DNA from: Chloroflexota bacterium
GTDB lineage: Bacteria > Chloroflexota > Limnocylindria > P2-11E
Length of the DNA: 64,000 nucleotides
Assembly: GCA_038040265.1 (NCBI GenBank)
Contig: JBBPIP010000008.1
Coordinates: forward strand, 24,844-88,843
Direction of reading: 5' to 3'
The notes beneath the pieces were generated by a model. It made no database searches and was not told the DNA's origin. It saw only the letters and a list, made by a program, of their open reading frames with translations. Below are positions 1 through 64,000 of this stretch, one piece after another; within the stretch, counting starts at the first letter, position 1, and each line of letters starts with the position of its first letter. The translations under genes were made by a program, and so were the position numbers.

Positions 1-2
1 AC

Positions 3-266
3 ACCCCCGACGTGCTCATCCAGGTGAAGGAGCTCGAGACCCTCGTCGAGAAGCTCATGCGGATCCTGGCGCACCACACCGGCCAGCCGGCGGACAAGGT
101 CCGACGCGACGTCGATCGAGACCGCTTCATGAGCGCCGAAGAGGCGAAGGAGTACGGACTCATCGACGAGATCTTCGTTGGCAAGGAGTCGCTTATCTCG
201 ATCGCCAAGTCGACCGACGAAGTGACGCGCGAGCCTGCACCTCGAGAGCCGGTGGCGGCCCGCTAG
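3..266 (+). CDS. clpP: ClpP protease proteolytic subunit, C-terminal fragment (5' end outside window)
   Basis: The frame is open from the window edge. The tail ...[40 protein letters not shown] is the conserved ClpP C-terminus. clpX starts 3 nt after the stop. Confidence 0.9.
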
Positions 267-269
267 GCG

Positions 270-1544
270 ATGACAACGACCGCAAAGGGCGGCAAGCCCT
301 ACCGCTGCTCCTTCTGCGGCAAGAGCCAGGACCAGGTCCGCAAGCTCATCGCCGGCCAGGGCGTCTACATCTGCGACGAGTGCATCACGCTGTGTCGCGA
401 GATCGTCGACGAAGAGTTCATGGAGACGCCGAAGGCCAGAACTCTCGGCGCGAAGGTCCCGAGCCCTCGCCGCATCAATGAGATCCTCGACCAGTACGTC
501 ATCGGCCAGGACAAGGCGAAGCGCGTGCTCTCCGTCGCCGTGTACAACCACTACAAGCGTGTCGGCGCGGGCCACCGCGTGGACGACGTCGAGCTCGGGA
601 AGTCGAACGTGTTGCTCATCGGGCCGACCGGATGTGGCAAGACGCTTCTCGCGCAGACGCTCGCGCGCATCCTCGACGTGCCTTTCTCGATCGCCGACGC
701 GACCAGCCTCACCGAGGCGGGCTACGTCGGAGAGGATGTCGAGAACATCCTCCTTCGCCTCATCCAGGCCGCTGACTTCGACCTCAACCGCGCGCAGCGC
801 GGGATCATCTATATCGACGAGATCGACAAGATCGCGCGGAAGGGCGACAACCCCTCGATCACTCGCGACGTCTCTGGCGAGGGAGTCCAGCAGGCGCTCC
901 TGAAGATCCTCGAGGGAACCGTCGCCAACGTTCCGCCGCAGGGCGGCCGGAAGCATCCCCACCAGGACTTCATTCAGATCGACACGACAAACATCCTCTT
1001 CGTCTGCGGCGGCGCGTTCGAGGGCCTCGAGAAGATCGTCGAGGCGCGCGTCGGCAAGAAGACGATGGGCTTTGGTGCGACGCTCCGCGACAACACGAAG
1101 GAGACGTCGGCGATCCTCGAGCAGGTCATGCCCGACGATCTCCTGAAGTACGGCCTCATTCCCGAGTTCGTCGGCCGCCTTCCGGTCGTCGTGCCCTTGC
1201 AGGCGCTCGACGAGGACGACCTCATGCGGATCCTCACCGAGCCGAAGAACGCGATCGTGAAGCAGTACCAAAAGTTCCTCGCGCTCGACAAGGTCGAGCT
1301 CCAGCTCACACCCGATGCGCTTCAGGCGGCGGCAAAGGGCGCGGCGAAGCGGAAGACCGGCGCACGTGGCCTGCGGTCGATCATCGAAGAGGTCCTGCTC
1401 GATGTGATGTACGAGATCCCGTCGAGCACGAACATCCGGAAGGTCGTCGTCACCGGCGATTCCATCGAGGGTCGTATGAAGCCGCTCCTTCTCTCGAAGA
1501 ACGAGCAGATCTCGCTCGAGGGAGACGAGGCCACCGCGTCCTAG
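270..1544 (+). CDS. clpX: ATP-dependent Clp protease ATP-binding subunit ClpX
   Basis: N-terminal zinc ribbon CSFCGK...CDEC, Walker A GPTGCGKT, Walker [10 protein letters not shown], and length typical of ClpX (424 aa). Confidence 0.97.
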
Positions 1545-1548
1545 CGGG

Positions 1549-1572
1549 TAGGGGCCCCTGCCCGCGAAGCGC
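1549..1572. repeat. short dispersed GGGGCCCC-core motif with GCGAAGCGC flank
   Basis: TAGGGGCCCCTGCCCGCGAAGCGC lies just after the clpX stop. Related copies are at 34251-34287, 41011-41034, 58530-58570 and the tandem array at 23268-23350. Confidence 0.6.
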
Positions 1573-1582
1573 CTCGTCACTC

Positions 1583-1945
1583 ATGCCTAAGCTCTACTAC
1601 GCATCGCCGCGCGACCTTCCCGTTATCGAGCCCCATCCAGGGGTGAAGGGACGAGTCGTACACGCGCAGCACGCCACGATGATCGTGTACGACTACACGC
1701 CGCGAACGGTCGTCGCGACCCACAAGCACGACGTCGAGCAGTTCGGCGTCGTCGTGAAGGGATCGCTCGCGATGGTCATCGCCGGCGAGCAGCGGATCCT
1801 CATGGTCGGCGACACGTTCCGCATCCCCGCCGGCACGGCGCACGGCGCTCGCGTGTTCGAGGAAGTCACCCAGGTCGTACAGGTTTTCGCGCCGGCCCGC
1901 ACCGACCTTCCGAAGCCCGGTTCTGACGGAGCCGCCAGGCCCTAA
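1583..1945 (+). CDS. cupin domain protein
   Basis: 120 aa with a cupin-like core (HKHDVEQFGVVVKG...FRIPAGTAHGA). Confidence 0.7.
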   Translation: MPKLYYASPRDLPVIEPHPGVKGRVVHAQHATMIVYDYTPRTVVATHKHDVEQFGVVVKGSLAMVIAGEQRILMVGDTFRIPAGTAHGARVFEEVTQVVQVFAPARTDLPKPGSDGAARP

Positions 1946-2017
1946 CCCCCGGCGACGCCCGATTGCGACCGGCTCTGATACTTCCCAGGCAAGCGGCCTA
2001 CCTATCGTTCGCGCCCG

Positions 2018-5000
2018 ATGCGGGGAGTATTTCCGCGCGATCCGCTGCTCCTGGGCCGTTTGGGTGCATGCCTCGGAGCGGTCGCCTGGCTCTGGCTCGG
2101 TGGGCAGGGAATCGTCCCACTCGCCGCCGCCGCGCTCCTCCTTCTCCTCGCCACATCCGCTCGGGTCTGGTCGCTCGATCGGCGACGCGGTCAGGCCCTG
2201 CCTCTGAACGAGGTCCCGACGTACGTGGTCATCGCCGACCTCGTCACCGCCGGCGTATGGATGGTCGCCAGCGCGACGAATCTGCGGAGCATCGCATTCG
2301 TCATCGTTCTGGCAGTCGGAGCGTTCGCGATGTACCGGCTCGGACGCGCGGGACTCATCGCCGCCATGACGACCTACCTCTCCGCGCGGCTCTTCATGGA
2401 GGCGCTGCGGATGACGATGGGCGAACCCACGCCCACACCACAGCTCGTCGCCGAGGCTTTCATTGTCGGGATCGCGGTGCTGATCCTCTCGGCGACGGTC
2501 GACAGCTACCGGGCGGAGCAGACCAGGGCCGAGAACGCGCTCCGCAGGGGAAAGACCCTCGAGCGCCTTGCCACCGAGATCGCATCAGAGACGGAGCCGA
2601 TGGCGCTCTTCCGAACGATCGCTCGGAGCGCCCTGCTTCTTGCGAACGCGCACCACGCCACCATCAACGTCCGTCGCGGAGAGGAGTTCTACATCGCGGC
2701 AGGCTCGGGCACGGGCGAGCGGGTCGTCGGCGTCCACGCCCCCGCCGAGATGGGCATCGTCGGCGCCGTGCTGCGGACCCGCGCGACCGTCGTCGTCGAC
2801 GACTACGCGGCCGACGCGACGGCGGTCCCGGCGGTCCGCGACATCGGCATCCGAGCGCTCATCGGCGTCCCCATCTTTCTCCACGGCGAGTTCGCGGCGA
2901 CAATCACCGTTGGCCGACTCGATCTGCGTCCCTTCGACGCCGAGGATCGCGCCGCTCTCGAGGGACTCGCCTCCCACGCTTCGATCGCGCTTCGCAACGC
3001 GCGGATCATCGAGCAGGGCCGCCGTCTGGAAACGCTCTCGCGTGAGCTCTCTGGAGCCATGCCGGAGGACGTCATCGATCGGATCGCCCAGGCGATGCGG
3101 GCGGTCTTCGACCTCGAATGGGTCGTCATCACGGAGCTCAAGGGCGACCTCGGCAGGCCGCTCGCCGCGCTCGGCAAGGCCGCTCCGGCGCGCGACCACG
3201 GCTGGATGCCACTCGGCCCACTTCTGCGCCAGGTGGTCGCCGCGCGCGAGCTCGTCCTTCTCCGCGACTACGAGAGCGATCACGGCATCGAGCCCAAGCG
3301 GCCGATCAGCATGCTCGCCCGCGACCTGGGCGTGCACGCCATGATGGTCGCCCCGGTCATCTTCGAAGGCGAGATCCGTGCAGCGCTCACCGTCGGCACG
3401 ACCGATCCTTATCGATCGTTCGACGCGATCGAGCGCCAGGAGCTGCTCGCCTTTGCGGATCTCGCCGCGAGCGCGCTCCGCGCGGCGAACGAGCGCAGCG
3501 AGCGGGAGCGACGGATCGGGCGGCTCTCGGCGCTGAACGTCCTCGCGTGGGAGCTCGCGGCGGTATACGAGCCGTTCGCGATCGCCAAGCTGGCGTTCGA
3601 CGCCGCCGCGACGCTGGTGCGACGCGATCTCTTCTCGATCGCGCGCTATGACGAACGCACCAACGAGCTCGAGTTCGTCTTGGAGGGGCGCGGCGGCGAA
3701 GCCGCGGCGGGGGAGACGCAACTCCCGCTCGGATCCGGCCCGACGAGCGAGGTCGTGCTCTCCGGCGAGCCGTACCGCACTCCGATTGCGGTGCATCTTC
3801 CGATGAAGAGCCGCGGTCAGCTCGTCGGAGTGCTGGCCTGCGGGACCGATGCGCCGGGTGTGCTCGACGACGAGGACGTCGCCGTGCTGCAGACGCTCGC
3901 GAACCTGGTCGCGACCGCCTTCGAGAACGCCGGCGCCCTCGCTCGGATGCGCGAGCTCTACCTCGCCTCGGTACGCGCGCTCGCTGCCGCCGTCGACGCG
4001 CGAGACCCCTACACGCGCAGCCACTCCGCGCGCGTCGCGGCCCTCGCGCGTGTGATCGCCGAGGAGATGCAGCTCAGTGCCGACCAGGTGCGTCGCGTCC
4101 AGCTCGGCGCGCTCCTCCACGACATCGGCAAGATCGGCGTGCCGGACGCGATCCTCAACAAACCCGGAGCGCTCTCGCCCGACGAGTGGGTGATCATGCG
4201 CAGCCACTCGATGCTCGGCGCGTCGATCGTGAACGCCGTCGAGCCGCTGCGCGACCTCGTGCCGATCGTGCGAATGCACCACGAGCGCTACGACGGAGCC
4301 GGGTACCCCGATGCGCTCGGTGGCGACCTCGTCCCCATCGAGGCCTACGTGGTGGCGGCCGCGGACGCCTTCGAGGTCATCGTCAGCCGTCGTGCCTACA
4401 AACCTGCGCAGACCGTCGAGCACGCCTGTGCCGAGCTGCTCCGGTGTCGTGGGACGCAGTTCCACCCTGCGGTAGTCGACTCGTTCCTGCGGCTCATCGA
4501 GCGCGATCGTGCCCAGGGCGCGACGCAGCTCCGCCGCATCGCTGGGATCCTCCAGGAAGACATCGAGGACGTGCCGGGGCCGGGCGTTCTGCTGGAGCAA
4601 TTCGCGGCCAGCGCACAGACCCACGGCCGTCAGCTGGCGATCCTCCAGCGACTCGCGTCGGAGATCAGCGCCGTTCTGGACATCGACGAGCTCGCCGAGC
4701 GGCTCCTTCGGATCATCTGCGACGCCATGGACTACGAGAACGGGTTCCTGCTCACGCTCGACGACGCCGGCGACCACCTCGTGATCCGAGCGGCGGTCGG
4801 CCCGTCGAGGTCGTACGTCGGCCAGCGCCTACCTCGAGGTCAGGGGATCAGCTGGTGGGTCGTCGAGCACGGCGAGCTGCAGAACGTCGCCGATGGGCGC
4901 CTGGATTCTCGCTTCTATGGCCCCGGCGAGATCCGCTCCGTCCTCAGCGTCCCCCTGCAGCTTGGCGACGAGCGCATCGGTGCGCTCGGCGTCGAAAGCC

Positions 5001-5581
5001 CCCGCGTCGCAGCGTTCGGCCGGGAGGATGAGGAGCTTCTCACCGCGGTATCGCACCAGGTCGCCGCGGCGGTGCGAGTGGCGAAGCTGCACCAGGCGGC
5101 GAAGGTCGCCGCGGCCACGGACCCGCTGACCGGCCTTCCGAACCGGCGGAGCTTCTTCGAGCGTCTCGACCGCGAGCTGGCGGCACGCGACGGCGCAGCG
5201 CTTTCGGTCGCGATCGTCGACGCGAACGGGCTCAAGGCTCTGAACGACGGCTTCGGCCACGCGGCGGGCGACGAGGCGCTCGTGCGGGTCGGCTCGATCC
5301 TGCAGGCGGGAGTCCGGGAGGGCGACCTCGTGGCCCGCATCGGCGGGGACGAGTTCGCGGTCCTGTTCGCGGGCACGCCCATCCTGACGGCCGAGCGGAT
5401 CGTCCGGCGCCTCGCCGAGCGGGTGGAGCACAGCACCCTCGGGGTGGGCCACCGCATGCCCACGATCGCCTGGGGGGTGGCCGACGCGACCGGCGAGGCG
5501 ACCGTGGATGCCCTGGTCGAGGCGGCGGATCGGGCCATGTATCGGCAGAAGCAGCTCACGCGCAGACGAACCCCGGCCTAG
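2018..5581 (+). CDS. membrane-anchored multi-GAF / HD-GYP / GGDEF c-di-GMP signalling protein
   Basis: 1187 aa. Hydrophobic N-terminus, several GAF-like blocks, HD-GYP motif (HDIGKIGVP...HHERYDGAGYP), a further GAF block, and a C-terminal GGDEF domain (RIGGDEFAVLF) with RxxD (REGD) five residues upstream. Confidence 0.85.
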   Translation: MRGVFPRDPLLLGRLGACLGAVAWLWLGGQGIVPLAAAALLLLLATSARVWSLDRRRGQALPLNEVPTYVVIADLVTAGVWMVASATNLRSIAFVIVLAVGAFAMYRLGRAGLIAAMTTYLSARLFMEALRMTMGEPTPTPQLVAEAFIVGIAVLILSATVDSYRAEQTRAENALRRGKTLERLATEIASETEPMALFRTIARSALLLANAHHATINVRRGEEFYIAAGSGTGERVVGVHAPAEMGIVGAVLRTRATVVVDDYAADATAVPAVRDIGIRALIGVPIFLHGEFAATITVGRLDLRPFDAEDRAALEGLASHASIALRNARIIEQGRRLETLSRELSGAMPEDVIDRIAQAMRAVFDLEWVVITELKGDLGRPLAALGKAAPARDHGWMPLGPLLRQVVAARELVLLRDYESDHGIEPKRPISMLARDLGVHAMMVAPVIFEGEIRAALTVGTTDPYRSFDAIERQELLAFADLAASALRAANERSERERRIGRLSALNVLAWELAAVYEPFAIAKLAFDAAATLVRRDLFSIARYDERTNELEFVLEGRGGEAAAGETQLPLGSGPTSEVVLSGEPYRTPIAVHLPMKSRGQLVGVLACGTDAPGVLDDEDVAVLQTLANLVATAFENAGALARMRELYLASVRALAAAVDARDPYTRSHSARVAALARVIAEEMQLSADQVRRVQLGALLHDIGKIGVPDAILNKPGALSPDEWVIMRSHSMLGASIVNAVEPLRDLVPIVRMHHERYDGAGYPDALGGDLVPIEAYVVAAADAFEVIVSRRAYKPAQTVEHACAELLRCRGTQFHPAVVDSFLRLIERDRAQGATQLRRIAGILQEDIEDVPGPGVLLEQFAASAQTHGRQLAILQRLASEISAVLDIDELAERLLRIICDAMDYENGFLLTLDDAGDHLVIRAAVGPSRSYVGQRLPRGQGISWWVVEHGELQNVADGRLDSRFYGPGEIRSVLSVPLQLGDERIGALGVESPRVAAFGREDEELLTAVSHQVAAAVRVAKLHQAAKVAAATDPLTGLPNRRSFFERLDRELAARDGAALSVAIVDANGLKALNDGFGHAAGDEALVRVGSILQAGVREGDLVARIGGDEFAVLFAGTPILTAERIVRRLAERVEHSTLGVGHRMPTIAWGVADATGEATVDALVEAADRAMYRQKQLTRRRTPA

Positions 5582-5652
5582 CGCTCGCCCGCCCGTTTCC
5601 TGCACGGCATCGGTCCTGCACCCATCATGGGATGCAGTGGGGAGCCGCAATA

Positions 5653-5966
5653 TCTTGTTGCGCGTTGGTTTGGCCCTATCGATCGTCTTTGTGGCGATCG
5701 GACTGACCTTCACCGCGCCGAACAGCTTCGGTCGCGTCGACGAGACCGCGGCCGCTCCGGCCGTCTCGGTGGCGCCGGTGGTCGCGGGATATCAGGCCGC
5801 ACCACTGTCGGCTGACCGCGTTGCCGCGCCGAGCGCGTCGACCGCGTCGACTGAGCAGGCCGCAACCCTGATCGCGCTCGCGACGACCGTCGTACTGCTC
5901 GCGATCTTCGTTATCCTGTTCAGCTACTGGCCGCGACCGGGAGGAGTACGGGCCTCACACCGATAG
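5653..5966 (+). CDS. small hypothetical membrane protein (start uncertain)
   Basis: In-frame part of ORF 5508..5966 downstream of the previous gene's stop. TTG start preceded by GGGGAG. Two hydrophobic helices flank an Ala/Pro/Ser-rich linker. No recognisable family. Confidence 0.3.
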
Positions 5967-6137
5967 AGAAGGCGCCCAACTGGTGAAAGGGTGCCGCGCG
6001 AGAGGTTCGGAAGGTCGCCCGCGAGCCGGATCGGGTCCGCCCGTTAGAGCGGGTATGAGGCACGGAGCAGTTCCGTGCGAAGCCAGGGTGGTACCACGAC
6101 GCCGCTCGTCCTTGGACGAGGCGGCGTTTTTGTTTGG
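5965..6137 (+). promoter_or_regulatory. T-box leader (tRNA-sensing riboswitch) controlling valS
   Basis: AGAGA motif at 5965, GGUGAAA distal-loop motif (~5982), candidate Val specifier GUC (GGAAGGUCG ~6020), F-box CCGUUA (~6050), stem III hairpin CACGGA-GCAG-UUCCGUG (6061-6077), T-box sequence AGGGUGGUACCACG (6086-6098), and a terminator. Confidence 0.85.
6101..6137 (+). terminator. intrinsic terminator of the T-box leader
   Basis: GCCGCUCGUCC-UUGG-ACGAGGCGGC hairpin followed by UUUUUGUUU. Its 5' arm overlaps the T-box antiterminator sequence. Confidence 0.75.
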
Positions 6138-6157
6138 CAAGAAGGAGGTATGACCTG

Positions 6158-8836
6158 ATGGCGAAGACGATCGAAAGCCCACCCCAGTCCGCGCTCGATC
6201 TCGCGGAAAGGAACTTCCGCCCGGCCGCCGTCGAGGCCGACCTCTACGGCTGGTGGGAGCGGAGCGGCTTCTTCACGCCCGACGAAGGAAGCAAGACGAA
6301 GCCCTTCGTCATGATGCTGCCGCTCCCAAACATCACCGGCGATCTGCACCTCGGGCACGCGCTCGGGTTCGGCGGATACGAAGACCTCATGGCCCGTTAC
6401 CACCGCATGCGCGGCGAGCCGACGCTCTATATGCCTGGCACCGACCACGCGGGGATCATCGCGCAGGTCGTGGTCGAGAAGGAGCTCGCGAAGGAGGGCA
6501 TCACCAGGCAGCAGCTGGGCCGCGAGAAGTTCCTCGAAGAGATGTGGAAGTGGATGGACCACTACCGCCCGCGCATCGAGAAGCAGCTACGCATGCTCGG
6601 ATGTTCTCTCGACTGGTCGCGCCCGAATTTCACGATGGAGCCCTCGAAGCAGCGAGCGGTCCGTACGCACTTCATCCGCCTGCACAAGAAGGGTCATCTC
6701 TACCGCGCCGATCGGATCGTGCACTGGTGCCTGAAAGATCAGACGACGTACTCCGATCTCGAGGTGAACCACATCACACGGACCGACACGCTCTATTACG
6801 TCCGCTATCCGTGGGCGGAGCCGATGCCGCCGGGAACCCCGGACGTGATCGTCGCGACGACCCGTCCGGAAACGATCGTGGCCGACGTCGCGGTCGCGGT
6901 GCATCCGGACGACGAGCGGTGGAAGGCACATGTCGGAAAAGAGGTGTTGGTCCCCGCTGTCGAGCGGAGGGTGAAGATCATCGCCGACGAGGCGGTTGAC
7001 CCGAACTTTGGAACGGGCGCGCTCAAGATCACCCCTGGCCACGATCAGACCGACTTCGAGATCGGGCAGCGCCATGGCCTGCCTGTGCTTTCCGTCATCG
7101 ATAAGCGCGGGATGATGACGCCGGCCGCGGGCCCACTCGCCGGTCCGGACCGCGAGGCCGGCCGCAAGATGATGGTCGAGAAGCTGCGCGCTTCCGGGCT
7201 GCTCGTGAAAGAAGAGCCGATCACCCACGCGGTCGCGGTGCATGACCGCTGCGGCACCGTGGATGAGCCGCTCGTGCTGAAGCAGTGGTGGGTGCGGATG
7301 GACCGGCTCGCGCCGCCGGCGACCCTGGCCGTTCGAAGTGGCCGTATCACCATCGTGCCGAAGTACCAGGAGAAGGTCTATTTCAACTGGATGGAGAACA
7401 TCCGCGACTGGCCGGTGTCGCGGCAGATCTGGTGGGGCCACTCCATCCCGGCGTGGTACTGCCGCGATTGCGACAACGTGATCGTCCCCGACGAGGAAGC
7501 GCCGGACCCGGCGCGCTGCACGCGCTGCCGCAGCGACGACATCTATCAGGACCCGGACGTGCTCGACACGTGGTTCTCGTCAGGGCTGTGGCCGTTCAGC
7601 ACGCTCGGATGGCCGGACAAGACGTCCGACCTCAAGCGGTACTACCCCGGATCCGTGCTCGAGACCGGCTACGACATCCTGTTCTTCTGGGTGGCCCGCA
7701 TGATCATGCTCGGCCTCGAGCACATGGGAGAGATCCCATTCGAAACCGTGTACCTGCACGGTCTCGTCCGTGTAGGCACGGTCAAGATGAGCAAGTCGCT
7801 GGGCAATGTGGTGAGCCCGGTCGAATTCATCAACGAATACGGAGCCGACGCGTTGCGCTACGCGCTAGTGCACGGGATCGCTGCGGGCGCAGATTCGCAG
7901 CTCTCGCAGAACAAGCTCGACCATGCGCGCAACTTCGCGAACAAGCTCTGGAACATCAGCCGCTTCGTGCTGAAGGCGATGGACGAGCATCCGGAGGCGT
8001 TCAAAGGACACACCGCCGATCGGCGGCCGAAGCCGGAGGGTGAGGCCGCGCGCTGGATCCTCTCCCGCACCGACGCGGCGATCGCCGAGGCCACGCGACT
8101 CATCGATGGGTACCTCTTCGGCGAGTACCTCGTGGCGCTCGAGAGCTTCATCTGGAGTGAGTTCGCCGACTTCTACGTCGAGCTGGCGAAGCCCTCGCTC
8201 CGGGGTGCCGATGCCGCGGAGGCGGTGCGCACGCTCGCATACGTCCTCGACCGGGTGCTTCGACTCCTGCACCCATCCATGCCGTTCATCACCGAGACGG
8301 TCGCGTTGCAGGTCTGGCAGCGCGCCGGCAAATCCGATGAGGCGCCGTCGCTCGTCGTTTCGGAGTGGCCGAAAGCCGGGCAGCGCGACCCCGTGCTGGA
8401 GGAGCGGTTCGGCGCGTTCATCGACGTGGTCCGGGCGATCCGCAACACGCGACAGGAAGGCGGGATCGATCCATCCGCGCGCGCGAATGTCTCGCTTGCC
8501 GGCGAGACCGCGGCCGTGCGCGATCTCCTGAAGCAGATCGGAGAGCTGACCCACAGCGAGGTGACGATCGGCAAAGGCGAGGGCACCGCGACAGTGGTGC
8601 GTGCGATCGAGATCCGGCTCGTGGTCGAGCGAGACGAGGCGGAGGAGAAGGAGAGGCTCGAGCGAGACCTCGATGAAGCGCGACAGATGCTGCAGCGGTC
8701 GCGCGACCTTCTTGCGAAACCCGGCTTCGCCGACAAGGCGCCCGCCGAAGTCGTCGCGAAAGAGAAAGCAAGACTCAAAGAGCGCGAGGAGCGCCTGAAG
8801 CTCCTCGAAGCCGAACTGAAGAGGCGCCGGAGCTAA
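6158..8836 (+). CDS. valS: valine--tRNA ligase
   Basis: HIGH-type motif (PNITGDLHLGHA), KMSKS present, C-terminal coiled coil. I chose the ATG at 6158 with RBS GAAGGAGG (6141-6148), not the TTG at 6134 that lies inside the terminator. Confidence 0.97.
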   Translation: MAKTIESPPQSALDLAERNFRPAAVEADLYGWWERSGFFTPDEGSKTKPFVMMLPLPNITGDLHLGHALGFGGYEDLMARYHRMRGEPTLYMPGTDHAGIIAQVVVEKELAKEGITRQQLGREKFLEEMWKWMDHYRPRIEKQLRMLGCSLDWSRPNFTMEPSKQRAVRTHFIRLHKKGHLYRADRIVHWCLKDQTTYSDLEVNHITRTDTLYYVRYPWAEPMPPGTPDVIVATTRPETIVADVAVAVHPDDERWKAHVGKEVLVPAVERRVKIIADEAVDPNFGTGALKITPGHDQTDFEIGQRHGLPVLSVIDKRGMMTPAAGPLAGPDREAGRKMMVEKLRASGLLVKEEPITHAVAVHDRCGTVDEPLVLKQWWVRMDRLAPPATLAVRSGRITIVPKYQEKVYFNWMENIRDWPVSRQIWWGHSIPAWYCRDCDNVIVPDEEAPDPARCTRCRSDDIYQDPDVLDTWFSSGLWPFSTLGWPDKTSDLKRYYPGSVLETGYDILFFWVARMIMLGLEHMGEIPFETVYLHGLVRVGTVKMSKSLGNVVSPVEFINEYGADALRYALVHGIAAGADSQLSQNKLDHARNFANKLWNISRFVLKAMDEHPEAFKGHTADRRPKPEGEAARWILSRTDAAIAEATRLIDGYLFGEYLVALESFIWSEFADFYVELAKPSLRGADAAEAVRTLAYVLDRVLRLLHPSMPFITETVALQVWQRAGKSDEAPSLVVSEWPKAGQRDPVLEERFGAFIDVVRAIRNTRQEGGIDPSARANVSLAGETAAVRDLLKQIGELTHSEVTIGKGEGTATVVRAIEIRLVVERDEAEEKERLERDLDEARQMLQRSRDLLAKPGFADKAPAEVVAKEKARLKEREERLKLLEAELKRRRS

Positions 8837-8863
8837 CGGCGAGTCGAATCAGAGAGATTCGGA

Positions 8864-8992
8864 GCGGGTGGCACGGGGACCGGGGGTTGCTCGCGAGCGT
8901 CCATCCGGCGGCGTCATGGAGGACGGGGCGAAACACGCGCGGAGCCGACCGGTAGCGAGTGAGCAATCCCGGTCCCCGGGACAGGACCCGCG
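8864..8992. repeat. ~130-bp GC-rich palindromic intergenic element, copy A
   Basis: Starts GCGGGTGGCACGG and ends CCGGGACAGGACCCGCG. Internal long imperfect hairpin (GGGGACCGGG 8875-8884 pairs with CCCGGTCCCC 8968-8977). The terminal motif is repeated again at 8997-9012. Same termini as copy B in inverse orientation. Confidence 0.6.
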
Positions 8993-9027
8993 TCAACCGG
9001 GACAGGACCCGCCCCGCCATGTCGCAA

Positions 9028-9066
9028 CGAAAAGCGCCGGAGCCCTCACGGCCCCGGCGCTTCTTC
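9028..9066. terminator. bidirectional hairpin terminator between convergent valS and the ABC operon
   Basis: GCGCCGG (9034-9040) pairs with CCGGCGC (9054-9060), flanked by A-run/T-run (CGAAAA ... TTCTTC). Confidence 0.6.
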
Positions 9067-9084
9067 AGTTACGTGATCGAGGAG

Positions 9085-10413
9085 TTATTGCGCGTCTTTG
9101 ACGATCTGGTTTGCTTTCGTGGTCGCGGTCGCCATCGCGGCGTCCGGCGTGGACTTGGCGGTGATGACCTCGGTGATCATGTTGAAGATGACGTCGCGGA
9201 TGTCCTGCTGCCCGCGGATGTTCGGCTCTGGGGAGCTGTACTGGATTAGGTCGAAGCCTTGCTTCCCCTGCGGGACCTTCGCCCAGTAATCCTTGAGCGT
9301 CTGCGAGTTCGCGGCCGTCGCGCGGACCGGCATGTAGTACGAGGTCGACGCGAACTGCGCGGACTGGTCGGTCTCGCTCATCCACTTGATGAACATCCAG
9401 GACGCGAGCTGCTTATCCGGCGTGCTCTTGAAGACGGCGACGTTCGCGCCGAACTGCACGGTCTTGGCCTTCGCCGGGTCGGTCGCGGCCTGCGGCAGGT
9501 TCGCGATGCTCCAGCTGAACGACGCCTTGTCGGCGAGATCCTTCATGAACGGAACCGTCGACGTCGATGAGAAGAAGAACGCGAGCTTCCCGGTCGCGAG
9601 GTCGCTCTGGAAGTCGAAGCTCTTCGGGCTGTAGCCCGAGCCGTTCTTGTTCATCCGGTCGTACATCTGGAGGACGGCGAGGCCTTCCTTGCCGTTCCAC
9701 GCGACCGTCTTGTTGTCCGCGGCCATGAGGGTTCCGCCGCGGGCATAGACCTGGGCGTTGAAGTACGACGCGTCGGTGTTGAACGCGAAGCCCATGCGGG
9801 TCACCTTGCCCGAGGCGTCCTTCTTGGTCGCCGCGAGCGCCGTGGCCTCGAACTCATCCCACGTCTTCGGGATCGGCTTGCCGAGCTCCTTGAGGATGTC
9901 GTTGTTCACGTACATGACCGCGAGCGACTTGGTGAACGGCCACGAGAGAAGCCGGTTGCCGTACTGCGGGAACGTGTTCGTGTCGTAGTAGCCCTTGTAG
10001 ATGTCGTCCTGGCTCTCCTTCGTGAGGCCGTTCGTCTTGCTGTCCTTGTACGAGCCGAGGTCGACGACCACGTCCGCCTTCATGTAGTCGGCGACGAAGC
10101 TCTCGTAGGCGTGGGCCAGCTCCGGGAGCGCCCCGGCCTGGATCGCGCCGAGAGTCTTCTGGTAGAGCTGGGTGTAGGTGCCCTGGTTGAGGGCGGTGAC
10201 GGTGACGCCCTTGCCGTTGGTGTCGTTGAACTTCTTCACCATCGCGTCCAGCGCGATCTGCTGCGGCCCGGTGAGCGCGTGCCACAGCGTGATGGCGACC
10301 GGACCCGAGAGCGTGATGTCCGCTTCCGTCGATTGCTGCGCCGCCGGAGGTGCACCGCTGCAGGCCGCCGACACCAGCATGACCGCCGCGAGGATCGCTG
10401 CCTTCATACGCAT
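9085..10413 (-). CDS. ABC transporter extracellular solute-binding lipoprotein (carbohydrate type)
   Basis: 442 aa. Lipoprotein signal MRMKAAILAAVMLVSAAC, family-1 sugar SBP-like sequence, adjacent to two permeases. Confidence 0.9.
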   Translation of the reverse strand: MRMKAAILAAVMLVSAACSGAPPAAQQSTEADITLSGPVAITLWHALTGPQQIALDAMVKKFNDTNGKGVTVTALNQGTYTQLYQKTLGAIQAGALPELAHAYESFVADYMKADVVVDLGSYKDSKTNGLTKESQDDIYKGYYDTNTFPQYGNRLLSWPFTKSLAVMYVNNDILKELGKPIPKTWDEFEATALAATKKDASGKVTRMGFAFNTDASYFNAQVYARGGTLMAADNKTVAWNGKEGLAVLQMYDRMNKNGSGYSPKSFDFQSDLATGKLAFFFSSTSTVPFMKDLADKASFSWSIANLPQAATDPAKAKTVQFGANVAVFKSTPDKQLASWMFIKWMSETDQSAQFASTSYYMPVRATAANSQTLKDYWAKVPQGKQGFDLIQYSSPEPNIRGQQDIRDVIFNMITEVITAKSTPDAAMATATTKANQIVKDAQ

Positions 10414-10467
10414 AGCTCTTCCCTCCTGACCTCCACCGGCCCGTTCGCTACGTAGTACGCGCCCGCC

Positions 10468-11364
10468 TCAACCCCGGATGCCCGTCCGTGCGATGCCCTG
10501 CACGAGGTAGCGCTGAGCAACCAGGAAGAGAAGCACGATTGGAGCGACCACGAATGTGGACGCCGCCATGAGCAGATGGTAGCTCGCCCCCGCTTCCTGC
10601 CGGAACTGCGACAGGCCTACCTGAACGGGTCGGAAGTCGGGTTTGGAGGTGACGATCAGCGGCCACTGGAAGGCGTTCCATGAACCCAGGAACGTGATCA
10701 GGCCGACCGTGATCAGGGCCGGAACGGAGAGAGGCAGGACGATGCTCCAGAGGAACCGCAGGTGCCCCGCGCCGTCCATCCGGGCGGCATCCGCAAGCTC
10801 GTTCGGGATCGACAGGAAGAACTGGCGCATGAGGAAGATCGAAAAGGCGCTGGCGATGAAGGGCACGATCTGCACCTGGTACGTGTCGAACCAGCCGAGG
10901 CAGGGGAGACCCGCGCAGGCCACGCGGCTCGGGCTCATAAGCACGTACTTGGGGATGAGGGTGGCCTCGCCCGGGATCATGAGCGTGGCCAGGAACACCG
11001 TGAAGAGGATGCCTTTGCCGCGGAACTTCATTCGCGCGAACGCGTAAGCCGCCAGGCAGGCCGTGATGACCTCGAGGATCGTGACCGCGATGGAGACGAA
11101 GATCGTATTGATGAAATAGCGACCCCAGGGCGCGCGGCTCCACGCGTCGGTGTAGTTCTCTGGGTGCAGCTCGTTCGGGAAGATCGTCGGCGGTGTGCGG
11201 ATGGCCTCGAGCGTGTCCTTGAACGAGCTCGTCACCATGAAATAAAACGGGTACGCGACGATCAGCGCGACGACGATCAGAACGATGTGCTTGACGATCG
11301 ATCCGATCCGGGGGCGCATCGTCACACGTGGAAGACCGCGCTCGATCGGAATCGCCTCAGTCAT
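10468..11364 (-). CDS. carbohydrate ABC transporter permease (MalG-like)
   Basis: 298 aa, six hydrophobic segments, EAA-type loop (ELADAARMDGAGHLRFLWSIVLP). Confidence 0.9.
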   Translation of the reverse strand: MTEAIPIERGLPRVTMRPRIGSIVKHIVLIVVALIVAYPFYFMVTSSFKDTLEAIRTPPTIFPNELHPENYTDAWSRAPWGRYFINTIFVSIAVTILEVITACLAAYAFARMKFRGKGILFTVFLATLMIPGEATLIPKYVLMSPSRVACAGLPCLGWFDTYQVQIVPFIASAFSIFLMRQFFLSIPNELADAARMDGAGHLRFLWSIVLPLSVPALITVGLITFLGSWNAFQWPLIVTSKPDFRPVQVGLSQFRQEAGASYHLLMAASTFVVAPIVLLFLVAQRYLVQGIARTGIRG

Positions 11365-12388
11365 AGTGCACGCGCCGTCCGAGCACGCGGAACTGAATGA
11401 GCGTGAACAGCAGGATGATCGTCGTGAGGATGAACGCGAGCGCGGCGCCGAGGCCGAACTGCGCCTGCTGGAACGCCGTCTTGAACACGAGCAGAGTCAC
11501 CGTGCGCGTCGTGTCGAGCGGCCCGCCGAAGCCGTTCGTGAGCACGTAGACCGAGTCGAACGAGCGCAGCACACCGATCGACGCGACGGTGAACACGAAG
11601 AACGTCGTCGGCGAGAGAAGTGGCAACGTGATCTTGGTGAAGATCTGCCGCTCGTTCGCGCCGTCCAGGCGCGCTGCCTCGTAGAACTCCTGCGAAATGT
11701 TCGAGAGCCCGGCGAGGAAGATCACGATCTGGTAGCCGAGGTAGTGCCAGACCGTGACGAGCGAGATCACTACGAGCGCGAGGCTCGGCCCGGCGAGCCA
11801 TTCCGGCAGCGTCACACCGAACCCCGACGCGGCGAGCTCGAAGAGCCCCCTCGGCTCGTCGAGCCACTTCTGCGGACCGATCCCGAAGATGCCGATGACA
11901 TCGTTCACAAGGCCGTATTGCGGGTGGAAGACCCAGAAGAAGACCGCCGCGGCGGCGACGAACGACGTGACGTACGGCAGGTAGTAGACGGTCCGGTAGA
12001 TGCCGCGGCCGCGCATCTTCTGGAACAGCAGGTACGCGAGCACGAGAGCGAGCGCGATCTCGAGCGGGACCGTCACGATGACGTACGTGAACGTGGTGGA
12101 GAGCGCCCGCCAGAAGTCGGGGCTGCGGATCGAGTTGTCGTAAAGCCAGTCGGTGTAGTTGCCGAACCCGCGGAACGCCCCCTGGACGACATCCCACTTG
12201 AAGAGCGACATGTAGAAGGCGGCGATCGCCGGAAAGATCTGGAAGACGCCGAGGACGATCACGGCCGGTAGGAGGAAGAGCCACGCCTGGATGGATTCGA
12301 CCGGAAGACGGCGGCGCGGCGACGCGCGGACGCTTGCGGGAATGACCTCGGCCGCCACCGGCTGCGATGATAAGCGAGCGATGCCCAT
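11357..12388 (-). CDS. carbohydrate ABC transporter permease (MalF-like)
   Basis: EAA loop (EFYEAARLDGANERQIFTKITLP). 8-nt overlap with the downstream permease. The start may be the GTG at 12358, because an ATG at 12388 would overlap the divergent FmdB start. Confidence 0.88.
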   Translation of the reverse strand: MGIARLSSQPVAAEVIPASVRASPRRRLPVESIQAWLFLLPAVIVLGVFQIFPAIAAFYMSLFKWDVVQGAFRGFGNYTDWLYDNSIRSPDFWRALSTTFTYVIVTVPLEIALALVLAYLLFQKMRGRGIYRTVYYLPYVTSFVAAAAVFFWVFHPQYGLVNDVIGIFGIGPQKWLDEPRGLFELAASGFGVTLPEWLAGPSLALVVISLVTVWHYLGYQIVIFLAGLSNISQEFYEAARLDGANERQIFTKITLPLLSPTTFFVFTVASIGVLRSFDSVYVLTNGFGGPLDTTRTVTLLVFKTAFQQAQFGLGAALAFILTTIILLFTLIQFRVLGRRVHYD

Positions 12389-12722
12389 CTACGACTACCA
12401 CTGCGATCACTGCGGGCATTCCTTCTCCCAGGTTCAGTCCTACAAGGACCAGCCGGTCGAGAAGTGCCCGAACTGTGGGAAGAAACCGCGGCGGCTGATC
12501 TCACCATCCGCGGTCGTTTTCAAGGGCTCGGGCTGGTACAAGACGGATAGCCGCGCCCCGGAGAAGAGCGAGACGAAGTCTGAGAGCAAGTCGGAAACGA
12601 AGTCCGAGACGAAGGCGGAGACGAAGTCCGAGACGAAGGCGGAGACGAAGTCCGAGACGAAGTCCGACACGAAGGCAAAGCCGGCCGACAAGAGCGCGCC
12701 GAAGAGTGAGGCGTCATCCTAG
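12381..12722 (+). CDS. FmdB-family zinc-ribbon protein with repetitive (S/A)ETK tail
   Basis: MPIYDYHCDHCGH...CPNCG is the FmdB/CxxC_CxxC_SSSS signature. ATG at 12381 chosen inside ORF 12291..12722. Confidence 0.8.
   Translation: MPIYDYHCDHCGHSFSQVQSYKDQPVEKCPNCGKKPRRLISPSAVVFKGSGWYKTDSRAPEKSETKSESKSETKSETKAETKSETKAETKSETKSDTKAKPADKSAPKSEASS
12567..12674 (+). repeat. coding tandem repeat, 12-nt unit (GAGACGAAGKCS), about 9 copies
   Basis: Direct reading gives SETKSESKSETKSETKAETKSETKAETKSETKSDTK. A 24-nt super-unit gagacgaagtccgagacgaaggcg is repeated. Confidence 0.9.
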
Positions 12723-12754
12723 CCCGCGCCGCTAGCCGCGCGCGGGCCGCCATC

Positions 12755-13525
12755 GTGAGCTTCGGCGAGGACGAGTGCGGCTTCCTCGCCGGCGCGATCG
12801 CGTACCAGATCTTCTTCGCGCTGATCCCGCTCCTTGCGCTGCTCGTCGGAATTCTCGCGTTCGTCTACGGGCCTGATCGGGCTGAGCGCGATCTGGTCGA
12901 GATCCTTCGCGAGGTCTACCCGTCGGCGACGTCGCAGGAAACGCGCATCGCCCACGACCTGGTGCAGGGTCGAGGTCTCTCGCTGTCGATCGGAGTCATT
13001 GGAACGCTCTTCTCGACGATGGCGATCCACGGTTCGCTTGAGCGCGCGCTCGCGCTGATCCTCGGTCGCGAGGGCCGCCGGACGTTCATTCGGGGACACC
13101 TCGAGGCCGCGGGGTTCGTGGCGGTGCTCGTGGCTCTCGCGATCGCCTCGTTCGGGGTGTCGTTCGGCACCGCGGCAACCTCCGACGCCCTGGTCGCGGC
13201 GGGCTTCGGCGGGGTGGTCGCGGTCGCTCTTCAAATTTTCTCGCCGCTCGTGGGTCTGGCCGTCGGCTTCGTTTTCTTCTTCGCTGTGTACCGCGTGATC
13301 CCGCGGCGCCCGCCTCCTGCGCGAGCAGCCGCCGAGGCCGCGCTGGTATCGGCCGTGCTGTGGGAGGTGGCCAAGCTGGCGTTCGGCTACTTCACGCGAG
13401 CGCTCGCGATTTTCACCGCATACGGGCCGCTCGCCTTCGCGGCGGGGCTTCTTACCTGGATCTACGTCACAGCGGTCATCATCTTGGTCGGTGCGGAGGT
13501 CATGAAGACGCGTGGAACGGCTTGA
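12755..13525 (+). CDS. YihY/BrkB-family membrane protein
   Basis: GFLAGAIAYQIFFALIPLLAL is the typical YihY N-terminal motif. Multiple TM segments. GTG start. Confidence 0.75.
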   Translation: MSFGEDECGFLAGAIAYQIFFALIPLLALLVGILAFVYGPDRAERDLVEILREVYPSATSQETRIAHDLVQGRGLSLSIGVIGTLFSTMAIHGSLERALALILGREGRRTFIRGHLEAAGFVAVLVALAIASFGVSFGTAATSDALVAAGFGGVVAVALQIFSPLVGLAVGFVFFFAVYRVIPRRPPPARAAAEAALVSAVLWEVAKLAFGYFTRALAIFTAYGPLAFAAGLLTWIYVTAVIILVGAEVMKTRGTA

Positions 13526-14267
13526 AGCGTTCGCGAGCCGCTTCATCGAGGGATGGAGCGCCCGGCTGTTCGGGGCAAAGCTCCAGCCGGTGCAGATCGC
13601 CAAACGCGTGATTCGCGCGATGGAATCGCACCAGACGATCTCGCTGAGCAAGACCTTCGTCCCGAACTCGTACGTGGTCTCGCTCTCGCCGTCGGACTTC
13701 GAAGGGTTCGAGCAGTACCGCAGGAGCCTGGAGCAGGACCTGTCCGAGGCCGTCCTGGGAGCCGCGCGTGACCGGAACTACACGCTCCTCGCGTACCCGA
13801 CGGTCGAGATCGAGCGCGACGAGGACCTGCCGCCCGGCGACATGCGCGTCTCCTGCGCGCTCGTCGACGCCTCCGGCGACGAGGTCTCGCCGGACCCCAG
13901 GGCGCTCGGTGCGGTCGAATCCGGACACACGATGGTCCTCGACCGGGAGAAGCTCCTCCGCGAAAAACCGCGTGCCCCGAAGGCCGCCATCACCGTGCGC
14001 GACGGTGACGACCGTCGCGACATCGTCCTCGGCATCGAGCCGCTCGCGATCGGCCGCGATCCGCAGAACGACATCACGCTCGACGACCGAAGGGTTTCGC
14101 GGAAGCACGCCGAGATCCGTCTTCGCCTCGGGCGCTACACGCTGTACGACCTGCAGAGCACGAACGGGACGTACGTGAACGGCCGCCGCGTCGCGGAGGT
14201 CGTGCTCGGCGACGGAGACCGTCTCTCCATCGGCGGCGTCGAGCTCCAATTCCGCGCCAGCGACTAG
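13512..14267 (+). CDS. fhaA: FhaA-like protein (DUF3662 N-domain + C-terminal FHA domain)
   Basis: N-terminus MERLEAFASRFIEG...KLQPVQIAKRV matches the DUF3662 signature. C-terminal FHA (IGRDPQNDITLDDRRVSRKHAEI...STNGTYVNG). Confidence 0.8.
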   Translation: MERLEAFASRFIEGWSARLFGAKLQPVQIAKRVIRAMESHQTISLSKTFVPNSYVVSLSPSDFEGFEQYRRSLEQDLSEAVLGAARDRNYTLLAYPTVEIERDEDLPPGDMRVSCALVDASGDEVSPDPRALGAVESGHTMVLDREKLLREKPRAPKAAITVRDGDDRRDIVLGIEPLAIGRDPQNDITLDDRRVSRKHAEIRLRLGRYTLYDLQSTNGTYVNGRRVAEVVLGDGDRLSIGGVELQFRASD

Positions 14268-14270
14268 CAA

Positions 14271-14708
14271 GTGGAGATCACGTTCGCTGTTCTCCTCTGG
14301 GCCGTCCGGATCGCGTTCCTCGTCCTTCTCTATCTGTTCCTCATCCGTGTCTTCACCTCGCTGCAACGCTCGCTCGCCACCGAGAGCGTGGTGTCGGCCC
14401 GGCCGACGGGTCTGGCGCACCTCGTCGTCCAGCGCACCGTCCGCGGCGCGCCCCGCGTCGGGGATCGGCTCCCGCTTCGCGCGGTCAACGCGCTGGGCCG
14501 CGACGCGGGGAACGACATCGTCATCAACGACGAGGCCGCGTCGGCCAAGCACGCGCTCGTGGAGTTCGCCGAAGGCGAGTGGTGGGTCGAGGACGCGGGC
14601 AGCACGAACGGCACCATCGTGAACGGTGAGGTCGTGCGATCGCGCGAACGCCTGCACTACGGAGACGAGCTCGCGATCGGTCGCGTCGCCCTTAGGCTCG
14701 AGCAGTGA
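14271..14708 (+). CDS. fhaB: FhaB/FipA-like membrane-anchored FHA domain protein
   Basis: N-terminal TM helix plus FHA domain (LGRDAGNDIVINDEAASAKHALV...STNGTIVNG). Confidence 0.72.
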   Translation: MEITFAVLLWAVRIAFLVLLYLFLIRVFTSLQRSLATESVVSARPTGLAHLVVQRTVRGAPRVGDRLPLRAVNALGRDAGNDIVINDEAASAKHALVEFAEGEWWVEDAGSTNGTIVNGEVVRSRERLHYGDELAIGRVALRLEQ

Positions 14709-16024
14709 TGCGAGCCGAGGCGGCCATGCCCATCGGCCGCGCGCGCTTCACCGAGCTCTCGCTCCTGGTCTGGGTCGCGACGTTCGCGATCACCGGGTTT
14801 GTAGCCGTCCTCGCTACGGAAACGGCGTCATTCAGTCCGACGGCCGTCGTCGTGCCCGCGGTGTTCCTTCTGCTGATGCTCGCGCTGCACGTGTTCCTCG
14901 TCGCCATCAGGTTCCGAGGCGACCAGATCCTCATGCCGCTCGCCGCCGGCCTCACCGCGATCGGACTGATCCTCGTGCAGCGCCTCGCGTCCGACCTCCT
15001 GCTGCAGCAGTTGTCGTGGTCGATCATCGCCGCCGGCGCTTTCGCGGCGACGATCCTCGTGCCACGCGACCTGACAGCGCTCGCCCGGTTCAAGTGGACG
15101 TGGGCGATCCTCGGGCTGCTGCTCCTCATGGCGCCGCTCCTACCGGTCATCGGCCGCGAGGTCAACGGCGCTCGGATCTGGGTCAAGATCGGACCCGGGA
15201 GCATCGAGCCCTGGGAGGCCGTGAAGATCCTGCTCGTGATCTTCTTCGCGGCATACCTCGAGGAATACCGCGAGATCCTTTCGCACTCGCAGCGCCGGAT
15301 CGGGCCGTTCCCCGTCCCGCCGGTGCCGTATCTCGTCCCCATCGTGGCCATGTGGGGGATCGCGATGCTGGTGATGGTCTTCGAGAAGGACATGGGTGCG
15401 ACCGTGCTCTTCTTCGGGATCTTCCTCGCGATGCTCTTCCTCGCAACGGGCGAGGCGTTCTACGCGATCATCGGAGTCGGCCTGCTCATCCTCGGCGGTC
15501 TCGTCGCGTACCAGGTTTTCGGACACGTTCAGGTCCGCGTCGACACGTGGCTCCGTCCGTTCGACGAAGACCTCCGGTTCAATCAGGGATTCCAGCTCGT
15601 GCAGGGCCTCTACGCGCTCGCGAACGGCGGACTGCTCGGGGCTGGTCTCGGCAACGGAATGCCCGACCGGATCCCGGTCGTGTGGAGCGACTTCGTCTTC
15701 GACGCGTTCGCCGAGGAGGCGGGCCTTGCGGGCGCGCTAGCGCTCCTCGCTCTTTATCTCGTCTTCCTGTACCGCGGGATGCAGATCGCGCTCCGCGCGC
15801 CCACGCCGTTCCTTCAGCTGCTTGCGGCGGGCCTCTCCTTCATCGTCGCGCTGCAGACCCTGGTCATCGTCGGCGGAAATCTCCGACTCATACCGCTGAC
15901 CGGCATCACCCTTCCGTTCGTCGCGTATGGCGGCTCGTCGCTCGTCACGAACTGGATGCTCGTGGGGATTCTCATGCGCGTCTCACAGGTCTCGAGCCGC
16001 ATGCGTGGTGGGGGACCCTGGTGA
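14705..16024 (+). CDS. rodA: FtsW/RodA/SpoVE-family peptidoglycan glycosyltransferase
   Basis: 439 aa polytopic protein with SEDS motifs (EPWEAVKILLVIFFAAYL, GITLPFVAYGGSS). Sits in the FhaAB-RodA-PBP context. Confidence 0.9.
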   Translation: MMRAEAAMPIGRARFTELSLLVWVATFAITGFVAVLATETASFSPTAVVVPAVFLLLMLALHVFLVAIRFRGDQILMPLAAGLTAIGLILVQRLASDLLLQQLSWSIIAAGAFAATILVPRDLTALARFKWTWAILGLLLLMAPLLPVIGREVNGARIWVKIGPGSIEPWEAVKILLVIFFAAYLEEYREILSHSQRRIGPFPVPPVPYLVPIVAMWGIAMLVMVFEKDMGATVLFFGIFLAMLFLATGEAFYAIIGVGLLILGGLVAYQVFGHVQVRVDTWLRPFDEDLRFNQGFQLVQGLYALANGGLLGAGLGNGMPDRIPVVWSDFVFDAFAEEAGLAGALALLALYLVFLYRGMQIALRAPTPFLQLLAAGLSFIVALQTLVIVGGNLRLIPLTGITLPFVAYGGSSLVTNWMLVGILMRVSQVSSRMRGGGPW

Positions 16025-17460
16025 TGTCGCCGATCAGCACGAACATCCGGGCCCTGACGCTCACGCTTGCGCTCGCGTTCCTCGTGACGTCGATCGGCGC
16101 GGCGTACTGGACGATCCTCGCGTCGGATCAGCTCGCGAACGACCCGTTCAACCCGCGCCTCATCGCCGCGATGAACGGCCGGCCGCGCGGGGCGATCGTC
16201 GATCGCAACGGCGCGCCGCTCGCGACCAGCGACAAGACCGACCCCGGATTCACGCGTTCGTACAAGGAACACTCGCTGGCCCAGGTGATCGGTTACGCGT
16301 CCACCAGGTTCGGTCTCTCCGGCATCGAAGCGGCCTACGCGGAGTCGCTCATCGGCCAGGATCCGGCGGACCCGGTGTCCATCTGGAGGGCGCGGTACCT
16401 CGGAGATCGCGGCCCCGCCGGAGAGGTCGTGCTCGGGCTCGACCTGAAGATCCAGAAGGCCGCGGCCGACGCGCTCGGCGGCCGCAAGGGCGCGATCGTG
16501 GCTCTCGATCCGCGGACCGGCGCGATCCTCGCGTCGGTCAGCGTCCCGAGCTATGACGCCAACCAGGTCGTCGATCGGTCAAAGCAGGACGCCGCGTTCG
16601 CTCAGCTGAATCAGGACGCGGGTCGTCCGCTGCTGAACCGCGCCACCCAGGGCCTCTATCCGCCGGGATCCGTGTTCAAGGTCATCACCGGCGCGGCTGC
16701 GCTCGAGGCCGGGTTCGACGCCACGAAGAAGCTGCGTGTCGACGATCCCTATCAGGCCGATAAGTCGTGGGGCGACTACTTCGTCCGTTCGGCCTCCAAG
16801 GCGCACGGCCTCTTCGACATGGCCGACGGCTTCCGTCTCTCGGAGAACATCTACTTCGCGCAGGTCGCACTCCAGATCGGAGCCCCGAAGCTGACCGATT
16901 ACGCGCGGCGCTTCGGGATCGGGTCGACGCCGACGCTCGATCTCCCCGCCGCGAAAGGCCAGCTCTCCGACTCGGGCTCGATCGACCGGCCGACACTCCT
17001 CGCCGACACGTCCTACGGCCAGGGCGAGCTCCTCGTCTCGCCGCTCCAGATGGCACTCGTCTACGCCGCCATCGCGAACGGCGGCGTGATGCCGACGGCC
17101 CACTACGCCACCGAGGTCCGCGATGGCGAGGGCCACGTCGTGCGTCAGATCGCGCCCGGCCCCGTGGGACAGGTGATCTCTCCGAATACCGCGAGGACGC
17201 TGACGACCATGCTGGTGGGGGCGGTCTCCGGCCCCGGGGCATTTGCGTTCGGAGCAAGGATCCCTGGGGTGGATGTCGCTGGAAAAACGGGCACAGCCGA
17301 AAATCGACCTGGCGAGGCCCCCCACGGCTGGTTTGTTGGCTTCGCGCCGGCTCAGAATCCAACCGTGGTCGTTGTCGTCATCGTTGAGAACACGGCCGAA
17401 GGCGGAGTAACAGCGGCGCCACTTGGAGGCCAAGTGATGAGGGCCGCGCTAGGCAAGTAG
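16024..17460 (+). CDS. pbpA: class B penicillin-binding protein (PBP2/PbpA transpeptidase)
   Basis: ATG at 16024 overlaps the rodA TGA. TM helix, SxxK (PGSVFK), SxN (LSEN) and KTG (GKTGTA) motifs. The ORF-track start at 14626 is an artefactual upstream extension. Confidence 0.9.
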   Translation: MSPISTNIRALTLTLALAFLVTSIGAAYWTILASDQLANDPFNPRLIAAMNGRPRGAIVDRNGAPLATSDKTDPGFTRSYKEHSLAQVIGYASTRFGLSGIEAAYAESLIGQDPADPVSIWRARYLGDRGPAGEVVLGLDLKIQKAAADALGGRKGAIVALDPRTGAILASVSVPSYDANQVVDRSKQDAAFAQLNQDAGRPLLNRATQGLYPPGSVFKVITGAAALEAGFDATKKLRVDDPYQADKSWGDYFVRSASKAHGLFDMADGFRLSENIYFAQVALQIGAPKLTDYARRFGIGSTPTLDLPAAKGQLSDSGSIDRPTLLADTSYGQGELLVSPLQMALVYAAIANGGVMPTAHYATEVRDGEGHVVRQIAPGPVGQVISPNTARTLTTMLVGAVSGPGAFAFGARIPGVDVAGKTGTAENRPGEAPHGWFVGFAPAQNPTVVVVVIVENTAEGGVTAAPLGGQVMRAALGK

Positions 17461-17472
17461 CACACGCCAGCC

Positions 17473-17606
17473 CGCGGGTCCTGTCCCGGCTACGCGGGTC
17501 TCTCCCTCAGCGCACCCTCCCCGCCCTGCAGCTCACTTCGTTCGCTGCGGGCGGGTCCCCGGGGCACCCGCGCTTCGTGAGAGACCCGCTGCGCCGTGCC
17601 ACCCGC
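17473..17606. repeat. ~130-bp GC-rich palindromic intergenic element, copy B (inverted relative to copy A)
   Basis: CGCGGGTCCTGTCCCGG (17473-17489) is the reverse complement of the copy A end motif. CCGTGCCACCCGC (17594-17606) is the reverse complement of the copy A start motif. Internal hairpin GCGGGTCTCTC (17494-17504) pairs with GAGAGACCCGC (17579-17589). Confidence 0.6.
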
Positions 17607-17735
17607 GGGCGGCATGGAACTAACCAGGTAGCGCAGCCGTATATGAACTTAGGGTCTTCCTACGTTGTTTCCTAAGAAGCCCTGATACTTCTTGCAGCAG
17701 CCGCGGAAACTCAGCGAAGAGGGGTAAGTAGCACG

Positions 17736-18698
17736 GTGGAGAAAGCTCTCGCGGCGAAGGTCAACGGCGTTGTCGAGAACGTCGAGCGGGTCATCTTCGG
17801 CAAGCACCACGAGATTGAGCTCGCGCTGGTCGCGCTCCTCTGTCGCGGCCACATCCTCGTGGAAGACGTCCCGGGTACCGGGAAGACCGTGCTTGCGAAG
17901 GCCCTGGCCCGGTCGCTCGGCTGCACCTTCCGTCGCATCCAGTTCACGCCGGACCTTCTGCCGTCCGACGTCACCGGCGTCTCGATCTTCAACCAGCGGA
18001 CGAACACGTTCGAGTTCCGCCCGGGACCGGTGATGAGCCAGGTCGTCCTCGCGGACGAGATCAACCGCGCGACGCCGAAGACGCAGTCGGCGCTCCTGGA
18101 GTCGATGGACGAGCACCAGGTGACGGTCGACGGAACGACCTATCAGCTGCCGGAGCCGTTCCTCGTCCTTGCGACCCAGAACCCGATCGAGTACGAGGGC
18201 ACCTTCCCGCTCCCCGAGGCCCAGCTCGACCGGTTCTTCATGCGGATCCAGCTCGGCTACCCCAAGGCGAAGGAAGAGATCGCGATCCTGGACGCCCAGC
18301 GGATCATCCACCCGCTCGAGACGATCGATCAGGTGCTGACCTCCGATGAGCTCCTCCGCGCGCAGTCGGCCTCTCGCGAGATCCACCTCGCCGAGGCGGT
18401 GAAGAAGTACGTGGTCGACGTCGTCACGGCGACCCGGTCGCACCCCGACGTCTATCTCGGCGCCTCGCCGCGCGGATCCCTCGCTCTGTCGCGGGCGGCA
18501 CAGGCGTTCGCCTCGATAAATGGTCGCGACTACGTGGTGCCGGACGACGTGAAGGCGCTCGCCGCGCCGACGCTCGCGCACCGCCTCATCCTTCAGCCCC
18601 AGGCGCGGCTCAAGGACCTGGCCGCAACGACCGTCATCGCCGAAATCCTGGCCAGCGTTCCGGTCGAGTCGGTCTCCGCTCAAGCGCTGCGGGCTTAA
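17736..18698 (+). CDS. MoxR-family AAA+ ATPase
   Basis: Walker A VPGTGKT, Walker [11 protein letters not shown], and typical MoxR length (320 aa). Confidence 0.92.
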
Positions 18699-18702
18699 GC
18701 CC

Positions 18703-19911
18703 TTGAAGCCCTGGCGCTTCGCGGTCCTGTGGCTCGTCCTCTTCGTCGTCGCCGTTTCGACAGGGGTCGAGCTCCTCTCGTACCTCTCGTACCTCGTGCT
18801 GTTCGTGGCGATCGCGATGTCAGTCCTTGCGCGTCTGACCCTCGAAGGACTCTCAGTGAAGCGATCGCTGGGGCAGTCGTATGCCCATCTCGGCGACACC
18901 ATCGAGCTCGACTACGAGCTCACCAACGATCACTCCCTCGGCAAGCTCTGGCTCGAGGTCTTCGAGAAGTCGAACTGGCCTGAGCCTCTTCCGGGTCGGG
19001 TGCTCGGCATCGGTGGCCACAAGACGCGCAAATGGAAGGTGCTCGCAAAGGCACAGCGTCGCGGGCGCTTCCGCCTCGGGCCGATCGTGCTCCGGAGCGG
19101 CGATCCATTCGGACTATTCGCGACGGAGGCCCGCGTTCCATCGGAGGCGCTCCTTCTCGTCTATCCGCGTGTCGTCCAGTTGCCGTTCTGGGCGCTTCCG
19201 GGATCGCTGCTCGAGGGCAACGTGCTCACAGGGCAGAGGTCGTTGCAGTCGACGTCCATGGTCATGGGCATCCGCGAGTACCAGCCGGGCGATGCCATGA
19301 ACCGGATTCATTGGCCGTCGTCGGTGCGCCACCGGCGGCTGCATGTGAAGGAATTCGAGCTCGACCGCACCGCGGACCTCTGGATCTACCTCGACCTCGA
19401 TGGCCGCTGGCATCACGGCGACGGCGAGGATTCCACCGAGGAGCGGGCGGTCACCGTGGCGGCGTCGGTCGTGCGCAAGGCGCTCGACGGGCACCGCAAC
19501 GTTGGCCTCGTCACGAACGGCCACCGCGCGGAAGTGCTGCACCCGGACCGGGGCACAAAGCAATTCGGAAAGCTCATGCAGTACCTCGCGGAAGTGCACG
19601 CCGGTGGAACGCGCACGCTTCAGGAGACTCTCGTCGAGACGCTCCCGCGTCTGCGGCGAGGCGCTTCGTGCCTTCTGATCACACCCTCGCTCGATCGTGG
19701 CTGGGTCCGGCCGGCGAGCACGCTCCGTGAGACCGCGATCGCGACGCAGGCCGTTCTCGTCAGCCCGCCGTTCGATCTGGACGAGCGAGACCGCGCACGT
19801 CGGCGGGCGATCCTCGGCGAGCTTGCCGTCGCCGGGGTGCCCGCGGCGCACCTCGCGGCGGGCGCCCCCATCGAAGAGCTCTTCCACGAAACGTCGGCGG
19901 CGATCGCATGA
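18703..19911 (+). CDS. DUF58 domain protein (MoxR partner)
   Basis: N-terminal TM helices and DUF58 hallmark GIREYQPGDAMNRIHWPSS. Immediately follows moxR. Confidence 0.8.
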   Translation: MKPWRFAVLWLVLFVVAVSTGVELLSYLSYLVLFVAIAMSVLARLTLEGLSVKRSLGQSYAHLGDTIELDYELTNDHSLGKLWLEVFEKSNWPEPLPGRVLGIGGHKTRKWKVLAKAQRRGRFRLGPIVLRSGDPFGLFATEARVPSEALLLVYPRVVQLPFWALPGSLLEGNVLTGQRSLQSTSMVMGIREYQPGDAMNRIHWPSSVRHRRLHVKEFELDRTADLWIYLDLDGRWHHGDGEDSTEERAVTVAASVVRKALDGHRNVGLVTNGHRAEVLHPDRGTKQFGKLMQYLAEVHAGGTRTLQETLVETLPRLRRGASCLLITPSLDRGWVRPASTLRETAIATQAVLVSPPFDLDERDRARRRAILGELAVAGVPAAHLAAGAPIEELFHETSAAIA

Positions 19912-19978
19912 AAGGACGCGTCCGCGTGGCCCTGCGGGCCCTTGATCAATCTCTCGGCGTCGCCGAGGAGACGCGTTC

Positions 19979-22273
19979 ATGACTGACCGACTCGCTCAGT
20001 CGGGCGGAGCCCGCCTTCGCTCGATCCTCCGAGTTCTCTTCCCGCCCATCGACCGCAAGAAGCTGCGCTTCCGCGGCGGATGGTTCGCGCTACCGATCTA
20101 CCTCGTGGTCATCTCGATGTATCCGCTATCGGTCCAGCACGCCGACTGGGTCGAGATCAGCGAGCAGTTCTGGTGGATCGCGCTGACGGGCGTGCTCGTC
20201 GGCACGCTCATGGGGAACGGCCGGATGCGACTCCCGCGCGCGATCCTCGCGGGCTCGTCGGTCGGGATGCTCGCGGTCGTTCTCTCGACGACGTTCGCGT
20301 CGACCGGTGGCGCGACGTTCCGCGACAAAATCACGCACCTCGCCATCCTGGTGAACAACTGGATCACGCAGGTGCTCGCCGGCGAGGCCGCGAGCGACCC
20401 GACGGTGTTCGTTCTCTTCCTAGGCGCGTCGGTCTGGTGCGCCACGTTCGTCGGCTCCTTCGTCCTGGCGCGGAACGGCCGCGTGTGGGACGCCGTGATC
20501 TTCAACGGCGCGTGTCTCGTGATCAACGTGTCCGTCGCGCTGACGAACCTCTACCCCGACCTCATCGTCTTCACGCTCGCCGTACTCGTGCTGCTCGTGC
20601 GGATCCACATCGTGAATCTGCAGGAGCGCTGGACCAAGCAGAACATCGTCCCGTCAGGCGAGATGGACTGGCGTCTCCTTCGCGGCGGGCTCACCTGGAC
20701 GACGGTGCTCGTCATCATGGCTCTCGTCACGCCGCGCGTCGGCGCCGCGGAGGTGCTGAACGGCGCATGGAGCACGTTCGAGGGTCCGTACCACAGCGTC
20801 GAAGCCGAGTGGCAGCGGTTCTTCGCGGGCGTCTCGGGGCCGAGCCGGCTTCGCGGCGTTTCGTTCTCGGATTCCATCCGCCTCGGTCAAGCTCCCAACC
20901 TCGGCGATCGCGTGATCATGACCGTCGACGCGCCGTCCGGGCATTTCTGGCGTGCAGTGACGTACGACTTCTACACGGGTGCCGGCTGGCGCACGACCGA
21001 GAGCGACAAGGCCGACAAGATCGCGCTTCCCACGACAGACCGCGAGAAGTTCGAGGCGCGGTTCGACATCATCGTCCCGCACTCGAACATCATCTTCGCG
21101 GCGAACGAGCCGCAAAAAGTGGACGTGCCCTACCAGTTCTACACAGGTGCGGACAAGACCTATTCGACGTCACTGCACGCGCTCAACCGGTCTCAGGCCG
21201 CGGGCACGTACACGGTGACGAGCCTCGTGTCCGTCGCGGACAAGCAAACGCTCCGCAGAGTCACCGGTCCGTACAGCGACTACGTGAAGTCGAAATACCT
21301 GCAGCTGCCGTCGACCCTGCCGCAGCGCGTGAAGACCTTGGCGCACCAGGTGTTGGACAACATCCCGAGCGCCTATGACCGCGCCGAGGCCCTCGAGACG
21401 TTCCTGCGAAGCCCGCCGTATTCGTACTCGGCACAGGTGAAGGCGACGCCCCCGGGCAAGGATCCCGTGGATTACTTCCTGTTCGATCTCAAACAGGACT
21501 TCTGCGAGTACTTCGCATCGGCGATGGTCGTCATGCTCCGCGAGGTCGGCGTACCCGCGCGGCTCGTCGAAGGATTCACGACCGGCACGTACGACTCGGC
21601 GGCCAACGCGTACGTGGTCCGCGAGCAGGACGCGCACGCGTGGGTCGAGGTCTACTTCCCGCAGTACGGGTGGATCGAGTTCGAGCCGACCCCGTCGCAG
21701 CCGCCCTTCCCGCGCCCGGACGCAGCGGTGCCGAACAGCGACGGGTCCACCGGCCCGGCTGGCGGAGACATCAGCGGCGATGGGAGCGATCCCGACCGGC
21801 CGAACCGCGCCGAGGATGAGCTCAACGCGGACGACGGGAGCGGTGGGTTCAGCGGCGACACCGTCGTCGCCGCCGTTCGCGCTATCGACCCGCGGCCGGC
21901 GCTCGGTTTCCTCGCCTTCCTCCTCGTGCTGCTCGCACTCGCGGTCGCGCGATTCAACTGGCGCTTCCGCCGGTACGGCCCGATCGAGTCCGCGTGGGGG
22001 AAGACCCGCCTTCTCGCGAGCTACGTAGGGTATCCGCCGCATCCGTCGCAGACCACGTACGAATACGCGAGCTCGCTCGGCGCAGCGATACCCGACACGC
22101 AGGATTCGGTGCAGAGCCTGGCGAAGGCCCGCGTCCTCGAGCGCTACTCGCCGCAGGGTGCGGACGACGACGCGCGGGAGGCCGCCGTCACGGCGTGGCA
22201 TCGGGCCGCGTCGGCGATGCTCACGCTGCTGCCGGGGCGCGTTCTCCGCTTCATCACGCACCTGTGGCGGTGA
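19979..22273 (+). CDS. transglutaminase-domain membrane protein
   Basis: Polytopic N-terminus. Cys-His-Asp-type core ([16 protein letters not shown] ... [21 protein letters not shown]). Confidence 0.85.
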
Positions 22274-22761
22274 CCGCGGACCACCCCAACGTCGCGCGCG
22301 TCCGCGCTTACGCGCAGGAGCGCGGCGTCGAGCTCGTGGTGCGGCGATTCGCGTCCACGACGCGCACGGCCGAGGACGCCGCACGTGAGATCGGCACGGT
22401 CGTGCGCCGCATCGTGAAGTCGCTCGTGTTCATCGCTGACGGACGGCCTCTCGTTGTGCTCTGCTGTGGCGACAATCGCGTGAGCGTCAAACGCCTCGAG
22501 GACGTTCGCCGCGCGAGATCCGTCCGCCGAGCCACGGCGGACGAGGCGAAGGCTCACACCGGGTTTCCCATCGGCGGCGTGCCACCGTTCGCGCACGCGC
22601 AGGCCCTCGACGTGATCGCGGACCAAACGCTCGAGCGCTTCGAGACGGTCTGGGCCGCGGCTGGTCTGCCGGATGCGGTCTTCGAGATCGCGGTCGGCGA
22701 CCTCATGCGGCTCTCCGCCGGGCGTTCTGCCGCGATCGCGGCTATCCCCGGGATGGAGTGA
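22270..22761 (+). CDS. YbaK/EbsC-type aminoacyl-tRNA deacylase domain protein
   Basis: GTG at 22270 overlaps the upstream TGA. IVKSLVF...[10 protein letters not shown] motif typical of the YbaK/ProX family. Confidence 0.72.
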
Positions 22762-22772
22762 GCGGTGCCGAG

Positions 22773-23249
22773 CTAGCGGCCGAAGAGGTACCGGGTGGTG
22801 GTGCGCGGAAAGCCGCGCACGTCCCACGCCAGGACCTTCGTCGGCGTGAGCACGTACCCGCCCTTGTCCCACTGCTCCGGCTTCGGCCGGTACTTGTACA
22901 GGCGCCCATATTTCGCGCGGTACTGCTTCGTGATGCGCTCGGCCGTCGGACGTTCCACCGATGGCACGCGGGTCGCGCGCCCTTCGACCATGACCGCGCT
23001 CGTCCCGGACTCGGCGCTCATGGCGATGCGCGGCTCCCGCGCGACGTTGCGGGCCCACTTCGTGTCGTCGCCGCCCTCGAAGTACCAGCGGTCGTCGATC
23101 CACGCGCCCCACTGGCCGACGAGGTGCGGCTTGCCGTCGGGATCGATGGTCACGAGCCAGTACGCCCGCGCGCCCTCGAGTAGCTTTCGCGTCGCGGACC
23201 AGGGCAGCATGCCGCGCTCGGTCTTGGGCACGCCGTAGCCCTTCGGCAT
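22773..23249 (-). CDS. pyridoxamine 5'-phosphate oxidase-like (split-barrel flavin/deazaflavin-binding) family protein
   Basis: MPKGYGVPKTERGMLPWS...YWLVTIDPDGKPHLV is PNPOx-fold like. ATG at 23249 chosen; the upstream part of ORF 22773..23405 is translated repeat DNA. Confidence 0.68.
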   Translation of the reverse strand: MPKGYGVPKTERGMLPWSATRKLLEGARAYWLVTIDPDGKPHLVGQWGAWIDDRWYFEGGDDTKWARNVAREPRIAMSAESGTSAVMVEGRATRVPSVERPTAERITKQYRAKYGRLYKYRPKPEQWDKGGYVLTPTKVLAWDVRGFPRTTTRYLFGR

Positions 23250-23267
23250 CTGCGGGCGCGTCGCCCG

Positions 23268-23350
23268 TGGGGCCCCCGCCCCCGGGGCCCCTACCCCGTC
23301 GGGGGCCCCTACCCCGTCGGGGGCCCCTACCCCCGGGGCCCCTACCCCTG
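23268..23350. repeat. tandem GGGGCCCCTACCCC(GTCG) repeats (G-run / palindromic intergenic array)
   Basis: Direct reading: ggggcccccgcccccggggcccctaccccgtcgggggcccctaccccgtcgggggcccctacccccggggcccctacccctg. It fills the gap between two minus-strand genes. Confidence 0.9.
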
Positions 23351-23352
23351 CG

Positions 23353-23676
23353 CTAGCGCTCTTCCTCGTCCTCGTCGTCGACGGCGTCGTCCGCTTCGAA
23401 CTCATCCGAATAGAAACCCAGCTCCTCTGACTTGAATACCGTGACCAGAAAATCCTCGCGCTCGGGATCGTGCGTCTGCACGAGCTCCTCGTCGACCTGA
23501 TCGATCACCTGCTGCAGCTCGTCGTCCGTGAGATCGACCTCCAGAAGGAGTGTCCCGTGCACCTCGAAGCGGCCGTAGTGCAGATCAATGCGACCGATGC
23601 GGCGCGCGCCGCCGTAGATCGCGAAGATCTCGCTCGATTCGGTGCGGACGGTTCGTTCGAAGCGTGAGGATTCCAC
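23353..23676 (-). CDS. hypothetical acidic protein
   Basis: 107-aa ORF with good GC3 and an acidic tail DDAVDDEDEEER. No family recognised. Confidence 0.5.
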   Translation of the reverse strand: MESSRFERTVRTESSEIFAIYGGARRIGRIDLHYGRFEVHGTLLLEVDLTDDELQQVIDQVDEELVQTHDPEREDFLVTVFKSEELGFYSDEFEADDAVDDEDEEER

Positions 23677-23695
23677 TGGCCGGCTGAGGGTACCT

Positions 23696-25258
23696 CTAGA
23701 CCCCGAGCCGCGCCGTGCGCACCGCGTTGATGTCTTCGAACGCGCTGATGCGCGCGCGCACCTCGTCGGGGACCGCGTCGTCGAGCGTGAGGATCATGAG
23801 CGCCTCGCCGCGCGGGTGAAGGCGACCGACCTGCATCGATGAGATGTTCACGTTGTGCTCGCCGAGAAGCGTGCCCACGCGTCCGACCAGGCCGGGCTTG
23901 TCCTGATGCTTGGTGAGAAGAAGGTGACCCTCCACCGGCACGTCGACCCAGAAGCCGTCGATGAACACGATCCGCGGGTCTCCTTGCACGAGCGTTCCGG
24001 CGACCTCGGTCGATCCGACCTTCACCGAGAGGAGCGATGCGTAGCGCGCCGGCTCGGTCTCGCGACGCTCGGCGATGGCGAGGCCGCGCGACCGCGCGAG
24101 GTCGAGGGCATTCACGAGATTGACGCGCTGCTCGCTGAACGTCTCGAGCACGCCCTTCACCGCGGCCGCTCGGAGCGGCTCGGCGTCGAGCTCGAGGACG
24201 GCTCCGCCGTACGCGAGCGCGAGCTGCGCGGGCCGGTCGTCGAGGAGCTGCGCGGCGAGGGACCCGAGGCGCTCCGCGAGGCGGAGCCACGCCATGCCAC
24301 CGGCTTCCTCGGCGGGCGGGCGCGGGGCGTTGACGGCGTTGCGCGCGGGCTTCCCGTCGAGGACGTCGAGGATCTGCTCGACCACGTCGACCGCGACATT
24401 GGTCTGCGCCTCGGTGGTCGATCCCGCGATGTGCGGCGTGAGCACCGTACGGGGCGCTTTCCGGATCGCGGCGTCGGCGGGAAGCGGCTCCGTCGCGAAC
24501 ACGTCGATCGCCGCGCCGCCGATCGTTCCCTTCTCCAGCGCGACCGCGAGCGCATCGAGGTCCACGATCTCGCCACGTGCCGCGTTGACGACCACCGCGG
24601 TCGGCTTCATCCGGCCGAGCGCCTCCGTACCGATGAGCCCGCGCGTCTTCTCGGTGAGCGGCACGTGAAGCGAGATGACGTCCGCCGTTCGCAGGAGCTC
24701 GTCGAGCTCGACGAGCCGCGCACCGGCGGCGCGCGCGGACGCCTCGGTCGCGAAGGGATCGTGCGCGACGACGGTCATCCCAAAGCCGCTGGCCCGGCGC
24801 GCGACCTCGCCGCCCACGCGCCCCACTCCGACCAGGCCCAATGTTTTTCCGCGTAGCTCACGGCCGATGAACTTCGAGCGCGTCCATTCGCCGGCGCGAA
24901 CGCTTCGGTCGGCGTCGACGACGCGGCGGAGGAGCGCGAGCGCGAGCGCGAGGGTGTGCTCGGCGGCGGCGACGATGTTGCCGAGCGGCGCGTTGACCAC
25001 GTACACGCCTCGCGCCGTCGCGGCCGGAACGTCGATGTTGTCGACGCCGACGCCCGCGCGACCGACGACGACGAGGTGGTCGGCCGCGTCGAGAATTTTC
25101 GCGGTGACCTTCGTCTCGCTGCGCACGATGAGCGCGTCAACGTCAGCAACGCGCGCTGCGAGCTCCGCTTCTTTCAGACCGGTTGTCTGGCGGACCTCGC
25201 AGCGCGCGCGGAGCAGCGCGAGACCCTCTTCGGCAAGAGGGTCCGCGACGTGAACGAT
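23696..25258 (-). CDS. serA: D-3-phosphoglycerate dehydrogenase (with ACT domain)
   Basis: GxGxxG (GLVGVGRVG), catalytic region and C-terminal ACT domain. My hand translation shows the conserved N-terminus (IVHVADPLAEEGLALLRARCEV...) continuing upstream of the first GTG (25126). The 5' end is therefore set at the ATC codon at 25258 (uncertain). Confidence 0.85.
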   Translation of the reverse strand: MVHVADPLAEEGLALLRARCEVRQTTGLKEAELAARVADVDALIVRSETKVTAKILDAADHLVVVGRAGVGVDNIDVPAATARGVYVVNAPLGNIVAAAEHTLALALALLRRVVDADRSVRAGEWTRSKFIGRELRGKTLGLVGVGRVGGEVARRASGFGMTVVAHDPFATEASARAAGARLVELDELLRTADVISLHVPLTEKTRGLIGTEALGRMKPTAVVVNAARGEIVDLDALAVALEKGTIGGAAIDVFATEPLPADAAIRKAPRTVLTPHIAGSTTEAQTNVAVDVVEQILDVLDGKPARNAVNAPRPPAEEAGGMAWLRLAERLGSLAAQLLDDRPAQLALAYGGAVLELDAEPLRAAAVKGVLETFSEQRVNLVNALDLARSRGLAIAERRETEPARYASLLSVKVGSTEVAGTLVQGDPRIVFIDGFWVDVPVEGHLLLTKHQDKPGLVGRVGTLLGEHNVNISSMQVGRLHPRGEALMILTLDDAVPDEVRARISAFEDINAVRTARLGV

Positions 25259-25268
25259 GTTGCGGCGG

Positions 25269-26504
25269 CTAGCGACGAGTCGCGACCGCGTCGTTCGCCG
25301 GCCGTGTGGTCGACGAGGCGCGGGCTGCGGGACGTGACGTCGGCTGCTGCTGGCTCTCCGCGTACGCGCGCAACGCCGCGGTCATTGCCACGCCCGGCTC
25401 GACGGGTTGGTTGAGGTCACGCAGCGTGAGCTCGAGTGCGCTGAAGAAAGCGACGATGTCCTGCAGCGTCACGAAGCCAAGGTGGGCGACGCGAACGAGC
25501 TGGCCCTCCATCTTTCCCTGGCCGCCGGCGACGATCGTGTCGTGGTCATCGCGCAGTACGCGGATGAGATTCCGCGCGTCGACGCGTGCGGGCGGCCGGA
25601 ACGCCGTCACCGCTGGAGACGCGTAGCGCTCGTCGGCGAAGAGCTGGAGGTTCACGGCCTGCAGGCCGCGTCGCGTGGCGCGAGCTAGATCGCGGTGACG
25701 GCGAATTATCGACTCGAGACCTTCCTCTGCCATGAGGCGGAGGGACTCCTGCAGCGCGATGAACACGGTCACCGCGGGCGTCGCCGGGGTCTGGGCCTTC
25801 TCGAGCGAGGCTTTGTACGCGGCGAGATCGAAGTACGACTTCGGCAGGTTCGACTTCTCGTACGCCTTCCAGGCTCGCGGGCTCATCGTGACCATCGCCA
25901 CGCCCGGAGGTGCACCCCACGCCTTCTGCGAGGCGGTGATCGCGACGTCGATGCCCCACTCGTCGACCTCGAGCTCGGTGCATCCCGCGCCCGAAACGCT
26001 GTCCACGAGGAAGAGCTTGCCGGAATCGCGCACAACGGCGGCGATGTCCTTGATCGGGTTCAGAACACCGGTCGATGTCTCGTTGTGCGTGATGAGAACG
26101 GCCTTCGCGGCGTCCTTGCCCTTCTCCTTGGCGAGCTCGTCGCGCACCAGGTCGGGCTCGACCGCGCGGCCGTACGGAACATCGATGCGCCGCGCGTCGA
26201 CGCCGTAGGACTTGCAGATCGCGGCGAAGCGCTCACCGAACGCGCCGCAGCTGAATACGAGGACCTTGTCGCCCGACGAGAGCGTGTTCGCGATCGCCGC
26301 TTCCAGGCCGCCGGAGCCGGACGCGGTGAGGAGCAGGACGTCGTGCTCGGTGCGCAGGAAGTCCTGGAGCGCGCGGGTCAGGGCCGCGAGCAACGCTGCG
26401 AACTCGGGGCCGCGGTGATTTATCAGAGGTCTCGCCGACGCGGCGAGCACCGCCTGAGGAACGAACGTGGGACCAGGAATGCGGAGGTTCTGCGGACGGT
26501 ACAT
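25269..26504 (-). CDS. class V aminotransferase (AGXT-like; probable phosphoserine aminotransferase given serA linkage)
   Basis: 411 aa, PLP-enzyme pattern (TASGSGGLEAAI..., ITASQKAWGAPPG). Sits immediately upstream of serA. Confidence 0.8.
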   Translation of the reverse strand: MYRPQNLRIPGPTFVPQAVLAASARPLINHRGPEFAALLAALTRALQDFLRTEHDVLLLTASGSGGLEAAIANTLSSGDKVLVFSCGAFGERFAAICKSYGVDARRIDVPYGRAVEPDLVRDELAKEKGKDAAKAVLITHNETSTGVLNPIKDIAAVVRDSGKLFLVDSVSGAGCTELEVDEWGIDVAITASQKAWGAPPGVAMVTMSPRAWKAYEKSNLPKSYFDLAAYKASLEKAQTPATPAVTVFIALQESLRLMAEEGLESIIRRHRDLARATRRGLQAVNLQLFADERYASPAVTAFRPPARVDARNLIRVLRDDHDTIVAGGQGKMEGQLVRVAHLGFVTLQDIVAFFSALELTLRDLNQPVEPGVAMTAALRAYAESQQQPTSRPAARASSTTRPANDAVATRR

Positions 26505-26567
26505 TGAGCGCCCTCCCGGTGTTGATGATGCCAGCCGCTCATCGCGGCCACAAGGCGAAAGTCAGAC

Positions 26568-27233
26568 GTGGCTGAACCGAAGTTCGCTCCGTCCATCCTT
26601 TCCGCGGACTTCGCGCGACTCGCCGAGGCAGTGCTCGCGGTCGAGCGAGCCGGCGCGGACTGGATCCACGTCGACGTGATGGACGGTCATTTCGTCCCGA
26701 ACCTCACATTTGGGCCAAAGATGGTCGCGGATCTGCGGACGGCGACCCGGCTGCCCCTCGACGTTCACCTCATGATCGAGCGGCCCGAGGACTGGGTGGA
26801 TCGGTACGCCGACGCGGGCGCCACTTATCTCACGGTCCATGTCGAAGCCTGTCAGGACGTAGCGGGGACGCTCGAGGCGATCCGGGCGCGCGGCGTCCGG
26901 CCGGGGCTGACCCTCAACCCGGAGACCCCCGTCGACGCCGTGCTGCCGTATTTGGACTCGTTCGACCTAGCGCTCGTGATGAGCGTCCATCCCGGTTTTG
27001 GCGGGCAGAAGTTCATCGAGGCCGCGCTCGACAAGGTCCGAACGATCCGCGCGGCGCTGGACGCCCGCAATCTGACAGCAGAGATCGAGGTCGACGGCGG
27101 GATCAAGCCGGACAATGCCGCCCGCGTCGTCGCTGCGGGCGCGACGGTGCTCGTCGCCGGCTCCGCAGTCTTCGAGGATCCGGACGGTCCTGTTGCGGCG
27201 CTCCGGAAGTTCAAGCAGGCGATACGACGTTAG
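26568..27233 (+). CDS. rpe: ribulose-phosphate 3-epimerase
   Basis: PSILSADF...HVDVMDGHFVPN...MSVHPGFGGQKF motifs. Confidence 0.95.
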   Translation: MAEPKFAPSILSADFARLAEAVLAVERAGADWIHVDVMDGHFVPNLTFGPKMVADLRTATRLPLDVHLMIERPEDWVDRYADAGATYLTVHVEACQDVAGTLEAIRARGVRPGLTLNPETPVDAVLPYLDSFDLALVMSVHPGFGGQKFIEAALDKVRTIRAALDARNLTAEIEVDGGIKPDNAARVVAAGATVLVAGSAVFEDPDGPVAALRKFKQAIRR

Positions 27234-27273
27234 GTGAGGCGAGATTCGGCAGCGCCGTCGGATTCGTGCGTTC

Positions 27274-27714
27274 ATGTGTAGCTGGATGCGAAGGACGCCC
27301 CGCGCGGCTGCGGCCGCGCTGCTTCGAGAGCGCGCACCCTTGATCCTGCCGCGCGTCGTCGCGGAGGCCGCTGCCGGCGATGCTTCCGAAAGGGACACCC
27401 TCGACCTGCAGCGGCGCCTCACGGCGTTCCTCGAGCGGCGCATCCCGCCGTGGGTCGACGCGCTTGCGGCGGATAACAGCGAACGCCGCGAGGCCGTCCG
27501 CCGGCTCATCGAGACCGATGCCGCGGCTGGGGACATTCCGCCCGTCGTGCTCCTCGGCACGGTCGCGATCGGCTACCGCATCATCGAAGCTGAAATACGG
27601 AAGGCGGATGTGTCCGATTTTTCGGCCGACGAGCTCTGGGCTGAGGTGGATCTCCTGCGCCGAACGGTCCTCGACATCAGACGGGAGCTGCCTGGCGGCG
27701 GCCGCGTCGCCTAG
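27274..27714 (+). CDS. hypothetical protein
   Basis: 146-aa ORF, helical, no confident family. A faint resemblance to RsbR-type N-terminal domains is unverified. Confidence 0.4.
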   Translation: MCSWMRRTPRAAAAALLRERAPLILPRVVAEAAAGDASERDTLDLQRRLTAFLERRIPPWVDALAADNSERREAVRRLIETDAAAGDIPPVVLLGTVAIGYRIIEAEIRKADVSDFSADELWAEVDLLRRTVLDIRRELPGGGRVA

Positions 27715-27719
27715 TTAGT

Positions 27720-28088
27720 TTAGTCGGCGTCGCCTAGGCCGAGCTCCCCAAGGCGCGCGTCGCTGATCCCGAAGTGGTGCGCGATCTCGTGCATGACCGT
27801 GTCGCGCACGATCTCTGCCTGACGCCGCGGCGACGCTGTGATGCGCTCGATCGGTCCGCGAAAGATGCAGATGCGGTCGGGAAGGTACGGCTCCTGCGCG
27901 CCGCGCGCGGTGAGTGGGGTTCCCTCGTAGATCCCGAGGAGGGTCCCGTCTTTGGGAAGCTGCTCCGGCGACGGCTCGTCCTCGATCACGATCTGCAAGT
28001 TCCGGATGCGCTCGTGGAACTCGGCCGGAAGCTCGTCTAATGCGTTACGCACGAGGCGCGCGAAGCGCGCGCGGCGCAGATCCGACAC
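27720..28088 (-). CDS. small zincin-like metallopeptidase family protein
   Basis: 122 aa with HExxH (MHEIAHHFG). Confidence 0.75.
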   Translation of the reverse strand: MSDLRRARFARLVRNALDELPAEFHERIRNLQIVIEDEPSPEQLPKDGTLLGIYEGTPLTARGAQEPYLPDRICIFRGPIERITASPRRQAEIVRDTVMHEIAHHFGISDARLGELGLGDAD

Positions 28089-28104
28089 GTTCCGACTCTA
28101 AGCC

Positions 28105-28776
28105 TCAAGCGGCGCAGGCCGATCTCACGCGCGCGAGCGCGCGCGCTCGCAGGCGGCACACGCCGGATTCCGAGAGGCCCACCTCGCCGCCGATCTCGCG
28201 GAGGGTCAACCCTCGCCCGTACGAGAGCACGAGCACGCGACGCTCGAGGGGATCCAGGTCGCGAAGCGCGCTCGCTACCTGCGGCCAGCGCTCGTTCTGT
28301 CGATCGGGTGCGCGCTGCACTTCAGGCACGTCGCCGATCCGATCGAGCGAGACTTCGACGTACGGGGGACTTGCGCCGCGATCGTCGCCGGCCTGCTGCG
28401 CCGCCCGGAAGGCGCGCCGCGCACTACGCGTGAGCGGGTCGCGTTCGCGGAGGGCGTCCAGGATCTGACCACGCACACGTTGCGCGGCGTATGCGCCGAA
28501 CGATGCGCCACGGTCACCCCGATATCTGCTTGCCGCCTGCACTAACCCGACGATTCCCCAAGCGACGAGATCCTCGCGGTCCGCACCGCGGCAGCGCGGG
28601 TCGATCGCGCGCGACGCTACCGCGCGTGCGTATGAAAGGTGCTCGACGATGCGCGCCTCGACGGTGTTCGGCTCGGGCGACGCTACCACCGCGCTAACCT
28701 TCCGAGCTGGTGATCGCGCTCCAAGCCTCGGCGGTCCTGATGTGGTTGGTCGCCGCCGGCTTTGGGATCCCGGCAC
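28105..28776 (-). CDS. sigma-70 family RNA polymerase sigma factor (group 3, FliA/WhiG/SigB-like)
   Basis: Region 2 (DLVAWGIVGLVQAASRYRGDRGASFGAYAAQRVRG) and region 4 HTH (LTLREIGGEVGLSESGVCRL). The true start may be the GTG at 28689. Confidence 0.8.
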   Translation of the reverse strand: MPGSQSRRRPTTSGPPRLGARSPARKVSAVVASPEPNTVEARIVEHLSYARAVASRAIDPRCRGADREDLVAWGIVGLVQAASRYRGDRGASFGAYAAQRVRGQILDALRERDPLTRSARRAFRAAQQAGDDRGASPPYVEVSLDRIGDVPEVQRAPDRQNERWPQVASALRDLDPLERRVLVLSYGRGLTLREIGGEVGLSESGVCRLRARALARVRSACAA

Positions 28777-29096
28777 CGTTCGTGGCGTCTTACTACTTGC
28801 GCGAGCGCACGCCCCCGATCTTCATGGGCCTCTTTCCCATGTATGGCGGTGGTCCTTTCGACCGCTTTTCGCCCGAGGTCTTCGCCGTACTCCTTGGACT
28901 GTTCACCGCTCTCTGCGCACTCGAGGCGTACGCCGGATGGCTTCTCTGGAACGGCGAGCCGCTCGGCGCGCGGATCACGCTTGTGCTCTTGCCCATCGAG
29001 GTCGCGTTCTGGGTCGGGTTTGCTGTTCCCTTCCCGCCCTTGATCGCGATCGTGCGGCTCGGTCTCCTCGCGGCGGGGTGGTCGGCCCTCCGCTGA
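28710..29096 (+). CDS. hypothetical membrane protein
   Basis: 128 aa with four hydrophobic segments. Divergent from the sigma factor gene. Confidence 0.45.
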   Translation: MIALQASAVLMWLVAAGFGIPAPFVASYYLRERTPPIFMGLFPMYGGGPFDRFSPEVFAVLLGLFTALCALEAYAGWLLWNGEPLGARITLVLLPIEVAFWVGFAVPFPPLIAIVRLGLLAAGWSALR

Positions 29097-29202
29097 GTGC
29101 GCGATGATGCGGTCATCTCCGACAGGACCAGCCGATTCGGCCATGCCCACCTCCCCTGCGGCGCGGACGGTAATCAGGGGCAGATTCGGTGTCAATAGAA
29201 GA

Positions 29203-29739
29203 TTGACAAAGTTGTCCACGAAAGCCGAATCTCTCTATCGGCGGTACCGATACCCCGACTGGCTCGAGGCGCACAGCAAGGTCGTGGGTGCCATTGCCGA
29301 AGCGCTGGTCGGGGCGCGGCGACGAGGCGCGCCGCGGATCGACGCGGAAGCGGCGGTTCTCGCGGCATATCTTCACGACATCGGGCGAAGCCCTCTCCTC
29401 GCCGGCGATCCACGAGACCACAACATCCTTTCCGGCCTCGTGCTCGCGGCCGAAGGCCTCGACGCGTGCGTGGAGCCCGCACGGCGGCACGCGATCTACA
29501 CCCTGCTCGATCCCGAGCTCGCGCCCCGCACCGCCGAAGAGAAGCTCGTTTACGTCGCGGACCGTCGCGGCGGCCAGGCCGTCGAGAAGCTTGAGGAGCG
29601 CGCTCGGGACACGGCGAGGCGCAACCCGAAGTACGCGACGGAGATCGAGCGGGCGATCCCACTCGCCCAGGCCATCGAGCGGGAGGTGTTCTCCGACGTA
29701 TCGTTCGCGCCCGACGAACTGGCGGAGAAGGTGCGGTGA
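29203..29739 (+). CDS. HD-domain phosphohydrolase
   Basis: H...HD motif (AYLHDIGRS). TTG at 29203 chosen inside ORF 29104..29739, so the start is uncertain. Confidence 0.62.
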   Translation: MTKLSTKAESLYRRYRYPDWLEAHSKVVGAIAEALVGARRRGAPRIDAEAAVLAAYLHDIGRSPLLAGDPRDHNILSGLVLAAEGLDACVEPARRHAIYTLLDPELAPRTAEEKLVYVADRRGGQAVEKLEERARDTARRNPKYATEIERAIPLAQAIEREVFSDVSFAPDELAEKVR

Positions 29740-30938
29740 TCGATCCGGGCCGCCTCGAGCGTCGCAGCACCGAGCTCGCGCAGATCGCGGGCAGCGGCAC
29801 GTCGGTATCGCGCCTCGGGCTCTCGGCGGATGAGCAGCACGCCCGGGATCTCGTCGCGGGCTGGCTCGCCGCCAAAGGCGCGCAGGTCCGGCGCGATCCG
29901 GCCGCGAACCTCTTCGCGAGATTCGGCGGCGAGGGCGAAGCAGTCCTCGTGGGGTCGCACCTCGACTCGGTGCCCGAGGGCGGCCGATTCGATGGTGCGC
30001 TCGGCGTCCTCTGCGCGGTCGAAGCGGTCGAGTCCTTACTCGAGGCGAAGGTGGAGCTGCGTCGCCCGGTCGAGATCGTCGCCTGGGCCGACGAGGAGGG
30101 CGCGCGCTTCGGCGTCGGCCTCTTCGGATCCACGGCGGCGTTCGGGCGCCTCGCGCGCGGAGTTGGTGACCGCAAGGACCGGAATGGAATTTCCATCGCC
30201 GACGCGTTGCGCGCGCTTGGCGAGCGAGGCGACCCCGCGGCGGCGCGGCGCGATCCAAAGTCTCTCGCCGCGTACCTCGAGCTCCATATCGAGCAAGGAC
30301 CGCGCCTCGAGACCGCCGGCGTGCCGCTCGGGATCGTGAGCGACATCGTTGGCATCTACCACGCTCGCGTCGCGATCCGCGGCCGGGCCGATCACGCCGG
30401 CGCGACCGTGATGACCGCGCGGGCGGATGCGCTCGCGGCCGCTTCCGAGATCGTCCTCGCGGTCGAGCGGATCGCTCGGGAGCGACCCGATTCGGTCGGA
30501 ACGGTGGGGGAGATCGCGGTGCGTCCAGGCGCGAAGAACGTCGTGCCTGGCGAGTGCGTCTTCTCGCTCGACCTGCGCTCCGCGCGGGATCACGATGGCC
30601 TCGTCCAGGAGGTGCTCGCCGCGCTGATGCGTATCGCGAGCGCGCGCGGCGTCGAAGCGTCGGTCGACGATCTCGCGCGCGTTCCGGTCACCCCCCTCGA
30701 TCACGGGATCCGCGATGTCCTGAAGCGAGCGACGAAGAGCGTCGGCGTCGACGCGCCCGAGCTCGTCAGCGGCGCCGGGCACGACGCGCAGAACCCCGCG
30801 CTTTCAGGAGTGCCCACCGGCATGATCTTCGTGCGCTCGACCGGCGGCTCGCACACGCCACGTGAATTCGCGTCCAATGAGGACTCCGCGCTCGGAGCAC
30901 ACGCGCTCGCGATAGCGATAAAGGAGCTTGCGACATGA
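29736..30938 (+). CDS. M20-family Zn-dependent amidohydrolase (allantoate/N-carbamoyl-amino-acid amidohydrolase-like)
   Basis: 400 aa with GSHLDSVPEGGRFDGALGV, WADEEGARFG and GAGHDAQ motifs. Confidence 0.85.
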   Translation: MIDPGRLERRSTELAQIAGSGTSVSRLGLSADEQHARDLVAGWLAAKGAQVRRDPAANLFARFGGEGEAVLVGSHLDSVPEGGRFDGALGVLCAVEAVESLLEAKVELRRPVEIVAWADEEGARFGVGLFGSTAAFGRLARGVGDRKDRNGISIADALRALGERGDPAAARRDPKSLAAYLELHIEQGPRLETAGVPLGIVSDIVGIYHARVAIRGRADHAGATVMTARADALAAASEIVLAVERIARERPDSVGTVGEIAVRPGAKNVVPGECVFSLDLRSARDHDGLVQEVLAALMRIASARGVEASVDDLARVPVTPLDHGIRDVLKRATKSVGVDAPELVSGAGHDAQNPALSGVPTGMIFVRSTGGSHTPREFASNEDSALGAHALAIAIKELAT

Positions 30939-31369
30939 GCGAAAACGCGGCGTGCGTCTTTTGCCGCATCCTCGCCGGTCACGAGAAGGCGAGCTTCGTC
31001 GCCCAGGGAACCGACGCGGTCGCCTTCCTCGATCTGCATCCGATCAACGAGGGCCACACGCTCGTCGTTCCGCGGAAGCACGCAGCCTCGATCAGCGAGG
31101 TGGACGAGGTCGCGGCAGTCGCGATGTGGTCGCTCGCCCGGCGCATCGCCGCGGGGCTGCGCGTCTCCGGTCTGCGCTGCGAGGCCATCAACCTCTTTCT
31201 GGCGGACGGCGCCGTGGCCGGTCAGGAAGTCTTTCACTCGCACCTGCACGTGATCCCGCGCTTCGAGGGCGATGGTTTTGGAATCAAGTTCCCGCCCCAC
31301 TACGGCGCGGCGGCCGAGCGCAAGGCGCTCGACGACATCGCCGCCCGGCTCCGCAAGCGACTTTCCTGA
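30935..31369 (+). CDS. HIT-family (histidine triad) protein
   Basis: CVFCRI... and the HSHLHVIP histidine triad. Confidence 0.9.
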   Translation: MSENAACVFCRILAGHEKASFVAQGTDAVAFLDLHPINEGHTLVVPRKHAASISEVDEVAAVAMWSLARRIAAGLRVSGLRCEAINLFLADGAVAGQEVFHSHLHVIPRFEGDGFGIKFPPHYGAAAERKALDDIAARLRKRLS

Positions 31370-31385
31370 TCGAGCGGCCCCTTCG

Positions 31386-31403
31386 CCAGTTGACGTAAAC
31401 TGG
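31386..31403. promoter_or_regulatory. 18-bp near-perfect palindrome, candidate MerR-type operator
   Basis: CCAGTTGACGTAAACTGG: 6-bp perfect arms CCAGTT/AACTGG around an ACGT-centred core, 7 nt upstream of the MerR-family ATG. Confidence 0.35.
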
Positions 31404-31409
31404 CGGGCG

Positions 31410-31808
31410 ATGGCGACGGCGGCGCCGAGCTCTTCGTACCGGATCGGGGAGTTGGCCGCGAAGGTCGGGTTGACCGAGCGGACGATCCGCTACTACGAGG
31501 AACGCGGCCTCCTTGAGTCGGTGAAACGACTCGACGGCGGGCAACGCGTGTACACCGACGATGACGTTCGCAGGCTCAAGTTCATCCAGAAGCTGAAGGT
31601 GCTCGGTCTCTCGCTCGCCGAGATGCAGGAGCTCGAAACGCTCTACGGTCGGCATCACACCAATGACAAAGTGCTGCCGCGCCTGATCGAGCTGCTCGAC
31701 GCCCACCTCACCACCGTGAGCGAGCGTCTGCGCGAGCTCGCCGCGCTCCGCGATGAGATCCGCTCGTACCGCCAGCACGTGACGAAGCGGTTGGAAGAAG
31801 CAAAATGA
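31410..31808 (+). CDS. MerR-family transcriptional regulator
   Basis: YRIGELAAKVGLTERTIRYYEERGLL helix-turn-helix. ATG at 31410 chosen inside ORF 31272..31808. Confidence 0.85.
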   Translation: MATAAPSSSYRIGELAAKVGLTERTIRYYEERGLLESVKRLDGGQRVYTDDDVRRLKFIQKLKVLGLSLAEMQELETLYGRHHTNDKVLPRLIELLDAHLTTVSERLRELAALRDEIRSYRQHVTKRLEEAK

Positions 31809-31896
31809 GCGAGGAGCAGCTTTGCTGCGACGAGCGAATCCCACCTGCCGGAGGCGCGTCTTCGCGGCGAAGCCGCGAGATTGGGCAAGAAGCCAA

Positions 31897-33069
31897 ATGA
31901 GCGCCGTCATCCTGGGCGCGGCTCGTACTCCGATCGGTGCGTTTCTCGGTGGCCTCGCGCCGCTGTCCGCACCGAAGCTCGGCGCGATCGCCATCAAGTG
32001 CGCTCTCGAACGAGCCGGCGTAGGCGCCGACCAGGTCGACGAGGTGTTCATGGGGAACGTCGTGCAGGCGGGTGTCGGCCAGGCACCGGCACGACAGGCG
32101 GCGCTCGGCGCGGGAATCCCGAACTCGGTCCCCTGCACGACGATCAACAAGGTCTGCGGGTCCGGTTTGAAGTCGGTGATGCTCGCCGCGACGCAGATCG
32201 CGGCCGGCGAGGCTCGACTCATCGTCGCCGGTGGGATGGAGTCGATGTCCAACGCGCCGTATCTCGCGCGCGGACTGCGCGCCGGCCTCCCCCTGGGCGA
32301 GCACAAGCTTGAAGACGCGAACCTCACCGACGGTCTCATGGACGCGTACGGTCACGGGCACATGGGTCTCGGCGGCGAGATCGTGGCCGAGCAGTGCGGG
32401 CTCGGCCGCGAGGATCAGGACCGCTTTGCCCTCGGGTCCTACGAGAAGGCGCTCCGCGCGCAGGGCGAGGGCGCGTTCGACGCGGAGATCGTCCCGGTCG
32501 AAGTCCCAGGCCGCAAAGGTGTGGTGACCCTCGTCAACAAGGATGAGACACCGCGCGAGACGAGCCTCGAGTCGCTCGCGAAGCTCCAGCCCGCGTTCAA
32601 GGCCGGCGGGACGATCACGGCGGGCAACGCCTCGAAACTCAACGACGGCGGCGCCGCGGTCATCGTCGCATCGGAGGAGCGCGCGCGGGAGCTCGGCGCA
32701 AAGCCAATCGCGCGGATCGTCGCCCAGGCACAGTTCGCGCACGAGCCCGACCTCTTCCTCGCGGCGCCCAAAGGCGCGATCGAGCGCTGCCTGAAGAAGG
32801 CCGGCTGGTCGATCGCAGATGTGGATCTCTTCGAGGTCAACGAGGCGTTCAGCGGAATCGAGTGCGTGCGCCGCGAGCTCGACATCCCCGAAGAGAAGTT
32901 CAACGTGAACGGCGGGGCCGTGGCTCTTGGTCATCCGATCGGCGCGTCCGGCGCGCGTCTTCTGGTGACGCTTCTCTATGCGCTGCGCGCGCGCTCCAAG
33001 AAGCGCGGTGTCGCGTCGCTCTGCCTCGGCGGTGGCGAGGCGGTCGCGCTCGCGGTCGAGCTCACGTAA
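31897..33069 (+). CDS. acetyl-CoA C-acetyltransferase (thiolase II)
   Basis: MSAVILGAARTPIGAF..., active-site Cys (NKVCGSGLK), C-terminal GLCLGGGEAVA-type motif. Confidence 0.95.
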   Translation: MSAVILGAARTPIGAFLGGLAPLSAPKLGAIAIKCALERAGVGADQVDEVFMGNVVQAGVGQAPARQAALGAGIPNSVPCTTINKVCGSGLKSVMLAATQIAAGEARLIVAGGMESMSNAPYLARGLRAGLPLGEHKLEDANLTDGLMDAYGHGHMGLGGEIVAEQCGLGREDQDRFALGSYEKALRAQGEGAFDAEIVPVEVPGRKGVVTLVNKDETPRETSLESLAKLQPAFKAGGTITAGNASKLNDGGAAVIVASEERARELGAKPIARIVAQAQFAHEPDLFLAAPKGAIERCLKKAGWSIADVDLFEVNEAFSGIECVRRELDIPEEKFNVNGGAVALGHPIGASGARLLVTLLYALRARSKKRGVASLCLGGGEAVALAVELT

Positions 33070-34238
33070 TGGCGACGACCACGGCGGAGACCGGCTTCGA
33101 CCTCACGCTTACCGAGGAGCAGGAGCTGGCCCAGCGGACCGCGCGTGATTTCGCCACCGAAAAGGTCCTTCCGCGCGCAGCCGAGATCGACGAGCAGGCC
33201 AAGATCCCGCCCGAGCTTCTCCGCGAGATGGGAGCGCTCGGTTTCATGGGGACTTACGTGCCTGAGCGGTACGGCGGCTCCGGCCTCGACATCGTCTCCA
33301 ACGTTCTGATCATCGAGGAGATTAATCGCGCGTGCGCGTCCACCGGCGTGGCGCTCTGCACGCACATATCGCTTGCCGTCGACCCCATCCTGCGTCACGG
33401 AAACGAGGCGCAGAAAGAGAAGTACGTTCCGAAGCTCGCTCGCGGCGAGTGGATCGGCTGCTTCGCGCTGTCAGAGCCGGCGGCGGGCAGCGATGCCGCC
33501 GCGATGCGCACGACCGCGCGGCGCGACGGCGACTCCTGGATCCTGAACGGCACCAAGAACTTCATCACCAACGGATCGATCGCCAACGTCGCGATCGTGT
33601 TCGCGCAAACAGACCCAGCGCAGAAGCACAAGGGCATCGCCGCGTTCATCGTCGAGAAGGGCACGCCCGGGTTCTCGGTTGGAAAGCTCGAGAAAAAGCT
33701 AGGGATCTGTGGATCGGACACCGCGCAGCTGATCTTTCAGGACGCGCGCGTCCCTGCCGCGAACCTACTCGGCGAGGTGGGACAGGGATTCAAGATCGCG
33801 CTCTCGACGCTGGACGGTGGGCGCATCTCGATAGCCGCGCAGGCCGTCGGGATCGCGCGCGCCTGTCTCGAAGACTCGCTCGCGTACGCCAAGCAGAGGG
33901 AGGCGTTCGGCAAGAAGGTCGCGGACTTCCAGGCGATCCAGTGGATGCTTGCGGACATGGCCACCGAGATCGACGCCGCGCGCCTCCTGACCTGGCGGGC
34001 CGCGGCGCTCAAGGACGCGGGGGAAGACCACGTCCTGGCTGCCGCGCAGGCGAAGCTCTTCGCGAGCGACGTGGCGGTCAAGGCATCGCGCGACTGCGTC
34101 CAGATCTTCGGCGGGTACGGCTACCTGAGAGACTTCCCCGCCGAGCGCCATTATCGCGACGCGAAGATCACCGAGATCTACGAAGGGACTAGCGAGATCA
34201 TGAAGCTCGTCATCGCGGAAGAGATCTTGAAGGAATGA
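33069..34238 (+). CDS. short-chain (butyryl-type) acyl-CoA dehydrogenase
   Basis: ATG overlaps the thiolase TAA. ACAD motifs ([47 protein letters not shown]). Confidence 0.93.
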   Translation: MATTTAETGFDLTLTEEQELAQRTARDFATEKVLPRAAEIDEQAKIPPELLREMGALGFMGTYVPERYGGSGLDIVSNVLIIEEINRACASTGVALCTHISLAVDPILRHGNEAQKEKYVPKLARGEWIGCFALSEPAAGSDAAAMRTTARRDGDSWILNGTKNFITNGSIANVAIVFAQTDPAQKHKGIAAFIVEKGTPGFSVGKLEKKLGICGSDTAQLIFQDARVPAANLLGEVGQGFKIALSTLDGGRISIAAQAVGIARACLEDSLAYAKQREAFGKKVADFQAIQWMLADMATEIDAARLLTWRAAALKDAGEDHVLAAAQAKLFASDVAVKASRDCVQIFGGYGYLRDFPAERHYRDAKITEIYEGTSEIMKLVIAEEILKE

Positions 34239-34250
34239 GGCGAGCGAGGA

Positions 34251-34287
34251 GCGGCGCGCTTCGCGCTCAGGGGCCCCTGCCCCTGCC
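34251..34287. repeat. short dispersed GGGGCCCC-core motif (inverted orientation)
   Basis: GCGCGCTTCGCGCTCAGGGGCCCCTGCCCCTGCC lies just after the acyl-CoA dehydrogenase stop. It is the reverse orientation of the 1549 copy. Confidence 0.6.
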
Positions 34288-34353
34288 GACGACGAGTGAG
34301 CCCAGCAGCCGTGAGCGTGTCTCCGCGGCGTCAGCCGCGAGATTGATCAAAGA

Positions 34354-36345
34354 GTGATCGCGCCGACCGGCGGGTTCGTCATTGGCGGTGCGATCCTGCT
34401 GGTGCTCGCCGCGCTCGGGTTCGGCGCGTTCACCTGGCGCTCGTGGCGCCTCTACCAATACATGCGACTAGGCCGCGACGAGGCGCGCATCGATCACCCC
34501 TGGCGGCGCCTGCGCGACGAGCTCGTCGTGTATCTCGGTCAGCGCAAGCTCCTGAAGCGGCCGTATTACGTGCGCGGCCTCGCGCACGCGTTCATCTTCT
34601 GGGGATTCATCGTCATCACGATCGGGACGGTGGATCTGCTGGTCAGCGGGATCCTCGGTTTTCACGTTCCCGGAACGGGAAGCGGGCTCTTCGCGTGGAC
34701 CATCGACATCTTCGCGATCCTGGTGCTCGCCTCGATCGCGATCGCCCTGGTCCGTCGTCTGTTCTTCCCGCCCCCGCGCATGCATGTGGCGCTCGACGGG
34801 TACGTGATCCTCGGGATGATCGCGGTGCTCATGCTGACGCTTCTCGTCTTCGAGGGCGCGGGCTTGTCGGCCGGTCTGCTGGAGAAGGGCTACACCGCGC
34901 CGCCGATCGCGAACGCGATCCTCAAGTCGATCTTCGCGAAGAACGTCGCGGGCGTCGTGTTCCCGGTCGCGTGGTGGATGCACGTCGTGACCGTCCTCGC
35001 TTTCGCCGCATACCTCCCGCAGTCGAAGCACCTCCACATCGTCACGACCCTTCCCAACGTCTTCTTCCGCAAGCAGACTCCCCGTGGCGCTCTCTCGCTG
35101 ATCGAGGACATCGAGAACAAGGAGACCTTCGGCGCTGCCTCGATCCGCGACCTCTCGTGGAAGCAGCTCCTCGACGGGTACACCTGCACCGAGTGCGGCC
35201 GATGCTCCGACAACTGCCCGGCGCTCGCCACGGGGAAGCTCCTCGACCCGCAGAAGATCGTCCTCGACATCCGCGATCAGCTCCTGCGCGACGGCCCGAA
35301 GCTTCTCGCCGATCAGAAGGCGGAGACGACCCCGCCCGCTCATTACGTCGAGACCAAGCCGGAGGAGCTCTGGGCGTGCACGACGTGCGCGGCGTGCGTC
35401 GAAGCGTGCCCGGTCACGATCGAGCACATCGACAAGATCGTCGACATGCGCCGCCATCTGACGCTCATGGAAGGATCGGCTCCGCCCGAGGCGCAGCGCG
35501 CCATGACGAACATCGAGCGCGCGGGGAACCCGTGGGGCGAGCCGCGCGAGACGCGTGGGGACTGGGCAAAGGACCTGAACGTGCCGACCTTCGCCGAGAA
35601 GCCGGACGCGGAGTACCTCTACTTCGTCGGATGCGCCGCGTCGGTCGACCGTCGGAACCAGAAGGTTGCGCGGGCTCTGGTGCAGGTGCTGCGCGCGGCC
35701 GACGTGTCGTTCGCGATCCTCGCGTCCGAGGAGACGTGCAACGGCGACCCGGCGCGGCGCATCGGCAACGAGTACCTCTGGCAGACGCAGGCGCAGCAGA
35801 ACATCGACACCTTCAAGAAGTACGGCGTGCGGAAGGTCATCGCGAGCTGCCCGCACTGCTTCAACACGATCGCCAACGAGTACCCGCAGCTCGGCGGAAA
35901 CTACGAGGTCATCCACGCGCTCCAGCTCGTCGATCGGCTCATCGCCGACGGCAAGCTCAAAGTCGGTCGGGGAATGTCGGAGGCCGTCGCCTATCACGAC
36001 CCTTGCTACCTCGGGCGGCACAACGACATCTACGACGAGCCCCGCGCCGTCATGGACGCGCTCCCCGGGGTCCAGCGCGTCGAGATCGAGCCGCATAACC
36101 GGGAACGCGGGTTCTGCTGCGGCGCCGGCGGGGGGCGCATGTGGATGGAAGAGAAGGTGGGCCAGCGGGTGAACCACCGCCGGGTCGAGCAGCTCCTCGC
36201 GCTCAACAGCGGCGCGACGAAGGTCGCGAGCGGGTGCCCGTTCTGCTTGATCATGCTCGAGGAGGGCGTCGGGGCAAAGGGCGTGCAGGAGCAGATCCGG
36301 CCCGTGGACGTCCTCGAGCTCGTCGCGGGGAGGATCGAAAGCTAG
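34354..36345 (+). CDS. membrane-bound Fe-S oxidoreductase, EtfD-like (HdrD/GlpC-type CCG domains); probable ETF:quinone oxidoreductase
   Basis: N-terminal polytopic region, two 4Fe-4S motifs (CTECGRCSDNCP, CTTCAACVEACP), and two CCG-type cysteine motifs (CPHCFNT, GCPFCLIM). Sits directly upstream of etfBA. Confidence 0.8.
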   Translation: MIAPTGGFVIGGAILLVLAALGFGAFTWRSWRLYQYMRLGRDEARIDHPWRRLRDELVVYLGQRKLLKRPYYVRGLAHAFIFWGFIVITIGTVDLLVSGILGFHVPGTGSGLFAWTIDIFAILVLASIAIALVRRLFFPPPRMHVALDGYVILGMIAVLMLTLLVFEGAGLSAGLLEKGYTAPPIANAILKSIFAKNVAGVVFPVAWWMHVVTVLAFAAYLPQSKHLHIVTTLPNVFFRKQTPRGALSLIEDIENKETFGAASIRDLSWKQLLDGYTCTECGRCSDNCPALATGKLLDPQKIVLDIRDQLLRDGPKLLADQKAETTPPAHYVETKPEELWACTTCAACVEACPVTIEHIDKIVDMRRHLTLMEGSAPPEAQRAMTNIERAGNPWGEPRETRGDWAKDLNVPTFAEKPDAEYLYFVGCAASVDRRNQKVARALVQVLRAADVSFAILASEETCNGDPARRIGNEYLWQTQAQQNIDTFKKYGVRKVIASCPHCFNTIANEYPQLGGNYEVIHALQLVDRLIADGKLKVGRGMSEAVAYHDPCYLGRHNDIYDEPRAVMDALPGVQRVEIEPHNRERGFCCGAGGGRMWMEEKVGQRVNHRRVEQLLALNSGATKVASGCPFCLIMLEEGVGAKGVQEQIRPVDVLELVAGRIES

Positions 36346-36465
36346 ATGGATCTCACAGACGGTCAGACGATCTTCGCGATCGCGTTCACCTTCGTGATGC
36401 TTGTCGTCGCGTTCGCGGTCGTGGCCTTCGCGCTCTGGTACTCGGGGGACCAACAGGAGATATGA
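36346..36465 (+). CDS. 39-aa single-TM micropeptide (hand-found, below the ORF-track threshold)
   Basis: ATG immediately follows the upstream TAG. MDLTDGQTIFAIAFTFVMLVVAFAVVAFALWYSGDQQEI. Stop at 36463-36465. Confidence 0.3.
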   Translation: MDLTDGQTIFAIAFTFVMLVVAFAVVAFALWYSGDQQEI

Positions 36466-36553
36466 AAATCGAGCGACGAGCGGTTCATCCGCGAGGAGCA
36501 AGACCACCAGTCTTGAACGTGTCTCGAGGCGCAGCCGAGAGATTGAGAAGGCC

Positions 36554-37321
36554 TTGAAGATCCTCATTCCGCTGAAGCAGGTGCCGGACTCGACCGTCCG
36601 AGTGAAGGTCGCGCCCGACGGTAAGTCCGTCGCCACCGAAGGCATCACCTGGTCGATCTCGCCGTATGACGAGTACGCGATCGAGATGGCGCTCGAGCGC
36701 AAGGACGCGGATCCCTCCACGGTCGTCGCCGTTGTCGCGGTTGGCCCGGCGCGTTCGCGTGACGCACTGCGGCAGGCGCTCGCGATGGGCTGCGACGAGG
36801 CCTCGCTCGTCATCGCCGATGCCGCCGCGCCGCTCGCCGTGGCGCGCGCCCTGGCGAAGGTCGTGGAGGAAGCGAAGCCCGACCTCGTCCTCTGCGGCAA
36901 GCAGGCCTCCGACGACGATCAGGGCTTCGTAGGACCGGCCCTCGCCGAGCTCCTCGGCTGGCCGCACGTCGCGACGATCACGAAGGTCGCCCCGACCGAT
37001 GGCGGCGTCGAGCTCTGGCGTGAGGTCGAGGGCGGTCACGAGGTCTGGAAGGCGCCGCTCCCGGCGCTGGCGACGGTGCACAAAAGCGAGAAGGAGCCTC
37101 GGTATCCCTCGCTGCCCGGGATCATGAAGGCGAAAAAGAAGGAGATCCCCGAGCGCCCCATCAGCGCGCTCGGTGTCGACGGTTCCGGCCCGACGTGGAC
37201 GGTCCTCTCGATGGAGCCGCCGCCGACGCGCGGGGGAGGCAAGATCCTCAAGGACGGCGACGCCAAGCAGATCGCGGAGCAGCTGGCGACCGCATTGCGC
37301 GATGAGGCGAAGGTCCTGTGA
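36554..37321 (+). CDS. etfB: electron transfer flavoprotein beta subunit
   Basis: LKILIPLKQVPDS... is the typical EtfB N-terminus. TTG at 36554 chosen inside ORF 36401..37321. Confidence 0.9.
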   Translation: MKILIPLKQVPDSTVRVKVAPDGKSVATEGITWSISPYDEYAIEMALERKDADPSTVVAVVAVGPARSRDALRQALAMGCDEASLVIADAAAPLAVARALAKVVEEAKPDLVLCGKQASDDDQGFVGPALAELLGWPHVATITKVAPTDGGVELWREVEGGHEVWKAPLPALATVHKSEKEPRYPSLPGIMKAKKKEIPERPISALGVDGSGPTWTVLSMEPPPTRGGGKILKDGDAKQIAEQLATALRDEAKVL

Positions 37322-38202
37322 AGACGCTCGTCGTCGCGGAGCGCAAGGGCAGCGAGCTCCGGCGAGTCACGCTCGAGCTTGCCGCGAAGGCGCGCGAGCT
37401 CGGGGAAGCCACGATCGTGGAGATCGCTGGCGAGCGCTACTCGCCGATGCCGTTCGTGTCCGCGCTCGCGAAGAAGGTCGAGTCGGAAAAGCCGGACCTG
37501 GTGCTACTCGGCGCGACGCTGAACGGGCGCGATCTGGGCGCGCGGCTCGCGGCGCGGCTCGGCCGCGCGTACGCGGCCGACGTGACCGGTCTCCGCGCCG
37601 AGGGGAACGCCGTCGAGGTCGACAAGCCGATGTACGCGGGCAAGGTGCGCGCGAAGCTGCGCGTCGACCTTCCGGCCGTCGTCTCGGTCCGACCGGGAGC
37701 GCTCACGCTGAAGGGCGCCGCGGACGCGCCACCGCAGGTGGAGAACATCGAGGCCGACACATCGGCCGAGAAGCTCACCTTCGTGAAGCTCGAGGGCACG
37801 GCCACCGCCGCGAAGCGCGTCTCGCTCTCGGACGCGCGCGTGATCGTGTCCGGCGGACGCGGGCTCAAGGGACCCGAGAACTGGCATCTCGTCGAGGAGC
37901 TCGCCGACGCCCTCGGCGGCGCGGTCGGTGCATCGCGTGCGGTGACGGACGCCGGATGGCGGCCGAACGAGGAGCAGGTCGGGCAAACCGGAAAGACGGT
38001 CACGCCGGATCTCTACATCGCCCTGGGCATCTCCGGCGCGATCCAGCACCTCGCGGGCATGACGTCGAGCAAGGTGATCGTCGCGGTGAACAAGGATCCC
38101 GACGCCGACATCTTCAAAATCGCCGACTACGGTGTCGTCGCGGACGTGTTCGAGTTCGTCCCAGCGTTCACCGAAGCGGTCAAGAAAGCGCGGGCCTCGT
38201 GA
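37318..38202 (+). CDS. etfA: electron transfer flavoprotein alpha subunit
   Basis: GTGA overlap with etfB. FAD-binding C-terminal motif (PDLYIALGISGAIQHLAGM). Confidence 0.92.
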   Translation: MKTLVVAERKGSELRRVTLELAAKARELGEATIVEIAGERYSPMPFVSALAKKVESEKPDLVLLGATLNGRDLGARLAARLGRAYAADVTGLRAEGNAVEVDKPMYAGKVRAKLRVDLPAVVSVRPGALTLKGAADAPPQVENIEADTSAEKLTFVKLEGTATAAKRVSLSDARVIVSGGRGLKGPENWHLVEELADALGGAVGASRAVTDAGWRPNEEQVGQTGKTVTPDLYIALGISGAIQHLAGMTSSKVIVAVNKDPDADIFKIADYGVVADVFEFVPAFTEAVKKARAS

Positions 38203-39347
38203 ATCCGTTCGTCGGCGCGACCGAGCGCGATCTCGCCCGGGCCGTCGCGGAGTGGTCCTCGACGTTGACCCCGCGCATCCCTGCCGCCGAGAAGGAAGGG
38301 GCGCTGCCCCGCGACCTGATCGCCGAGCTCGGGCGCCTCGGCGTGCTCGGCATGACCATTCCCGAGGCCGACGGCGGACTCGGTGCATCGGCGGTCGCGT
38401 TCGCGCTGGTCCTCGAGGAGCTCTCGGCGGCGTGGCCTTCGCTTGCCGTCGGGGTCGCCGTCAACAGCGGGATCGTCGCCGGGTCCGTCGTGCGCTACGG
38501 CACGCCGGAACAGCGCAAGCGCTGGCTGCCGAGGCTCATGGACGGGACCGGGCTCGGTGCGTTCGCCCTGACGGAGCCGACCTCGGGGAGCGACGCCGCG
38601 TCGCTCCGCATGACGGCGCGACGAGAGGGAAGCGCGTGGCGGATCGACGGGCGAAAGCAGTTCATCACCAACGCGCGCTACGCCCCGTTCGCGATCGTGC
38701 TCGCGCGGGTCGGCGAATTCGATCCCAAACGATCGAGCGCAGGGATCACCGCGTTTGTCGTCCCGCTCGACGCTCCCGGCGTTTCGATCGGGCCCTCCGA
38801 GCGCAAGCTCGGGCTTCAAGCGTCCGACACGAGCGCGCTGATCCTTGACGACGCCCGCGTCGGCGAGGATGCCATCCTCGGCGAGGTCGGAAAGGGTTTC
38901 GCCATCGCGATGTCGGGGCTCGACGGCGGGCGCATCGGCATCGCCGCGCAGTCCGTGGGCATCGCGCGGCGGGCGCTCGAGATCGCGCGCGCGTACTCGC
39001 TCGAGCGAAGGCAGTTCGGCCGTCCGATCGCGGATTTCGAAGGATTGCGTTTCAGGATCGCCAAGGCCGACGGCGATGTGGCCGCAGCGCGCCTGCTTGC
39101 GCTCCGCGCAGCCTGGCTTCGCGACCGCGGCAAGCCGTTCACGCGCGAAGCTGCCATGGCCAAGCTCTACGCGAGCGAGATGGCGCAACGCGCGACGCAC
39201 GCGGCGGTGCAAATACTTGGCGGCAACGGCTACATGCGGGACTACGCCGTCGAGCGGTACGCGCGCGACGGCCGCGCCACGACGATCTACGAAGGGACGA
39301 GCGAGATACAGCGCATCGTGATCGCGCGATCGCTCATCGCGGCATGA
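38199..39347 (+). CDS. acyl-CoA dehydrogenase
   Basis: GTG at 38199 overlaps the etfA TGA. ACAD motifs ([45 protein letters not shown]). Confidence 0.9.
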
Positions 39348-41011
39348 CCATAGAAAAGACGAAGACCAAGAAGCAGCGCTGGCTCGAGGAGCTGTACGGC
39401 CCGGCGGTGAAGAAGCACCCCGAGCGCAAGGGGCGCTTCTCGACGCTCTCGGACGAGGTGATCGGGCCGCTCTACACGGCGGAGGACCTCGAGGGGTTCG
39501 ACCCCGACCGCGATCTCGGCTTCCCCGGGGAGTTCCCGTACACGCGCGGGGTGCAGCCCTCGATGTATCGCGGCCGGCTCTGGACGATGCGTCAGTTCGC
39601 GGGATTCGGCTCCGCGGAAGACACGAACGAGCGCTTCCACTACCTCCTGAAGCACGGCGTCGACGGCCTTTCGGTCGCGTTCGATATGCCGACGCTCATG
39701 GGACGCGACTCCGACGATCCGCTCTCGCGCGGCGAGGTCGGACGCGAGGGCGTCGCCGTCGACACCCTGCGCGACATGGAGATCCTCTTCGACCGCATCC
39801 CGCTCGACCGGGTCACCACGTCGATGACCATCAACGGTCCCGCCTCCATCGTCTGGGCCATGTACCTCGCCGCGGCGGAGAAACGCGGCATCCCGCTCGA
39901 TCGGCTCGGCGGGACGATCCAGAACGACGCCCTCAAGGAGTACATCGCGCAGCGCGAGTGGATCGTTCCGGTGAAGCCCGCCATGAATCTCGTGGTCGAC
40001 ACGTTCCGCTACGGCTCGCGCGACGTACCGCGATGGAACACGATCTCGATCTCCGGCTATCACATCCGCGAAGCGGGCGCGACTGCGCTGCAGGAGCTCG
40101 CGTTCACGCTCATCGATGGCCTCGAGTACGTGAAGTGGGGCGTCGAAGCCGGGCTCGACGTGAACGACTTCGTGCCGCACCTCTCGTTCTTCTTCGATGT
40201 CCACAACGACTTCTTTGAGGAGATCGCGAAGTTCCGCGCGGCCCGCCGCATCTGGGCGCGCGAGATCGAACGCCGCTACCACCCGACGAACGAGCGCGCT
40301 CTCCTCATGCGCACTCACGCGCAGACCGCCGGCGTATCGCTGACCGCACAGCAGCCGTACAACAACGTCGTCCGCGTGACGCTGCAGGCGCTCGCCGCGG
40401 TACTCGGCGGGACGCAGTCGCTCCACACGAACTCGCTCGACGAGACCTACGCCCTCCCGACGCAGGAGGCGGTGACCCTCGCGCTCCGGACGCAGCAGGT
40501 GATCGCCCACGAGTCCGGCGTCGCCGACACGATCGACCCGCTCGCGGGGTCGTACTACCTCGAGTCGCTCACGCAGCGCATGGAGGACGGCTTCGACCGG
40601 TACCTCAGCGAGATCGAGAAGATGGGCGGCATGGTCGAGGCGGTCGAGCGGGGGTATCCGCAGCGGGAGATCACCGAGGCCTCGTTCCACTTCCAGCAGC
40701 AGGTCGAGGAAGGGGAGAAGGTCGTCGTCGGGATCAACAAGTACGCCACGAGCGAAGAGGCACCGATCCCGACGCTCGCGATCGACCCCGACGTCGAGCG
40801 AAAGCAAAACGAGCGTCTCGCCGAGACGCGGAAGACGCGCGACCCGGGCCGCTGGAAAGAATCAATTGACGCACTCCGGCAGGCCGCCAAGAGCGGAGAC
40901 GAGCTCATGCCCAGGTTCCTGGAGGCCGCGAGAGCAAACGCAAGCGTCGGCGAGCAGGTACTTGTCCTGAAGGAGGTGTTCGGTGAATACCACGATCCGG
41001 GGTACTTCTAG
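39344..41011 (+). CDS. icmA: B12-dependent acyl-CoA mutase large (substrate-binding) subunit, isobutyryl-CoA-mutase-like
   Basis: [32 protein letters not shown] and [21 protein letters not shown]. The Phe in RQF and the Gln in IAQ occupy positions where methylmalonyl-CoA mutase has Tyr89/Arg207 (from memory). There is no B12 domain in this polypeptide. Confidence 0.88.
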
Positions 41012-42746
41012 GGACAGGGGTAGGGGCCCCTGGGCGCAGAGCGCTCTCGTCGCGAAGATATCTGGGGCGCACCGTTCGATGCGGGAGGCGATCGGGGCTC
41101 TGCCGGCGCCGCGCTGGGGCGAGAAGCTTCCAGCGGGCTGGACGCTGAAAGAGATGGTCGGCCATCTGGCGTACTGGGAAAGCACGATTCCCGCGTTCGT
41201 CGATTCGCTTCGCACCAGGACGCCGCGCGACGGCGACGCCGACGTCGACGAGCAGAACGCGCGCGCGGCGGCCGAGGCGCGCGGCCTCTCACGGGACGAG
41301 GTGCTGCGTCGCTGGGACGACTCGCATGCCGAGATGCTCGAGGTCGCGCGGGGCCTGACCGACACCGAGCTGGCGGACGACACGTTCATGAAGAAGTTCG
41401 AGGGCGAGAGCTACGGTCATTACCCGGACCACTACGCAGACCTCGCCGCCGCGATCAAGGACAAGGACGACGTCCTCGCGCTGGTGCAGACGTCGTGGAC
41501 CAATTTCCGCCTGGCGATCGGCTCCATCGGCCTCCCCGGCCTCGAGCGCGAGACATCCACCGGTTGGACATATAAGGACCTCGCCGCGCACGCCGCAGCT
41601 TGGGAGGACCGGACGGCGACGCGCCTCCGAACGTTCCGCGAGAGCGGGTCAAAGACGTACCCAGGCGTCGACGACACCGACGCGTTCAACGCCGCGGTGG
41701 TCGAGCGTACCCGCGGCCGCGGCGCCGGCGAGGTCGTCCGCGAGCTCGACGCCGCCCACGCGCGGATCGTCGACGAGATCGGGAAGCTGACGCCGAAAGA
41801 GATCCACGCGAACGACGATTGGGTCATCGCGGTCGTCGCGGGGAACACGTACGGCCACTATGCCGAGCACCTCGACGAGGTCTTCGCCGCGGTGCCGAAG
41901 CGTCCGGCGGAACTCCTCGACAAGATGCGCGAAGGCTGGCGGCCCTTCCGGCGCTCGCTGAACCGCATCGGCCTCTCCACGTTGTCGGAGACAACGCCGA
42001 CCGGCTGGACCTACAAGGGAATGCTCGGCCATGTCGCTCACTGGATGGAGAAGCTGGCAGCGGAGCTGCCGAACCGTCTCGAGGGCCGCCGCGGCCCCTT
42101 CCCCGACGTCGATGCCGAAAACGCGCGCGAGGCCGAGGCTGGGAGGTCGGTATCTGCGCACGACGCCGTCGAGCGCGTGCTTAACGCATACAAGGACGTT
42201 GTTGACCTTGTGGCGGCTCTTCCTGCGGACCGCGACATCAACTTCCTCGCGGTGCGCCTCGTCGTCGGCGAGACGTACGACCACTTCGCCGAGCATCGCG
42301 GTGAGCTCGAGGCCGCACTGCCACGGACCGCGGCCGCGTATGTCGACCGCATCGAGAAGGTCTGGAAGCCGTTCCGCGCCGCGATCCGCGACCGCGGTCG
42401 GGCGGGTCTGGGCGAGCGCACATCGAGCGGATGGACGTACAAGGATCTCGTAGCGCACGCAGCCGGGTGGATGGCGCAAACCGTGCGCGAGATGCAGACG
42501 ATGGAATTCCCGACGGGCTGGACCAAGGAGACGATCCAGGAATTCAATGACCGCTCCGTACGGACGCATGAGCTCGTCGGACCCGAAGCGATGATCGACG
42601 AGCTGGACACGCTGCATGACCGGCTCGTGGAGACCCTGCGCGGGCTGGGTGATGGCGCCGTCGACGAGCGCATCGCCGGCACGATGCCCTACTACACGTA
42701 CCTCCACTGGGAGGAGCATTTCGCGGAGCTCGGCGTTCCTCTGTGA
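40983..42746 (+). CDS. protein of four tandem DinB/YfiT-like four-helix-bundle repeats
   Basis: Four ~140-aa repeats. Each has GWTxK(D/E/G)(L/M)xxHxAxW and a C-terminal HxxxH (GHYPDH, GHYAEH, DHFAEH, LHWEEH). The 3' end overlaps the B12-subunit start (GTGA). The 5' start is uncertain (GTG 40983 or later). Confidence 0.7.
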
Positions 42747-43180
42747 AGCGACCCATCCGCGTCGTCGTCGCCAAGGCCGGTCTCGACGGTCACGATCGAG
42801 GCGCGAAGGTCGTGGCACGCGCGTTGCGCGATGCCGGGATGGAAGTGATCTACACGGGCGTGCACCAGACCCCGGAGCAGGTCGTCGAGACCGCGTTGCA
42901 GGAGGACGCCGACGCCATCGGCCTTTCGCTGCTCTCCGGCGCGCACAACTACATCTTTCCGCGGATCAGCGAGCTCATGAAGGAAAAGGGGCTCGATGAC
43001 GTGCTCCTCTTCGGCGGGGGCATCATCCCAGAGGCGGACTGGCCCGCGCTCTCGAAGGTCGGCGTGGAGAAGGTCTTTCCACCCGGGGCATCGCTCGAGG
43101 AGATCACCAAATACGTGCGCGAGGCCGTCCCACGGAAACGCGGCGGCATTGCCGCTGACCAAATAGCAGAAGGGGGATAG
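42743..43180 (+). CDS. icmB: acyl-CoA mutase small subunit (cobalamin-binding domain)
   Basis: [33 protein letters not shown] carries the DxHxxG B12-binding motif. 145 aa. Confidence 0.9.
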
Positions 43181-43182
43181 AC

Positions 43183-43563
43183 ATGGCGAAGAAGGACGAC
43201 AGACCGATCGATGCAGGGCTGGCGGCGCTAGTCGGCAAGAGCGAGCAGGAGCTCATCGACTTCTGGAAGACACGGTTCGGGCTGATCGCGGCGATACCGA
43301 TGGACACGGCGCGGGTCGGCGCGCTCACGCCTCAGCTCCGCGAGCTTGTGCGCATCGAGAATCGCGAGGAGCGCAAGCGGCTCACCACGGCGCGGATGAA
43401 GGCCTTCGCTCAGCTGCCCGGCGAGCAGCAGGAGCGGATCACGATGACGCGCAAGGCGGCATACGACGTCGACCGCGGCGTCCTCGAGGAAGACCAGAAA
43501 ATGGTCGACGAGATCCTGCCGACCCTCCCCGAGGCAAAGGGCTACCCGACGGCGGCGCGTTGA
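43183..43563 (+). CDS. hypothetical protein in the mutase operon
   Basis: 126-aa ORF starting 3 nt after the B12 subunit. No recognised family. Confidence 0.45.
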   Translation: MAKKDDRPIDAGLAALVGKSEQELIDFWKTRFGLIAAIPMDTARVGALTPQLRELVRIENREERKRLTTARMKAFAQLPGEQQERITMTRKAAYDVDRGVLEEDQKMVDEILPTLPEAKGYPTAAR

Positions 43564-43570
43564 GCGCCGT

Positions 43571-44704
43571 TTGAACTTCTCGTACCGGGAAGACCAGCTC
43601 CTCGTCCGCGACACGGTCCGCGACTTCGTGCGGTCGCGGATCGTTCCGAACGCGGCCGCATGGAACGAGAAGGGCGAGTTCCCGCTGGAGCTTCTCCCGG
43701 AGCTGGCCGCGCTCGGCCTGACCGGGTTGGCCGTACCGCATGAGTACGGAGGCGCCGAGCTCGACACGCTCTCCATCGCGATGGTGATGGAGGAGCTTGG
43801 CGCAGGCGACGGCTCTGTGGCGCTCACCTTGGCCGCACATAACTCTCTCTGCATCGGCCACCTATTGGTCGGCGCGAGCGACGAGCAGAAGTCGCGCTGG
43901 CTGCCTCCTTTGGCGCGCGGCGAGTACCTCGGTTGCTGGGCGCTCACGGAACCCTCGTCAGGTTCCGACGCGATCAGCGTTCAGAGCCGAGCCACGCGCG
44001 ACGGCGACGACTACGTCCTCACCGGGACGAAGCAATTCATCACCAACGGGTCCATCGCCGGCTTCGCCGTGGTGATGGCCGGCGCCGGGGAGCGGAAACT
44101 CTCGGCCTTCGGCATGCCGCGCGACGCTCCCGGTCTTCGCGTCGGCCGTCGCGAAGAGAAGATGGGGCTGCATGCGTCGGACACCGCGCAGCTCGTACTC
44201 GAGGACTGCCGCGTTCCGGCCGCCGACCGGATCGGCCGCGACGGCGAAGCCTTCAATGATGTCAAGCGGGTCCTGGACAAGGGACGCATCGGCATCGGCG
44301 CGCTCGCGATCGGGCTCGGCCGCGCCTCGCTCGAGGTCGCGATCGGCTACGCCAAGGAGCGCAAGCAGTTCGGCAAACCGATCGCGGAGTTCGAGATGAT
44401 CCAGTGGCGTCTCGCGCGTGCCCGTACCGAGCTCGACGCCGCTCGTTTGCTGGTGCATCGCGCCGCGACCCTCGCCGACGCCGGGCTGCGGTTCACGGAC
44501 GCAGCGGCGAAGGCCAAGCTCTACGCGTCCGAGGCTGCGACGCGCGCCGCCGATAACTCGCTGCAGGTGCTTGGCGGCTACGGATACTTACAGGACTTCC
44601 CGATCGAGCGGCATCTGCGCGACGTGCGCCTGATGGAGATCGGCGAGGGCACCAGCGAGATCCAACGGATCGTCATCTCGCGCGAGCTCCTTCGCGTGGA
44701 CTGA
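43571..44704 (+). CDS. acyl-CoA dehydrogenase
   Basis: ACAD motifs (CWALTEPSSGSDA, QVLGGYGYLQDFPIERHLRDVRLMEIGEGTSEIQ). Confidence 0.92.
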   Translation: MNFSYREDQLLVRDTVRDFVRSRIVPNAAAWNEKGEFPLELLPELAALGLTGLAVPHEYGGAELDTLSIAMVMEELGAGDGSVALTLAAHNSLCIGHLLVGASDEQKSRWLPPLARGEYLGCWALTEPSSGSDAISVQSRATRDGDDYVLTGTKQFITNGSIAGFAVVMAGAGERKLSAFGMPRDAPGLRVGRREEKMGLHASDTAQLVLEDCRVPAADRIGRDGEAFNDVKRVLDKGRIGIGALAIGLGRASLEVAIGYAKERKQFGKPIAEFEMIQWRLARARTELDAARLLVHRAATLADAGLRFTDAAAKAKLYASEAATRAADNSLQVLGGYGYLQDFPIERHLRDVRLMEIGEGTSEIQRIVISRELLRVD

Positions 44705-45651
44705 TGCCGGCATGGAGGACCGCGACCAGCGATCTGCTCGCTCGCGCGCGCTCGGGCGACAAGCGATCCATCGCACGGCTCGTATCGGTGGTCGAGAACG
44801 ACGAGCCGGGTGCCGCCGAGGCGATGCGCGCGCTCTACCCGGAGACCGGTCGCGCCCAGATCCTCGGGATCACCGGCCCGCCGGGCGGGGGCAAATCCAC
44901 GCTCGTGAACCGCCTTGCCGGCGCGTACCGCGAGCGCGCCGCGCGTGTCGCGATCGTCGCGGTCGATCCTTCGAGTCCGTTCAGCGGCGGCGCGATCCTC
45001 GGCGACCGCATTCGCATGCGCGAGCGATTCCTCGACGACGGCATCTTCATCCGCTCGATGGCCAGTCGCGGGCACGCCGGAGGCCTCGCGCGAGCGACCT
45101 CGCGTGTGGTGAACGTGCTCGACGCGCTCGGTACCGACGTCGTGATCGTCGAAACCGTCGGTGTCGGTCAGGAGGAGGTCGACGTCATTCGCGTCGTCGA
45201 CACGGTCTGCCTCGTGACGGTGCCGGGCCTCGGCGACGACATCCAGGCGATCAAGGCCGGGGTTCTGGAGATCGCCGACGTGCTCGTCGTGAACAAGTCT
45301 GACCGGCCCGGCGCGGACGAGACCGCGCGCGATCTGGCGCAGATGCTCTCCCTCGCCAAGGACCGCCCGTGGAAGACCCCGATCCTTCGTACATCGGCGC
45401 AGACCGGCGACGGATTGCCGCAGCTCGTCGAGGCGATCGACAAGCACCGTGCGTGGTCGCGCGAGTCCGGCGAATATCTCGAGCGCCGCCGTGGCGCCGC
45501 GCGCGCCGAGGTCGAAGCGCTCCTGCGCGAGGCGCTTCTCCGCGAGCTCGAGGGCCGCGTCGGCGAGTCGCGCGTCGATGCCGCGGTGGCTCGCGTGGCG
45601 GAACGCTCGCTCGACCCATACGCCGCGGTCGAGGAGCTCCTGCGCGGTTGA
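44704..45651 (+). CDS. meaB: MeaB/ArgK-type G-protein chaperone of B12 mutases
   Basis: P-loop GPPGGGKST, VETVGVGQ, and NKSD (VVNKSD). Confidence 0.92.
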   Translation: MPAWRTATSDLLARARSGDKRSIARLVSVVENDEPGAAEAMRALYPETGRAQILGITGPPGGGKSTLVNRLAGAYRERAARVAIVAVDPSSPFSGGAILGDRIRMRERFLDDGIFIRSMASRGHAGGLARATSRVVNVLDALGTDVVIVETVGVGQEEVDVIRVVDTVCLVTVPGLGDDIQAIKAGVLEIADVLVVNKSDRPGADETARDLAQMLSLAKDRPWKTPILRTSAQTGDGLPQLVEAIDKHRAWSRESGEYLERRRGAARAEVEALLREALLRELEGRVGESRVDAAVARVAERSLDPYAAVEELLRG

Positions 45652-46385
45652 TCGAGCTCACGATCTTCCGCACCGGCGGGGTCGAGATCGGCGGATCCGC
45701 GTTCATGCCGGGCGCAACCGAGGACAAGACATTCGTTCCCGTGTGGTCCGCCCTGCTGCGAACCCCGGAGGGCAACGTTCTCTTCGACACCGGGCTTCAC
45801 CCCGTGCATGTCGAGAGGCCTGACGCGACCTTCGGCCCGGGTAGCCTCAAGGTGGTCATGGCGAAGGAGGACGCGGTGGTCGCGCGGCTCGCTTCGCTCG
45901 GTGTTCGCCCGGACGACGTCGCCATCGTCGTCAACAGCCATCTGCATTTCGATCACGCCGGCAACAACGGCGCGTTCCCGAAGGCGACGTTCATCGTCCA
46001 GGGCGACCACCTCGCGTTCGCGAAGGGAAAGCCGAACTTCCCAGGCGTCTACTGGGACATCCCCGAGCTCACCTACATGCCGGTCGCCGGCCGAACCCGC
46101 GTCGCGCGCGGCCTCGAGGTCGTGCCGACGCCGGGACACGCGCCGGGTCATCAGTCGCTCGTCGTCGATCTGCCTGAGACCGGGCGCGTCGTGTTGTGCG
46201 GTGACGCGGCGTTCACGCGGGAAAACCTCGAGCGTGGCGAGATCCGCGCGCCCGATGAAGCGGCGGCGAAGGACTCGCTCGCTTTGATTCGATCTCTCGT
46301 CAACGACGACCTCGATCGCGTCTTCACGAGCCACGACGCCGCGAGCTGGCCAGGCTGGCGGCACGCGCCCGAGACGTACCGGTGA
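45648..46385 (+). CDS. MBL-fold metallo-hydrolase
   Basis: HxHxDH motif (SHLHFDHAGN) and downstream TPGHAPGH. TTG at 45648 overlaps the meaB TGA. Confidence 0.8.
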   Translation: MIELTIFRTGGVEIGGSAFMPGATEDKTFVPVWSALLRTPEGNVLFDTGLHPVHVERPDATFGPGSLKVVMAKEDAVVARLASLGVRPDDVAIVVNSHLHFDHAGNNGAFPKATFIVQGDHLAFAKGKPNFPGVYWDIPELTYMPVAGRTRVARGLEVVPTPGHAPGHQSLVVDLPETGRVVLCGDAAFTRENLERGEIRAPDEAAAKDSLALIRSLVNDDLDRVFTSHDAASWPGWRHAPETYR

Positions 46386-47329
46386 CGCCGTTCGTCGTCG
46401 GCGTCCTTGCCCACGTCAAGTGGTTCACCGACCCGCGTCCGCATCCAACCCAGTACGACCTGCTTCTGAGCTGGCCGGTGATCGGCGCGTTCGCGATCGC
46501 GTTCGCGGCCGCGGGCGTCGCATACCTGATCCAGTACCGCGTGCCGGAGCCGAAGGCGATCAGCTCGCTCGAGCGATATGCCAAGACCGGGCCGCTCGCG
46601 CTTCGCATCGCGCTCGGGGTCGCGCTGCTCGCGGCCGCCGCGGCGGACTGGCTCTTCGTTCCGTCGCTCGTTCTCGGCAACGACCCCTCGGGGCTCGCGC
46701 TTCGGGCAGTCGAGGCGCTCTGCGGCCTCCTCCTGTTCGCCGGGCTCTTCACTCGCTACGCGGCGCTCGTCCTCGCGGTCCTCGGGGTCGTGGCGATGGT
46801 GCCGTTCAGTGTCGAGAGCATCCTCGAGCAGGTGCATATCCTCGGGATCGCGGTCTACCTCTTTATCGCGGGACCCGGGCAGGTGTCACTCGACGCTCGG
46901 CGCGACGCCGACCACTCGCTCGAACATCGCAAGGCGCCCGCCGCCGCGATCAACCTCTTGCGCATCGCGATGGGCTTCGGCATCGCCTACGGCGCGCTCA
47001 CCGAGAAGCTGCTCAACCCGCCCCTCGCCCAGGCCCTGCTCGATCAGAGCCCGTTCCTCAACCTGCTCCGGCCGCTCGGATTGAGCGACCCCTCCTTCAT
47101 CTGGATTGCCGGCCTGACCGAGCTCGCGATCGGCGTCGTGATCCTCTCCGGCCAGATCACGCGTCCGGTGATGGCGATCGGGTTTGCGCTGTTCACCGTG
47201 ACGCTCATCGTCTTCGGACTGCCCGAGTTCATCGGGCATCTGCCGTATTACGGGATCATGCTCACGCTCTTCATCGCGCCGGACGCGAACTCGTGGCGCG
47301 TGCAGCGGGCCCTGCGGAACGCGGCGTGA
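46382..47329 (+). CDS. DoxX-like polytopic membrane protein
   Basis: 315 aa, about 8 hydrophobic segments, GTGA overlap with the MBL gene. The family call is tentative. Confidence 0.55.
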   Translation: MTPFVVGVLAHVKWFTDPRPHPTQYDLLLSWPVIGAFAIAFAAAGVAYLIQYRVPEPKAISSLERYAKTGPLALRIALGVALLAAAAADWLFVPSLVLGNDPSGLALRAVEALCGLLLFAGLFTRYAALVLAVLGVVAMVPFSVESILEQVHILGIAVYLFIAGPGQVSLDARRDADHSLEHRKAPAAAINLLRIAMGFGIAYGALTEKLLNPPLAQALLDQSPFLNLLRPLGLSDPSFIWIAGLTELAIGVVILSGQITRPVMAIGFALFTVTLIVFGLPEFIGHLPYYGIMLTLFIAPDANSWRVQRALRNAA

Positions 47330-47330
47330 G

Positions 47331-47807
47331 CTAACCGAAGGCGAGCTTCAGATCCTCGCGGTCGTCCTCGACGTCTGGATTGCGCACCAGGTCGAGGAGC
47401 CGTGGATCGTTCGGGAGAACGATGCCGGCGAACCCCTGTGCTTCGCGCTCCGCCCGAAGCGTTTTCCACTCGGCGCGGCTTGCCGGCAACGCGCAGATTG
47501 ACCAGCGCTCCGCGACCCCCTCCGCGTCGGGAACGATCGTGGCGCCTGCGCTCGGTTCCGCGATCACGAGGCGTCCGCGCGAAAGGCGGTCGAGGGTGGC
47601 GCGGGTCTCCGCGCGGTCGATCGCGCCGACCACGACCAGACGCGCGCGCCACGTGGTCGCGGCGAGCGCGGCGGCGAGGATCCAGGGATCCTGATCGTCT
47701 CGCGCGAGCACCCAGAGGGAGTCGGCCCCCGCCGCCTCGAGAGCGCGAGCATCTGCGAACAGCTCGCCCACGTCGCCTCCGAGCCGCAACTCGGCCCCGA
47801 TCTTCAT
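47331..47807 (-). CDS. hypothetical protein (short luciferase-like-monooxygenase-related fragment?)
   Basis: 158 aa. N-terminus MKIGAEL...ALEAAGADSLWV resembles the LLM-family start, but the protein is too short for a full TIM barrel. Confidence 0.4.
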   Translation of the reverse strand: MKIGAELRLGGDVGELFADARALEAAGADSLWVLARDDQDPWILAAALAATTWRARLVVVGAIDRAETRATLDRLSRGRLVIAEPSAGATIVPDAEGVAERWSICALPASRAEWKTLRAEREAQGFAGIVLPNDPRLLDLVRNPDVEDDREDLKLAFG

Positions 47808-47843
47808 GGCAAGGCGATCCTAACGACCCCCTAGCATCGAGCG

Positions 47844-48680
47844 ATGCCGCGTCCGCAGGCTCCGCCCGTACAGGTCGCGCGCTGGCGCGCAGGCGACTGG
47901 CGCGACGATCGCGATCAGGTCGCCGCGGAGGAACCGCTCCAACTCTTACTCGATGGCAAGCCGCTCTCGATCGTCATGCGGACGCCCGGAAACGACCTCG
48001 AGCTGGCGCTCGGTCTCCTGTGGGCGGAGCGGGTCATCCGTTCGCTCGACGACATCGCTCGCGTCCGCATCAGCGCCGAGGCCCAGGAGAACGACCCGGC
48101 GGTCTCGCTCGCGAACGATCTGGTCGAATCGAACCACGTCGACGTCTATCTCCGCGCGAGCGGTGGTCGTCGCCCGGAGCGCTCGTTCCTCGCGACGTCC
48201 GCGTGCGGGGTCTGCGGCGCGACGACGGTCGAGTCGCTTGCCCTCGACTTCCCGCGTCTTCCACCCGGTCCGACGGTCAGCCCGGCGATGCTACCTGGGC
48301 TCTCCGATCGCCTTCGCGAGCAGCAGCGCATTTTCGAGTCGACGGGCGGCCTTCATGCGGCGGGACTCTTTGACGAGCACGGCGAGCTCGAGCTGCTCCG
48401 CGAGGACATCGGCCGTCACAACGCAGTCGACAAGATCGTCGGGCGCGCTTTGCTCGACGGCCGGCTGCCGCTCGCGCGCGCCGTCCTCGCAGTGAGCGGG
48501 CGAGCCGGCTACGAGGTGGTGCAAAAGGCGGTCGCGGCGGGAATCCCGATCCTCGCGGCGGTCGGCGCGCCGTCGAGCCTCGCGGTCGCGACCGCCGAAC
48601 GCTTCGGGATGACGCTCGTGGGGTTCCTTCGGGACGATCGCTTCAATGTGTACACGGCGCCGGAACGTATCGGGAGGTAG
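47844..48680 (+). CDS. fdhD: formate dehydrogenase accessory sulfurtransferase FdhD
   Basis: SACGVCG active-site loop and GRHNAVDK motif. 278 aa. Confidence 0.9.
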   Translation: MPRPQAPPVQVARWRAGDWRDDRDQVAAEEPLQLLLDGKPLSIVMRTPGNDLELALGLLWAERVIRSLDDIARVRISAEAQENDPAVSLANDLVESNHVDVYLRASGGRRPERSFLATSACGVCGATTVESLALDFPRLPPGPTVSPAMLPGLSDRLREQQRIFESTGGLHAAGLFDEHGELELLREDIGRHNAVDKIVGRALLDGRLPLARAVLAVSGRAGYEVVQKAVAAGIPILAAVGAPSSLAVATAERFGMTLVGFLRDDRFNVYTAPERIGR

Positions 48681-48682
48681 AC

Positions 48683-49615
48683 ATGGCCCGGATCGCTGGG
48701 GACAAGCTCCACCCGAAAGCGCGCGCGATCGTCGATCAGATAGCGGCGCTTCCTCAGCTCCCGAAGCTCACCCCTGTCGAGGCACGCGGCCGTCCCGTGC
48801 CGCTCGAGGCGGCGCCCGAGGCGGTCGGGACGGTGACCGCGCGGACGATCCCGGGCCCCGGCGGCCCTATGGCCGTCCGCATCTACCGCCCGAAGGACGC
48901 GCTCCGCAGTGCGCTCGTGTACTTCCACGGTGGCGGCTGGGTCCTCGGATCGCTCGAGAGCGCGGATGCGTCGTGCCGCGTTCTCGCGAATCGCTCTCGC
49001 TGTGTCGTGATCTCGATCGACTACCGGCTCGCGCCGGAGACGAAGTTCCCGGGGCCGGTCGAAGACGCCTACGCCGCGGTCCTATGGGCATCCAGCGCCG
49101 ACCAGGCGGCGGAGCTGCGAATCGATCCCACGAAGATTGCGGTCGGCGGTGCGAGCGCCGGCGGGAACCTCGCCGCCGCGGCAGCGCTCGTCGCCCGCGA
49201 TCGGGGCGGCCCGAAGATCGCGTTGCAGCTGCTCACCGTGCCGGTGACCGAGCTCAGCTCGCGGGCAGAGTCGCACCGTGAGTTCGCGGTCGGCTACGGG
49301 TTGAGCGCCGCCGACATGGAGTGGTTCGGGAGGCACTACGTTCGGACTGCGGCGGACGCGGACGACCCGCAAGCGTCCGTGCTCCGCGCGGGCTTGCACG
49401 GGCTGCCGCCGGCCTTCGTGATCACCGCGGAATGCGACCCACTGCGTGATGACGGAGAGGCATACGCCGATAAGCTGCGGAAGCTAGGCATTCGCGCCAG
49501 CTACAAGCGCTACCCGGGCATGTTTCACGGCTTCATGAGCTTCCCCGGAGTGCTGCCAGAAGCGGCGCAGGCGTTCGAGGATGCCGGATCCGCACTGCGA
49601 GAGGCGCTCGGCTAG
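48683..49615 (+). CDS. alpha/beta hydrolase, hormone-sensitive-lipase-type esterase
   Basis: HGGGW oxyanion motif and GGASAGG (GxSxG) nucleophile elbow. Confidence 0.85.
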   Translation: MARIAGDKLHPKARAIVDQIAALPQLPKLTPVEARGRPVPLEAAPEAVGTVTARTIPGPGGPMAVRIYRPKDALRSALVYFHGGGWVLGSLESADASCRVLANRSRCVVISIDYRLAPETKFPGPVEDAYAAVLWASSADQAAELRIDPTKIAVGGASAGGNLAAAAALVARDRGGPKIALQLLTVPVTELSSRAESHREFAVGYGLSAADMEWFGRHYVRTAADADDPQASVLRAGLHGLPPAFVITAECDPLRDDGEAYADKLRKLGIRASYKRYPGMFHGFMSFPGVLPEAAQAFEDAGSALREALG

Positions 49616-49627
49616 ACGCGTCCGAAG

Positions 49628-49912
49628 CTACGCGGGCGGCTCCTGCTCCAGCTCCGCACGCACCTCTCGGATAAACGCCGCGATCGCCGCTGCGTCCTCC
49701 GGTTTCGCTTCTCGCAAACGCTCGACCGCGACGCCGGCCGTATACGCGGCGAGGGGCGCAAAGCGGCGTTCCTTCGTGTGCGAGACGACTCGGGCGAGGT
49801 CCAGGAGCTCCTCGGCGACTTTCGGATCGAGTCTCGGCTCCTCGATTTTCACGCCGTGCCGTTCCGCGGCCTTCTGCCAGCGCTTGCCGAGCGACTCGAA
49901 GAACTCGTTCAT
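49628..49912 (-). CDS. small hypothetical protein (DUF6457-like?)
   Basis: 94-aa ORF. The resemblance to small proteins found next to molybdoenzyme genes is from memory only. Confidence 0.45.
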   Translation of the reverse strand: MNEFFESLGKRWQKAAERHGVKIEEPRLDPKVAEELLDLARVVSHTKERRFAPLAAYTAGVAVERLREAKPEDAAAIAAFIREVRAELEQEPPA

Positions 49913-49979
49913 CAGGCGAGAACCTTAGCGCCGCGCTTGCGTGTGGGGAAATGCCGGAGTAGAACGGGTTCCGATTCCG

Positions 49980-52900
49980 ATGACGGAAATCACTCGTCGT
50001 GAGTTCCTGAAGCTCGGAGCCGCCGGCACCGCCGGCATGGCGCTGGTTCCCCTTGCAAATCCCCTAGGTTTCGATGTCGCCGCGGCGAAAAAGCGCGCGC
50101 TTGACCTTCGCATATCGGGCGCCAAGGAAGTCCACTCGTTGTGCCCCTACTGCGCGGTCGGCTGCTCGCTCATCGCCTACACGAAAGAAGTCAACGGAAA
50201 GACCCAGCTGCTTCAGATCGAGGGAGACCCTGATAGCCCGGTGAACGAGGGCCGTCTCTGCCCGAAGGGCGCGGCCGCGATGCAGCTCGCCACGAGCGCG
50301 CGTCGCGTCGAAAAGCCGATGTACCGGGCGCCGGGCAGCACCAGCTGGGAAGCGAAGAGCTGGGACTTCATGCTCGACAAGCTCGCGCAAAACATCAAGG
50401 CGTCGCGCGACAACAGTTTCGTCGCGCAGGACGCGAACGGTAACGTCGTCAACCGCACCGAGGGAATCGCGTTCGCCGGGGGCGCCGCGTTCTCGTCCGA
50501 GGAGGGGTACTTCGCCACGAAGCTCATGCGGAGCTTGGGCGTCGTACATCTGGAGCAGCAAGCCCGGGTCTGACACGGCCCAACGGTGGTCAGTTTGGCC
50601 GCCTCATTCGGACGGGGAGCGATGACGAACCACTGGCGTGACATCAAGCACGCCGACCTCATCCTGATCAACGGGGCCAACCCCGCGGAGGCGCACCCCG
50701 TCGGGTTCCAATGGTTCGTCAAGGCGAAGCTCGATCCGACTAAGGGTCCGGGCTCCGGCGGCGGGGCGAAGATCATCCACGCCGATCCCCGGTTCACGCG
50801 GACCTCTGCGCTCGCCGACATCTACCTGCGTATCCGGACCGGCACCGACGTCGCCTACTTCGGCGGGCTCATCAACTACGTCATCCAGAACAAGCTCTAT
50901 CACGAGGAATACGTCAAGAACTACACGAACGCCTCCTTCATGGTGAAGGAGGGCTTCGACTTCAAGGACGGGCTGTTCTCGGGATTCAACCCGTCGACAC
51001 GCTCGTACGACATCTCGACGTGGGCGTATGAGCAAACGACGCCGCCGCCGCCGCAGGCGGGCGCGGCAGGGGCTGGCGCGGGTGCGGGAGCGACCGAGGG
51101 CCCGCCGACCAGCCAGTCGGGCTTCGCGAGACGCGACATGACATTGCAGGATCCCCGTTCCGTGTGGCAGCTCCTCATCAAGCACTACTCGCGCTACACG
51201 CCCGAGATGGTGTCGAGCATCACCGGCATTCCCGTCGACCAGTACCTCCAGGTCGCGAAGCTCGTCGGCGAGATGGGAAAGCCGGACAAGGTCATGACCA
51301 TCGTGTACGCAGTCGGCCTTACCCACCACACGACTGGCGGCCAGCTCATCCGATCGGGCGCTCTCCTGCAGCTCATCCTCGGCAACATGGGTCGCCCGGG
51401 CGGTGGGATGAACGCCGAGCGCGGTCACGCCAACATCCAGGGCAACACCGACCACGCGATCAGCTGGGAGATTCTCCCGGGCTACCTGCGCATCCCCGGT
51501 CCAGGGCAGAAGAACCTGACGGACTACGTCAACGTCAACGCGCCGAAGAAGAGCGACCCGAACTCGTGGAACTTCTTCGGCACGAACTACCGCAACTTCA
51601 TGGTCAGCCTCCTGAAAGGCTGGTACGGCGCAAAGGCCACGAAGGACAATGAGTTCGCGTTCGACTACATCCCGAAGCCCGCGGTGAACTCGTCGTGGAT
51701 GTCCATCTTCGACCAGGCGCTCAAAGGAAAGATGGAGGGCGTGATGCTCTCGGGCATGACGGCCACCTCCATCGGCCCGGATTCGAACCAGGTGATGGAA
51801 GCCCTCGGGAAGCTGAAGTGGCTCGTGGTCATGGACCCGCTGCCGACGACCAGCTCTGAGTTCTGGCACGCGCCCAACGTCGATCCGACGACGATCCAGA
51901 CCGAGGTCTTCATGCTGCCGACCACACACTGGATCGAGAAGGATGGGTCGTTCGTGAACAGCGGGCGGTGGTCGCAATGGAAGGACCAGGTCATCCCGCC
52001 CGAGGGCGAGGCGCGCCACGATCACTGGATCATGGCCGAGCTCTACGATCGCGTGAAGACGCTCTACAGGCAGCAGAGCGGGAAGTTCCCCGATCCGATC
52101 ATGGCGCTCACGCTCGACTACAAGGATCCGAAGAAGCCCGAGCTTGACGAGCTCGCGAAAGAGATCAACGGAAAGAACCTCGCGACCGGTGGGCAGATGG
52201 CGAGCTTCGCCCTCCTGAAAGACGACGGATCGACGACCGCGGGTGACTGGATCTACACCGGCAGCTACCCCGACGCGGGCAACCTCTCGAAGCGGCGCAA
52301 CGGGATCTCGAATCCGCAGCTGAACGATCCAACGGGTATGGGCTTCTACCCCAACTGGGCCTGGAGCTGGCCGCTCAACCGCCGCGTCCTCTACAACCGC
52401 GCGTCGGCGGATCTCGAGGGCAAGCCGTGGGACCCCAAGCGCCCGGGCATCCAGTGGAACGGGACGACATGGACGGGCGACGTGCCCGACTACCCGGCGA
52501 CGATGAATCCCAAGGACCCCGCGGCGTGGCTGCCATTCATCATGAACGGCGAAGGCGTCGGCCGGCTCTTTTCGAGCTCGATGCTCGACGGTCCGTTCCC
52601 CGAGCACTACGAGCCGTATGAGGCGCCGATCCCCAACCCGCTGCACCCGAATCAATCGGAGGATCCCGTCGCGTTCTTGTACGACCAGGCCGCCGGGCGC
52701 CCGAGCCGCTTCGGCAAAGTCGACAAGTTCCCGTACGTCGCGACGAGCTACCGGCTCACGGAGCACGAGCACTACGTGACCCAGCACGTGCCGCTGCTGG
52801 TGGGCCTGCAGCCGCAAGCGTTCGTTGAGGTGCCGCAGGAGCTCGCCGACGAGAAGGGCATCAAGAACGGCGATCGTGTCCGCGTGTCCAGCGGGAGAGG

Positions 52901-53138
52901 AAAGCTCGAGGTCGCCGCGCTCGTCACCAAACGGCTCGGCCCGGTGACGCTCGCCGGGAATAAGAAGGTTTACCACATCGGCATCCCGATCCACTGGGGC
53001 TTCGTCGGCATATCCGCGGAGCAGAACCCCGATCACTCGAAGTATTGGCTCGCAAACGCCCTGACGCCGATGGTCGGCGACGTGGGTGCGCGGACGCCCG
53101 AGTTCAAGGCGTTCCTCGTGAACATCGAGAAGCTCTGA
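49980..53138 (+). CDS. fdnG: formate dehydrogenase-N-type catalytic subunit, Tat-exported, selenocysteine-containing (UGA at 50571-50573)
   Basis: Twin-arginine signal MTEITRREFLK and a CPYCAVGC Fe-S motif. ORFs 49941..50573 and 50586..53138 are in the same frame. The junction reads ...EQQARV-[TGA]-HGPTVVSLAASFGRGAMTNHW, matching the FdnG Sec site ARVUHGPTV. Confidence 0.92.
50577..50600 (+). promoter_or_regulatory. candidate bacterial SECIS hairpin
   Basis: GGCCCAAC-GGUGGUCA-GUUUGGCC: an 8-bp stem with one C.U mismatch, starting 4 nt after the UGA, with GGU in the loop. Hand-folded only. Confidence 0.4.
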
Positions 53139-53932
53139 TGACGCTTGTTGCCGAACCGACGACGACCTACGCGCAGCGCCGTGAGCGCGCTCGCGAGCTC
53201 GGCGCGCGCTTCGACTTCGCGCAGCAGCCGCTCGCGCTCTATCTCGCCGTCGTGGATGCGCAGGAGCGCGTATTCGACCGCGCGCAACGGGACCGACCGA
53301 GCCTGGGCGACCTTGCTGCGTACGTCGTGCGCGTGGCGCTCCCCGGCGTGATGGAGGCGGCCGTCGCCGCCGGCACTGAGACGTTGCGGGAGGCGACGCT
53401 TTTGCGTTTCCACGAGGCCGATCTCGAGGGCCTGATCGAGGCATGGCTCGAGGGCGACGAGACTTCTGCCACGGATACCTTCCTCGCCCGCGCGAGCAGC
53501 CAGCCGGTGCTCGAGGCGCTTCCCGACCTTGCCGCCCAGCTCCGTCCGACGGATGCGGATGAGCGACGCTGCCCGAGGTGCGGCGGCCTTCCCCAGCTCG
53601 CTGTGTTCCCGGAGACAGGCGAGGCACTCCTCACGGCGCAGCGCACGCTCGTCTGCTCGCGCTGCGCGAACGAGTGGGTGATGAGCCGCATGACGTGCGT
53701 GTCGTGCGGTGAGACCTCGGGCGCGAAGATGCCGATCCTGTCCGACGTCGATTCCTTCCCTCATTTAAGAGTCGACGCATGCGAGATCTGCCGGCGTTAT
53801 CTCATCACCGTCGATCTGCGCAAAGATTCGCGCGCCGTTCCGGTCGTCGACGAGCTCGCCGCGCTGCCGCTCGATCTGGTCGCCGCCGAGCGCGGCTACA
53901 CCAAGATCGCGCGCAATCTGATGGGGTTTTAG
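53138..53932 (+). CDS. fdhE: FdhE-like formate dehydrogenase maturation protein
   Basis: ATG overlaps the fdnG TGA. Four CxxC pairs (CPRCGG, CSRCANEW, CVSCGE, CEICRRY), as in FdhE. Confidence 0.8.
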   Translation: MTLVAEPTTTYAQRRERARELGARFDFAQQPLALYLAVVDAQERVFDRAQRDRPSLGDLAAYVVRVALPGVMEAAVAAGTETLREATLLRFHEADLEGLIEAWLEGDETSATDTFLARASSQPVLEALPDLAAQLRPTDADERRCPRCGGLPQLAVFPETGEALLTAQRTLVCSRCANEWVMSRMTCVSCGETSGAKMPILSDVDSFPHLRVDACEICRRYLITVDLRKDSRAVPVVDELAALPLDLVAAERGYTKIARNLMGF

Positions 53933-54781
53933 ATGGCCTTCTTAGAAAAGCCCATGGGGTTCTTCACCGACACGTCGATCTGCATCGGCTGCAAGGCCTG
54001 CGAGGTCGCCTGCAAGGAGTGGAATCAGCTCGAGGGGAACCCGCCAACGCTCACCGCCGACTCGTACGACAACACCGGGCAGCTCGACGCCCAGAACTGG
54101 CGGCATGTGCAGTTCATCGAAACCGTGCCGGACAACAACGGCGTGGTCTTCAACCCGACCCCGATCGCGGGCGGGCAAGCGTGGCTGATGATGAGCGACG
54201 TCTGCAAGCACTGTAAGAACGCGAGCTGCATGGAGGTGTGTCCGACGAACGCCCTCATGCGCACGGAATACGACACCGTTTATCTGCAGAAGGACGTCTG
54301 CAACGGTTGCCGGAACTGCATCTCGGCGTGCCCGTACGGCGTCATCGGTTTCAACGAGGAGCAGGGCGTCGCGCAAAAATGCACCCTCTGCTACGACCGG
54401 TTGCAGGGCGGCCTCCAGCCGGCGTGCGCGAAGGCATGCCCGACGGAATCGATCAAGTTCGGCTACATCGAGGACCTGCACAAGGTCGCCGACGATCGGC
54501 TCGCCAACTTGCAGAAGCAGGGCTACGCCAAGGCGCAGCTCTACGGCCGCGACGACAAGGTCTACGGCGGGCTCAACGCGTTCTTCCTTTTGATGGACAA
54601 GCCCGAGGTCTACAAGCTGCCCAACGCGGAGAACGCGACCCTTCCGAGCCGCAACAACCTGCCGGGCTACGTCGGCGGCGTCGCGACCGCGGTCGTCGGG
54701 CTCATCGCCGGACTCCTCGCGTTCCGCAGCGGCCGGATGAACGCGAACAACAACCACAACACGCAGCCGCCGTCGTCCTGA
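53933..54781 (+). CDS. fdnH: formate dehydrogenase Fe-S (beta) subunit with C-terminal TM anchor
   Basis: Multiple 4Fe-4S motifs (CIGCKACEVACK, CKHCKNASCMEVCP, CNGCRNCISACP, CTLCYDR...CAKACP) and a C-terminal hydrophobic helix. Confidence 0.92.
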   Translation: MAFLEKPMGFFTDTSICIGCKACEVACKEWNQLEGNPPTLTADSYDNTGQLDAQNWRHVQFIETVPDNNGVVFNPTPIAGGQAWLMMSDVCKHCKNASCMEVCPTNALMRTEYDTVYLQKDVCNGCRNCISACPYGVIGFNEEQGVAQKCTLCYDRLQGGLQPACAKACPTESIKFGYIEDLHKVADDRLANLQKQGYAKAQLYGRDDKVYGGLNAFFLLMDKPEVYKLPNAENATLPSRNNLPGYVGGVATAVVGLIAGLLAFRSGRMNANNNHNTQPPSS

Positions 54782-55680
54782 TGCCGCCAGCTGAGCACTT
54801 CGCCGCGGCCCCGCAATGGGAGTGGTGGATCCTGGGGTACTTCTTCTTTGGGGGCATCTCCGGCGGCAGCTACGCGCTCGGCACGCTGCTGCGCCTCGCC
54901 GGCGATCCACGGGACCGTTCTGCCTCGCAGCTCGCATACATCGCGAGCTTCGTCGCGCTTCTCCCGTGCCCAGTCTTCCTGATCGCCGACCTCGGCCAGC
55001 CGCTCCGCTTTATCCACATGCTCGTCGACGCGAGCCCGGGTGGCGGGCTCGCCTTCATACCGGACTCGCCGATGAGCCTCGGATCGTGGGCGCTCCTGGG
55101 CTTCGGTGTCTTCTCGTTCGGGTCGTTCCTGGGCGCCCTCGCCGAGGGCGGCACGGTCCGCGCGCTCGCGCCGCTCGCGCGCGCGATGCAGGGGCTGCCC
55201 GCCACGATCTGGGGCGTGATCGGCACCGGGCTCGGGTTCTTCATCTGTGGGTACACCGGGGTCCTCCTCGCAGTCTCGAATCAGGCCGTGTGGAGCGACG
55301 CCGGCTGGGCGCTCGGCGGCATGTTCCTGGCGTCGGCGCTCGCGGGGTCGGCCGCGTTGCTGCTTCTCCTGGCTCGCTCGCGCCGCGACGTAGATCCCGA
55401 CACCGCGGTTCGCCTCGAGACGGCGGACCGCTACTTCGTCATCCTCGAGACGATCCTCATAGTCGTATTCCTCATCACGCTCGCTATCGCGGGCACGATC
55501 GGTAAGGTCCTCGGCGTGTGGATCGTCCTCTGGCTCGTCGTGGTCATCGGGTTGGCCGCGCCGATCGCGATGCTGAGGTGGGACGCCGCGCGCCGCTGGC
55601 CGCCGGTGGCGGCACCGATCCTCGCGCTCCTCGGCGTGCTCGCGCTCCGCGCCCTCGTGATCTTCAGCGCGCAGACCTAG
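54781..55680 (+). CDS. NrfD/PsrC-family polytopic membrane (quinone-interacting) subunit
   Basis: The A of the fdnH TGA is shared with this ATG. WEWWILGYFFFGGISGGSY is the NrfD-family N-terminal signature. About 8 TM segments. Confidence 0.8.
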   Translation: MPPAEHFAAAPQWEWWILGYFFFGGISGGSYALGTLLRLAGDPRDRSASQLAYIASFVALLPCPVFLIADLGQPLRFIHMLVDASPGGGLAFIPDSPMSLGSWALLGFGVFSFGSFLGALAEGGTVRALAPLARAMQGLPATIWGVIGTGLGFFICGYTGVLLAVSNQAVWSDAGWALGGMFLASALAGSAALLLLLARSRRDVDPDTAVRLETADRYFVILETILIVVFLITLAIAGTIGKVLGVWIVLWLVVVIGLAAPIAMLRWDAARRWPPVAAPILALLGVLALRALVIFSAQT

Positions 55681-56090
55681 CCAACCGAGCAGAACGCGTA
55701 GAGCGCCTCGCAGAAGACGGAGCCAATGCGCAGGCGCTCCTCGTCGGAGAGATCCGAATCCCGCAGCCCATCGAAGACCGCCCGAACGCCGCTTGATTCG
55801 GGCGGGGCTGCGTCCTCGTGTGGGAGGTCCGCTCCGCGGACGATGAGACCCATGCGCGCGAGAGAGGCGTCCGAGAGGCCGTGGCGCTCCAGGAGTACTT
55901 CGAACGTGCAGCGTGCTCCGCGGTGGCTCAGCTCGACTCCGCGGATGTCGAACGCGGTTCCATCGATGGTCGCGACGTCCTTGGTCCGTGGGACGAACGC
56001 GAAGCTTGCATCGGGGTCGACGAATCGCCTGATGGCCCAGGCGGTGGCGATCCGATCGACGTGCAGCCGCTCGCGGGTGACGAACCGCAT
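55677..56090 (-). CDS. ChrB C-terminal (Chrome_Resist) domain protein
   Basis: TRERLHVDRIATAWAIRRFVDPDASFAFVP is the Chrome_Resist signature. It lies in frame with, and 3 nt downstream of, the TAA of the preceding ORF. Confidence 0.78.
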   Translation of the reverse strand: MRFVTRERLHVDRIATAWAIRRFVDPDASFAFVPRTKDVATIDGTAFDIRGVELSHRGARCTFEVLLERHGLSDASLARMGLIVRGADLPHEDAAPPESSGVRAVFDGLRDSDLSDEERLRIGSVFCEALYAFCSVG

Positions 56091-56093
56091 CGG

Positions 56094-56546
56094 TTAAACG
56101 GTCTTTTGGGCGCGGGCTCTATCGATGGCGCGGCGCGCGCGACCGCGCCCGGCGGCGCGGAAATGGTCCCGCGAGACGACCGAGCGATACCCGTGCTCGA
56201 GCGCGAGCACCCCGCGATGAGAAAGGCTGCGCCCGGCTTTCGCGCGCAGCGTCTCGTATTCCACATCTCGAGCCGACCGAACCCGTGCGCGGATCTCGGC
56301 CTCGTCGCGCTCTCTCAGGTCCGACACCGGTAGCACCCAGGCCTCGCCGCCGCTCTCGACGATCCGTTGAGCGAGCCACTCGGTCTGCTCGAGCAGGTCC
56401 TCGGTGTACGGGACCGCCGCGGCACCCGGCGTGAGCAGCGCGGCGCCCATCCGCTGAAGCATGCGCCACGTCGTTACGCGAGGCGTGCTCGATCCGGAGG
56501 GAAGTCGCCAGGTGAGGACCACCCATTTCGGCGCCGGGTTATTCAT
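56094..56546 (-). CDS. ChrB N-terminal domain protein
   Basis: WVVLTWRLPSGSSTPRVTTWRMLQRMGA resembles the ChrB N-domain start. Together with 55677..56090 it would form a full-length ChrB. Confidence 0.62.
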   Translation of the reverse strand: MNNPAPKWVVLTWRLPSGSSTPRVTTWRMLQRMGAALLTPGAAAVPYTEDLLEQTEWLAQRIVESGGEAWVLPVSDLRERDEAEIRARVRSARDVEYETLRAKAGRSLSHRGVLALEHGYRSVVSRDHFRAAGRGRARRAIDRARAQKTV

Positions 56547-56574
56547 CTGAAACGTATGTTACAGTCGAACTGCG

Positions 56575-58278
56575 GTGTCCGCGCAAGCACGAGCCATGGC
56601 GTTCGCACGAGAGCAACCGGGCGCCGTGTGGGTCCTTCAGTTGGGCATGCTCGTCAACTTCTTCGGCAACGGCCTGGTCGCGCCGTTCCTCGTCCTGTAC
56701 CTCCACTTCGGCCGCGGCCTGCCGATCGCCGTCGCCGGCGCCGCCATCGCAACGGGCGGCATTACCGCGATCGCCTCGGGGTTCCTCGCGGGCTGGAGCG
56801 CGGACCGGTTCGGTCCGAAGTTCACGGTCGTCGGCGCGATGCTCTCCAACGCGATCGCGTACGCGCTCTATCTGAGAGTCACCGAACCGTGGCACGCCTT
56901 CGCGGTGGCCGCGCTCGTGGGCGTGGGGACGGGCGCGTACGGACCGAGTCAGCAGAGCCTGGTCGCGATCCTCGTCCGCCCGGACCAGCGCCACCGTGTG
57001 TTCACACAGAACCGGATGTTCGCGCTCGTCGGCCTGGGCATGGGTGGCATCGTCGGCGGCTTCATCGCGGCCGGCGAGCGGCCCTCGGACTACGAGACCC
57101 TTCTGACGCTCGACGTCGTCACCTTCCTGGTGTTCGCCGCCGTGCTCTCGCGGATTCCGGTCGCCCGCCGCGGAGGCCGGGGCAACGCCCCGTCCGGCGG
57201 TTACCGGATCGCGCTGCGCGATCGCAGCCTTGTCCGACTGTGTCTGGTGAACCTGGCTCTCGTGAGCGCCGGCATCGCGCCGATGCTCGTGCTGATGCCT
57301 GCATACGCGAAGCTGCACGGCGATGTCGGCGAGGGCGCCATCGGCTTGATCTACGCGGCTAACACGTTGACGGTCCTCGTCGCCCAGATCCCGATCACGC
57401 GGTTTGCCGAAGGTCGGCGACGGATGCCCCTGCTCGCACTCGGGGCCTCTCTTTGGATCGTCGCATGGATCGTGATGGTGATCGGGGCGGTCGCCTTGCA
57501 CGCCTGGGCGGTCGTGCTCGTTGCCGCGGCAGTGGTGATCTACGGCCTGGGCGAGTGCCTGTACAGCGCGATCGTCGTGCCGACGGTCGCCGCGATAGCG
57601 CCCGACCAGCTCCGAGGCCGGTACCTCGCGATCATGGGTTTCAGCTGGCAGGCCGGATTCATGATCGGACCGGCGATCGGCGCGACGCTCCTCACCGTTG
57701 GCCCGGTCGCGCTCCCGGTCGCATCGGCGGGCCTATGCCTCGTCGCCGTCGCGGGCGCGCTCGCCATGGAACGCGGATTGCCCGCCGAGCACGCGCGCAC
57801 TCCGAGCGTGACGACCCGCGAAGCGCCATCATCCCCGCTCGTGAAGTGGATCACGCGCGAGCATCCGCGTGTGGACCGCGTGGCCTGTCCGTGGCTCATC
57901 GAAAAGTTCGTCGACAAGGACGCCGAGTTAATTTACGTGCCGGCCGATCGAGTGATGGCTGAGGCGCGAACGCAGAACGCGACCCCGTACGACGTCAAGG
58001 ATGTCGAGCTCGGCCATCGTGGCCCGGAATGCAGCTTCGACGCGTTCGTGCGGAAGTACGGTCTCGAAAAGGACCCTGCGATGGTCTACATGGCGAAGGT
58101 CATCCGCGGTGCCGACACGGCCGACAAGACCATCACGCCGGAGTCAGTCGGGATCGAGGCGCTGCTCGAGGGAGTGCGACTCGTGCATCAGCCGCATGAC
58201 CAGAAGCAGCGCGAGGCGTCCCGCCCGATCCTCGATGCGCTCTACGCGTACTGCCAGACGAGGGTCGCGACGGTCTAG
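56575..58278 (+). CDS. MFS transporter fused to a C-terminal ChrB (Chrome_Resist) domain
   Basis: About 12 TM segments over ~410 aa, then ...KWITREHPRVDRVACPWLIEKFVDKDAELIYVP..., paralogous to 55677..56090. The start could be the ATG at 56596. Confidence 0.85.
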   Translation: MSAQARAMAFAREQPGAVWVLQLGMLVNFFGNGLVAPFLVLYLHFGRGLPIAVAGAAIATGGITAIASGFLAGWSADRFGPKFTVVGAMLSNAIAYALYLRVTEPWHAFAVAALVGVGTGAYGPSQQSLVAILVRPDQRHRVFTQNRMFALVGLGMGGIVGGFIAAGERPSDYETLLTLDVVTFLVFAAVLSRIPVARRGGRGNAPSGGYRIALRDRSLVRLCLVNLALVSAGIAPMLVLMPAYAKLHGDVGEGAIGLIYAANTLTVLVAQIPITRFAEGRRRMPLLALGASLWIVAWIVMVIGAVALHAWAVVLVAAAVVIYGLGECLYSAIVVPTVAAIAPDQLRGRYLAIMGFSWQAGFMIGPAIGATLLTVGPVALPVASAGLCLVAVAGALAMERGLPAEHARTPSVTTREAPSSPLVKWITREHPRVDRVACPWLIEKFVDKDAELIYVPADRVMAEARTQNATPYDVKDVELGHRGPECSFDAFVRKYGLEKDPAMVYMAKVIRGADTADKTITPESVGIEALLEGVRLVHQPHDQKQREASRPILDALYAYCQTRVATV

Positions 58279-58472
58279 CTGGCTCGCGTCATCTCTTTCG
58301 TGAGGTCTTCGGCGTCGGCGTACTGGCGGTCAGCGATCTTGTTGAGGGTGTCCTGGATCGTCGGACCGACGCTCGTCGCGCGCGCCACACTCAGGATCTC
58401 TGCCTTCGCAATCGGGTAGTCGAGGCCTTCGACGAACTGACTCGCGTTTTCGCTCGCCTGCATTTCTTGCAT
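58275..58472 (-). CDS. DUF2795-like small protein
   Basis: 65 aa. LDYPIAKAEILSVAR...LNKIADRQYADAEDL matches the DUF2795 pattern. Confidence 0.65.
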   Translation of the reverse strand: MQEMQASENASQFVEGLDYPIAKAEILSVARATSVGPTIQDTLNKIADRQYADAEDLTKEMTRAS

Positions 58473-58509
58473 ACCAGTCTTAGAGCGAATGGCGTGCCAG
58501 CTCGCGTGG

Positions 58510-58634
58510 CTCGGCCGACCGAGGGCCCCCGCGCGTTCGCTTCGCGCCTGGGGGCCCCTGCCCCCAGGGAGCCCGGCCGAGGCGTCCGAGGCCGGGAGGA
58601 CCCCGGCCCGAAAAGAGGGTTTCGGTCGGCCGAG
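58510..58634. repeat. ~125-bp GC-rich palindromic element upstream of the carboxyltransferase gene
   Basis: CTCGGCCGACCG (58510-58521) pairs with CGGTCGGCCGAG (58623-58634). The interior contains CCTGGGGGCCCCTGCCCCCAGG and CCCGGCC...GGCCGGG sub-hairpins. Confidence 0.6.
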
Positions 58635-58669
58635 CGGCGCCTACGACCAGCCCGCATATCCTCGGCGGC

Positions 58670-60211
58670 ATGAAGACGACCGACAGGCTTGCCGAGATGC
58701 GAGCGAAGGCCGCGATCGGCGGCGGCGAGCAGCGGATCGCCCAGCAGCATGCGAAGGGAAAGCTCACGGCACGCGAGCGAGTCGATCTGGTGCTCGACGA
58801 GGGCTCATTCACAGAATTGGATGCGTTTGTGCTCGCGCGTCCGACGGAGCTGATTCCAGACGACGAGCGGGTCATGGGCGATGGCGTCGTGACGGGATTC
58901 GGGAGGATCGACGGCCGGACGGTCTACATCTTCTCGCAAGACTTCACCGTGTTCGGCGGCTCGCTCGCCGAGGCGCACGCCGAGAAGATCTGCAAGGTCA
59001 TGGACCTCGCGGTGAAGACCGGAGCGCCCATCATCGGCCTCAACGACTCGGGCGGCGCGCGCATCCAGGAGGGCGTCGTCTCGCTCGGCGGGTACGCCGA
59101 CATCTTTCTGCGCAACGTCCTGGCCTCGGGAGTCGTACCGCAGATCTCCGCGATCATGGGCCCGTGCGCGGGCGGCGCCGTCTACTCGCCCGCGATCACC
59201 GATTTCGTCGCGATGGTGCGCGACACGAGCTACATGTTCGTCACGGGACCGAACGTGGTGAAGACGGTGACGCACGAAGACGTGACCTTCGACGAGCTCG
59301 GGGGCGCGGACGTGCATGCGCATAGGTCTGGGGTCGCGCACTTCGAGGCGGACGACGAGGTCGGCTGCGCGGCCCTCCTGCGCCGGCTCGTCGCGTTCTT
59401 ACCGTCGAACAACCTCGACCCCGCCCCGGTGGTTGCGACCGATGACCCTCCCGATCGTGAGGATCCGTCCCTCGACGACATCGTTCCCGATGCCTCGAAC
59501 AAGCCGTACGACATGAAGGACGTCATCCGCCGCGTCGTCGACGACGAGGACGTGCTCGAGGTGCACGAAAGTTGGGCCCAGAACATCATTTGTGCCTTCG
59601 CGCGCCTCGACGGTCGATCCGTCGGCGTCGTCGCGCAGCAGCCGATGGTTCTCGCCGGCGTCCTCGACATCGACGCATCGGTCAAAGCGGCGCGCTTCGT
59701 CCGTTTCTGCGATGCCTTCAACATCCCGCTCGTCACGTTCGTCGACGTCCCGGGTTTTCTGCCCGGCACGGTGCAAGAACACGCCGGCATCATCCGCAAC
59801 GGCGCGAAGCTCCTGTATGCGTACGCCGAAGCGACGGTGCCGAAGCTCACGGTCATCACGCGAAAGGCCTATGGCGGGGCGTACGACGTTATGTCGAGCA
59901 AGCACCTTCGCGGCGACTACAACGTCGCGTGGCCGAGCGCGGAGATCGCGGTCATGGGTCCGGAAGGAGCGGTGAACGTCATCTATCGCGAGGAGCTCGC
60001 GAAGGCGAAGGACCCCGACGCCCGGCGTGCGCAGCTCGTGGCCGAGTACGTCGAGCGATTCGCGAATCCGTACGTCGCCGCCGCGCGCGGATACCTCGAC
60101 GACGTGATCGAGCCGCGAGAGACCCGGCGACGCCTGATCGCGGCTCTGCGGTCCCTGGCGAACAAGCGGGAGACGAACCCACGCCGCAAGCATGGCAACA
60201 TCCCGCTCTAG
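58670..60211 (+). CDS. pccB: acyl-CoA carboxylase carboxyltransferase (beta) subunit, propionyl-CoA carboxylase-like
   Basis: 513 aa, typical PccB/AccD5 sequence ([54 protein letters not shown]). Confidence 0.93.
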
Positions 60212-61715
60212 AGGGGATCGCTCGCTGACCGCGGCCCTTACCTCCGTGCTCGTCGCCAACCGCGGCGAGATCGCGCTGCGGATCATCCGCGCCTGCCACG
60301 ATCTTGGGGTCCGCGCGATCGCGGTCTACAGCGACGTCGATCGCGATGCACTCCACGTGCGCGCCGCCGACGCGGCGTATCCGATCGGTGCGGCCGCGCC
60401 GCGCGAGAGCTATCTCAACGGAGCGCGGATCATCGAGGTCGCTCGGCGGTCCGGCGCGAGCGCGATCCACCCGGGGTATGGATTCCTCTCCGAGAACGCC
60501 GACTTCGCGCAGGCGGTCGCTGACGCGGGGCTCGTCTTCGTCGGTCCGCCCGCCGCCGTCCAGCGCCTTCTCGGCGAGAAGACCGCGGCGCGCCGCCTCG
60601 CGCGCGAAGCCGACGTCCCGATCGCGGAGGGAACCGAGCCGCTCACCGACGTGGCCGCGGCGAAGGCCGCCGCGAAGCGGATCGGGTACCCGGTTCTGCT
60701 GAAGCCCGCCGGAGGCGGGGGTGGAAAAGGCATGCGGAAGGTCGCCAAGGAGGAGGAGTTCGACACCGCGTGGCGCGCCGCGACAGGCGAGGCCACGACC
60801 GCATTCGGACAGCCGGCCCTGTATCTCGAGCGCGCGATCGAGAACGCGCGGCACGTCGAGATGCAGATCCTGGCGGACCAGAGCGGCAACGTGGTCTGGC
60901 TCGGTGAACGCGATTGCTCGGTCCAGCGCCGGCACCAGAAGCTGATCGAGGAGACTCCCGGGCCTTCGGTCGACGACGAGCTCCGCGAGCGGCTGGGCGT
61001 CGCGGCGGTGCGTATCGCAAAAGCCGCGCACTACGAGAACGCGGGCACTGTTGAGTTTCTCGTGGATGCGCGCGGGAATGTCTACTTCCTCGAAGTGAAC
61101 ACGCGGCTCCAGGTCGAGCATCCGCTGACCGAGATGGTCACCGGCCTCGACCTCGTCGCCCTGCAGCTCCGGATCGCAGCCGGAGAGCGGCTTCCCTTCG
61201 CGCAAGGGGATGTCGTGCGGTCGGGTGCGGCGATCGAGTGCCGTATCACGGCAGAGGATCCTTACGCCGGCTTTCTCCCGGGGAGCGGCGTCATCGCGCT
61301 GGTGCGCGAGCCGGCGGGACCTGGCATCCGCGTGGACTCCGCGCTCTATCCGGGCATGACCGTTCCGAACGAGTACGACCCGCTCCTCGCGAAGGTGATC
61401 GCGCACGGTCGCGATCGCGCGGAGGCAGTCGCCCGGATGCGCCGCGCTCTGGCGGAGATGCGCGTGTCGGGGATTCCCACCTCTCTTCCCTTCCACCGCT
61501 TCGCCCTCTCCGACGAGAGCTTCAGCGCCGGCCGCTACGACACGACGTTCGTCGCACAGTGGGAAGGGCGCGCCGCGCCGGAGCTCTCCGCGGGTGCGGC
61601 CTCGGTCGCGGCGCTCGCGGCCGTGCTCGCCATGCGCGCTCGTAGCGAACGTCGTGCCCTGCCGGTCACCGACCCCGCGTGGGCCCGAGCGGCGCGCGAG
61701 GACGCGCTGCGCTGA
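60192..61715 (+). CDS. accC: biotin carboxylase subunit
   Basis: [19 protein letters not shown]-grasp motifs, and [14 protein letters not shown]. The start is ambiguous (ATG 60192 or GTG 60246). Confidence 0.93.
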
Positions 61716-62209
61716 TGCGCTACGAGGTCACCCTCGACGATCGCCTCGTGCGCATCGAGATCGGCGATCGCGGACGGTTCTCGGTCGACGATCGCGTCGT
61801 CGCTGCCGACGTTCGCGAGACCGTGCGCGGACGGCAGTGGTCGATCACGCTCGAAGGCGAGAGCCATGAGATCACGGTCATCACGCACGACCCCCTCCGT
61901 CTCGACGTCGACGGTCGCGACGTTCGCGCGGCGGTCGTCGACGAGCGCGCGCTTCGCGCCGGTCGCGGCACCGCCGGACTTCGGGCGGGCCGGGTCGAGC
62001 TGCGGGCACCGATGCCGGGCCTCCTGAAAGCGGTGCACGTCAAGGAGGGTGACCGGGTCGAGGCTCAGGCTCCGCTCGCGACGCTCGAGGCCATGAAGAT
62101 GGAGAACGAGCTGCGCGCACCCTCGAGCGGCCGCATCGCAAAGGTTGCCGCCGCGGCCGGCGCAAAGGTGGACGCAGGAGCGGTCCTCATCGTGATCGCA
62201 AGTGACTAG
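61715..62209 (+). CDS. biotin carboxyl carrier protein (biotinyl/lipoyl domain)
   Basis: ATG overlaps the accC TGA. Biotinylation motif EAMKMENEL. Confidence 0.85.
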   Translation: MRYEVTLDDRLVRIEIGDRGRFSVDDRVVAADVRETVRGRQWSITLEGESHEITVITHDPLRLDVDGRDVRAAVVDERALRAGRGTAGLRAGRVELRAPMPGLLKAVHVKEGDRVEAQAPLATLEAMKMENELRAPSSGRIAKVAAAAGAKVDAGAVLIVIASD

Positions 62210-64000
62210 CCGACGGCGCAAGGGTGGGATCGTCGCGGGAACCCTCGCGGTTCTCGTGGTCGCGAGCCTGGTCGTGACTGGGCTGCTCCTTATCTACCGG
62301 CCACTCCCGACCATAGACGGCGAGTACCGCCTCCTCGGATTGCAGAAGCGCGCCGAGGTTCTTCGAGACACATACGGGGTCCCGCACATCTACGCCCAGA
62401 GCGCGTACGACCTCTTCTTCCTCCAGGGCTACGTGACCGCTCAAGACCGCTTGTTCCAGATGGACCTCTACCGGCGCGCGGGTGCAGGTCGGCTCGCGGA
62501 GGTCCTCGGCGAACCGGCGCTCGATTCCGACAAGCAGTTCCGCACCTTTGGACTGGCGCGCGTCGCCGCGCAGGAGCTCGCGCTGCTCCGTGACGACACC
62601 CGCGCGAACCTGCTCGCCTACGCCGACGGCGTGAACAAGTTTCTCGAGCAGCACCTCGATTCGCTGCCTCTCGAGTTCGTCATCCTCGGCTACCGCGCCG
62701 AGCGATGGTCGGCCTTGGATTCGCTCGTCGTCGCCAAGCTTCAGGCGTACGACGCGGCGAACAACATCAACCAGGAGCTTTTGCGCGCGGGCCTCGCCAC
62801 ACGGTTCGGAACGGGCGTGCTCGCGACGCTGATGCCCGATCCCTCGGGTCGCTCCGCATCCGTCGACGAGCGTGCCTGGGCGGCGGTCGCGCCCTACCTT
62901 TCCGCGGATACGGCGCTCCCAGGCGCGGTCGCTCTCTCGAGAGTTCTGCCGGGCGCGGGTGAGGGCATTGGTTCGAACTGCTGGGCGCTGGCCGGGTCGA
63001 GGACGGCAACTGGCAAACCGATCCTCGCGGGCGACCCACACCTTGCGGTCCGCAATCCGTCGATCTGGTACGAGATCGGGCTCGAGGGGGCAGGCTACAA
63101 GCTCGTCGGCTTTTCCTTCGCTGGGATCCCCGGCATCGTCATCGGGCACAACGACCGCATCGCCTGGAGCTTCACGTACGCGTACTCCGATACGCAGGAC
63201 CTCTTCGTCGAGCATCAGGACCCTTCCGATCCGCGGCGCTACGAGTACAAGGGGCAGTACGAGCCCGCGAGGTTCGTCCGCGAATCGATCGACGTGAAAG
63301 GCCAGGCCGACCCAGTGATCGTCGACGTGGCGATCACGCGACACGGACCGATCATCACCTCGATCCTCGAAGGCCAGACCGCGCCTCTCGCGCTGCGCTG
63401 GACGGCGCTCGATCCGGGTCGCCTCGTGGACTTCGTGTTCGAGCTCGCGCGCGCGGGGAGCTGGCAGGACTTTCGCGCGGCCGCCGCGGACTTCAGCGGC
63501 GCGGCCGTCTCCGCGTGCTACGCGGATGTCGACGGTCACATCGGCTACCAGCTCATCGGACAGCTGCCGGCGCGCAAGGGCGATGGCCAGATGCCGGTAC
63601 CCGGGTGGACCGGCGAGTACGACTGGAGCGGCGTTCTGCCCGCCGATGCGAATCCCTCGATCCTCGATCCCTCGGTCGGAATGATCGTCAACGCGAACGA
63701 CCGGCCGACGCAGGATCCGCGGAGCGCCGGCTACGTCGGAGAGTGGGATCCCGGATTCCGCGCGTCGTACATCGCCCAGCGTCTCGGGAGCCTCGCAAAA
63801 GCGGACCTCGCCGCGATGCGCGCGATCCAGACCGACTACGCATCCGTCCCGGTCGCGCGCTGGCGCGCGTCCATCCTCGCAGCCGCGCCGAAAACGGATC
63901 TGCAGCGCCGCGCGCAGGCACTCGTGCGTGAGTGGGACGGGACGCTAGCGGCGCAGTCGGGCGGCGCCGCGGTTACCGAGGTGTGGCTCGTGCGAATGCT
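62202..64000 (+). CDS. penicillin acylase-family Ntn hydrolase (3' end outside window; absent from the ORF track)
   Basis: Hand translation from the GTG at 62202: TM/signal helix TLAVLVVASLVVTGLLLIY, then RDTYGVPHIYAQSAYDLFFLQGYVTAQDRLFQMD and the beta-chain nucleophile context GIGSNCWALAGSRTATGKPILAGDPHL. The frame is open to the window end. Confidence 0.88.
   Translation, partial: MTSRRRKGGIVAGTLAVLVVASLVVTGLLLIYRPLPTIDGEYRLLGLQKRAEVLRDTYGVPHIYAQSAYDLFFLQGYVTAQDRLFQMDLYRRAGAGRLAEVLGEPALDSDKQFRTFGLARVAAQELALLRDDTRANLLAYADGVNKFLEQHLDSLPLEFVILGYRAERWSALDSLVVAKLQAYDAANNINQELLRAGLATRFGTGVLATLMPDPSGRSASVDERAWAAVAPYLSADTALPGAVALSRVLPGAGEGIGSNCWALAGSRTATGKPILAGDPHLAVRNPSIWYEIGLEGAGYKLVGFSFAGIPGIVIGHNDRIAWSFTYAYSDTQDLFVEHQDPSDPRRYEYKGQYEPARFVRESIDVKGQADPVIVDVAITRHGPIITSILEGQTAPLALRWTALDPGRLVDFVFELARAGSWQDFRAAAADFSGAAVSACYADVDGHIGYQLIGQLPARKGDGQMPVPGWTGEYDWSGVLPADANPSILDPSVGMIVNANDRPTQDPRSAGYVGEWDPGFRASYIAQRLGSLAKADLAAMRAIQTDYASVPVARWRASILAAAPKTDLQRRAQALVREWDGTLAAQSGGAAVTEVWLVRM

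Follow-up and report, generated by a model that had tools for sequence, protein, structure and literature searches.

Two inverted intergenic elements in a Limnocylindria genome are copies of a modular hairpin repeat with an invariant foot, in-place turnover and apparent horizontal and intragenomic spread

The intergenic elements that follow valS (copy A) and a PBP gene (copy B) raise the question of why two stretches of different interior should share exact ends in inverted orientation. The window, a stretch of 64,000 nucleotides (C8:24844-88843), comes from a Limnocylindria MAG (Chloroflexota) of 2.68 Mb and 67% GC, and a preliminary description had placed the pair among REP/MITE-like elements or a family of 3′-UTR structured RNAs. 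We find a modular hairpin repeat with an invariant foot that turns over in place, and its distribution suggests that it has spread both horizontally and within genomes. What is conserved, and what the preliminary description had overlooked, is the foot of the hairpin, which recurs in many phyla. With a little more confidence than doubt, we consider A and B to belong to two subfamilies of a foldback repeat that is non-coding and non-autonomous, spreads horizontally and has a foot read by a putative trans-acting factor.

The 13-mer left end GCGGGTGGCACGG and the 16-mer right end CCGGGACAGGACCCGC are common to both copies, inverted, at the positions first reported, and the right end recurs beyond copy A, as had also been stated (Table 1). 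Copy A begins where it was said to begin; its end moves from 8992 to 8991, the conserved right end starting CCG[G/T]GACAGG. With up to one mismatch, the 13-mer has two matches in the window against 0.23 expected, a number reached in 3 of 100 shuffles, and with up to two mismatches the 16-mer has three against 0.14 expected, reached in none of 100. The interiors are indeed of different subfamilies: relatives of the T1b type of copy A lie at C6:5510 and C6:79972 in the same genome and at five loci elsewhere, and near-identical S2 copies of the copy B type were found at seven other loci. The hairpin arms proposed by eye are exact reverse complements in both copies (A, GGGGACCGGG at 8875-8884 with CCCGGTCCCC at 8968-8977; B, GCGGGTCTCTC at 17494-17504 with GAGAGACCCGC at 17579-17589), and RNAfold returns a single long hairpin for each, at -75 kcal/mol for A and -84 kcal/mol for B. 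The additional right end is a right-end stutter or remnant, and tandem right ends resembling it occur in three other genomes, with units of 44 nt (four times), 49 nt (three times) and 38 nt (five times).

Table 1. Positions of the two copies, their accessory parts and a neighboring hairpin in the window
Feature	Position	Strand	Details
Copy A, subfamily T1b	8864-8991	+	128 nt; left end 8864-8876, right end 8976-8991
Second, solo right end (CCGGGACAGGACCCGC)	8997-9012	+	5 nt past copy A
Ordinary GC-rich hairpin, A-run and T-run at its sides (AAAAGCGCCGG...CCGGCGCTTCTT)	9030-9066		Outside the repeat
Outer stem of copy B, locus-specific (GCCC)	17470-17473		Pairs with 17607-17610; extends P1 by 4 bp
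Copy B, subfamily S2	17474-17606	-	133 nt; left end 17606-17594, right end 17489-17474
Partner of copy B outer stem (GGGC)	17607-17610		Pairs with GCCC at 17470-17473

By Pfam, copy A stands between the ValRS gene and a convergent solute-binding-protein gene; it has the same sense as valS and begins 27 nt beyond the stop codon of that gene (8834-8836). Copy B, by the same assignments, stands between the PBP transpeptidase gene and moxR, 13 nt from the PBP stop codon and antisense to both genes. The proposal of a 3′-UTR RNA family fits poorly, since copies placed after a stop codon run either with or against that gene and B is antisense to the PBP gene. The ordinary hairpin beyond copy A is likely a bidirectional terminator that serves both valS and the convergent SBP gene; five loci of sister species without the repeat also have it. 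The gap between copy B and moxR (about 17615-17735; orthologous loci L179-L200) also holds genus-conserved blocks, GGAACT..., CCGTATATGAAC..., CCCTGATACTTC... and GCCGCGGAAACTCAACGAAGAGGGGTA, which look like a promoter or structured leader of moxR and are there with or without the hairpin repeat.

The earlier alternative, a chance likeness of spacers with no further copies, fails on a genome-wide search: the 2.68 Mb contain 10 exact matches to the left end and 7 to the right, against chance expectations, estimated from base composition, of about 0.9 and 0.02, respectively. Pairing of exact ends gives nine full copies of 127-171 nt, and the host total is about 11 full copies (11 foot matches), plus variants and truncated copies or remnants. 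Among copies with variant ends, C4:97028-97172 is of the S3 type and C13:38773-38899 carries a compensatory change in the basal helix P1 (GGGGGU/ACCCCC). The host genome also has minis that keep both ends and have lost the interior, with deletion end points that differ each time. A candidate diverged copy with one mismatch per end lies at C10:38805-38934 (-), between two Clp_N paralog genes.

A first scan for the exact pattern in one genome per prokaryote species returned at least 117 loci; nearly all of the matches listed belong to soil Chloroflexota or Candidatus Limnocylindria MAGs, and the 117 listed yielded 133-148 distinct copies, whose interiors fall into at least four subfamilies, among them T1, T1b, S2 and S3. 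Within the class, 151 Limnocylindria genomes were surveyed. All 14 genomes of the window's genus carry the repeat, at 2-40 copies each, as do four genomes of one sister genus (1-5 copies) and three distant genomes (1-2 copies of another type); it is absent from 130. This is the distribution of horizontally acquired, proliferating DNA rather than that of an RNA gene long resident in the lineage. The number of full copies in the host genome, together with the counts across the genus, establishes a repeat family and not a chance pair. Several MAGs of the SMAG series carry the labels Bathyarchaeia, Udaeobacter or Gemmatimonadota on contigs of the window's own Limnocylindria genus; DASPWX010000132 (G002:C132) is another such contig, and these records appear to be mislabeled in their public taxonomy.

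The repeat unit, 125-170 nt long (up to 171 nt in the host genome), is a rod-like hairpin, with a few shorter derivatives made by internal deletion. Its basal helix P1, GCGGGU/ACCCGC plus outward pairs specific to each locus, is separated from a second helix, P2, by an asymmetric 2x5 internal loop in which GG on the 5′ side is opposite ACAGG on the 3′ side; P2 starts with CAC/GUG, and A faces G there in most Limnocylindria copies. P1, the 2x5 loop and P2 fold in every copy examined. Beyond this foot runs a long variable rod with symmetric, purine-rich loops, and the T1 scaffold remains nearly constant, whereas about 28 nt at its apex have diverged freely from species to species. On average, the flanking DNA adds 3.8 contiguous Watson-Crick pairs to P1, versus 0.58 with shuffled partners. 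Variants with a nested 27-nt palindrome are also seen among the copies. A second, much smaller repeat family, CAGGGGCCCCT[A/G]CCCCTG, occurs in the window at 34268-34285 (+), 41015-41032 (-) and, with one mismatch, 23333-23350 (+), and has 19 copies genome-wide, often as a doublet with TGGGGCCCCTACCCCAT or after GCGCTTCGCGCT. In some of the large hairpins (C5:166783, C16:15597 and four further loci) it is nested immediately 5′ of the right end, in one orientation or the other.

The foot reaches far beyond Chloroflexota. Unrelated interiors had already appeared in the first scan, at 1-18 copies per genome, in Solirubrobacterales, another actinomycete, Thermoanaerobaculia and a CPR genome. A second scan, with the pattern GGGTGGCAC-N55-85-GTGACAGGACCC, returned at least 120 loci, and the matches listed carry labels of at least 12 phyla, including Solirubrobacterales, other Actinomycetota, Acidimicrobiia, Aminicenantes, other Acidobacteriota, Nitrospira (including the cultured N. 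moscoviensis), Deltaproteobacteria, Gammaproteobacteria, Planctomycetota, Omnitrophota, Methylomirabilota, Binatia, Dormibacterota, Melainabacteria, Margulisbacteria, Saccharibacteria and Daviesbacteria. MAG taxon labels are fallible, and some of the odd labels of the first scan are the window's genus misnamed (the contig G002:C132, for example); flanking GC of 33-70% and distinct interiors show that the cross-phylum hosts are truly different genomes. Foot copies number 1-81 per genome, against 0-1 for a reversed control pattern. The complete Acidimicrobiia chromosome OZ241886 has about 80 near-identical copies with a foot-to-foot core of 58 nt, and the copy in Nitrospira moscoviensis is at about 1.8135 Mb of NZ_CP011801. 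Interiors are specific to the lineage, as outer arms often are; examples of such arms are the conserved TIR-like GCATCT..TTTCCGTGAT of the Aminicenantes type and the arms CGCCAGGCCGG...CCGGCCGGACAACGCAAC of the Acidimicrobiia type. In a Saccharibacteria genome the outer arms are locus-specific, perfect inverted duplications of 25-34 bp of flank; in this assembly (JARIHL01, three loci) every copy tips a perfect inverted duplication of its own flank, and at L241 the duplication takes in the stop and final codons of both convergent genes.

Most copies are found 7-40 nt from a stop codon and may point either way. Of the contexts counted with a crude GC3-based gene caller, 38 were convergent, 22 tandem-sense, 22 tandem-antisense and 4 divergent; divergent gaps are occupied by some copies in low-GC genomes as well. 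Comparison of orthologous gaps shows that the occupants change. The element is absent from the valS gap of seven close relatives, which have the ordinary terminator hairpin only, and the same gap is occupied in four species by T1b, S2, T1 or S3. The PBP gap holds S2, T1 or S3, in both orientations, in twelve species; it is short and empty in one related species, and two species have other sequence instead. One further gap presents three types and two orientations in five species. Among flank-matched pairs, the type differs in 116 and is the same in 67, and the orientation is inverted in 73 and the same in 110. Solo left or right ends adjoin full copies, and there are tandem arrays of the right end plus flank, which, like the solo ends, look like footprints of replacement. 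With about 20 copies and about 700 convergent gaps, repeated independent hits on one gap would be unlikely, which suggests that occupied gaps are inherited and renewed in place. Mobility is deduced from distribution, as the data include no recent insertion matched by a clean empty site. Within a subfamily, the scaffolds are near-identical across species whose flanks are saturated, a difference that can also reflect purifying selection on a function.

The placement of copies just past stop codons, with convergent gaps over-represented, would also be expected of a terminator or mRNA-stabilizing hairpin evolved by the host and merely similar at many genes. The hairpins are very stable (predicted -70 to -118 kcal/mol across copies), and U-runs follow some AT-rich copies. 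We nevertheless regard this origin as very unlikely: independent terminators would not be expected to carry an invariant 21-nt split motif across phyla, valS has a separate, conventional terminator that is kept in species without the element, most copies have no U-tract and some stand in divergent promoter gaps, and the horizontal, patchy spread argues against an origin in situ.

If the repeat moves, an enzyme might be expected near it or in its hosts. No RAYT/IS200-type gene, the transposase suggested at first as a companion, was found: Y1/RAYT (PF01797) is missing from all 20 genomes searched (8 of the genus, 6 of other phyla that carry the repeat and 6 class relatives), and a control search was positive in 6 of 14 reference genomes. 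TnpB (PF07282) was found in 1 of 25 genomes, the host itself, by a single match at C1:34858-35043; this lies outside the window and is a TnpB-type zinc-ribbon match of 37 bits in a 575-aa open frame. Reverse transcriptase (PF00078) is present in 0 of 6 genus genomes and in 4 of 25 overall. The 924 neighboring ORFs include no recurrent transposase and only common housekeeping paralog families, and the multi-copy ORFs of the host genome are Clp_N and secreted-protein paralogs only, again with no transposase. A search of IMG/VR gave no match and thus no sign of phage carriage. A DUF222-HNH endonuclease was considered as a general partner and rejected as a local association, since it was absent from 29 other genomes tested. 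The chromosome OZ241886.1 contains at least 17 copies, 60-90% identical, of a REP13E12-type DUF222+HNH endonuclease gene, several of them (for example, L320:1059-2483 (-) and L321:1074-2606 (-)) bracketed by hairpins and some interrupted by stops.

The hairpin could also be a folded ssDNA recombination site, like attC or the attP of CTX phage: a tyrosine recombinase would bind the two short helices around the unpaired center, and site-specific exchange would produce swaps and inversions. As in attC sites such as the Vibrio VCR, the layout comprises a basal helix, an asymmetric unpaired center, a second helix and a variable terminal hairpin (30-140 nt), the lengths are similar, structure is conserved above sequence and the copies sit at 3′ ends of genes. 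The swaps and inversions at fixed gaps and the strand-specific asymmetry of the fold, described below, are likewise consistent with such a site. However, the ends have no RYYYAAC/GTTRRRY box or other R/L box consensus, and the copies are single and dispersed beside housekeeping genes and do not form cassette arrays. The integron integrase profile (TIGR02249) exceeded its cut-off in 3 of 21 genomes (G045, G046 and G051), none of them Limnocylindria, and those integrase genes have no copy within 1.5 kb. Systems that depend on ssDNA are usually biased by replichore, and there is no such bias among the approximately 80 copies of the complete chromosome OZ241886, where 39 are on the plus strand and 42 on the minus strand (origin at about 0 and terminus at about 2.2 Mb by GC skew); no replication-strand bias was seen in the host MAG either, whose skew is too weak. 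We judge a recombination site of this kind to be highly improbable.

A functional structured RNA family is a likelier alternative. The foot (the GG/ACAGG loop between its two helices) would either bind a protein or form the core of a small ribozyme, with the distal hairpin acting as a structural spacer, and the presence of several copies in a genome would recall twister and hammerhead ribozymes. The evidence closest to this reading is structural. In 82 distinct feet from all lineages, paired cells make up 87.2% against 69.1% when shuffled (matched by 0 of 500 shuffles), and the covariation score is 0.427 versus 0.114 shuffled and 0.05-0.09 with partners slid, so that the foot-flanking helices covary strongly; the foot nucleotides of this set never vary, by construction of the search, and the test covers the adjoining helices only. 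In 248 of 281 copies, the strand read from left to right end is predicted to be the more stable of the two when folded (mean difference -7.4 kcal/mol), and G.T exceeds A.C at paired positions (139 versus 65). Fold energy and G.T excess hint at one functional strand, RNA or ssDNA. A strand-specific fold combined with random genomic orientation fits a single-stranded copying intermediate of either DNA or RNA, and a transcribed functional RNA could also fit.

Further observations favor an RNA: the strict conservation of the foot across phyla, sense-strand loops that are purine-rich, GNRA-like and tandem-GA-like, an inner motif, CGCGCAG-hairpin-GAGCAC, that recurs in several phyla, a copy that lies downstream of two tRNA genes in the same orientation and the lack of any mobility enzyme among those sought. 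Like twister, hammerhead, pistol and hatchet, the repeat has conserved loop nucleotides between covarying helices, variable peripheral stems and several to dozens of intergenic copies in scattered lineages with no clear gene association; unlike them, its conserved core is only the 2x5 internal loop, which is all that minimal forms, such as the Acidimicrobiia form of 29-58 nt, retain and is small for a ribozyme. The genomic evidence points the other way. The copies have both orientations relative to flanking genes, copy B being antisense between two plus-strand genes, and no promoter is conserved in the flanks. The patchy, genus-restricted distribution, with most genomes of the class lacking the repeat, the existence of truncated copies and, at orthologous gaps, the presence/absence differences, inversions and type swaps also argue against an RNA gene. 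A riboswitch or leader was rejected on the downstream genes, which are unrelated (peptidase, kinase, dipeptidase, TonB receptor, Yip1 and CBS transporter), and a single-copy conserved RNA gene in Nitrospira was rejected on neighbors that vary by species and a tandem degenerate copy at one locus.

No copy in the window had an Rfam 15 match (E up to 5), nor did 6 loci of other phyla (E up to 0.1) or, at the gathering threshold, a further 14 loci; no description of the repeat was found in Rfam or the searchable literature, which is not proof that none exists. Resemblances to the sigma-54 -24 box TGGCACG, SRP RNA, RNase P RNA, a K-turn, a CsrA site and the ssoA CS-6 motif were considered and dropped, as their spacing or partner motifs presumably do not fit or the lineages presumably lack the factor. 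On both sets of evidence, a functional structured RNA family seems to us rather unlikely.

In behavior, the repeat is closest to foldback repeats of the ERIC/Correia/RUP type and to REP/REPIN. ERIC/IRU, Correia (NEMIS), RUP and YPAL are bacterial MITE-like imperfect palindromes of about 100-170 bp. The hairpin repeat shares with them a length of about 125-170 nt, one long imperfect hairpin, lack of coding capacity, an intergenic position in either orientation, internal indel variants, presence/absence between relatives and, probably, cotranscription with neighbors, and so belongs to the same descriptive class, a resemblance of kind only. It differs from these families in that only the foot is conserved, and across phyla, while the interiors are modular subfamilies; its ends are not mutual inverts (GGCAC on the left, GACAGG on the right), and no parent IS is known for it. 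Correia elements feature a 26-bp TIR and a TA duplication, neither of which is present here, nor is any other direct target duplication.

With REP/REPIN the repeat has in common a dispersed extragenic hairpin, often after convergent genes, a short conserved sequence plus stem, a non-autonomous nature and, possibly, being acted on as a folded single strand. REP units are palindromes of about 20-40 nt with a 5′ tetranucleotide head, often in inverted doublets, and the RAYT gene is typically flanked by repeats. The present unit is 3-5 times the length of a REP and not an inverted doublet, its copies number tens and not hundreds, there is no GTAG-type head or, in the 20 genomes, RAYT/Y1, and the ends share only GCGGGT/ACCCGC. 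Like MITEs it is small, non-coding and multi-copy and fills orthologous gaps in some species that are empty in others; unlike MITEs, its flanks are mutually reverse-complementary and not direct repeats, its left end is the reverse complement of the right for 6 nt only, and no parent element was found. The REP/MITE-like label first proposed therefore stands for a dispersed family with conserved ends, a variable self-complementary core, a fitting copy number, patchy taxonomy and presence/absence between sister species, and does not extend to true terminal inverted repeats, direct target duplication or the size of a REP unit. Derivatives of IS200/IS605 (PATE, omega-RNA ends) and retro-mobilized RNAs (SINE-like, group II or retron-related) do not fit the Y1 and TnpB counts and the reverse transcriptase count of the genus, respectively, just as the genus lacks the integrase of attC systems. 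The repeat thus lacks the defining features of REP-RAYT systems, classical MITEs, attC sites, IS200/IS605 derivatives and retro-elements.

We infer that the foldback repeat is selfish or near-neutral DNA that spreads between and within genomes, and that the foot would serve as the recognition module for a trans-acting factor, either an enzyme or a host protein, acting on the folded single strand. Occupied gaps may then be renewed in place by ectopic recombination or conversion, or by template switching, through the shared foot, which at about 25 nt per side, including the first internal loop, would provide homology enough for exchange. Exchange at the foot would replace interiors, and the palindromic P1 would allow them to be flipped. 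Quasipalindrome correction is an established mutational process, and template switching of this kind at the hairpin base could turn flanks into complementary outer stems, with the perfect 25-34-bp flank palindromes of Saccharibacteria as the extreme outcome; it could also produce inversions, right-end stutters and internal deletions. When transcribed into mRNA, the hairpin probably serves as no more than a tolerated, perhaps mildly useful, 3′ stem-loop.

A bolder reading, which we put forward only tentatively, is that the foot is the working part of an undescribed pan-bacterial system, either a new class of small structured RNA or the site of a novel hairpin-specific enzyme. In its RNA form, the system may be protein-binding or self-cleaving and, by analogy, may multiply like twister and hammerhead ribozymes. 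In its enzyme form, the foot may be a folded-ssDNA site through which hairpin cassettes are inserted, flipped and exchanged at gene ends by an enzyme unrelated to RAYT, IS200/IS605, integron integrases or reverse transcriptases.

Interspersed hairpin repeats are well known; what is new here is a letter-perfect foot shared across phyla, exchangeable interiors and the absence of every known mobilizing enzyme. The 21-nt split motif GGGU-GG-CAC ... GUG-ACAGG-ACCC is the same in CPR, Actinomycetota and Nitrospira, with the remainder replaced in each lineage, and conservation of that kind argues that something reads the foot. A cultured host, Nitrospira moscoviensis, is at hand, as is the complete chromosome OZ241886 with its many copies. 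For soil MAGs, the repeat explains many intergenic stretches called as structured and gives rise to assembly breaks and rapid local rearrangement. More broadly, it marks horizontal exchange among distant soil and sediment phyla.

Follow-up and report, generated by a model that had tools for sequence, protein, structure and literature searches.

Four tandem DinB-type repeats with putative metal sites in a gene flanked by both subunit genes of a B12-dependent acyl-CoA mutase in Chloroflexota

Adenosylcobalamin (AdoCbl)-dependent mutases are easily inactivated and rely on dedicated helpers, namely a G-protein chaperone and an adenosyltransferase. Such helpers are few and have been studied mostly in fused methylmalonyl-CoA mutase (MCM) and IcmF enzymes. 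In clostridial glutamate mutase, an accessory gene (GlmL/MutL) separates the gene of the small, B12-binding subunit from that of its catalytic partner, in the order small-L-large; GlmL is ATPase-like and related to the diol-dehydratase reactivase, and is not a DinB bundle. Thiol-dependent processing of cobalamin upstream of mutase loading is carried out in eukaryotes by CblC (MMACHC), which is nitroreductase-like and has no metal site. The DinB superfamily, for its part, comprises homodimeric metalloenzymes that bind thiols via the metal, Asn, and Asp; the known activities are all thiol-dependent transfers or isomerizations, and MST has conserved Asn, Trp, and Tyr residues near its metal site (PMC10950700).

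The window analyzed here is a 64,000-nt stretch of DNA from a Chloroflexota bacterium; all features described below lie on its + strand. Positions 40983..42746 encode a protein of 587 aa (65.5 kDa, pI 5.5, no cysteine), which we characterized by ORF and composition analysis, Pfam and NCBIfam profiles, homologue searches, AlphaFold2 (AF2), and Foldseek. As the initial annotation proposed, the gene is flanked by those of both subunits of a B12 acyl-CoA mutase, with PF01642 matched upstream and PF02310 downstream. It overlaps the large-subunit gene by 29 nt (stop codon TAG at 41009-41011) and the B12-binding subunit gene by 4 nt, in a GTGA junction that contains the GTG of the latter (at 42743); both overlaps had been read correctly at the outset. 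The ORF opens with GTG at 40983, 6 nt after a Shine-Dalgarno-like AGGAGG (40971..40976) found by direct reading within the 3′ end of the large-subunit gene, and T3 and S9 near the N terminus are kept across homologues. Repeat 1 can be aligned to the other repeats from residue ~20, before the next ATG (M33); this puts the start at or near 40983 with every repeat complete, and settles the earlier concern that fewer than four might be left. As the protein has no conserved cysteine, any thiol chemistry would require an external thiol.

The division into four repeats of ~140 aa, first made by eye, holds up in pairwise BLASTP, which aligns repeat with repeat over ~140 aa at 24-34% identity (E 2.7e-10 to 1.8e-22; 42-74 bits); the top score among 200 shuffles was 23 bits. 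Repeat 1 spans aa 18-160 (41034..41462), with the histidine triad H61 (41163-41165), H146 (41418-41420), and H150 (41430-41432). Repeat 2 covers aa 161-307 (41463..41903; H203, 41589-41591; H292, 41856-41858; H296, 41868-41870), followed by repeat 3 at aa 308-449 (41904..42329; H350, 42030-42032; H434, 42282-42284; H438, 42294-42296) and repeat 4 at aa 450-587 (42330..42743; H492, 42456-42458; H575, 42705-42707; H579, 42717-42719). The superfamily's metal-triad pattern, an early His plus an HxxxH (in other members ExxxH or DxxxH) in the last helix, is thus present in all four. The first His had been assigned to helix 1; the triad stands in every repeat, but in the AF2 model a long N-terminal helix comes first and the second helix bears this residue.

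Profile alignment places the first triad His on His52 of MDMPI and His67 of YfiT, in agreement with the earlier comparison to the metal triad of DinB/YfiT-like bundles. Besides the C-terminal HxxxH there is a GWT...H motif, and conserved Asn, Trp, and Tyr residues lie near the predicted site. In BstA, MST, and MDMPI, pockets of this kind bind a low-molecular-weight thiol through a divalent metal. Across 35 distinct four-domain homologues (45-100% identity), all 12 triad histidines, four Asn, and four Trp (N92 and W65 in repeat 1) are invariant, among 83 invariant positions of 587; judged from these sequences, purifying selection acts on the repeats and their triads.

Every repeat belongs to the DinB superfamily by profile matches and predicted fold, as anticipated. 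On the whole protein, Pfam matches MDMPI_N in four stretches (E 7.5e-23, 82 bits), DinB_2 in four (E 5.6e-21, 76 bits), and DUF1706 in three (E 1e-15, 58 bits); NCBIfam TIGR03083 scores 77 bits (cut-off 50) and TIGR03084 41 bits (cut-off 248). For single repeats, MDMPI_N scores 25.4-33.8 bits (cut-off 24.2); DinB_2 gives 39.3 bits for repeat 1 and 23.0-23.8 bits for repeats 2 through 4, just under its cut-off of 24.8; DUF1706 stays at 17-20 bits, under its cut-off of 24.2, with repeat 3 unmatched. In repeats 2 and 3 the DinB_2 alignment stops at profile position 120/128, ~2 residues after the first His of HxxxH and short of the second. Only N-domain profiles of MDMPI are matched, Pfam finding no MDMPI_C, and neither Pfam nor NCBIfam detects MeaB, CobW, Cob_adeno_trans, or P-loop/G3E domains in the 587-aa protein (E ≤ 0.1).

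The AF2 model is all-helical and compact (pLDDT 85.8), and its pTM of 0.75 over the 587-aa chain points to four bundles packed in a defined arrangement. Foldseek relates the model to ClbS, DfsB, MDMPI, YfiT, TTHA0303, MST, and the EgtB N-domain (probability 0.8-1.0; target TM 0.5-0.74), the top matches being ClbS/DfsB (5cof, 7mtl, 5civ; TM 0.64-0.71, probability 1.0); the N-terminal DinB domains of EgtB/SenA (8k5j, 8vii, 4x8b) are also retrieved. The predicted fold is therefore closest to that of ClbS/DfsB, MDMPI, YfiT, and MST, with identities to solved members of 13-18% in the Foldseek alignments. Against PDB sequences, a four-repeat profile matches weakly (YfiT, E 0.17) and a profile of 24 single-domain relatives matches significantly, in alignments that end before HxxxH.

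The upstream neighbor (39344..41011; PF01642, E 1e-214; TIGR00641) is the 555-aa large, substrate-binding subunit of an acyl-CoA mutase. Alignment to 4r3u, 1req, and 2xij shows Phe at MCM Tyr89 (RQF-AGF vs. RQY-AGF), Gln at Arg207 (IAQRE vs. MVRNT), and Ala at the HcmA Asp117 position (SVAFD vs. STDFD in HcmA). Phe and Gln in place of Tyr89 and Arg207 lead us to reject MCM and form what we take to be the isobutyryl-CoA mutase (ICM) signature; the Ala likewise leads us to reject 2-hydroxyisobutyryl-CoA mutase (HCM). Downstream lies the 145-aa B12-binding small subunit (42743..43180; PF02310, TIGR00640), whose DxHxxG motif reads DGHDRG. With the barrel and B12-binding domains on separate subunits and a MeaB-type protein (PF03308) nearby, the enzyme appears to be an ICM-type split AdoCbl acyl-CoA mutase, its substrate specificity being suggested by the signature residues.

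The small-subunit gene is followed by a conserved 126-aa protein (43183..43563), found by synteny at this place in nearly every evaluated operon of the same type and missing from two (L028 and L137). It has 676 homologues, the 120 listed being unnamed or “hypothetical”; its AF2 model is a helical bundle (pLDDT 85), and neither Pfam nor NCBIfam matches nor a meaningful PDB match in Foldseek gave a functional lead. Next come an acyl-CoA dehydrogenase (ACAD; 43571..44704, Pfam) and a MeaB-type G3E GTPase, the mutase chaperone (44704..45651; PF03308, E 2.9e-93), the G-protein already noticed ~2 kb downstream. The last conserved gene of the operon encodes a metallo-beta-lactamase-fold hydrolase (45648..46385), orthologous to PF00753 proteins in L001-L003 (tblastn, 94% identity), with a start inferred from context as the TTG overlapping the MeaB stop. 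The upstream part of the gene string (31272..39347), assigned from Pfam, orthologues annotated in L001-L003, tblastn, and start contexts, comprises a MerR regulator (31272-31808), a thiolase (31822-33069), an ACAD (ORF 32862-34238), an Fe-S/CCG oxidoreductase (34354-36345), ETF beta (about 36554-37321), ETF alpha (37318-38202), and a further ACAD (38199-39347). With its thiolase, three ACADs, ETF, and ETF-oxidoreductase, the operon is an acyl-CoA oxidation unit. An Rfam scan of the whole window found neither a cobalamin riboswitch nor any other Rfam family.

A search with the 587-aa protein returned 431 homologues. The window's own DinB and mutase proteins have no exact match in the collection queried, which places this genome outside it. 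Relatives in the mutase slot have one, two, three, or four domains: one-domain (L155), two-domain (L159), and three-domain (L160) forms occupy the same slot, the 29-nt and 4-nt overlaps are identical in them, and domain duplications have been retained in place. Four copies are thus not the defining state. The single-domain relatives (153-179 aa), some of which NCBI names “ClbS/DfsB family four-helix bundle protein,” are nearest to repeat 2 of the four and could be dimers.

Two operon types carry these genes. Type I has the order large subunit-DinB-B12 subunit-126-aa protein-ACAD-MeaB and is kept in about 25 GTDB species-level genomes of Candidatus Limnocylindria (Chloroflexota) and in dozens of metagenome contigs, including soil; at 32 type I loci the gene shows the 4-nt overlap with the B12-subunit start. 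Chance does not account for this placement, and the “unrelated insertion” entertained in the initial annotation is now unlikely given this recurrence. In type II (folE-DinB-B12 subunit-MeaB) a single-domain DinB gene directly precedes the B12-subunit gene, and genes for 3-hydroxyacyl-CoA dehydrogenase, thiolase, or ACAD lie downstream; on the two contigs that are long enough (L112 and L115), the large subunit is encoded ~3 kb upstream with other ORFs between. The mutase subunits of the two types are 55-61% identical. At one locus (L152), a single 478-aa product called right after DinB joins the B12 domain with MeaB, the sole fusion seen.

Overall, relatives of one to four bundles adjoin a B12-binding subunit gene in more than 100 Chloroflexota sequences. 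A B12 subunit is encoded within 2 kb downstream of DinB in 33 of 65 GTDB loci, the linked ones being those of at least ~35% identity plus a fragment (L034), and in 52 or more of the 61 metagenome loci that could be evaluated; none of the distant DinB singles (≤34% identity) is so linked. Metagenomes were scanned with an alignment of 9 sequences. Since single-domain relatives keep their place ahead of the B12 subunit and MeaB at loci with the large subunit elsewhere, the conserved partner of DinB is the B12-binding small subunit (with MeaB) and not the catalytic subunit. Within each operon type, the association could partly reflect vertical inheritance.

Taken together, the fold and its sites, the conserved slot, the second operon context, and the linkage counts make it likely that the four-DinB protein helps the mutase in a way not described before. 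A literature search found no paper linking DinB (or DUF1706) proteins or Limnocylindria to B12 mutase, cobalamin, or MeaB, consistent with the initial annotation, to which no described mutase accessory factor of this kind was known; for the glutamate-mutase MutL, it returned mismatch-repair papers only. As to what the protein does, we tentatively favor, while holding it short of an even chance, an accessory subunit of the metal/thiol type that would act on the mutase's cofactor side, with the B12 subunit and MeaB. In this view the protein is a cytoplasmic, all-helical chain in which four DinB/YfiT-type four-helix bundles follow one another head to tail, each with a complete three-histidine putative metal site and an adjacent Asn/Trp/Tyr pocket, and it is made from one mRNA with both ICM-type subunits by coupled translation. 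Physically, it may attach to the B12-binding small subunit, either by itself or along with the MeaB G-protein, and its pockets, if they bind metal and thiol, may hold or process cobalamin other than catalysis-ready AdoCbl. For example, they might use a thiol to reduce, dealkylate, or remove damaged cob(II)/cob(III)alamin and so make the small subunit reloadable. As DinB proteins are homodimers, the four-domain chain would be the covalently linked counterpart of an oligomer formed by the single-domain relatives. A bolder version, which we regard as speculative and rather unlikely as it stands, is that DinB proteins of this kind form an unrecognized class of B12-mutase cofactor factor: metal/thiol-dependent, binding the B12 subunit/MeaB module, and repairing, processing, or loading cobalamin, either as a bacterial counterpart of CblC or as a new route beside the adenosyltransferase, with one to four sites tuning capacity.

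Several observations count against such an accessory subunit. Some repeats of the two- and three-domain forms miss one His (P0147, P0128); the association with the mutase is found in Chloroflexota only; and among the homologues listed, none is fused to a B12-binding, MeaB, or mutase domain. From locus to locus the four-DinB protein is 45-81% identical, against 84-98% for the B12 subunit and 80-96% for the large subunit, so that by sequence it evolves much faster than both. The characterized split mutases (ICM and HCM) are active in vitro with no such factor, and we know of no DinB-family protein that acts on corrinoids.

One alternative is an enzyme on the substrate side: a DinB/STL-type thiol S-transferase, isomerase, or hydrolase that depends on a metal and is not a mutase subunit. 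Its targets could be acyl-CoA intermediates or reactive by-products, such as electrophilic enoyl-CoAs from the three ACADs, or it could use free CoA-SH as the thiol; either way, the pathway or the mutase would be protected. The active-site-like pocket, intact and conserved in all four repeats, the exclusively thiol-dependent transfers and isomerizations of the superfamily (PMC10950700), and the acyl-CoA oxidation genes of both operon types speak for this. We nevertheless think it unlikely: it leaves unexplained why the gene sits just before, and is coupled to, that of the B12 subunit in two differing operons and why it remains with the B12-subunit and MeaB genes where those of the catalytic subunit and the ACADs lie elsewhere, and a detoxifying conjugation would waste catabolic substrate.

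Fast divergence except at few positions is also what a noncatalytic scaffold or assembly adaptor might show, its bundles bridging the large and small subunits (and MeaB) and its triad metal being purely structural. A large-DinB-small gene order in which DinB overlaps each of its neighbors suits ordered cotranslational assembly, the gene occupies the exact junction at which fused mutases join barrel and B12 domains, and the AF2 model is compact. Yet one to four domains in a single slot would be odd for a fixed stoichiometry, the conserved part is a pocket typical of ligand-binding family members rather than a surface, and the large subunit is not adjacent in type II loci; we hold this to be improbable. 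Least probable is a passenger, one of many Chloroflexota DinB paralogues, brought into the operon by chance and passed on vertically, whose function has nothing to do with the mutase: DinB-family genes are indeed numerous and mostly stand-alone, the distant relatives (≤34% identity) lie away from any mutase gene, an unrelated four-domain DinB protein exists outside the mutase context (P0232/L158), and the linked cases all come from one phylum, but linkage to the B12 subunit kept in two architectures with mutase subunits so diverged, conserved coupled overlaps, purifying selection on repeats and triads, and duplications kept in place make it very unlikely.

New here is a conserved third gene that accompanies those of the B12-binding subunit and MeaB and has overlaps suited to coupled translation. 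Should its product prove to be an accessory factor, B12 cofactor handling would gain a new fold and possibly metal/thiol chemistry, and the very large, mostly function-less DinB superfamily would gain a concrete partner; were the product only a thiol transferase of the pathway, it would still be a rare DinB enzyme with a defined metabolic context. The system is also compact, with three to five genes and a single-domain version of 153-179 aa; contig JBBQZK010000002.1 of GCA_038207785.1 carries one such single-domain operon.

Compared with known systems, the repeats are most like BstA/YfiT, MST, and the MDMPI N-domain: ~150-aa four-helix bundles with DinB_2, MDMPI_N, or TIGR03083 matches, an aligned first His, the C-terminal HxxxH, GWT...H, and nearby Asn, Trp, and Tyr. 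Whereas BstA/YfiT and MST are homodimers of single domains, four domains share one chain here, an architectural variant within the superfamily; the setting in a B12 mutase operon sets the protein apart from all three, and the MDMPI C-terminal domain separates it from the full MDMPI enzyme. ClbS/DfsB (DUF1706), the best structural match of the model, are a colibactin self-resistance hydrolase and a sibling-lethal-factor precursor; they differ in genomic context, the single repeats fall under the DUF1706 cut-off, and the triad is invariant here, while ClbS is not, to our knowledge, known to use a His3 metal site. EgtB and SenA, sulfoxide/selenoxide synthases, likewise have N-terminal DinB bundles that give His ligands to a catalytic metal in a larger enzyme; theirs are fused to an FGE-like domain, absent here, and use iron and oxygen. 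Like MeaB/MMAA and the PduO-type adenosyltransferase, the protein is encoded with mutase genes, in its case traveling with the B12 subunit and MeaB, but it has no P-loop, no Pfam match to them, and an unrelated fold. CblC/MMACHC, again unrelated in fold, resembles it only in the chemistry hypothesized here. GlmL/MutL offers the parallel in gene arrangement, an accessory gene wedged between mutase subunit genes, and differs in both fold and gene order.

The DinB gene (40983..42746, + strand) encodes, in the ORF listing of the window, a 587-aa protein with a GTG start codon, and a strong AGGAGG is read at 40971-40976, 6 nt 5' of that codon. The stop codon of the upstream large-subunit gene (TAG, 41009-41011) lies inside the ORF, giving a 29-nt overlap, and the 3' end is GTGA, in which the GTG at 42743 starts the downstream B12 subunit gene; both junctions, described in the initial annotation, are evident in the sequence. 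Because the alignment of repeat 1 begins near residue 20, before the next ATG (M33), and T3 and S9 are invariant among homologues, the start is placed at or adjoining 40983 rather than far downstream, and the four repeats are complete. The common N-terminal motif M-x-T-T-x-x-G-T-S is the mutase C terminus EY(H/R)DPGYF in the other frame (sequence and homologue N termini); here, residues 1 through 9 (MNTTIRGTS) are the +1 frame of EYHDPGYF and its stop (40983-41011). The motif is also N-terminal in two-, three-, and four-domain homologues and marks the 29-nt type of overlap even without DNA context. The + frame is the conserved one; a 389-aa antisense ORF (41649-42818, − strand) and other long opposite-strand or other-frame ORFs are the usual high-GC artefacts, without profile support.

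The large subunit (39344..41011; 555 aa; MM_CoA_mutase barrel, Pfam E 1e-214) and the DinB gene are followed by Pfam-assigned genes for a 145-aa B12-binding subunit with the motif DGHDRG (42743..43180), an acyl-CoA dehydrogenase (ACAD; 43571..44704), and the MeaB-type G-protein expected downstream (44704..45651). In the Pfam scan, a 126-aa protein (43183..43563) is without assigned function, and an MBL-fold hydrolase (45648..46385) is identified from orthologous loci. The genes 5' of the large subunit encode a MerR regulator, thiolase, ACAD, Fe-S/CCG oxidoreductase, ETF beta, ETF alpha, and a second ACAD; the MerR-family regulator (MerR_1 and MerR-DNA-bind; 31272-31808), possibly LiuR-like and acting in branched-chain acyl-CoA catabolism, heads the thiolase-ACAD-ETF-mutase string. 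An Rfam scan of the 64-kb window found no family, cobalamin riboswitches included. The closest match of the large subunit is HcmA (4r3u, E 9e-162), and alignments place Phe at Tyr89 and Gln at Arg207 of methylmalonyl-CoA mutase (MCM) and Ala at Asp117 of HcmA, the established signature of isobutyryl-CoA mutase (ICM); from these residues we infer an ICM-type substrate for the flanking mutase.

The DinB protein consists of four ~140-aa repeats, as first proposed, that align with one another end to end (pairwise BLASTP, 24 to 34% identity, E 2.7e-10 to 1.8e-22, 42 to 74 bits; best of 200 shuffles, 23 bits). Each carries GW(T)xK...H.A.W, an invariant Asn, and Y.HxxxH, and the His plus HxxxH triad predicted for every repeat is located at H61/146/150 (R1), H203/292/296 (R2), H350/434/438 (R3), and H492/575/579 (R4). 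The protein has no Cys (homologues, 0 to 2), and the large subunit, B12 subunit, and 126-aa protein of this genome also lack cysteine (window 39344-43563).

The proposed DinB-like character of the repeats is borne out by profiles and structure prediction alike. Pfam matches the whole protein to MDMPI_N (four stretches, E 7.5e-23), DinB_2 (four stretches, E 5.6e-21), and DUF1706 (three stretches, E 1e-15), and NCBIfam finds the TIGR03083 domain four times; scanned singly, all four repeats pass the MDMPI_N cut-off and score 23 to 39 bits against DinB_2. The AlphaFold2 model, built from 21 homologues, contains only helices and has high confidence (pLDDT 85.8, pTM 0.75); this pTM, high for a 587-aa chain, implies a definite mutual packing of the predicted bundles, as opposed to a beads-on-a-string arrangement. 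High-probability Foldseek matches in the PDB are exclusively DinB-superfamily bundles: ClbS/DfsB/DUF1706 (TM 0.64 to 0.71), MDMPI, YfiT, TTHA0303, MST, and the DinB domains of EgtB and SenA. A profile from 24 single-domain relatives matches MDMPI (E 1e-4), TTHA0303, and YfiT (E 6e-4), and places the first triad His opposite YfiT His67 and opposite MDMPI His52, the position altered in the mutant structure PDB 2nsg. In R2 and R3 the DinB_2 alignment ends ~2 residues after the first His of HxxxH (profile position 120 of 128).

Soil and sediment metagenomes contain close, equally long homologues by the hundred, and the only names given to any of them are "DinB family protein" and [quoted passage not shown]. 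Across 35 distinct four-domain proteins (45 to 100% identity), 83 of 587 positions are invariant, including all 12 triad His, four Asn, and the four Trp after the first His. Between loci the DinB protein (45 to 81% identity) diverges faster than the B12 subunit (84 to 98%) and the large subunit (80 to 96%). A domain tree groups each of R1, R2, R3, and R4 into a single clade whatever the species, so the four-domain architecture had a single origin; single-domain forms lie nearest R2 and R4.

The placement is not unique to this genome. Scanning one genome per GTDB species, we found the four-domain gene in ~25 Candidatus Limnocylindria (Chloroflexota) species, invariably in the order large subunit–DinB–B12 subunit–126-aa–ACAD–MeaB–MBL (type I). 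The same slot, with identical 29-nt and 4-nt overlaps, holds forms of one (L030, L031, L124, L125, L128-L130, L136, L155), two (L159), and three domains (L160, whose flanks read ...VLKEVFGVYRDPGYF* and a 20-letter protein sequence); the 4-nt overlap of DinB stop and B12 subunit start occurs in 32 type I loci. Near-identical Limnocylindria operons in MAGs labelled Acidiferrales, Saccharimonadales, Methylomirabilota, and Udaeobacter (L025, L034; P0073, P0319) are most simply mis-binned contigs rather than transfers. In GCA_038207785.1, which has the single-domain form, carboxyltransferase, biotin carboxylase, biotin-carrier, and second MM_CoA_mutase genes follow the operon (L155 14428-18540). 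They probably make up a propionyl-CoA carboxylase/MCM unit of their own, next to which no DinB gene lies in the part seen.

The 126-aa protein is basic (pI 8.0) and contains neither Cys nor His. Nearly all type I operons evaluated encode it directly after the B12 subunit (not found in L028, L137), whereas type II operons lack it. Pfam and NCBIfam give no match, and among 120 listed of its 676 homologues all are unnamed or "hypothetical"; its confident AlphaFold2 model is a helical bundle with no meaningful match among PDB folds. This protein could be another, as yet undescribed, accessory of the mutase.

A type II order, folE (GTP cyclohydrolase I)–single DinB–B12 subunit–MeaB, occurs in ~50 metagenome contigs and four genomes (L032, L033, L035, L037; further loci L072-L120, L152, L153, e.g., L153 2685-5680). 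Where contigs reach far enough (L112, L115), the large subunit, again with Gln at the Arg207 position, lies ~3 kb 5' of folE, separated from it by other ORFs. Where annotation extends far enough (L032, L152, L153), the set is followed by a 3-hydroxyacyl-CoA dehydrogenase gene and further fatty-acid genes. Some type II loci have a 0.5- to 1.6-kb insertion between DinB and B12 subunit, which in L035 and L037 contains an ORF that by eye suggests an HTH regulator. In L152 (6691-8127), a B12-binding domain and MeaB directly 3' of the DinB gene are annotated as one 478-aa product; compared with IcmF this would be a partial fusion lacking the substrate domain, though it could be a gene-calling or frameshift effect.

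A B12 subunit lies within 2 kb 3' of the DinB gene in 33 of 65 GTDB loci (those of at least ~35% identity, plus fragment L034), and likewise in 52 or more of the 61 metagenome loci that could be evaluated. The 32 more distant single-domain proteins (≤34% identity; Caldilineaceae, Anaerolineae, others) are never so linked. An unrelated four-domain protein, P0232 (24 to 29% identity; L158 339-2031, GCA_030852865.1), has a non-mutase gene upstream and is not next to a mutase, so tandem DinB proteins as such are not unique to the mutase system; such architectures have arisen more than once. Further three-domain proteins of 467 to 480 aa (P0195, P0198, P0225, P0229) occur in the representative library.

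What the analysis shows is a DinB-superfamily protein with four selectively maintained, predicted metal-site pockets, whose gene is tied to the B12 subunit–MeaB pair of an ICM-type mutase by both translational coupling and evolutionary linkage. Superfamily members are homodimeric metalloenzymes in which three His (or two His and Asp) hold a divalent metal, and a low-molecular-weight thiol is bound via metal, Asn, and Asp (PMC10950700). We tentatively favor an accessory subunit on the cofactor side of the mutase: bound to the small subunit or to MeaB, it would act through its metal/thiol pocket on cobalamin outside the catalytic state, and the tandem domains would covalently join what single-domain versions assemble as an oligomer. 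A thiol transferase or isomerase on the pathway side, with acyl-CoA intermediates or electrophiles as its targets, would suit the thiolase and ACAD neighbors but does not account for the linkage to the B12 subunit in both operon types; we consider it doubtful. A non-catalytic scaffold, in keeping with the compact model but not with the conservation of the pocket, seems unlikely, and a passenger gene quite improbable.

The domain family itself is already well known; the four-fold tandem form, the one- to four-copy series in one slot, and the linkage to a B12 mutase cofactor module appear undescribed. The initial annotation knew of no mutase accessory factor of this kind, and a full-text literature search agrees, finding no paper that links DinB, DUF1706, or Limnocylindria with mutase, cobalamin, or MeaB. 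For the cofactor-side accessory subunit, the nearest likeness in gene arrangement is GlmL/MutL, whose gene sits between the glutamate-mutase subunit genes, and the nearest in proposed chemistry is CblC.

Follow-up and report, generated by a model that had tools for sequence, protein, structure and literature searches.

We have identified a formate dehydrogenase gene of a Limnocylindria genome, fdnG, in which the in-frame TGA at 50571-50573 is very probably a selenocysteine (Sec) codon, accompanied by a SECIS hairpin and lying within a single Tat-exported gene. The gene sits in a window of 64 kb, by which we mean the whole stretch of DNA that was analyzed, and the features of the locus are collected in Table 1. 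Comparison with E. coli FdnG and with relatives of the gene supports the Sec-codon reading of this TGA, and in annotation fdnG should be entered as one selenoprotein gene of 1052 codons, not as two ORFs. Sec genes with an internal stop are routinely split into two ORFs by gene finders. The arrangement is well known, and what is understood of Sec recoding is unchanged by the case of fdnG.

Table 1. Features of the fdnG locus, in window coordinates
Feature	Position	Strand	Remarks
fdhD, formate dehydrogenase sulfurtransferase (maturation factor)	47844..48680	+	NF001943, 277.5 bits (cut-off 269)
fdnG, formate dehydrogenase catalytic (alpha) subunit	49980..53138	+	1052 codons; predicted Sec at codon 198
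Tat signal peptide (predicted), MTEITRREFLKLGAAGTAGMALVPLANPLGFDVAAA	49980..50090	+	T-RR-E-F-L-K motif; aligns with the E. coli FdnG signal
Rfam SECIS_3 (RF01989), FdnG/FdoG-type SECIS, full-length match	50568..50626	+	model positions 1-59 of 59
UGA predicted to be read as selenocysteine (U198), then His199	50571..50573	+	aligned with Sec196/His197 of E. coli FdnG
Predicted tryptic peptide over the Sec site of the fdnG product			V-U-HGPTVVSLAASFGR
SECIS apical hairpin, GGUGGUCA-GUU-UGGCCGCC	50585..50603	+	8-bp stem; loop G23 U24 U25 at 50593-50595
fdnG terminal stop TGA	53136-53138	+	
fdhE-like accessory gene	53138..53932	+	TIGR01562 FdhE, 66 bits (below cut-off); Pfam FdhE_C, 42 bits
fdnH-like iron-sulfur (beta) subunit	53933..54781	+	TIGR01582 FDH-beta, 167 bits (cut-off 334.7); Pfam 4Fe-4S dicluster domains
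NrfD/PsrC-type membrane subunit	54781..55680	+	Pfam NrfD (PF03916), 76.3 bits

Gene model and protein family of fdnG

The first-pass annotation had joined the ORFs 49941..50573 and 50586..53138 into one gene, and this was borne out. The TGA lies in frame between the two ORFs, which share a frame, and GTG 50586 is merely the first start-type codon downstream of it. Reading through the TGA gives the peptide ...EQQARV-U-HGPTVVSLAASFGRGAMTNHW. The true start is the ATG at 49980, not the GTG at 49941, because the N-termini of relatives read M/V-TEITRREF. At the other end of the gene, the stop of fdnG overlaps the ATG of fdhE (junction TGATG), and ribosomes must therefore get to the end of fdnG.

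The whole fdnG product scored 1252.6 bits against TIGR01553 (FdnG-type alpha subunit; cut-off 814.2), aligned over its full length with E. coli FdnG at 46% identity in BLASTP and matched PDB 1kqf_A with E = 4e-292. The ARV-U site had been likened to the FdnG-type Sec site, and the likeness holds residue for residue around Sec196 in the alignments with PDB 1kqf_A and by BLASTP. The TGA falls on the Sec196 column, with U198, H199 and R481 of the fdnG product on U196, H197 and R446 of E. coli FdnG. Further features are shared with E. coli FdnG/FdoG (the alpha subunits of FDH-N/FDH-O; PDB 1KQF): a Tat signal, the Cys-x2-Cys-x3-Cys...Cys pattern of the N-terminal [4Fe-4S] cluster (FS0), where CPYCAVGC...CPKG aligns with CTYCSVGC...CPKG, the ARV-U-HGPTV Sec site, the catalytic His and Arg, and a C-terminal FLVNIEK. 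The Pfam domain Molybdop_Fe4S4 was found with 58.7 bits. The N-terminus, MTEITRREFLK, has the twin-arginine motif of the Tat signal already proposed there and can be aligned with the signal of E. coli FdnG; Pfam TAT_signal scored 21.1 bits, marginally below its cut-off of 22.7. Unlike E. coli FdnG, the Limnocylindria protein has a Pro/Ala/Gly-rich insert of 25 residues (354-378).

The hairpin downstream of the UGA

Positions in the SECIS are numbered with the U of UGA as position 1. The hairpin at 50585-50603 folds with an energy of -12.1 kcal/mol (z -3.8), a stability that was equalled in 0 of 200 shuffles. Its stem (15-33) is paired in 98.3% of cells over 53 distinct sequences. Pair 18-30 changes from G:C to C:G, on both sides, in two separate clades (at least two independent changes), and loop positions G23 and U24 are invariant in 53/53 distinct sequences. 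Codons 202-208 (ACG GTG GTC AGT TTG GCC GCC) are under the strongest synonymous constraint in the gene, ranking first among 249 seven-codon windows with a normalised synonymous entropy of 0.049 against a median of 0.51, and rare codons under the hairpin are fixed (AGT in 80/80, TTG in 76/80). The energy of a 76-nt fold around the TGA was unremarkable (z -0.6), and long-stretch single-sequence folding is therefore uninformative here.

A hairpin after the UGA had also been drawn in the first-pass annotation; a conserved hairpin does exist, and the register given for it, 50577-50600, was wrong. The structure at 50577-50600 can form (-8.7 kcal/mol), yet with a z of -0.98 it is no better than shuffles. 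It is not kept by relatives, since 38 of 53 sequences cannot form pair 12-25 and pair 7-30 is lost exactly where 18-30 co-varies, and its spacing of 11 nt between UGA and loop is too short for the bSECIS model. In that model an upper stem of 4-16 bp, lying directly 3' of the UGA and within the coding region, is capped by an apical loop of 3-9 nt; 16-37 nt separate the UGA from this loop, and one of the first two loop positions is a G with G or U after it (PMC13188914 Fig. 2A). The hairpin at 50585-50603 has this geometry (3-nt loop, 8-bp stem), its loop G23 U24 U25 agrees with the loop sequence, and 19 nt (positions 4-22) separate the UGA from the loop.

The match to Rfam SECIS_3 scored 58.4 bits (E = 2.2e-13), which leaves it 4.6 bits short of the gathering score (63) and outside formal membership of the family, because the lower stem is weak and U17 is paired. 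A default Rfam scan of the whole 64-kb window returned no matches; SECIS_3 was missing from it because of this shortfall, and surfaced only under an E-value threshold. By comparison, Rfam SECIS_2 (fdhF type) reached only 13.5 bits at the fdnG site. As in E. coli FdnG/FdoG, the SECIS lies on the codons for T-V-x-S-L-A, with AGU giving A22 G23 U24. Unlike the E. coli elements, in which U17 is bulged, the present one has a U17-G31 wobble, and it keeps the Rfam model's lower stem poorly (66.5% paired). The upper-stem register of the Rfam model (U17 bulged, 16-31 paired) is ruled out in this lineage, where 16-31 never pairs. The SECIS of E. coli fdhF is reportedly a minimal upper stem-loop located 11 nt past the UGA (Liu et al. 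1998; Huttenhofer et al. 1996). The fdnG hairpin resembles it in beginning at position 15, also 11 nt past the UGA, and in having G23/U24 in the apical loop in the same numbering. It differs in its GUU loop closed by A22-U26, where fdhF has GGUC, in being without the bulged U17, and in its protein context, which is FdnG and not FdhF.

In the mechanism that we propose, the mRNA hairpin, 11 nt past the UGA, would show G23/U24 in its loop. We infer that it is most likely bound by the Sec-specific elongation factor SelB with Sec-tRNA(Sec), which would reach the UGA instead of a release factor. Selenium would be incorporated at the UGA, and translation would run on for 854 codons to the real stop, the TGA that overlaps the fdhE ATG. 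As in E. coli FDH-N, U198 would then be a ligand of the Mo/W bis-MGD cofactor, with the catalytic residues His199 and Arg481 next to it, in a product predicted to be exported via the Tat pathway.

Conservation of the TGA and competing readings

TGA occupies the Sec codon in every one of the 79 relatives that yielded the motif (about 80 species-level MAGs; 80/80 with the window counted). These relatives have 70-95% protein identity and carry the MAG labels Limnocylindria, Dormibacterota, Actinomycetota, Methylomirabilota, Acidobacteriota and others. Compared with 12 relatives, dN/dS was 0.07-0.29 upstream of the TGA and 0.05-0.23 downstream, with exactly one internal TGA per frame; both halves of the gene are thus under purifying selection. 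Assembled contigs served as an independent check of the letters themselves: those of four runs from three studies have TGA at 50571-50573, with no alternative letter.

These results bear on several other explanations of the TGA. The source is a metagenome-assembled genome, where errors occur, but a sequencing or assembly error, or a recent inactivating mutation that would make fdnG a pseudogene, is effectively refuted by the identical TGA in every relative with the motif and in the contigs of all four runs, and by a downstream dN/dS that betrays no decay of the region after the TGA. To either variant we give almost no weight. The chance that TGA is read as sense throughout the genome (genetic code 4 or 25) is negligible. 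The open frame is the only argument for it, whereas 18 of the 39 genes with family support in the window end in TGA, which refutes genome-wide reassignment; fdnG itself is among them, and its TGA lies where its homologues end. Highly improbable, in our judgment, is a truly split gene, in which a 197-residue Tat/Fe-S polypeptide would stop at the TGA and another polypeptide, of 850 residues, would start from GTG 50586. A standard gene caller does give the two ORFs, and a gene called on the assembly of a public run has the same end. Neither product of the split would, however, have the metal-ligand residue or the catalytic His-Gly-Pro-Thr, GTG 50586 is without a GGAGG-type Shine-Dalgarno upstream, and its codon is GTC, a non-start, in three relatives. 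Nor would two separate polypeptides account for the synonymous constraint, the co-varying pair or the match to SECIS_3.

A different question is which residue enters at the UGA, as the same hairpin might recode it by inserting something other than Sec: Cys, by means of a tRNA-Sec-like tRNA-Cys(UCA) and a SelB paralogue (selC*/selB*), or whatever near-cognate read-through supplies. Sec and Cys at a UGA are indistinguishable from sequence data alone, and SelB-like opal decoding based on tRNA-Cys(UCA) has been described (PMC5389517). However, the groups from which selC* was reported there are Firmicutes, Thermodesulfobacteria, Nitrospirae and Proteobacteria, and in each case a complete Sec system accompanied it; Chloroflexi are not among them, and genuine tRNA-Sec has already been reported from Chloroflexi (PMC5389517). 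Actinomycetotal relatives with an identical SECIS sequence have selB, tRNA-Sec(UCA), selD and selA adjoining the operon, and Cys is far more simply encoded by a TGC codon. We therefore consider insertion of another residue very unlikely and retain Sec as the residue at codon 198.

Selenocysteine machinery and operon context

Use of Sec by fdnG had led to the expectation that the rest of the genome would supply a full set of sel genes, and selA, selB, selC and selD are presumably present in it. Within the 64-kb window, NCBIfam scans of about 50 ORFs detected no selA, selB or selD, and ARAGORN detected no tRNA, tRNA-Sec included. In the relatives L069 and L076 (Actinomycetota), selB, tRNA-Sec, selD and selA adjoin the operon; selB and tRNA-Sec do so in L079 (Actinomycetota), and tRNA-Sec alone is found beside it in L068. 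When E. coli and actinomycetotal SelA, SelB and SelD were searched by tblastn against the loci of 80 relatives, matches were obtained in three Actinomycetota loci only, and a search for SelA homologues likewise matched only actinomycetotal sequences. In source-like permafrost runs, several short contigs matched about 32 nt of the 3' part of an actinomycetotal tRNA-Sec, at a depth of 2-7 where that of the organism is about 15-20, and these contigs are not assignable to it.

A literature search found no paper on selenocysteine in Limnocylindria. This Limnocylindria genome belongs among the selenocysteine users in any scoring, and its other in-frame TGAs therefore merit re-inspection. Being comparatively supported and from an uncultured soil lineage, the SECIS could also serve as a training case for SECIS and selenoprotein finders in high-GC genomes. 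FdhA is the most widespread bacterial selenoprotein, occurring in 67 of 75 Sec-using genomes (PMC1794560).

The operon departs from canonical FDH-N (FdnGHI) in that fdnH is followed by an NrfD-type gene and not by the di-haem cytochrome b FdnI. It differs from E. coli FDH-N further in having fdhE between the alpha and beta genes. The ATG of the NrfD-type gene overlaps the fdnH stop (TGATG). We tentatively suggest, at rather less than even confidence, that fdnG(Sec)-fdhE-fdnH-nrfD represents a class of its own among membrane-bound formate dehydrogenases that depend on Sec, one that is biochemically uncharacterised, in which a haem-free NrfD anchor replaces cytochrome b and which has its own SECIS variant (U17 paired, not bulged; 21 nt almost invariant). 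If this were true, its spread over MAGs of Limnocylindria, Dormibacterota, Actinomycetota, Methylomirabilota, Acidobacteriota and others would mean that the operon has moved laterally between aerobic soil bacteria. The Sec machinery might then have been co-transferred, as the sel genes linked to the actinomycetotal copies suggest.

The fdnG product also aligns over its full length (E ~1e-253) with the periplasmic W/Mo-Sec FdhA of Desulfovibrio vulgaris and D. gigas (PDB 6SDR, 1H0H), whose alpha subunit is likewise Tat-exported and Sec-containing. Those enzymes are soluble periplasmic alpha-beta proteins without a membrane anchor, whereas here an NrfD-type anchor gene follows. The gene order fdnG-fdhE-fdnH-nrfD was found in 49/49 relatives with sufficient flanking sequence.

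An in-frame TGA within one formate dehydrogenase gene

The TGA at 50571-50573 is in frame and joins two open reading frames, 49941..50573 and 50586..53138, in a window with a G+C content of 67%. Translation of 49980-53135 with TGA read as selenocysteine (Sec, U) yields a 1052-residue protein with this one internal TGA, and reproduces the junction peptide given in the first-pass annotation, ...LEQQARV-U-HGPTVVSLAASFGRGAMTNHW. That annotation was also right that GTG 50586 is a mere downstream start-type codon, the fifth after the TGA. The start of fdnG is ATG 49980, since relatives begin with M/V-TEITRREFLK. At its other end, the stop codon of fdnG shares bases with the following gene's ATG (TGATG), an arrangement consistent with fdnG being translated throughout and coupled translationally to that gene.

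The claim of one catalytic subunit was borne out: the product scores 1252.6 bits against NCBIfam TIGR01553 (formate dehydrogenase-N subunit alpha; cut-off 814.2), and BLASTP aligns it end to end with E. coli FdnG (reference sequence from NC_000913.3) at 46% identity. E. coli FdnG is also the best solved structure (1kqf_A, E = 4e-292), followed by Sec-containing FdhA of Desulfovibrio. U198 is aligned without a gap on the E. coli Sec residue U196, H199 on H197, and R481 (NAERGH) on R446 (NALRGH). The FS0 cysteine motif aligns as well, as does the proposed N-terminal Tat signal, for which the Pfam TAT_signal match is marginal; the other Pfam domains are Molybdop_Fe4S4, Molybdopterin and Molydop_binding. 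Unlike E. coli FdnG, the window protein carries a Pro/Ala/Gly-rich low-complexity insert, TPPPPQAGAAGAGAGAGATEGPPTS (residues 354-378; 51039-51113), located at the point where HMMER splits the 1kqf_A match into two stretches. Overall FdnG length varies among relatives from 1005 to 1052 residues.

Scanning a single genome of each species yielded 80 loci with protein identities of 70-95%. Of these, 79 contain the motif QQAR[VL]-x-HGPTV, and x is TGA in 79/79, a count that leaves out the one locus with no match to the motif (L078). When the window was compared with 12 relatives (dS 0.4-1.1), Nei-Gojobori dN/dS was 0.07-0.29 over the 197 codons upstream of the TGA and 0.05-0.23 over the 854 codons downstream, so each half is evolving as a protein-coding region. 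Three studies supplied four public runs whose contigs cover the site, and these show no alternative letter; the sole variant listed in them is C>T at the third codon position 50453, seen in two runs. In each of the four runs, contigs end at 50588, 50616 or 50645, close to the recoding hairpin (SECIS). Together, the variant and the breaks suggest that several related strains sharing the invariant SECIS stretch tangle the assembly graph around 50588-50645.

Position and conservation of the recoding hairpin

The first-pass annotation correctly placed a hairpin after the UGA, but in the wrong register. With the U of UGA as position 1, its hairpin 7-30 (50577-50600) has a folding energy of -8.7 kcal/mol (z -0.98), 38 of 53 distinct relatives lack pair 12-25, and no pair co-varies. 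The conserved hairpin, redrawn at 15-33 (50585-50603), is GGUGGUCA-GUU-UGGCCGCC and folds at -12.1 kcal/mol (z -3.8; equally stable shuffles, 0/200), with 98.3% of cells paired across 53 distinct sequences. At pair 18-30, 50 sequences have G:C and three have C:G; these three fall in two separate clades of the protein tree (L031 with L047, and L041), which implies two or more independent origins of the double change. Pair 7-30 of the earlier register is broken in exactly these three sequences.

Synonymous variation is nearly nil in codons +4 to +10 after the UGA (ACG GTG GTC AGT TTG GCC GCC), where AGT (80/80) and TTG (76/80) are kept although the gene, being rich in G+C, rarely uses either; four- and six-fold codons on either side have entropies of 1-2 bits. 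This is the most constrained seven-codon window gene-wide (rank 1 of 249; normalised entropy 0.049 versus a median of 0.51), and the eight lowest-entropy windows all overlap it. The E. coli fdnG SECIS uses the same codons, AGU again being A22 G23 U24. The spacing of 11 nt from UGA to stem and the loop residues G23/U24 are those of the minimal SECIS in E. coli fdhF. Rfam SECIS_3 (RF01989) matches 50568-50626 over its full length (58.4 bits, E = 2.2e-13); because the gathering score is 63, a default Rfam scan is empty. When the Rfam structure is mapped on the alignment, its lower stem is weak (66.5% paired) and its pair 16-31 never forms in the window lineage, where U17, bulged in the Rfam model, pairs with G31 in a continuous helix. 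Hairpin 15-33 agrees in every respect with the bSECIS model (loop of 3-9 nt starting with G then G/U, stem of 4-16 bp, UGA-to-loop distance of 16-37 nt; PMC13188914), its own UGA-to-loop distance being 19 nt.

At codon +6 (GTC, 50589-50591), eight relatives in at least five separate clades (L007, L013, L023, L052, L070, L071, L075 and L081) have Thr in place of Val, always by the double change GUC to ACC, with no single-step intermediates among relatives. The U20-G28 wobble becomes C20-G28 while G19-C29 becomes an A-C mismatch, which looks like stability compensation within the stem.

Operon architecture and spread

The order fdnG-fdhE-fdnH-nrfD is found in all 49 relatives with enough downstream sequence, under several phylum labels. 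A TGATG overlap likewise links fdnH to nrfD. The membrane anchor here is a haem-free NrfD-type protein, in contrast to the cytochrome b FdnI of canonical FdnGHI; the catalytic subunit is thus FdnG-type, in a complex that by gene order differs from canonical FdnGHI. An fdnG with a Sec TGA is a very well-known kind of gene; only the operon architecture and its spread across phyla are less ordinary.

Features of the fdnG region and of Sec loci in Actinomycetota relatives
Feature	Sequence	Position	Strand
fdhD	window	47844-48680	
esterase	window	48683-49615	
DUF6457	window	49628-49912	minus
fdnG	window	49980-53138	plus
fdhE-like	window	53138-53932	
fdnH-like	window	53933-54781	
NrfD-type membrane subunit	window	54781-55680	
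selB, tRNA-Sec(UCA), selD; selA	L076	15678-19949	selA divergent, others on one strand
selB, tRNA-Sec(UCA), selD; selA	L069	about 15670-19960	selA divergent, others on one strand
selB, tRNA-Sec	L079	about 10089-11980	

The 94-aa DUF6457 gene between the esterase gene and fdnG is also called in an independent assembly contig (L001). The loci closest to the window are MAGs labelled Chloroflexota or Candidatus Limnocylindria. One locus binned as Candidatus Udaeobacter (Verrucomicrobiota; L003, DATLPP010000060.1) has an FdnG that shares 92% identity with the one in the window and nests in the Limnocylindria clade, adjoining the window; it is probably a mis-binned contig rather than a lateral transfer. 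Odd phylum labels (Verrucomicrobiia, Eisenbacteria) also occur inside the Dormibacterota clade, and L025, L028 and L035 were flagged along with L003.

Selenocysteine machinery and alternative readings

No tRNA was found in the 64-kb window, and no SelA, SelB or SelD among the ~50 window ORFs scanned. Two Actinomycetota relatives (L069, L076) carry selB, tRNA-Sec(UCA), selD and selA a few kb from the operon; the flank of a third (L079) has selB with tRNA-Sec only, and that of L068 tRNA-Sec alone. No sel gene or tRNA-Sec lies within 10 kb in Limnocylindria or Dormibacterota loci. A SelA homologue search returned actinomycetotal proteins only. The permafrost metagenomes in which the window is present at 100% of sampled words include several short contigs with a partial match to a tRNA-Sec, which are not assignable to this organism. 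In the Actinomycetota relatives the FDH operon is followed by the machinery at a distance of about 2.5-7 kb, the layout proposed to let the trait be transferred along with fdhA. Among bacterial selenoproteins FdhA is the most widespread (67/75 Sec-using genomes; PMC1794560), and tRNA-Sec has been reported in Chloroflexi (PMC5389517).

Sequencing error or a pseudogene is excluded by TGA conservation, selection and independent assemblies. TGA terminates 18 of 39 family-supported window genes, fdnG included, so the genetic code is not reassigned. A split gene, with a second polypeptide starting at GTG 50586, is highly improbable: it would lose the metal ligand, and three relatives have GTC where it is supposed to start. 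Insertion of Cys from tRNA-Cys(UCA) by a SelB-like factor, which sequence alone would not distinguish from Sec, is very unlikely; the paper describing such decoding does not list Chloroflexi among its carriers (PMC5389517). About 20 Limnocylindria-clade relatives combine the conserved TGA, the constrained SECIS and downstream purifying selection, a combination difficult to account for if this UGA were not decoded in the lineage. The in-frame TGA is thus as first described, and its reading as the Sec codon of one fdnG, with the redrawn hairpin, is supported by these comparisons.

Three MAG contigs of Chloroflexota or Dormibacterota (L055:525, L057:8036 and L062:1857) carry, a few kb away from fdnG, a second molybdopterin oxidoreductase gene with an in-frame TGA (ENQARI-U-HSSTVPGLGASFGRGG), a sign that fdnG does not encode the only Sec enzyme of these lineages.
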